A DNA stretch of 15,981 bases. It comes from Candidatus Zixiibacteriota bacterium. Its GTDB lineage: Bacteria; Zixibacteria; MSB-5A5; CAIYYT01. Of this stretch, positions 1 to 15,981 are shown piece after piece (the stretch's first letter is position 1; each line of letters starts with the position of its first letter). Both the position numbers and the translations under genes were made by a program. The notes beneath the pieces are model-generated. The model was given only the letters and a program-made list of their open reading frames with translations. It was not told the DNA's origin and searched no databases. Where the stretch lies: the NCBI GenBank assembly GCA_040235515.1, contig JBECKX010000067.1, positions 1 to 15,981 of the forward strand, given 5' to 3'.

Positions 1-591
1 CTCCATCAGTGCCTCGTTGAACTCACCCGGCTTTCTTTGAGGGATCAACGCTGCAAGACTGCCACGCACCCTCGACTCCGCTTTCTTGTCCCACTCCCTG
101 ATCAACAGCACTCGCTGCATCACCCGCCGCACATTGGCATCAAGAACCGGATAGGGCTTGCCGAACGCCAGGCTCATAATCGCCGCCGCTGTGTATTCCC
201 CAATCCCCGGCAGTTTCCTCAGCTCAACGATATCATCCGGCAGCCTGCCACGATAATCCGTAACCACAATCCGTGCCGCCTTGTGCAGATTGCGCGCCCG
301 GCTGTAATATCCAAGTCCCTCCCACAGACGGGTGACCTCTTCGACCTCCGCGCCGGCCAGGCTTTCGATGCTGGGGAAGCGTTCCATCCAGCGCCGGTAA
401 TGTCCCACCACGGCAGCTACCACCGTTTGCTGTAGCATCACCTCCGACACCCACACCGAGTAGGGGGAAAGGCTCTTTCGCCACGGATAGTCGCGCCGGT
501 TCACTCGGAACCAGTTCAGCAGCCGTCTCCTTGAAAAAACGGCTGACTCCAGTTGCGTGGAGCCAGCCGTATCAGAATTCTTCAGACTCAT
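1..591 (-). CDS. mutY: A/G-specific adenine DNA glycosylase MutY (5' part; runs off the window)
   Basis: Not in the ORF track. My translation of the minus strand from ATG at 591 gives MSLKNSDTAG...LLNWFRVNRRDYPWRKSLSPYSVWVSEVMLQQT...WEGLGYYSRARNLH...LPGIGEYTAAAI...VLDANVRRV...EFNEALME. These are the hallmark MutY/HhH-GPD motifs, and the frame stays open to base 1. Confidence 0.95.
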   Translation of the reverse strand, partial: MSLKNSDTAGSTQLESAVFSRRRLLNWFRVNRRDYPWRKSLSPYSVWVSEVMLQQTVVAAVVGHYRRWMERFPSIESLAGAEVEEVTRLWEGLGYYSRARNLHKAARIVVTDYRGRLPDDIVELRKLPGIGEYTAAAIMSLAFGKPYPVLDANVRRVMQRVLLIREWDKKAESRVRGSLAALIPQRKPGEFNEALME

Positions 592-606
592 CTGTGAGCG
601 AAAACC

Positions 607-2763
607 TTACTTGTCAAGTACCATCAGCACGAATGCATACTCGAAGGCCAGCATCCGGTAACCTTGATAGCGCCCCGAAGGCCCCTGGTGCCCTGAACCC
701 ATATCGGTCTTCAGCAGCAACAGGTTTCTATCAGTCTTGGTCGCACGCAGTTTGGCGGTTAACTTCGCCGGTTCCCAATATGGCACCCGCGGATCATTCA
801 GACCGGCTGTCACCAGCAGGTTGGTGTAATCTGTGGCCCTGATATTCTCATACGGTGCATACGACTTGATATAGTCGTAATACTCCCGCGTCCCACCCGG
901 ATTACCCCACTCATCATATTCAGGTACCGTCAACGGAATCGTCGGATCAAGCATCGTATTCAGGACGTCCACGAACGGGACATCAAGAATCATCCCCTTG
1001 AACAGCGTCGGACGCAGGTTCATGACCGCACCCATCAACAATCCACCGGCGCTGCCACCCGATGCGAACATCTTGTTCTTGTCGCAGTAGCCGTCCGCTG
1101 CCAATTTTTCCGCGCAGGCTACGAAATCGGTGAATGAATTCTTCTTATGCAGCAGCTTGCCATCCTCATACCACTTGCGTCCCTTGATCCCGCCACCTCG
1201 CACATGCGCCAGCGCGAAGACGAAACCGCGATCGAGCAACGAGATGCGATTAGTGGAGAAGTAGGGATCGTACGAAATCCCATAAGCGCCATATCCATAC
1301 AGATAGAGCGGGTTGGTGCCATCCTTGTGGAACTTGTCCTTTCGGTAAACCAGCGAAATCGGCACCTGCTCCCCGTCCGGCGCGGTCGCGTAAATTCGCT
1401 CAGTCTCATAGTAGCGCTTGTCGAAGCCTCCACCCACTTCATATTGCTTCATCAGCGTACGCATCCAGTTTTCCATGTCGTAGTCGTATACCGACTTCGG
1501 CGTCACCATCGATTCGTAAACGAATCGCAGCAAGTTCGTGCGATATTCCGGGTTGTCGCCGATCTCGACGGAGTAGGCGTCTTCTGGCATGTCAATCGAA
1601 TACTCCGCACCATTGATATCATCCAGCACCACCAGCTTCCGCAACGCATCCTCTCGCTGTACGATCACCAGGAAATGCTCAAAGGGAACGACGCTCTCCA
1701 GAGTCACGTCGTCTCGCTCCGGAATCATTGCTTTCCAGTTCTCAGGCCCCGGTGCACTCACCGGAGCTGCCATCAGCTTGAAATTGACAGCATCCTCGTT
1801 GGTCAAAAACAGGAACTGATCACCGCGATTGTACACGTAATACTCGATTCCCTTGGTGCGCGGCTTGATGAGCTTGAATTCTCCGGTAGGTTTGTCAGCC
1901 GGCAGGTAACGCCACTCACTGGTAGAATAGTTGCCGAGCTGGATCATCACAAACCGCTCACTCCGGGTCTTCGATAGCGAGAGGAAGAAACCGTCATCCT
2001 TCTCCTCGTACACAAGTTTGTCCTGCGCCGGATCGCTTCCCAGCGTGTGTCGCATCACTTCGTATGGGAGTTCGAGAATCGAATCGAGCACGGTGTAGAA
2101 CAACGTCTTGTTATCCGCCGCCCAAACGACTTCGCTCCCGATGTTCTGCAGCGTGTCGGCCAGGTAAGCCCCCGTTTCGAGGTCCTTCACGTAAAGCGTG
2201 TAGTTCTCCGCCCCGGTAGTATCGGTAGCGTACGCCAGCAAGCGATGGTCGGGGCTCACCTCGTAGGCCCCCAACGCCATAAACTCCTTACCCTCGGCGA
2301 GCTGGTTGAGGTCAATCAAGACCTGCTCCTCATTGTCGAGGCTCTCATGCTTGCGGCAATAGATCTTATACTCTTTGCCTTCCTCTTCGCGGGTGTAGTA
2401 GTAGTAATCATCTATCCTGACCGGTACCGAGAGGTCGTTCTCCTGAATCCTTCCGACCAGCTCCTGGTAAAGCGTCTCCTGCAGCGCCTCGGTCGGCTTC
2501 ATTATCGCTTCGGTGTAGTCGTTCTCCGCATAGAGATAGTCGATCACATCCGGGTCTTCCTTGTCACGCAACCAGTAGTAGTTATCAACCCGAATATCCC
2601 CGAACACCGTATCCGCGTGCGGTATCGGCGTGGCCATTGGAGGCGCAGGCGGCACAATTACAGCTGCGGTCGCCTGATCCTCTACCTGTGCCGTCGTAAA
2701 TGATGTGAGTGAGCCAAGCAGCAGCGCCAGTACCAGCGCACTAACAATCAAAACCCTTGTCAT
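607..2763 (-). CDS. ptrB: S9 family serine peptidase, oligopeptidase B (protease II)-like, with N-terminal signal peptide
   Basis: 718 aa. Shows DNYYWLRD and EN.YT at the N-terminus, a beta-propeller region, PLYLYGYGAYG, HVRGGG, nucleophile GGSAGG, VPFVDVLNTMLD..IPLT..EYDEWGNP, NDPRV (Asp) and GSGH (His). The N-terminus is a hydrophobic signal peptide. RBS-like GGAAAGG lies upstream. Confidence 0.92.
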   Translation of the reverse strand: MTRVLIVSALVLALLLGSLTSFTTAQVEDQATAAVIVPPAPPMATPIPHADTVFGDIRVDNYYWLRDKEDPDVIDYLYAENDYTEAIMKPTEALQETLYQELVGRIQENDLSVPVRIDDYYYYTREEEGKEYKIYCRKHESLDNEEQVLIDLNQLAEGKEFMALGAYEVSPDHRLLAYATDTTGAENYTLYVKDLETGAYLADTLQNIGSEVVWAADNKTLFYTVLDSILELPYEVMRHTLGSDPAQDKLVYEEKDDGFFLSLSKTRSERFVMIQLGNYSTSEWRYLPADKPTGEFKLIKPRTKGIEYYVYNRGDQFLFLTNEDAVNFKLMAAPVSAPGPENWKAMIPERDDVTLESVVPFEHFLVIVQREDALRKLVVLDDINGAEYSIDMPEDAYSVEIGDNPEYRTNLLRFVYESMVTPKSVYDYDMENWMRTLMKQYEVGGGFDKRYYETERIYATAPDGEQVPISLVYRKDKFHKDGTNPLYLYGYGAYGISYDPYFSTNRISLLDRGFVFALAHVRGGGIKGRKWYEDGKLLHKKNSFTDFVACAEKLAADGYCDKNKMFASGGSAGGLLMGAVMNLRPTLFKGMILDVPFVDVLNTMLDPTIPLTVPEYDEWGNPGGTREYYDYIKSYAPYENIRATDYTNLLVTAGLNDPRVPYWEPAKLTAKLRATKTDRNLLLLKTDMGSGHQGPSGRYQGYRMLAFEYAFVLMVLDK

Positions 2764-2975
2764 CAGTTTCCTTTCCCTGGACTCAGGACCCGGCCCTGTG
2801 GCGTCGCCCGAGCTCTTCGATGTAGAAAGCCAGAATGTTCAGACTCTAAGTTGGGGAATATAATGAAAAGTGGCTGCCTCACCGGCAATGATTTATTGCC
2901 GATCTCTGGCAGCCACGAATTATCTCTTCACCGATTGCCGGGAGCCGCTTTGCTCCCGTAATCAACCGCCGTGTC

Positions 2976-3824
2976 TCAGTAGGCCATCATCGTTTCCAGC
3001 CTGCGAATCCGCTCCTCCATCGGAGGATGTGTGCTGAACAGGCTCGACAGCCCGCGGCGTCCGAAGAACGGGTTCACGATAAACATATGCGCCGTCGCGG
3101 TATTGGCCCGCATCGGAATAGCCTGAACGCCCTTGTGCAACTTCCGCAAAGCGTTGGCCAGATCGCGCGGGTTGCCATGGAGCTTCGCCCCGGCTTCATC
3201 CGCCAGGTATTCACGTGACCTCGAAATCGCCATCTGAATCATCATCGCCGCCAGCGGTGCCACGATCACAGTAATCAACAGTCCGAGTATCCCTCCGTTG
3301 CCACGTTCGTCGGAGCGGCCCCCGGCGAACATCGCCGTCCACTGCGCCATGTACGCCAGCATCGAAATCGCTCCCGCGAATACCGCTGCGATCGTTCCGA
3401 TCAGAATATCTCTATGCTTCACGTGTGCCAGTTCATGCCCCAGCACACCCCGCAGTTCGTTTTCATCCAGGATTCGCAGTATCCCCTGAGTAACCGCCAC
3501 GGCAGCATGCTCCGGGTTTCTACCCGTCGCAAAGGCGTTCGGCGTTTCCGACGGAATCACGTACACCTTCGGCATCGGCAAACCGGCACGCTGTGCCAGC
3601 TCGCGTACCGTATTGAACAGCCGCGGCTGGTCCGTCTCGGTCACCTGCTTGGCGCGATACATCTTCAGGACGATCTTGTCCGAGTACCAGTAGGAGATAA
3701 CATTACCGCCCAGGGCAAAGAGAAATGCTATCATCATTCCACCTCGGCCCCCAACCAGGAATCCTATCCCGACCGCCAGCGCCATCAGTAGCGCCATCAA
3801 AAATGTAGTTTTCAGCGTGTTCAC
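2976..3824 (-). CDS. htpX: Zinc metalloprotease HtpX (M48 family)
   Basis: 282 aa, GTG start with GGAGG upstream. Motifs [19 protein letters not shown] (HExxH), [10 protein letters not shown] and LFSTHPP, plus transmembrane segments. Confidence 0.96.
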
Positions 3825-3954
3825 TATCTCAAACCTCCACCATTCATCAATTCCTTACCTTCTTCGCTCTATTAAACGATGGCGGCAATTTCAGGGTTCC
3901 TCAAATCGGTGCAAGTATCATCCGATTCACGACTACCTGCGCCCGCACGTCTCC

Positions 3955-4311
3955 CTACGACTGCGATGCCGGCGCTGCCATCATGTTACGCAACAACAGG
4001 ATAAATACAATCAACGCCAGCAGCGCCATCGATCCGAAGATCAACTCCGATCCCGGCTTGGTATTGGCATGCGCCGCCACCCGCTTGAAAGTCATATACC
4101 CCATCAATAACACCATCAAACCGGTCCAACCCAGGGAGATCTTGCCGAACAACAAACTCCCACGCAGCGCCAGAAAGCCGAACAGGGCGGTTACTACGGC
4201 AAAACTGTTATTGACGATCAGCGCTGTCGGAGATCCGGTCCTGATATACCCGACTATCCCCATCAAGAGCATGTATCCTCCCAGCGCAATCACCCAGTAG
4301 TAGATCTTCAC
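3955..4311 (-). CDS. Small multi-pass membrane protein, TMEM14-like
   Basis: Likely start is GTG at 4311, preceded by GGAGGAG, rather than the track start at 4458. 118 aa with about four hydrophobic helices. The MGIVGYIRTGSPTALI segment resembles the TMEM14 G..GY...GS..SL pattern. Confidence 0.65.
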   Translation of the reverse strand: MKIYYWVIALGGYMLLMGIVGYIRTGSPTALIVNNSFAVVTALFGFLALRGSLLFGKISLGWTGLMVLLMGYMTFKRVAAHANTKPGSELIFGSMALLALIVFILLLRNMMAAPASQS

Positions 4312-4444
4312 AATTTTCTCCTCCGATTCAAATCCAGTTTCTCTTAGAACTACGCAGCAGGGCGGCAATCCATGGTTGCTAAAAGTCACTCCTTTGGCTA
4401 TTTTCAACGTGTACCACAGAGTCCCCAATCGAAAGGAGCTTTCA

Positions 4445-5458
4445 ATGCGACTCTCCACAACTCAGAGAGTCTCAATCTTCGCTCTGGTTTCCTTCCTGCT
4501 TTTGCTCTTCACCCCATCTGCATTCGCGCAATGCGGAGATTTTGACAACAGCGGCACCAATACGATCACAGACATCGTTGACCTGAACGCCTACCTCTTC
4601 GTCGGCGGGGCGGCCCCGCAGGACTACGATTATGCAGACTTCGATCTGCACCAGAAACTGACTTTCAACGATCTGGCCCATCTCTATGCCTGTGCCTTCA
4701 TCTGCGATTTCTATGATGTTCAATGCCCGCCGACCGAGGCCGCGATTGATCCGGAAGTCGACCCGGCCTTTGTCATCAAGTATCCTGAAGCTGTGCCGAT
4801 TGGGCACACCAGCTATGCCATTACGCTTGAGGCCGACGCGCCTTTCAAATCTCAGGCTATCTGCCTCCCGCTGCGACTCAGGATCGACGGAGCGGTTCCC
4901 CAAATCGACTCGATCGTCACTCCCTCCAGCTCGAGCTACTCTGACGCCAGTGGCAGCGTACCCCTGCGTTACAATGCTCTGATTCATCCCGACTCAGGAA
5001 TCGTCATCGTCAGCGGCACCAAGGGCAACAGCATTCCCTCGTTCCTGCTCTACGACCAGATCGCAACAATCTTTGTGACTGTCCCGATTCGCCCATATAA
5101 ACAGCAGATTGATCTGCAGTTTGTCGAACTGACCCCCGAAGAGGCTGCGCCGGGTCAGGAAAACTCGATCTTCGCCATGTATCTCGGTCCCGGGTTTCTG
5201 AACACGGGAGAACTCCCCAAAGAACCGGTGCTGGAGAGCGACTGTTGTATCCTCCCCGGTGATGTCAATGGCGACGGTCATACCACCATCACCGACGCAG
5301 TGACCATCATCTGCTTCATCTTTGGTGGTTGCTCGACAGCGGGAGTTTGTCCCCAGACGGTCGACATCGATGGCAGCGGCAGTATCAATATTGCCGATGC
5401 AGTCGCCTTGATTAACTACATCTTCGCCGGCGGACCGCCACCGGTCTGCGGACCATAG
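4445..5458 (+). CDS. Secreted protein with N- and C-terminal dockerin type I-like (EF-hand pair) domains
   Basis: ATG at 4445 follows AAAGGAG. Signal peptide ends AFA|Q. N-terminal CGDFDNSGTNTITDIV...ADFDLHQKLTFNDL and C-terminal PGDVNGDGHTTITDAV...VDIDGSGSINIADAVALINYIFAGGPPP are duplicated Ca-binding dockerin motifs. Confidence 0.82.
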   Translation: MRLSTTQRVSIFALVSFLLLLFTPSAFAQCGDFDNSGTNTITDIVDLNAYLFVGGAAPQDYDYADFDLHQKLTFNDLAHLYACAFICDFYDVQCPPTEAAIDPEVDPAFVIKYPEAVPIGHTSYAITLEADAPFKSQAICLPLRLRIDGAVPQIDSIVTPSSSSYSDASGSVPLRYNALIHPDSGIVIVSGTKGNSIPSFLLYDQIATIFVTVPIRPYKQQIDLQFVELTPEEAAPGQENSIFAMYLGPGFLNTGELPKEPVLESDCCILPGDVNGDGHTTITDAVTIICFIFGGCSTAGVCPQTVDIDGSGSINIADAVALINYIFAGGPPPVCGP

Positions 5459-5550
5459 CAGCTCATTCAATCCCGCCAGCAACCGGATGGCACTTTCAAC
5501 CGTCCGAGACAGAGATCGAACCTGAGTCAGAGTGATAGAGAACTAACTCG

Positions 5551-5583
5551 GATGCCGACGGCTCTAGCTGAGTCGTCGGCATC
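5551..5583. terminator. Strong hairpin downstream of the dockerin gene (possible terminator or palindromic element)
   Basis: GATGCCGACGGCTC-TAGCT-GAGTCGTCGGCATC forms a 14-bp stem with one G-T pair. There is no U-tract, so terminator function is uncertain. Confidence 0.4.
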
Positions 5584-5697
5584 ATCCCCCTCCGAACCGG
5601 AGCCCCTTACTACCGCGGCCCAATACAAACTTTCATGCCTAACCACTTGCGTACGAACAGAAACAGGGAAAATCGTCTCCTTATTCCAAAATTCTGC

Positions 5698-5725
5698 TTG
5701 ACAATCGCAACGAATATAGTATAAA
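5698..5725 (+). promoter_or_regulatory. Putative sigma70-type promoter of the RiPP operon
   Basis: TTGACA (5698-5703), 16 nt, then TATAAA (5720-5725), in an AT-rich intergenic stretch and pointing toward the precursor genes. Confidence 0.65.
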
Positions 5726-6036
5726 TTGTCGCAATTGCAGGCCCCACAGCCATTCAAGGCAGAAACAACTCTTAAAATCAGGCTTTAATAAGCCACTCTG
5801 AAAATGCGCCTTTCACAGATGCAAGCTAGTAGTACATCTGCTGTCAGAGGGGGACGCAGCCAATCACCGATGAACCGGAGCGATGCCCGAATCGTCGCGA
5901 TCCGGAAGACTCTGCCGCTTAACTCCGACTCAGATACACATACTCATTATAGACTCGAAAAGCTTACGGTTGAACTGTGGGATGAGCGCTCTGCTTATCT
6001 CGACTGTCATTTCAACTCATATCGGGAGGGAGTCAG

Positions 6037-6159
6037 ATGATTTACTTGATCGACCCTCAGGATGCCGCCATCGAAAAATGCCCGGCCAAGTGCTTCCTTA
6101 AGTGCAGTGGCGTCTGTGGCATTAAGCCGTTGTACGGTGTTCCAATTGATTTCGAATAG
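6037..6159 (+). CDS. RiPP precursor peptide 1, 40 aa: MIYLIDPQDAAIEKCPAKCFLKCSGVCGIKPLYGVPIDFE
   Basis: Translated by hand. RBS GGGAGGGAG, ATG 6037, TAG 6157-6159. Has a CxxxCxxxCxxxC core and an LYG motif, a paralog 284 nt downstream, and lies directly upstream of the radical SAM genes. Confidence 0.9.
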   Translation: MIYLIDPQDAAIEKCPAKCFLKCSGVCGIKPLYGVPIDFE

Positions 6160-6179
6160 GCCCGTTTGAGGCCTGGTGT

Positions 6180-6211
6180 CGCCGGTGAGTGCTGGTAAGC
6201 TCTCATCGGCG
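6180..6211 (+). other. Stem-loop after precursor gene 1
   Basis: CGCCGGTGAGTGCT-GGTA-AGCTCTCATCGGCG forms a long stem with one mismatch and one G-T pair. Smaller hairpins follow at 6217-6241 and about 6267-6285. Confidence 0.5.
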
Positions 6212-6320
6212 TCAAAACCGCCCGAGCCCGATCCGGGTGGTCGCGACTGAGATGTTTGGATGTGGAGGCAAGCATCCCGCTTGTCTGCACTGTTACTTAA
6301 ACACTTCGGGAGGGAGTTAA

Positions 6321-6443
6321 ATGATCTACTTGATCGACCCTCAGGATGCTGGGATCGAGAAATGCCCGACCCTCTGCTTCTTGAAATGCAGTGGCGTCTG
6401 CGGTATTAAACCGCTCTATGGCGTCCCGACAGAAACCGAATAG
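6321..6443 (+). CDS. RiPP precursor peptide 2, 40 aa: MIYLIDPQDAGIEKCPTLCFLKCSGVCGIKPLYGVPTETE
   Basis: Translated by hand. Same RBS GGGAGGGAG, ATG 6321, TAG 6441-6443. 34/40 residues are identical to precursor 1, with 13 synonymous codon differences. Confidence 0.9.
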   Translation: MIYLIDPQDAGIEKCPTLCFLKCSGVCGIKPLYGVPTETE

Positions 6444-6465
6444 ACCTACCTGAAAGGTCTGCAAG

Positions 6466-6496
6466 CGCAGGGGGAGCAAACAATGCTCCCTCTGCG
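6466..6496 (+). other. Stem-loop between the precursor genes and the maturase genes (mRNA stabiliser or leaky terminator)
   Basis: CGCAGGGGGAGCA-AACAA-TGCTCCCTCTGCG forms a 13-bp stem with one G-T pair and has no U-tract. Confidence 0.55.
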
Positions 6497-6545
6497 TAAG
6501 TCGGCAATCGTCGCTGTCGATCGATCGCGAAGGTCAGGAGGACTT

Positions 6546-7967
6546 ATGACGGACTTCAATGCGAACCATAACGCGAACCATAACGCGAACAGCAACCCGA
6601 ACAATGTCGCGAACCTCAAAGCGAAAAAACTATCGCGCTACAATCACTTCCAACCGTGGCAGGGTGGCTACCACATCGCTTATAACGCACTCTCCGGCGC
6701 GCTGGCGGTGATGACCGAAGAAAACTACCGGGCCTACAATCAAATCGCCGACAAAATCAATTCGACTAACGGACACTCTACTTTTGACGAGGGGGAGCAG
6801 GAACTCCTGAAGCAGCTTGAGTTTGGTCGTTTCGCCTATTCCGCCGAGAATGACGAACTCGACAGCATCAAGTTCACCAACAATCTCCACCGCTATGATC
6901 AAACCAGTCTCGGTCTGACCATCGCACCAACAATGGCCTGTAACATGGCCTGTCACTATTGTTACGAGAACAATACCACTCGCAAAATGTCGCCGGAGGT
7001 GATCGAGGCGCTCCTCGACTTCATCGACAGGCGCGCCGATCAACTCCGCACCGTCGATATCTGCTGGTATGGCGGCGAACCGCTCCTCGCACTCGATATC
7101 ATCGAGGATATCACCGAGAGTCTTATCGAACTGAGTGAAGAGAAGCACTTCGAGTATGTCGCGACGATGATTTCCAACGGTTATCTCCTCACACCCGCAG
7201 TCGTTGATCGGCTTGTTGAACTCAGGGTGAAAATGGTGCAGGTTACGCTCGACGGCCCGGCGGCATCACACAATGCCAAACGCCCGCTCAAAAACGGCAA
7301 GGAGAGCTTCGCGACGATCATCGAGAACCTCAAGTACGCCTCCACCAAACTTGCAATTGGTGTGCGTGTTAATGTCGATAAGTCATTTTCGCTTGAGATG
7401 ATTCGCCAACTGCTCGGCGACCTGAAAGCCGCTGGTCTCGAACGCCGCATCGGCATCTACTTCGGACAACTCGAACCGGCGACCCAGGCCTGCGGCAACA
7501 TCGCGGATGCCTGCTACGGCAACGCTGATTTTTCCAACATCGAGTCGGAATACTTCGAGCTGTTGTTGAGCGAAGGCTTTCGTATCGAGAAACTCCCGCA
7601 ACCGGTGGGCGTCTTCTGTATGGCGCAACGTATCAACGCCTTCGTCATTGACCCGGAGGGCTTTCTCTACCGTTGCTACAACTACGTTGGGGATCAAAGT
7701 CACGCCGCCGGCAACATCAAGGATGGCGTGGTAGACTACCAGAACAAGAATTTCAAAAAGCTGTTTCAGTTCAACGCGCTCGAGTCACAGCGCTGCTTGA
7801 ACTGTGATATTCTCCCGATCTGCCTCGGAGGCTGTCCGGCGCAAAGGGCTGATCGGGCTCAAACCGAAGATGATGTTTGTTTGAGCTGGAAGCACAATCT
7901 TGGCCCCATGCTCAACATAATTGCCGCTTCGCGTCAGCAGAAGTTGCAGGCGGCGAGTAAGGAGTAG
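6546..7967 (+). CDS. Radical SAM/SPASM peptide maturase with N-terminal RRE-like extension (putative thioether-forming)
   Basis: ATG 6546 follows AGGAGG. Contains CNMACHYC (CxxxCxxC), WYGGEPLL, SNG and QVTLDG. SPASM cysteines are CMA...LYRC...CLNCDILPICLGGCP...C. The ~100-aa N-terminal region KLSRYNHF...YNALSGAL resembles the RRE domains of peptide-modifying rSAMs. Confidence 0.88.
   Translation: MTDFNANHNANHNANSNPNNVANLKAKKLSRYNHFQPWQGGYHIAYNALSGALAVMTEENYRAYNQIADKINSTNGHSTFDEGEQELLKQLEFGRFAYSAENDELDSIKFTNNLHRYDQTSLGLTIAPTMACNMACHYCYENNTTRKMSPEVIEALLDFIDRRADQLRTVDICWYGGEPLLALDIIEDITESLIELSEEKHFEYVATMISNGYLLTPAVVDRLVELRVKMVQVTLDGPAASHNAKRPLKNGKESFATIIENLKYASTKLAIGVRVNVDKSFSLEMIRQLLGDLKAAGLERRIGIYFGQLEPATQACGNIADACYGNADFSNIESEYFELLLSEGFRIEKLPQPVGVFCMAQRINAFVIDPEGFLYRCYNYVGDQSHAAGNIKDGVVDYQNKNFKKLFQFNALESQRCLNCDILPICLGGCPAQRADRAQTEDDVCLSWKHNLGPMLNIIAASRQQKLQAASKE
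6558..6605 (+). repeat. 12-nt in-frame tandem repeat encoding NANH-NANH-NANS-NPNN
   Basis: Four degenerate copies, AATGCGAACCAT AACGCGAACCAT AACGCGAACAGC AACCCGAACAAT, at the 5' end of the first rSAM gene. Confidence 0.8.
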
Positions 7968-7972
7968 GGAAC

Positions 7973-9094
7973 ATGAAGAAAGAAACCAACCAATTCAGGT
8001 TCTTCCCACAATCAGTGGTCTGGGAGATCACCTTCGCCTGTAACATGCGTTGCATCCATTGCGGAACCGCTGCGGGCAAGAAACGCCCCGACGAACTCAC
8101 GACCATCGAAGCGCTCAATCTCGTCGACGAACTCGCCGACCTCGGCTGTGAAGTCGTCGCCATCTCGGGCGGCGAGCCGCTCATGCGCAGCGACTGGCAC
8201 CAAATCGCCAAACGCTTCGTCGATCGTGGCGTCAAAACCTGCTTGATCACCAATGGTCTCGCTGTCACCGAGGAGATCGTCGATCAGTTCATCCAGCTGG
8301 GGCTGACCCGCATCGGCGTCAGTTTCGATGGCACGAAGAATACTCATAACTACATCCGCCAGCGTGATGACAGCTACGACCAGGTTATCAACGCGATGAA
8401 ACTGATGGCCGCCAAAGGCATGCCCTTTGCCGCCGAGAGCCAGATTTCAAACATCAACGTCTACGAACTCGATCAGATGCGCGAGATCCTGATCGAAGCC
8501 GGCTGCCCTCTCTGGCGTATCCAGATGACCACCAGCACCGGCCGCATGGCAGCCAACAAAGAATTGGTGCTCTCGAAGGAAAACTACAATCTGCTCGTCG
8601 ACAAGATGCTGGCATACCAGAAACGCAATCATGAAATCATGATCGATGTCGGCGAAAACATCGGCTTCTACGGCTGCAAGGGTACCGAATTGTGGCAAAA
8701 TACACCCTACTTCGGCTGCTTTGCCGGTACCCGTGTAGCCGGTATCGAATCGAACGGCACCATCAAAGGTTGTCTCTCGATGCCGGAAGATTTCGTGGAG
8801 GGCAACATCCGCGACTCCTCCTTCACCGAGATCTGGAATGACCCGACCAAGTTTGCCTACAACCGCGCCTTCACTCGTGACAGCGCGGAGGGCTTCTGTC
8901 ACGACTGTAAATATCTGCCGCTGTGCCGTGGTGGATGTGCCACCACCTCATACTCAGCGTCTGACTGTCGCGCCAATAACCCCTACTGCACCTATCGCAT
9001 CGAGCAGGAACAGGGAATAGCGGCGCCGGCAGACTCCGAAGTCGTGGCTCAACTGTTGCGGCGTTTCGAGCCGATTGCAACTGTCGAAGTCTAA
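7973..9094 (+). CDS. Radical SAM/SPASM enzyme, splicease (PlpX/PcpX)-like, putative tyramine-excising maturase
   Basis: 373 aa. Motifs VVWEITFACNMRCIHCGTAAG...ELTT.EAL, SGGEPLMRSDW, WRIQMT...G, GENIGFYG, GCFAG...GIESNGTIKGCLSM, GNIRD, GFCHDCKYLPLCRGGC and NNPYC. The rSAM/SPASM call is certain. The splicease subfamily call rests on remembered motif similarity, not on an alignment. Confidence 0.85.
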   Translation: MKKETNQFRFFPQSVVWEITFACNMRCIHCGTAAGKKRPDELTTIEALNLVDELADLGCEVVAISGGEPLMRSDWHQIAKRFVDRGVKTCLITNGLAVTEEIVDQFIQLGLTRIGVSFDGTKNTHNYIRQRDDSYDQVINAMKLMAAKGMPFAAESQISNINVYELDQMREILIEAGCPLWRIQMTTSTGRMAANKELVLSKENYNLLVDKMLAYQKRNHEIMIDVGENIGFYGCKGTELWQNTPYFGCFAGTRVAGIESNGTIKGCLSMPEDFVEGNIRDSSFTEIWNDPTKFAYNRAFTRDSAEGFCHDCKYLPLCRGGCATTSYSASDCRANNPYCTYRIEQEQGIAAPADSEVVAQLLRRFEPIATVEV

Positions 9095-9163
9095 ACCCGG
9101 CTTTCCGTCACGAAATACCGCCCGCTTCATTGAAGTGCGAACGAGAATCAGCGGAGGTAAGCT

Positions 9164-10600
9164 ATGCCGCAGAACAGCCCGCGTATCCTGATCCTCTATC
9201 CATCCTGTTTCTACTATCCTGCCTGGATGGAACGAGTCGAAGTCAAGACGCCACTGCTGCTCATGGCTTCATACCTGCAGCAATTCTACCCGGTCGAGTA
9301 CGCCGATTTCGAAATCACTATCGGTCGACCCAACACACCGATCCAGATTCGCCGCTTCGAGCGTAAAGTCCGTGAGTTCCTCGCGCAGGCAGATTTTGAT
9401 ATCCTTGCCGTCTCCTGCTGGACCAGCCTCTCTTACAAAGCGACAATCAAGGTGGCTCAAATCTGTCGCGAACTCTGCCCCGACAAGCTGATCGTGGTAG
9501 GGGGGTATCATCCCTCCGCACGGCCTCACGAGTTCCAGTCGGAGGACCAGCTCTTTGACTACATCATCTGTGGCGAGGGCGAACTCGCCCTGCGTGAGTG
9601 TGCCCGACAATTCGTTGCTTCCGGTCGACCCTCCGCCACCACCTTCGTCAACGCGCCGATCCTGCCGCAGGAGGCCTTCGTCCCCCACGATTGGGATCTG
9701 ATCTCCAGCTTCGTGAAACTCAATTTCCCCCAGGGACTCGACAACGTCTACCTCTTCCTCTCGCGTGGCTGTCCGTTCGACTGCGCCTTCTGCATGGAAC
9801 CGTTGAAGGAGCGAAAGTGGCGCGCCTACTCCCCGGAACTGGCGGTGCAGGAAATCGACTCCGCGGCGGGCCGGTTTCAACCGCATTCGATCTCGCTCTG
9901 CGATGCCTGCTTCGGCATGCGCCCCGCCTGGCGTAAAGACTTCCTCAAGCGGCTGGTCGATCTGAGTCCCCCGTACTGGGTCACTCTCGAAACCCGGCCG
10001 GAATATCTTGACGAGGAGGATGTCAAGTTGCTTTCCCGGTTGAAAGTTGAGATCCAGCTTGGAATCGAAAGCTGCTCACCCGATATGCTGCGGATCATGC
10101 GCAAGAGCAAACAGCCGGAGCACTTCCTGCGCGAGTTCAAACGAGCCAGCGAACTGATGTCGGACCATGGCGTACTTCATCGCGCCAATCTGATCTTCAA
10201 CCATCCCGGCGAAACCCGTAAAACCCTCAACGAGACTTTCCAGTTCATCGATGAAATGACCGCCCGCAGCGATTCTGCCCTGATGTGGGCCGCTCACGGC
10301 TTCATGCATTTTCCCGGTTGCGATTGCGACCGCAATCATGCACACTATGAGAGCAGCTTTGGCGCCCACCAGCCCTGTGGCGATTGGTGGCACGAGGAGC
10401 GCGATCAGTATGAAAACAGCCTGCGCACGGTTCCCTCGTCTGAGTTGGCCGGAGACGGGATCGAACTTTGGCGCACGCTGCTGCGCGAGCGCGACGACTC
10501 CATGAAGCACTCCCTCTCCGACAAAGCTGTGAAGTTTGCGTCGGCGAAATATTTTCCGCACTGGAAAGATAATGAACCCACCCACTCCATCGGTCGGTAA
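9164..10600 (+). CDS. Cobalamin (B12)-binding radical SAM protein, putative class B methyltransferase
   Basis: 478 aa, GGAGG upstream. N-terminal B12-binding Rossmann motifs PLLLMASYL, DILAVSCWT, IVVGGYHPS and DYIICGEGE, followed by SRGCPFDCAFC, LGIESCS..ML..MRK and IFNHPGET. Confidence 0.9.
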   Translation: MPQNSPRILILYPSCFYYPAWMERVEVKTPLLLMASYLQQFYPVEYADFEITIGRPNTPIQIRRFERKVREFLAQADFDILAVSCWTSLSYKATIKVAQICRELCPDKLIVVGGYHPSARPHEFQSEDQLFDYIICGEGELALRECARQFVASGRPSATTFVNAPILPQEAFVPHDWDLISSFVKLNFPQGLDNVYLFLSRGCPFDCAFCMEPLKERKWRAYSPELAVQEIDSAAGRFQPHSISLCDACFGMRPAWRKDFLKRLVDLSPPYWVTLETRPEYLDEEDVKLLSRLKVEIQLGIESCSPDMLRIMRKSKQPEHFLREFKRASELMSDHGVLHRANLIFNHPGETRKTLNETFQFIDEMTARSDSALMWAAHGFMHFPGCDCDRNHAHYESSFGAHQPCGDWWHEERDQYENSLRTVPSSELAGDGIELWRTLLRERDDSMKHSLSDKAVKFASAKYFPHWKDNEPTHSIGR

Positions 10601-12344
10601 CTGGCCCAAGTATCAGCGACTCTGGCGGTACCTGCGCCCATTCTGGAAACTCGAACTCCTCTCCTTCCTGATCCTCGCAGTCCTGGCTCTGCTGCAACTG
10701 GCGCTTCCCGTCGCCCTGCGCTATATGGTCGATGACCTGATTCCCGGGCTCGATCTCTCCGGTGACCTCTGGCTCTACCTCACACCGATCCTCTTCTTCG
10801 GCGGGGTCCTGGTTGGCGCATATATCCTGCACCTGGCACTCGCAGTCGCGCGCGACTACCTCGCGGCCTACATCGGCGGAGGCATCATCGTCGACATCCG
10901 CGCACAACTCTTCGATCATCTTCAGAAACTGTCCCTGAGATTCCATCAGCAAAAGCAGGTGGGGGAGATCATGTCGCGCATGATGTCAGATGTGTCGCGG
11001 CTTCAGGAACTGCTCACCTCGGTCCTGCTCTCTTTCCTGACTAATTGCTTCTTCCTCCTGGCGATCCTGGTCTACCTCCTGATCACCAACTGGTATCTGA
11101 CTCTGATTACTCTCGCGCTCGTGCCGGTCACTATCTGGCTGACCTATATCTATGGCAAGAAGATGAATGTCGTTGCCGAAGCGCTGCAGCGAACAATCGC
11201 GCGCCTCTCCGCCAAGCTGCAGGAGACGCTCGTGGGGCTGAAAGTCATCAAATCGTTCGGGCAGGAGCGCAATGAGTTGCAGAAAACCCATAGCGTCCTC
11301 AGCTCACTCTGGCGCACATATATCAATTACTCAGTGACGTCATCACTCTCCGGCAACCTCGTTTACGTCGTCAGCATGGTCGGACCCATCACGGTACTCT
11401 GCATCGGTATCTATCTCGTCGCCAGCGGCTCGATGACCCTCGGTGCCCTGATTGCCTTCTTCTGGCTGGCCTTCTATCTGTTCATGCCGATCCAGGCCCT
11501 CTCAAAAGCCCGCGTGCAGATTCAGGCCTCCATGGCTTCCGTGGACCGCGTGTTCGAATACCTCGACGAACCGGTCGCCGTCTCCGAACCAGAGCATCCA
11601 GTGACGCCGGCGACGATCGCAGGCTCCCTACAGTTTAACGCGGTCTCCTTCGCCTACGAATCTCAGATTCCGGCTGTCCGTGAGATCAACATTACTATCA
11701 ACGCCGGCGAAAAGGTCGCCATTGTGGGGCACTCCGGTAGCGGCAAGAGTACGATCATCAACTTAATCCTCCGCCTCTATGACCCCGATCAGGGCGAGGT
11801 CACCCTCGATGGCGTTGACCTCCGCAAGCTCTCGATCGCGACGCTGCGTGACAACATCTCCGTAGTCGACCAGGACCCGCTGCTGTTTCATGCTTCGGTT
11901 GGCGAGAATATCGCCTATGGAAAACCGGATGCATTGCGTGACGAGATCGAAGCCGCTGCGCGTGTCGCCAACATCCACGACTTTATCGCTGCACTGCCGA
12001 ACGGCTACGACACGATCGTTGGCGAACGTGGTGTGACGCTCTCCGGTGGGGAGAAACAGCGGATCTGTCTGGCGCGGGCCGTGATCAAAGACCCGCGTGT
12101 GCTGCTGCTCGATGAGGCCACCTCCGCGCTCGACACCATCTCCGAGCGGCTGATCCAGCAGTCACTCGATAAAATCCTGCAGGGCAAGACCGCAGTAATC
12201 GTGGCGCACCGACTCTCAACCGTCAAAAAAGCTGACCGCATCATCACAATGGAGCGGGGTCGCATTATCGATCAGGGGAGTCACACCGACTTGCTCGCCC
12301 GCTCACAACTCTACCGCGACCTGGCAGAACACCAGTTGGCCTGA
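10572..12344 (+). CDS. ABC exporter, fused permease/ATPase (MsbA/ABCB-like), no C39 peptidase domain
   Basis: Probable ATG at 10572 overlaps the upstream gene end by 29 nt. Six-TM domain, Walker A GHSGSGKS, signature LSGGEKQR, Walker B LLLDEATSALD and H-loop AHRLST. Confidence 0.93.
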   Translation: MNPPTPSVGNWPKYQRLWRYLRPFWKLELLSFLILAVLALLQLALPVALRYMVDDLIPGLDLSGDLWLYLTPILFFGGVLVGAYILHLALAVARDYLAAYIGGGIIVDIRAQLFDHLQKLSLRFHQQKQVGEIMSRMMSDVSRLQELLTSVLLSFLTNCFFLLAILVYLLITNWYLTLITLALVPVTIWLTYIYGKKMNVVAEALQRTIARLSAKLQETLVGLKVIKSFGQERNELQKTHSVLSSLWRTYINYSVTSSLSGNLVYVVSMVGPITVLCIGIYLVASGSMTLGALIAFFWLAFYLFMPIQALSKARVQIQASMASVDRVFEYLDEPVAVSEPEHPVTPATIAGSLQFNAVSFAYESQIPAVREINITINAGEKVAIVGHSGSGKSTIINLILRLYDPDQGEVTLDGVDLRKLSIATLRDNISVVDQDPLLFHASVGENIAYGKPDALRDEIEAAARVANIHDFIAALPNGYDTIVGERGVTLSGGEKQRICLARAVIKDPRVLLLDEATSALDTISERLIQQSLDKILQGKTAVIVAHRLSTVKKADRIITMERGRIIDQGSHTDLLARSQLYRDLAEHQLA

Positions 12345-12383
12345 CGCTTCGTCATTCCGGGCAGGAGGAATTCCTCCGAACAC

Positions 12384-12570
12384 GCCGATACACACCCCGT
12401 CTTCGTTTCTCGCAAGGCTCGAATCGAATCCACCCCTCTCAAGAGGGGAGTTCGAAAGGATAGATGCAGTTGTAGGGTCACAGGCGAACACTTTGCTACT
12501 GGTCTTGTCATTCTTGGTTCGACCCAGATCCATGCCTTTTCCGTGTGGGGTGTACGTCCTCGTGCACCGC
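12384..12570 (+). repeat. 187-nt palindrome-containing repeat, copy 1
   Basis: Ungapped match to 15645-15831, roughly 85% identical by hand count. Contains CCCCTCTCAAGAGGGG and ends in the GGTGTACGTCCTCGTGCACC hairpin module. Confidence 0.85.
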
Positions 12571-12764
12571 ATGATCTCACCATCGCCCTCTATGGGAAGG
12601 TGGGCCAAACGGCACGCTACACCCATGCTCAGCCCTACATCCGCTCGCCCCTCTCGAGAGGGGCAGGCTGAGATCGCGAGAGCGATCACAAGCCGGAGTG
12701 TGTCTCTTCACACCCAGCATTTTCTCCTCAACTTCCCACCCCTAATCTCGTATCTTCCCCTACT

Positions 12765-13745
12765 ATGAAAATTCTTATAATCGGCGGAACACAGTTTGTC
12801 GGACGGCACCTCGTTGATGAGCTCCTCAAAGACAAACATGAAATCACCCTCTTCCACCGCGGAGAGACAAACAAGAACCTATTCCCACAGGTCGAAGAGA
12901 TCCTTGGTGATCGCGATGGCAACATCGACAAGCTCGCGGGCCGAACCTGGGATTGGTGCATCGATACCTGCGGCTATCACCCGCGCGTGGTCAGGCAATC
13001 AACTCAGCTTCTTCGGAACCAGGTAGCCAACTACCTCTTCATCTCAACCTGCTCGGCCTACTCTTACGACAATGAGGGGCCGGTGACTGAGGATGGTCTC
13101 CTCCACACGCCCATCGACGAATCGATAGAGCAGGTAGATCGCCACACTTACGGTCCCCTCAAGGTGATGTGTGAGGATGTTGTCGCTGAGGATTTCCCCG
13201 ATAATCACCTGATCATCAGACCCGGCATCATCATCGGCCCGCACGATCCTACTGATCGCCTCGTCTATTGGTTGCGACGCTTCTCGCGGGCGGACAAAGT
13301 TCTTTGTCCCGACACGAAGGATCAACCGGTGCAGTTAATCGATATGCGTGATATGGCCGTTTGGATTGCCTCACTTGTGAGCAGGGGAACGACAGGCATC
13401 TTCAACGCCGCCGGACCGGAAACTCCGGTTCCCTTCGGTGACCTGATTACGAGGTTGAGAGCAATTTTCGACAGCATGGCCGAACCGGTCTGGGCTGATC
13501 TCGAGTTCCTTAAGAACGCTGATCTCCCACCCGGCTCATTACCGTTCTGGCTCGCCGGCGCAAAGGAGAAGTACAGCCTGTTCCAAGCTGACTGTGCAAA
13601 GGCTCGCTCAACCGGCCTCAGATATCGCCCTCTGGAGGAATCGTTTAAGGACACCTACGAATGGGATAAGGGTAGGGTGGGTGTTGATCTTGTGTCAGGA
13701 CTCAGCCTGCAACGCGAACAGGAGCTGCTCGCACAGCTCCCGTAG
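12765..13745 (+). CDS. NAD-dependent epimerase/dehydratase family (atypical/extended SDR) oxidoreductase
   Basis: 326 aa. MKILIIGGTQFVG Rossmann motif, GDR, YLFIST..AY, YGPLK (YxxxK), IIRPG.I.GP.D and QLID.RD. Confidence 0.9.
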   Translation: MKILIIGGTQFVGRHLVDELLKDKHEITLFHRGETNKNLFPQVEEILGDRDGNIDKLAGRTWDWCIDTCGYHPRVVRQSTQLLRNQVANYLFISTCSAYSYDNEGPVTEDGLLHTPIDESIEQVDRHTYGPLKVMCEDVVAEDFPDNHLIIRPGIIIGPHDPTDRLVYWLRRFSRADKVLCPDTKDQPVQLIDMRDMAVWIASLVSRGTTGIFNAAGPETPVPFGDLITRLRAIFDSMAEPVWADLEFLKNADLPPGSLPFWLAGAKEKYSLFQADCAKARSTGLRYRPLEESFKDTYEWDKGRVGVDLVSGLSLQREQELLAQLP

Positions 13746-14475
13746 GTCATGCCTTCTTGGGGCATGACGCACGGATGCAATCTGCGTTTGCCTCTCGTCC
13801 GACTTGTGCGCGGTGTACGTCCTCGTGCACCGCTCTCATGGTGCCGCCATTCCGGGCTTGCCCCGGAATCCATCTTTGTCAGGCCGAGTCTATTCGGCCC
13901 AACCACCGCAACCGAAAGGGAGTAGGGAAGTAGGTCATGCCCTCTTGGGGCATGACGCACGGATGCAATCTGCGCTTGCCTCTCGTCCGACTTGTGTGCG
14001 GTGTACGTCCTCGTGCACCGCTCTCATGGTGCCGCCATTCCGGGCTTGCCCCGAAATCCATCTTTGTAGGACCGACTTGATTCGGCCACATCACGCGACC
14101 GTAAGGGAGTAGGGAAGTAGGTCATGCCCTCTTGGGGCATGACGCACGGATGCAATCTGCGCTTGCCTCTCGTCCGACTTGTGCGCGGTGTACGTCCTCG
14201 TGCACCGCTCTCATGGTGCCGCCATTCCGGGCTTGACCCGGAATCCACCAATGTCAGGCCGAGTCTATTCGGCCCAACCACCGCAACCGAAAGGGAGTAG
14301 GGAAGTAGGTCATGCCCTCTTGGGGCATGACGCACGGATGCAATCTGCGTTTGCCTCTCGTCCGACTTGTGCGCGGTGTACGTCCTCGTGCACCGCTCTC
14401 ATGGTGCCGCCATTCCGGGCTTGACCTGGAATCCATCATTGTCAGGCCGAATTCAACCGGCCATATCTTGCGACC
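13742..14475 (+). repeat. Tandem array of four ~188-nt REP/BIME-like mosaic units
   Basis: Units start at 13742, 13930, 14117 and 14305. Each has four hairpins: GTAG-GTCATGCC..GGCATGAC, GCGGTGTACG-TCCT-CGTGCACCGC, ATTCCGGG-CTTG-(C/A)CCCGGAAT and a GGCCGA..TCGGCC-type stem. Confidence 0.9.
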
Positions 14476-14544
14476 ATCGGGGTGTGTTCAGGGACTCTCC
14501 AGAAAGCGATTGACTAACAAAGAGGCAACACACTACTTCAGCCT

Positions 14545-15159
14545 ATGACAGATGACATCACCTTCCGCAAAGCAACCAGGCACCTGTCCCGCGACAAAAA
14601 AATGGCGGCGGTCATCAAACGAGTCGGTGTGTTCAATCCCCCCAAAAGCACCACCAGCATGTTTGATATGCTCATGCGCATCATCGTCGGACAACAACTT
14701 TCCGGTAAGGCCGCGCAGACGATCTTCAATCGCGTGCGTGCTCTTAACGGCAACAAGTCGATAACGCCGAAAAGTATGGCTGCGATTACCGATGACCAAC
14801 TTCGCGCTGCCGGCATCTCCCGCCCGAAATTGAAATCAATCCGCAGTGTTACTGAAGCCGTCACTTCCGGTCAGATCAGCGCCCGCAAATTGAATCGGAT
14901 GAGTGAAGAGGACGCCATGGAGGCCCTCACTGCTGTCAAAGGTCTCGGCCCCTGGAGTGTGCAGATGTATCTGATGTACCACGTGCAGCGGCTCGATGTC
15001 TTCGCGCCCGGCGATTTGGGCATCCAGAAGGCGTTCCGGCAGATTTATGGTTGCGAGGTTACCGATCCGCAGAGCAAGTCAATTACTGAAAAATGGCGCC
15101 CTTACCGCACCGTCGCTTGCTGGTACCTCTGGCGTTCCCTCTCCGCCGGCGGAATCTAA
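14545..15159 (+). CDS. alkA: DNA-3-methyladenine glycosylase 2 family protein (AlkA-like, HhH-GPD)
   Basis: 204 aa. Motifs IVGQQLSGKAA..I, LRAAGISRPK, HhH LTAVKGLGPWS, DVFAPGDLGI (catalytic Asp) and WRPYRTVACWYLW. Confidence 0.9.
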   Translation: MTDDITFRKATRHLSRDKKMAAVIKRVGVFNPPKSTTSMFDMLMRIIVGQQLSGKAAQTIFNRVRALNGNKSITPKSMAAITDDQLRAAGISRPKLKSIRSVTEAVTSGQISARKLNRMSEEDAMEALTAVKGLGPWSVQMYLMYHVQRLDVFAPGDLGIQKAFRQIYGCEVTDPQSKSITEKWRPYRTVACWYLWRSLSAGGI

Positions 15160-15205
15160 TCTCGTCGACCAAGCTCGTCTGTCCCACTCAGGGCGTAGCA
15201 GTCTC

Positions 15206-15228
15206 GTAGGGGCGAGTGGCACTCGCCC
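15206..15228 (+). repeat. GTAG-type REP palindrome
   Basis: GTAG followed by the hairpin GGGCGAGT-GGC-ACTCGCCC. Confidence 0.65.
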
Positions 15229-15247
15229 ACACGGTGAGGCGTAGGCC

Positions 15248-15550
15248 GCACCGTCATTCCGGGCTTGATCCGGAATCCACGCCTTTTCGGTGCGTGGTGT
15301 ACCTCCTCGTGCACCGCACTCACGGCACCGTCATTCCGGGCTAGACTCGGAATCCACGCCTTTTCCGTGCGCGGTGTACGTCCTCGTGCACCGCACTCAC
15401 CGCACCGTCATTCCGGGCCTGATCCGGAATCCACGCCTTTTCGGTGTGCGGTGTACGTCCTCGTGCACCGCACTCACCGCACCGTCATTCCGAGCTTGCC
15501 CCGGAATCTATTTTTGTACGGCCGAATTCATTCGGCCACATCCCGCGACC
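15248..15550 (+). repeat. Tandem array of 77-nt two-hairpin units (3 full copies plus 1 partial)
   Basis: GCACCGTCATTCC starts at 15248, 15325, 15402 and 15479. Each unit joins the GTCATTCCGGGCTTGATCCGGAATCC and GGTGTACGTCCTCGTGCACC modules that also occur in the 188-nt array. Confidence 0.88.
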
Positions 15551-15560
15551 ATACGGAAGC

Positions 15561-15587
15561 GTCATTCCCGCGCAGGCGGGAATCCAG
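15561..15587 (+). repeat. GTCATTCCCGCGCAGGCGGGAATCCAG palindromic element (REP/RPE/dRS3-like)
   Basis: ATTCCCGC-GCAG-GCGGGAAT hairpin. It fits the widespread ATTCCC-N8-GGGAAT class of small intergenic repeats. Confidence 0.75.
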
Positions 15588-15644
15588 GATCGCAGGAGGT
15601 CAGACATTCTTGTCTGACTTTATGTCGACGGCTTTTCCAACCTT

Positions 15645-15831
15645 GCCGATACACACTCCGTCTTCGCTTCTCGCAAGGCTCGAATCGAATTCACCTCTCT
15701 CGAGAGGGGACTTCGGAAGTCTCGGTGCACTTATAGGGTCCCAGGCGCACACCGCGCTACTGGTCTGTTCAATCCGGGTTCGACCCGGAAGCATGCCTTC
15801 TCCGTGTGCGGTGTACGTCCTCGTGCACCGC
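15645..15831 (+). repeat. 187-nt palindrome-containing repeat, copy 2
   Basis: Direct-repeat partner of 12384-12570, followed by another GTCATTCCGGGCTTGACCCGGAATCC module. Confidence 0.85.
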
Positions 15832-15873
15832 TCTCATTGTGCCGTCATTCCGGGCTTGACCCGGAATCCAAAT

Positions 15874-15928
15874 GAAGGTCAAGTTCCCTTGGGACTTGAC
15901 AGTCGGGTTCCAAGGGAACCCGACCTGC
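15874..15928. repeat. Inverted pair of REP-like hairpins
   Basis: GAAG-GTCAAGTTCC-CTT-GGGACTTGAC on the plus strand, then GCAG-GTCGGGTTCC-CTT-GGAACCCGAC read on the minus strand. The two are tail-to-tail, 1 nt apart. Confidence 0.65.
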
Positions 15929-15981
15929 TGCCTGAACGATAGGAAAGGGCAGGTGCCATTCGCCCCTGCCGAGAAGAGCAG

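Follow-up and report, generated by a model that had tools for sequence, protein, structure and literature searches.

The window, i.e. the whole stretch of 15,981 nucleotides analysed, contains a co-directional operon composed of two genes for 40-aa peptides, three radical SAM (rSAM) genes and one ABC exporter gene, all on the + strand. The peptide genes pepA1 (6037..6159) and pepA2 (6321..6443) are followed by rSAM1 (6546..7967), rSAM2 (7973..9094), a gene for a B12-binding radical SAM enzyme (B12-rSAM, 9164..10600) and the gene of an MsbA-like exporter (10572..12344). rSAM1 and rSAM2 are separated by 5 nt and rSAM2 and B12-rSAM by 69 nt, and the ABC gene overlaps the end of the B12-rSAM gene by 29 nt. 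The tight co-directional operon described in an initial annotation of this DNA was found with all its elements and spacings in place, and the order peptide(s)-rSAM1-rSAM2-(B12)-ABC is a fixed one: of 20 loci retrieved through peptide matches 18 show it, and it recurs across the 69 loci of the scan described below.

Upstream of pepA1, a promoter-like site TTGACA-N18-TAAATT (5698-5727, with TTGACA at 5698-5703) matches 10 of the 12 consensus positions. It lies within a + strand block of about 100 nt (5665..5767, limits approximate), delineated by consensus scan and same-genus comparison, that is kept in a sister species (same-genus locus L032); outside the block, the 5' leader shows no conservation with that locus. 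The block would drive transcription of both peptide genes and of the four genes that follow them. A 78-aa open reading frame at 5804-6040 was rejected as a gene: it has no homologue in any locus, including the same genus, where it is broken by indels. Directly 3' of pepA2, a short palindromic stem AGACCT...AGGTCT (6442..6460, no strand assigned) was detected by a terminator scan on the minus strand and has no T-run on the + strand; we infer that it is possibly a transcript-stabilising or attenuating hairpin.

Precursor peptides and distribution of the cluster

The two precursors are 85% identical and are each preceded, 4 nt before the start, by the Shine-Dalgarno sequence GGGAGGGAG (6024-6032 for pepA1 and 6308-6316 for pepA2). 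Both consist of an N-terminal MIYLIDP leader motif, a core in which four Cys are arranged as C-x3-C-x3-C-x3-C, the segment IKPLYGVP and a short tail. The genes differ at 26 of 123 nt, the differing codons comprising 13 synonymous and 6 non-synonymous changes; codons 29-36, which encode IKPLYGVP, contain 6 synonymous differences and no non-synonymous one. Given this pattern and the recurrence of the same gene order, the arrangement of the operon goes beyond chance. A weak hint of expression of the pepA2 region comes from a 166-nt contig of one RNA library that spans 6308-6470 with 3 differences.

Scanned by pattern, 185,579 species genomes yielded 69 loci. By record title, 33 are from Zixibacteria/GN15, 25 from Ignavibacteria-type bacteria, 8 from a plain "bacterium" and one each from Eisenbacteria, the FCB group and Terriglobales. 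Upstream of rSAM1, 96 unique family peptides were chosen on the N-terminal motif alone, YG being no criterion. YG was nevertheless present near the C-terminus in 92 of them, nearly always as P-[L/M/C]-Y-G, and absent from 4. Among the 92 YG peptides, Tyr follows L or M in 79 and Cys in the other 13. All 96 peptides contain Cys, with 1-5 per peptide, and in an alignment of 33 family peptides M1, P7, Y33 and G34 are invariant.

The genes that recur in these loci are the two SPASM rSAMs (clustered jointly, 67 loci), the ABC exporter (52) and the B12 enzyme (37), with no others. The phylum (Zixibacteria according to most record titles) is represented by 285 genomes, 84 of which encode an rSAM2 orthologue at E<=1e-90; among the 198 high-quality genomes the number is 67. 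Gene content, gene order and peptide motifs, together with their phylum-wide conservation, are observed directly in the genomes.

Hybrid sensor histidine kinases (PAS/GAF-HisKA-HATPase-REC) adjoin the cluster in 13 of the 69 loci, often directly upstream of the peptide genes. As the peptides are also small, exported and different between species, the product could act not as a protease inhibitor but as a quorum-sensing-like signal that a sensor kinase perceives. This is considered improbable: the window contains no kinase, and the adjacency may be due to chance, since kinases of this kind are numerous and their grouping relied on domains they have in common. In addition, the ketoamide is needed for protease inhibition by characterised spliceotides, according to an excerpt of PMC11626197.

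Radical SAM enzymes and exporter

The start of rSAM1 is more likely the ATG at 6546 (473 aa) than the first ATG at 6483, from which the frame is open; the former is preceded by a Shine-Dalgarno sequence AGGAGG at 6536-6541. The protein is a CteB-like radical SAM/SPASM enzyme whose N-terminal domain resembles an RRE. Its highest-scoring NCBIfam model is the Clo7bot maturase (320 bits for a cut-off of 600), then TIGR04463 and CefB, and it is not a member of the curated thioether-synthase families, whose cut-offs it misses (SCIFF maturase, 98.1 of 425 bits; PapB, 147.8 of 340; CcpM, 102.4 of 500). The NCBIfam SPASM domain model is passed with 58.8 bits (cut-off 27). By sequence, the best PDB match is CteB (5wgg, E 7e-18), and the AF2 model (pLDDT 81.9) also matches CteB best (5why/5wgg, 452-462 columns, TM 0.62-0.70), over a length that takes in an N-terminal strand-strand-strand-helix-helix-helix domain. 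rSAM1 is therefore predicted to be the thioether synthase of the Cys-rich segment. The initial pairing of four Cys with rSAM1 is supported by the whole-length resemblance to CteB and by the Cys found in every family peptide. Four thioethers are no constant of the family: its peptides have anything between 1 and 5 Cys, so that number is specific to this species.

rSAM2 is a splicease-like radical SAM/SPASM enzyme without RRE, a description drawn from NCBIfam, alignment, complex model and outgroup context. Pfam finds Radical_SAM (99.1 bits) and SPASM (41.8 bits), and the CxxxCxxC motif (C23, C27, C30) and eight C-terminal Cys are invariant among 14 aligned orthologues. The top NCBIfam models are TIGR03913 (248.8 bits, cut-off 591.75) and TIGR04103 (245.3 bits), the latter being the nif11-class maturase 3 model, which we take to be the same family as IPR026482. 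Excerpts of PMC11002830 place PlpX in IPR026482. Membership of TIGR04103 is not reached, its cut-off being 725 bits, and no enzyme of the cluster reaches a curated NCBIfam family cut-off. One of these two models is the best family in 76 of the 78 nearest rSAM2 representatives scanned, none of which is a bona fide member or reaches a curated cut-off, so that the splicease link is one of closest model and not of membership.

The nearest outgroup enzyme (43% identity to rSAM2) is followed by 1-5 tandem ORFs of about 60 aa with 1-3 xYG[V/I] motifs, and no rSAM1, B12 or ABC homologue was found near it. In a complex model of rSAM2 with pepA1, SAM and three 4Fe-4S clusters, the LYGV of the peptide is placed at the SAM site. 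Peptide residues 1-7 contact rSAM2 residues 297-302 and 315-319, while residues 29-37 contact 16, 61-65, 88-92, 112-115, 153-155 and 180-184; at least 80% of contacts are common to the runs and partner pLDDT is at least 59. The ipSAE is 0.79 (best control 0.00), a score of model confidence obtained with custom alignments and riding ligands, outside the calibration in which 116 of 157 solved complexes reached the ipSAE mark, as against 2 of 215 mismatched pairs. Altogether, rSAM2 is predicted to act on the invariant Tyr-Gly. The assignment of LYG to rSAM2 in the initial annotation is upheld by the best models, the conserved Tyr-Gly, the YG-rich outgroup precursors and the modelled position of LYGV.

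The complex model shows where YG sits on rSAM2, not which chemistry takes place there. In the same cluster and at the same site, rSAM2 could carry out another radical modification of Pro-X-Tyr-Gly without splicing, for instance an epimerisation, a modification of a beta-carbon or the formation of a C-C, C-O or C-S cross-link from Tyr, perhaps to one of the Cys. The enzyme scores under the cut-offs of both splicease-like models, and other SPASM families score well on it (TIGR04133, 198 bits; NirJ2, 179; AhbD, 172; MftC, 153). Moreover, the constant pairing with a Cys-directed enzyme, together with one natural fusion, the 938-aa P0186, in which one half resembles rSAM2 (34% identity) and the other rSAM1 (32% identity), could mean joint chemistry. 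Nevertheless, the two best models are of splicease type and lead the other families by about 50 bits, the precursors beside the outgroup enzyme carry several YG while no partner enzyme accompanies it, and L or M before Tyr in most YG peptides resembles native spliceotide sites, where excerpts of PMC9811515 and PMC10533398 give X as Met or Leu. A modification other than splicing is therefore regarded as unlikely, if well short of negligible.

Resemblance to MftC, and to PqqE (95 bits), also raises the idea that the peptides are precursors of a small PQQ/mycofactocin-like redox cofactor made from the invariant Tyr rather than of a peptide natural product. The invariance of Tyr and Gly and the wide presence of the cluster in the phylum would fit. 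On the contrary, a single locus may carry as many as 5 precursor copies, which diverge from one another and have hypervariable Cys-rich cores, an exporter is present, no partner dehydrogenase or peptidase lies at the cluster or recurs across the 69 loci, and the distribution is patchy. A cofactor is thus very improbable.

The B12-rSAM combines a B12-binding domain (PF02310, 42.8 bits, cut-off 32.1) with Radical_SAM (PF04055, 68.8 bits). Its AF2 model (pLDDT 89.5) has a class B fold with TsrM, OxsB, MgmA, AprD4, TokK and CysS as best matches, and such folds include non-methylating enzymes, e.g. OxsB and AprD4. The RiPP C-methyltransferase model TIGR03975 gives 68 bits for a cut-off of 281.85, which excludes membership, and other curated families score weakly. 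The gene is present in 35 of 62 loci and missing from 27, hence methylation would be an optional tailoring and the enzyme is predicted to be an optional C-methyltransferase. The C-methylation proposed initially is supported by the cobalamin rSAM fold, but it is no constant of the family.

The exporter starts at ATG 10572 (TTG 10536 in the ORF list) and comprises a membrane domain and an ATPase, Pfam finding ABC_membrane and ABC_tran only; all NCBIfam matches are under cut-offs. It has no C39 peptidase domain, the criterion of a PCAT, and the matches to the peptide-cleaving-transporter models start past the peptidase part. No leader protease gene was found at the cluster, nor does one recur across the 69 loci.

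Proposed product

The enzyme assignments of the initial annotation are each backed by an independent computation, from sequence or from models, and contradicted by none. We lean modestly towards an operon that makes a ribosomal, heavily modified and exported peptide with thioethers, splicing and optional methylation. The invariant N-terminal MIYLIDP would serve as recognition motif. rSAM1 would link Cys sulfurs to carbons of other residues, giving thioethers (about -2 Da each). The SPASM domain of rSAM2 would dock the N-terminal motif while Pro-Leu-Tyr-Gly enters the SAM site, and the enzyme would excise a tyramine equivalent at Tyr33, leaving an alpha-keto-beta-leucine amide with loss of C8H9NO (-135.07 Da). 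The B12 enzyme would add at least one C-methyl, a step dispensable in the family, and the MsbA-like transporter would export the product. By analogy with characterised spliceotides, the ketoamide may inhibit a serine or cysteine protease. The gene cluster is real and common in one uncultured bacterial phylum, and it probably makes a small peptide that is exported, cross-linked through sulfur and equipped with a ketoamide able to block proteases; the stapled, spliced and methylated product is a prediction with support in silico.

More tentatively, with somewhat less than even confidence, the locus may be the first representative of a RiPP class that spans the phylum, in which a 40-aa precursor with a 7-residue handle is thioether-stapled by the action of two unrelated rSAM/SPASM enzymes, the invariant Pro-X-Tyr-Gly becoming a backbone ketoamide or a novel structure derived from Tyr in concert with the Cys chemistry. 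If true, the product would be the first natural product joining tyramine splicing, thioether macrocycles and C-methylation, and would count among the main protease inhibitors or signals that Zixibacteria secrete. Few conserved secondary-metabolite loci are present in this uncultured phylum, the cluster being one of them, and its product may therefore shape the interactions of these sediment and wastewater bacteria with their neighbours. In parallel, the stapled and spliced 40-aa precursor would give a rigid, genetically encoded ketoamide scaffold for protease inhibitors, and MIYLIDP would offer a short recognition motif for peptide engineering.

Comparison with known systems

Spliceotide enzymes are rSAM/SPASM tyramine spliceases that act on XYG, either with a Y protein (PlpX/PcpX) or as binary systems (RhaX, RcsX, RasX), and known spliceotides carry the ketoamide in otherwise little-modified peptides. 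Final products from native hosts were still elusive according to excerpts of a 2022 review (PMC9811515). The present cluster is alike in that the best family models of rSAM2 are PlpX-type and the precursor keeps an [L/M]-Y-G site. It also has no Y protein, as is the case for spliceases outside cyanobacteria, and its YG lies at the SAM pocket as in AlphaFold models of PlpX, PcpX and RhaX (both from excerpts of PMC11414181). It differs in that rSAM2 scores far under the family cut-offs and that Tyr may also be preceded by Cys, as seen in 13 YG peptides. Furthermore, the precursor has only about 40 aa and one YG, and a motif of seven N-terminal residues takes the place of a Nif11/NHLP-type or long helical leader; rSAM2 never occurs without a CteB-like rSAM as partner, and an ABC exporter and a B12-rSAM usually accompany it. 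No paper on this combination of chemistries was found in the literature that could be searched, and the survey of Scott et al. 2022 (Chem) may list such clusters.

With CteB (SCIFF maturase) and PapB, the ranthi-/sactipeptide synthases, rSAM1 shares an RRE-like domain, an rSAM barrel and SPASM, and the core is Cys-rich. However, it is nearest to the uncharacterised Clo7bot, TIGR04463 and CefB models, all of whose cut-offs it misses. Unlike in ranthi-/sactipeptides, the C-x3-C spacing has no obvious Asp or Thr acceptor register, the number of Cys varies from 1 to 5, and a second, unrelated rSAM/SPASM enzyme is predicted to act on the same peptide.

PoyB/PoyC-type enzymes are C-methyltransferases among the class B cobalamin-dependent rSAM enzymes of RiPP and protein maturation. 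The B12-rSAM resembles this class in its N-terminal B12-binding domain followed by an rSAM domain and in a fold like those of TsrM, MgmA/QCMT, TokK and CysS, whereas its curated-family scores are weak and 27 of 62 otherwise similar loci lack its gene. Each enzyme family is known in kind, and it is their combination, rather than any new principle, that is of interest.

Gene content and layout of the operon

The window is a complete contig of 15,981 bp from an assembly of 3.59 Mb in 218 contigs, and ORF calls together with family models recovered all the operon elements named in the initial annotation. The operon opens with two 40-aa precursor genes, pepA1 (6037-6159) and pepA2 (6321-6443), each with a GGGAGGGAG ribosome-binding site upstream. 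Both products follow the pattern MIYLIDPQDA..C-x3-C-x3-C-x3-C..IKPLYGVP, completed by a four-residue tail. They are followed by two rSAM/SPASM genes, rSAM1, which ends at 7967 and more likely starts at ATG 6546 (preceded by AGGAGG) than at 6483, and rSAM2 (7973-9094), then by a B12-binding rSAM gene (9164-10600) and an ABC exporter gene (ATG 10572, end 12344). The gaps of 5 nt and 69 nt were confirmed, and the 29-nt overlap holds when ATG 10572 is taken as the ABC start. A promoter-like TTGACA-N18-TAAATT (5698-5727) forms part of a block of roughly 100 nt kept in a sister species, the remaining leader being unconserved. An Rfam scan of the 310-nt leader for a riboswitch or known RNA gave no credible match (best E-value 0.12).

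Between the two precursor genes, 26 of 123 nt positions are different; 13 codons differ synonymously and 6 non-synonymously, and within codons 29-36 the numbers are 6 and 0. Both genes are thus evolving as protein-coding sequence. No further peptide copy was found elsewhere in the window's genome. In one wastewater metatranscriptome run, a 166-nt contig covers 6308-6470, including all of pepA2, with 3 differences. The run contains a small share of the sequence words, and when its pieces were aligned to the window this contig alone fitted well, the others being conserved-domain matches of 35-53 nt from other organisms. The contig gives a weak hint of pepA2 transcription, since RNA libraries can contain DNA and its source may be a close relative.

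Three neighbouring ORFs were considered and set aside. The ORF at 5804-6040 (78 aa), a candidate PlpY-like helper, has no family match and no homologue in any locus, and indels break its sister-species version. Two candidate leader proteases, both encoded on the minus strand, are an S9 oligopeptidase B (607-2763) and HtpX (2976-3824); they are found nearby in the same genus only. Directly upstream of the operon promoter, a 360-aa protein (4376-5458, plus strand) carries a C-terminal dockerin type I domain; dockerin-domain proteins occur near several related loci, with no conserved neighbour among them.

Downstream, a 188-bp tandem unit (13742-14450; 3.8 copies, 93% matches) lies between SDR-like and HhH-GPD glycosylase genes and has no Rfam match. 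It contains palindromic elements of about 28 nt, with 43 matches on many contigs of the same genome and sites in the window at 12543-12570, 13742-14450 and 15251-15870, which look like a REP-like dispersed repeat family. A 225-aa ORF (15265-15942), probably not a gene, overlaps an array of these palindromes with a period of about 77 nt.

The peptide family and its neighbourhoods

Family members were collected as small ORFs at most 3 kb upstream of rSAM1 that start with M-x-[aromatic/aliphatic]-[LIVMF]-[LIVMF]-[DENSQ]-P, the rest being left unconstrained against circularity. This yielded 126 peptides, 96 of them unique; the rule came up empty at eight loci, five of which have less than 60 bp upstream. 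A YG near the C-terminus was present in 92 of the 96 unique peptides, nearly always as P-[L/M/C]-Y-G-[V/I]; of the four others, one is truncated, one carries YS and two have a C-terminus that differs. All unique peptides contain cysteine: one (n=2), two (n=19), three (n=39), four (n=30) or five (n=6). When 33 diverse members were aligned, M1, P7, Y33 and G34 were invariant, and Y3, L4, D6, one Cys and P31 nearly so. On these motif counts and this alignment, the family combines two fixed ends, an N-terminal handle and Pro-X-Tyr-Gly, with a hypervariable Cys-bearing middle.

Six-frame searching with pepA1 hit 136 of 285 phylum genomes at E<=1, many of these hits being weak. A profile of rSAM2 orthologues (E<=1e-90) matched 84 of the 285; among high-quality genomes the figure is 67 of 198, and by genus it is 39 of 130. 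When 185,579 species, each represented by one genome, were scanned for the pattern, 69 loci emerged, with record titles of Zixibacteria, Zixiibacteriota or GN15 (33), Ignavibacteria-type (25), plain 'bacterium' (8), and Eisenbacteria, FCB group and Terriglobales (one each). By genome classification, the Zixibacteria-titled and Ignavibacteria-titled records share one class with the window's genome.

The initial annotation had suggested looking for the enzyme set and MIYLIDP-type peptides together in other genomes, and this association was indeed found: rSAM1 and rSAM2 adjoin the peptide in 18 of the 20 loci retrieved around peptide matches, 17 of these 18 also have the ABC gene, and in the remaining one the contig ends before it. 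The two other fetched loci hold orphan peptide genes. At L036 (G017:C2) and L047 (G139:C20), orphan family precursors lie away from rSAM genes, with a full cluster elsewhere in those genomes.

Clustering of neighbouring ORFs in the 69 loci showed broad recurrence only for the two SPASM rSAMs (one cluster, 67 loci), the ABC gene (52 loci) and the B12 gene (37 loci), followed by a hybrid sensor kinase in 13; no recurrent protease and no recurrent separate RRE protein emerged. Where downstream sequence suffices, the B12 gene is present at 35 and absent at 27 of 62 loci. No peptide feature clearly predicts it: Met or Cys precedes Tyr in 23 of 50 peptides at B12-positive loci versus 4 of 25, in genomes that are related, and near-identical peptides occur both with and without the gene.

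The sensor histidine kinases adjoining the cluster in 13 of 69 loci (PAS/GAF, HisKA, HATPase and receiver domains; for instance L064:29-3367, L084:652-3297, L086:10378-12990, L111:319-3501, and nine more loci) are often immediately upstream of the precursor genes, and none is present in the window. Their proximity speaks for a signalling role of the product, which we nevertheless consider unlikely.

The predicted modifying enzymes and the exporter

The NCBIfam models scoring highest for rSAM1 are Clo7bot (320 bits), TIGR04463 (293) and CefB (224), uncharacterised Cys-rich-peptide maturases whose cut-offs it does not reach. Among solved proteins, the thioether synthase CteB matches it best in sequence (E 7e-18). 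CteB is also the best match, over 452-462 columns, of an AF2 model built with 19 orthologues (mean pLDDT 81.9), followed by anSME, TigE, ChlB and SuiB. In the model, residues 27-116 form four strands and two helices, then a short strand and another helix; judged from these elements and from the match to CteB over the full length, they would have the kind of layout typical of a RiPP recognition element.

Among NCBIfam models, TIGR03913 gives the best score for rSAM2 (248.8 bits against a cut-off of 591.75), followed by TIGR04103 (245.3 bits against 725); the next family scores 198 bits. TIGR04103 describes nif11-class peptide maturase 3 and presumably corresponds to IPR026482, which the model's name fits. 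The first splicease, PlpX, is a member of IPR026482 (PMC11002830). A HMMER search with rSAM2 among 1.84 billion representatives gave 718 matches at E<=1e-30. Among the best 78 of 150 listed, TIGR04103 or TIGR03913 was the best family for 76, the exceptions being P0125 (TIGR04133) and the fusion protein P0186 (Clo7bot, via its C-terminal half), and none of the 78 attained a curated family cut-off. For this reason rSAM2 is placed, by sequence, within a large uncurated splicease-like clade outside the curated family. A PDB sequence search with rSAM2 returned no splicease structure, the best solved relatives being SkfB, BlsE and PqqE. The 120 best homologues are annotated merely as 'radical SAM protein', and an ESM Atlas search gave generic rSAM/SPASM clusters; cluster look-ups supplied no functional name.

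P0186 (938 aa, on a 252-kb NCBI contig) joins an N-terminal splicease-like half (34% identity to rSAM2) to a C-terminal Clo7bot/CteB-like rSAM/SPASM half (32% to rSAM1). This suggests that the two enzyme types share one pathway in another lineage too.

P0124, at 43% identity to rSAM2, is the nearest outgroup representative that could be traced to contigs. In three metagenome loci, a gene of this type is directly followed by 1 to 5 tandem ORFs of about 60 aa with a common conserved leader and a variable tail bearing 1-3 xYG[V/I] motifs; the fetched flanks contain no homologue of rSAM1, the B12 enzyme or the ABC protein. The YG association is therefore a property of this enzyme clade, independent of the Cys-directed partner. 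Outgroup loci such as L121:6153-6581 and L123:798-1901, where a splicease-like rSAM precedes 1 to 5 precursors with a conserved leader (..RIAPVKCEKNPEAPEC), are in GC-rich metagenome contigs and look like an uncharacterised plain spliceotide family.

Besides the outgroup, a second line of evidence links rSAM2 to the YG site: the enzyme was modelled in complex with pepA1, together with SAM and three 4Fe-4S clusters. The ipSAE was 0.79 versus 0.00 for the best control. In the calibration, which does not extend to custom alignments or riding ligands, the mark was attained by 116 out of 157 solved complexes and by 2 out of 215 mismatched pairs. Runs had at least 80% of contacts in common, with partner pLDDT of at least 59. 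In the model, pepA1 residues 1-7 are in contact with the C-terminal SPASM-domain region of rSAM2 (297-302 and 315-319). Residues 29-37 (IKPLYGVPI) contact 16, 61-65, 88-92, 112-115, 153-155 and 180-184, which include neighbours of the cluster loop and of the conserved SGGE 65-68. The Cys-rich middle makes no confident contact. A different radical modification at Tyr-Gly is a less likely alternative to tyramine excision, the reading retained here. The absence of a Y protein from the cluster does not argue against splicing, since spliceases from outside the cyanobacteria have none (PMC11414181).

By Pfam, the B12 enzyme comprises B12-binding and rSAM domains, and it scores weakly against every curated family. 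Its AF2 model (pLDDT 89.5) matches TsrM, OxsB, MgmA, AprD4, TokK and CysS. Methylation is the commonest, not the sole, activity of this fold. The exporter resembles MsbA and lacks a peptidase domain.

Proposed maturation and comparison with known systems

The hybrid RiPP put forward in the initial annotation is retained as the favoured model. The N-terminal handle would bring in both SPASM enzymes, rSAM1 would install thioether staples in the Cys-bearing middle, and rSAM2 would cut tyramine out at Leu-Tyr-Gly to leave an alpha-keto-beta-amide, before methylation by the B12 enzyme and export by the ABC protein. We hold this five-step chain as a whole to be slightly better than an even bet; from the genes, conservation, motifs and fold similarities observed, we infer each chemical step, their order and the biological role. 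That the peptides serve instead as a cofactor precursor is highly improbable.

No characterised member of this kind of cluster was found in the literature searched. In the splicease and spliceotide literature searched, none of the clusters described also contains a thioether synthase or a B12 enzyme, the survey of Scott et al. 2022 lying outside this search. Queries on these peptide motifs and on the names OhkG, FlmE, Clo7bot and CefB found nothing relevant, those uniting ketoamide, thioether and radical SAM found no paper, those uniting tyramine, SPASM, cobalamin and thioether found reviews only, and those uniting Zixibacteria with RiPPs found metagenome surveys only. According to a review (PMC10849128), the rSAM-SPASM screen of Scott et al. 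2022 looked for adjacent YG motifs, which turned up in 189 genera, and confirmed 27 pairs. That survey may already list the present family.

The rSAM2 model mirrors the AlphaFold models of PlpX, PcpX and RhaX reported by Richter et al. (PMC11414181). Protease inhibition is proposed as the role of the product by analogy with the Rheinheimera spliceotides, for which PMC11626197 reports that the ketoamide is required for activity.

Follow-up and report, generated by a model that had tools for sequence, protein, structure and literature searches.

Two paralogous 40-aa ORFs in the window (the whole 15,981-base contig that was analysed, part of a 3.6-Mb genome) are real, conserved genes under purifying selection. 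They open a cassette of radical SAM and ABC exporter genes (Table 1), and on sequence grounds the system is most aptly regarded as combining two known kinds of radical SAM peptide tailoring, that of the spliceotides and that of the thioether peptides. By analogy with related systems, the Cys ladder of the precursors would probably be thioether-linked by the CteB/Clo7bot-like enzyme 1, and their invariant Pro-Leu-Tyr-Gly would lose tyramine through the splicease-like enzyme 2.

Table 1. Features of the window, in order of position.
Feature	Position	Strand	Remarks
RBS of precursor 1	6022..6033	+	12-mer TCGGGAGGGAGT; ATG 3 nt downstream
Precursor gene 1	6037..6159	+	40 aa; ATG 6037, TAG 6157-6159; 5-residue tail
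Hairpin, inter-precursor spacer	6177..6214	+	Strongest of three predicted in the folding of 6157-6300
RBS of precursor 2	6306..6317	+	Identical 12-mer TCGGGAGGGAGT
Precursor gene 2	6321..6443	+	40 aa; ATG 6321, TAG 6441-6443
Hairpin, precursor 2 / enzyme 1 gap	6465..6497	+	Perfect, 14 bp, GC-rich; z -5.4
Enzyme 1, rSAM/SPASM	6546..7967	+	RRE-like N-terminal domain, radical SAM core, full SPASM
Enzyme 2, rSAM/SPASM	7973..9094	+	Without RRE; candidate tyramine splicease
B12-binding radical SAM enzyme	9164..10600	+	Accessory; likely C-methyltransferase
ABC exporter	10536..12344	+	Contains transmembrane and ATPase domains but no peptidase domain; start position uncertain
SDR-type gene	12765..13745	+	Common only to the same-genus relative; outside the conserved cassette

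Precursor genes

Re-reading of both frames gave 40 aa each, and a codon-by-codon recount returned the figures of the preliminary description: 13 synonymous and six amino-acid changes, the latter confined to positions 11, 17, 18, 37, 38 and 39 (34/40 residues identical), with residues 19-36 identical despite 10 synonymous changes and every codon of L32-Y-G-V-P36 different. The 26 base differences were distributed 5/4/17 over codon positions 1/2/3, and the Nei-Gojobori comparison gave a pS of 0.62 and a pN of 0.11 (dN/dS 0.09; Fisher p = 1.8e-6). As had been described, the two genes shared their RBS while the flanks agreed little (14/40 bases at -60 to -21 and 17/60 downstream), so that the flanks beyond the 12-mer are unrelated. 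A GGAGG-type site preceded the start in all family members listed from the fetched loci. The layout of precursor 1 was an N-terminal MIYLIDP tag, Cys at positions 15, 19, 23 and 27, and P31-L-Y-G-V35; P31-L-Y-G34 was found in both window peptides.

The genes had been considered unannotated and below the ORF cutoff, which held for the cutoff and for names, both exact peptide sequences being found in a public protein collection without a name; public gene callers had, however, called both.

The reading of both ORFs as open by chance, or as a non-coding but conserved element (for example an RNA), was given next to no probability. The ORFs are short, and the sequence runs listed for 5600-8000 of the window were three of DNA, all from a single sediment study, and none of RNA, which is not evidence either way. 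The codon comparison, with its codon-periodic substitutions, contradicted this reading, as did the frame, open in the sense direction only in 15/15 four-Cys homologues examined, and the codon variety at invariant residues: all four Pro, both Tyr and all four Gly codons were used at these sites in 50 distinct gene sequences, which indicates that the constraint acts on amino acids. A search of Rfam matched no family within the window.

An ORF at 5804-6040 that overlaps the start of precursor 1 was rejected as a gene, the same-genus locus having no homologue of it. In that same-genus relative (L051, G001:C23, positions 8536-8922) the two paralogues, one PAKC-type and one TTLC-type, occurred in reversed order relative to enzyme 1, which suggests that the copies were rearranged or underwent gene conversion once the duplication had occurred.

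Distribution and signature of the peptide family

A word-indexed search returned nine peptides of 37-40 aa (identity 65-78%), and an exhaustive phmmer search returned 20 matches, comprising 18 peptides of the same design (35-45 residues) and two spurious repeat proteins. The homologue and profile search proposed as a check in the preliminary description recovered the peptide family in 86/285 phylum genomes (68/198 of those of good quality; 40/130 genera; 1-9 copies per genome), the phylum set being the records labelled Zixibacteria; some MAG records carry the label Ignavibacteria. Among 61 related genomes, the peptide was present in 23, and the same 23 held an enzyme 1 of 52-78% identity; a 24th held a 36% enzyme 1 paralogue only and no peptide. 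Together with the dN/dS ratio and the single open frame, this strict pairing with the enzyme bore out the earlier claim that the two ORFs look translated, are under purifying selection and are of precursor type. The peptide was present in 13/13 genomes of one genus and in 17/20 of the family, and tandem precursor arrays reached about seven per locus, with variable middles.

The family signature was M-I-Y-L-I-D-P, followed by 2-5 Cys mostly in CxxxC spacing and by P-[L/M/C]-Y-G-[V/I]. It was derived from 70 distinct peptides, obtained by pooling 57 matches to the N-terminal pattern alone within the loci with database peptides chosen by overall similarity. P-X-Y-G was present in 69/70, the sole exception being a frameshifted copy. 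In these 69 peptides X was Leu (53), Met (9) or Cys (7), and the residue after Gly was V (47), I (17), T (3), P (1) or L (1). The Tyr was internal, 3-10 residues following the Gly. The number of Cys before P-X-Y-G was four in 36 peptides, three in 17, two in 14 and five in two, the first Cys was at position 15 in 51/69, and the spacing was i to i+4 in 143/164 intervals. These counts supported the constraint proposed for the YG motif and for the Cys ladder. The leader had also been called unusually short and devoid of a double-glycine site; about 14 residues did precede the first Cys and GG was absent, but the shortness is not unique, the N-terminus of Clo7bot being alike.

The peptides matched no precursor family of Pfam or NCBIfam at threshold, and the Clo7bot peptide family gave no NCBIfam match at E up to 1 (22 peptides). 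The best curated peptide models were HuaA (E = 0.059; 13.4 bits vs. a cut-off of 35) and AC3_0185 (E = 0.11; 12.5 bits vs. 35), each with one peptide only. Comparison with Cys-rich precursor HMMs, the second check that had been proposed, thus gave no Clo7bot-type or CXXX-repeat membership, all best scores being below the cut-offs. Assignment to huazacin and to CXXX-repeat/AC3_0185 peptides was rejected on these scores and on that of the CXXX-repeat maturase model TIGR04115 (76 vs. 350 bits).

Two loci departed from the common pattern. In locus L064 (G019:C14), the precursor at 1810-1930 had two single-base deletions and enzyme 1 at 2012-3349 had a frameshifted stretch with three stops, while enzyme 2 and the ABC gene looked intact. 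The assembly consists of 20 contigs, so sequencing indels are as likely as decay, and the joint damage to peptide and enzyme 1 may reflect long-read indel error or early decay. At 4348-4470 of locus L072 (G009:C2), an orphan precursor (40 aa, four Cys, PMYG) was found on another contig, about 4 kb to each side of it being free of cassette genes.

Cassette organization and hairpins

The 23 stretches fetched from relatives comprised 21 informative cassettes, one cassette cut by a contig end and one orphan precursor. The order precursor(s), enzyme 1, enzyme 2, optional B12 enzyme, ABC exporter was kept in 21/21 complete loci, the peptide gene lay directly 5' of enzyme 1 and on the same strand in the fetched cassettes, and the genes flanking the cassette differed from locus to locus.

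The region 6157-6300 folded at -66.5 kcal/mol (z -4.4), and 0/200 shuffles were as stable. The hairpin at 6465-6497 is likely an attenuator or an mRNA-stabilising element. Hairpins (z ≤ -2.5, 100 shuffles) were predicted after 19/33 precursor genes in relatives, with differing sequences. A promoter scan returned one sigma-70-like site (5698-5727), no more than in shuffles.

Near the window cassette, protease-related genes encoded an S9 prolyl-oligopeptidase/oligopeptidase-B-like protein (607-2763, minus strand), HtpX (2976-3824, minus strand) and a dockerin protein (4376-5458, plus strand). Other loci carried a papain-like protease with a dockerin domain, a serpin and a subtilase (L050:351-2456, L050:11696-12715 and L047:490-2457). 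A link between such neighbours and a protease-inhibiting product is only a thought, none of them being conserved across loci. No leader protease gene was encoded in the cassette and no conserved one was found in its flanks, the S9 peptidase being common only to the same-genus relative.

Enzyme 1

The best NCBIfam matches of enzyme 1 were the Clo7bot maturase TIGR04334 (320 bits; cut-off 600) and TIGR04463 (293 bits), then CefB, the geopeptide maturase, PapB and the SCIFF maturase (98 bits vs. 425), and the protein was below the cut-off for all of its best models. The nearest annotated genes were CtpM and a TIGR04463 member (34% identity each). Among solved structures, CteB (5wgg/5why) ranked first with the enzyme 1 profile (E = 1e-26, from CteB residue 17) and with Foldseek of the enzyme 1 model (E = 9e-19; 454-468 aligned columns, among them those of the peptide-binding N-terminal domain). 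The AlphaFold model (pLDDT 78) placed a strand-rich domain, a beta-sheet followed by helices, at residues 27-117, and enzyme 1 carried the only RRE-like domain of the cassette. In a 23-sequence alignment the rSAM cysteines (C132, C136 and C139) were kept as CxxxCxxC, and nine further Cys were invariant in the C-terminal (SPASM) region; with the full rSAM motif and these nine Cys, enzyme 1 looks active. The gene arrangement of sacti- and ranthipeptides, an RRE-rSAM-SPASM enzyme beside a precursor with 2-5 Cys, was present. By analogy with these relatives, enzyme 1 would recognise the MIYLIDP tag and form thioethers at the Cys residues.

Another possibility, considered rather improbable, is that the Cys are not thioether donors and form disulfides or bind metal, enzyme 1 acting otherwise or presenting the peptide to enzyme 2 as a substitute for the Y protein. 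It would be consistent with the simple disulfide between two Cys described for spliced Rheinheimera cores (PMC11626197), with the PqqD-like partner that type I spliceases are described to require (PMC11414181) and with the confinement of the RRE-like domain to enzyme 1. The chemistry of Clo7bot/CtpM and TIGR04463, the nearest enzyme 1 relatives, was likewise not found in the literature searched. The intact appearance of the SPASM clusters, with which the full rSAM motif and the nine invariant Cys are consistent, argues against it, as does the activity of the characterised relatives CteB, PapB and the SCIFF maturase, all of them makers of Cys thioethers. The conserved i to i+4 spacing at a Cys number varying from two to five also fits repeated local rings better than a fixed metal site. 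Thioether formation by enzyme 1 was the preferred prediction.

At 6546-6630 of the window, enzyme 1 has an extra N-terminal low-complexity stretch of Asn/Ala/His repeats that arises from a short DNA repeat; its orthologues are without this stretch and start about 25 residues later.

Enzyme 2

TIGR03913 and TIGR04103 were the two best families in 21/21 enzyme 2 orthologues (E 1e-73 to 1e-76) and exceeded every other family by about 50 bits or more in each. The scores of enzyme 2 itself were 249 bits with TIGR03913 (cut-off 592) and, second-best, 245 with TIGR04103 (cut-off 725), by which it is a relative of these families and not a member. In the control genomes scanned for TIGR04103 and TIGR03913, nothing scored above the cut-off. 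An ESM Atlas search with enzyme 2 returned only generic rSAM/SPASM clusters, mostly from Myxococcota.

The nearest annotated plasmid genes were GDL-motif maturases (37-39% identity), and small proteins adjoining GDL-type enzymes contained xYG or xYA close to the N-terminus. Enzyme 2 was also 35% identical (E = 2e-71) to a Nostoc "nif11-class peptide radical SAM maturase 3", annotated as TIGR04103. The Nostoc gene was flanked by a Nif11 precursor with the core ...GGRGSIALYGLPPELF (ending ...ALYGLPPELF) and by a 72-aa ORF, an arrangement that is the published type I spliceotide layout. The window site ...PLYGVPPE... resembles the ...ALYGLPPE... beside this annotated TIGR04103 gene. On an Agathobacter rectalis plasmid (L079, about 2400-3500), an unannotated 35-codon ORF ending ...PVMYGTGVRM was located just 5' of a radical SAM gene whose product shares 37% identity with enzyme 2; its Tyr-Gly pair is possibly due to chance, given the total ORF length.

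TIGR04103 presumably corresponds to IPR026482, the PlpX family. PlpX is assigned to IPR026482 in one source (PMC11002830). Spliceases are described as rSAM/SPASM enzymes that excise tyramine at XYG, with MYG and LYG as native splice sites; according to the same sources, a Y protein is missing from most systems, and from hundreds of pathways, outside cyanobacteria (PMC11414181, PMC10533398, PMC9811515, PMC10849128). The ketoamide remaining after splicing is reported to inhibit serine and cysteine proteases (PMC11414181, PMC11626197, PMC9811515, PMC10533398, PMC10849128, PMC11002830), and a Rheinheimera LYG core with two Cys is reported to be spliced and to inhibit proteases (PMC11626197). By analogy, P-[L/M/C]-Y-G is predicted to be the splice site for enzyme 2, a reading that goes beyond the preliminary description.

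A different Tyr chemistry of enzyme 2 on genuine precursors, such as a C-C or C-O cross-link, a Tyr-Gly-Val/Ile cyclophane or an MftC/PqqE-type reaction, with no excision of tyramine, was judged unlikely. Enzyme 2 is under every curated family cut-off, also matched the MftC model (153 bits vs. 265) and had PqqE among its matched solved structures; the neighbours of its TIGR03913-type relatives had xYA besides xYG, and the beta-branched residue (V, I or T) after Gly in 67/69 peptides would fit an enzyme that abstracts hydrogen from a tertiary carbon. The consistent lead of TIGR03913 and TIGR04103 over other families and the LYG precursor beside the annotated TIGR04103 member stand against this chemistry, and the cyclophane-forming YhhB, GrrM and AmcB were absent among the enzyme 2 matches listed. 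The Tyr of the MftC substrate is C-terminal, unlike that of the present peptides, and assignment to mycofactocin was rejected on the MftC score and on the internal Tyr, with no terminal Gly-Val-Tyr. Tyramine excision by enzyme 2 remained the preferred prediction.

B12 enzyme and exporter

The B12 enzyme matched models of the B12-rSAM methyltransferase type weakly. It was located between enzyme 2 and the ABC gene in 10/21 informative cassettes and was absent in 11/21, and inspection by eye across the fetched loci revealed no peptide residue that co-varied with its presence. On a Methylomagnum plasmid (L081, 870-6383), a 680-residue "Cys-every-fifth" protein with C-terminal Cys five apart had a TIGR04463 maturase and a B12-type RiPP methyltransferase as neighbours, the same pairing as that of enzyme 1 and the B12 enzyme.

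The exporter was MsbA-like, with no C39 peptidase domain. An intracellular cofactor-like product, in the manner of PQQ or mycofactocin, instead of an exported inhibitor or signal was held to be very improbable. The wide and mostly vertical inheritance, as in the genus and family fully or largely occupied by the peptide, and the high conservation of both peptide ends recall cofactor precursors. The ABC exporter is, however, fixed in the cassette, the precursors form tandem arrays with variable middles, redox enzymes are not linked and the flanking genes are unconserved; an exported product was therefore favoured.

Proposed pathway

The MIYLIDP tag would dock on the RRE-like domain of enzyme 1, which, like sacti- and ranthipeptide synthases, would connect the cysteines of the CxxxC ladder with carbons close by. 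Enzyme 2 is predicted to excise tyramine at X-Tyr-Gly and to leave an alpha-ketoamide, the B12 enzyme, if present, would add a methyl group, and the ABC pump would export the product. In predicted complexes of published spliceases, XYG is located next to the SAM pocket. The hairpin after each precursor gene might keep precursor mRNA above enzyme mRNA. Against this mechanism speaks the shortness of the leader: some 14 residues precede the first Cys, whereas published binary spliceases are described as being activated by a helical leader (PMC11414181).

Comparison with known systems

The cassette resembles the spliceotide systems (PlpX/PlpY/PlpA and PcpXYA of Pleurocapsa; RhaX/RasX/RcsX of Rheinheimera), as these are described (PMC11414181, PMC11626197, PMC10533398), in that an rSAM/SPASM gene adjoins small X-Tyr-Gly precursors, X is Leu or Met as in native sites, Cys occur in the core and, as in the binary Rheinheimera systems, a Y protein is absent from the cassette. 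The present system differs from the spliceotides in several respects. Enzyme 2 shares just 35-39% identity with its annotated relatives and scores under the family cut-offs; the precursors measure 31-45 aa and begin with some 14 leader residues that are not of Nif11, NHLP or helical type; a thioether-type SPASM enzyme is a fixed partner, often with a B12-rSAM enzyme as well; and the lineage is Zixibacteria. The type I spliceotides in particular differ by their PqqD-like Y protein and their Nif11 or NHLP leader, neither of which was found in this cassette.

The Clo7bot/CtpM system (TIGR04334) shares with the present one the tandem small precursors, a conserved N-terminus of about 14 residues from Met1 with Pro at 7, a first Cys at 15-16 followed by a CxxxC ladder, and an RRE-rSAM-SPASM maturase (34% identity) with an ABC transporter downstream; the TIGR04463/Cys-every-fifth locus also has a B12-type methyltransferase. 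Clo7bot loci differ in having neither a second SPASM enzyme nor a conserved P-x-Y-G tail, the maturase score is 320 vs. 600 bits, and hhalign against eight Clo7bot-locus peptides gave a probability of 31%, with the Cys ladder only aligned. CteB/thermocellin and SCIFF-type ranthi- and sactipeptide systems are alike in their Cys-rich substrates and in CteB, the best solved relative over the full length of enzyme 1, and unlike in the low identity (about 19%), the SCIFF maturase score given above and the precursor layout.

A literature search found nothing on RiPPs or radical SAM enzymes or on ranthipeptides in Zixibacteria, and TIGR04103 and TIGR03913 were also without match in it. No description of this system was found in the literature searched, outside which the primary splicease papers (Morinaka 2018; Scott 2022) fall. 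It may, as a tentative proposal of somewhat less than even probability, constitute an uncatalogued RiPP class in which thioether-forming and tyramine-splicing rSAM enzymes act on one and the same 31-45-residue precursor, with optional B12 methylation; the product would be a stapled protease inhibitor that carries an alpha-ketoamide and is exported by Zixibacteria as a lineage-wide trait.

Implications

If the predicted chemistry is true, two radical SAM peptide modifications that are known separately, stapling through Cys thioethers and splicing of the backbone to a ketoamide, would be combined on one very small genetic template. The product would offer a compact and rigid scaffold for protease inhibition, encoded by a gene and naturally variable in its middle, with 2-5 Cys and many different sequences. 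The short splice tag would be of interest since spliceases are under development as protein-engineering tools. For the organisms themselves, it would mean that members of an uncultured sediment phylum widely export such a product (86/285 genomes searched), and would point to a role in coping with extracellular proteases or neighbouring organisms.
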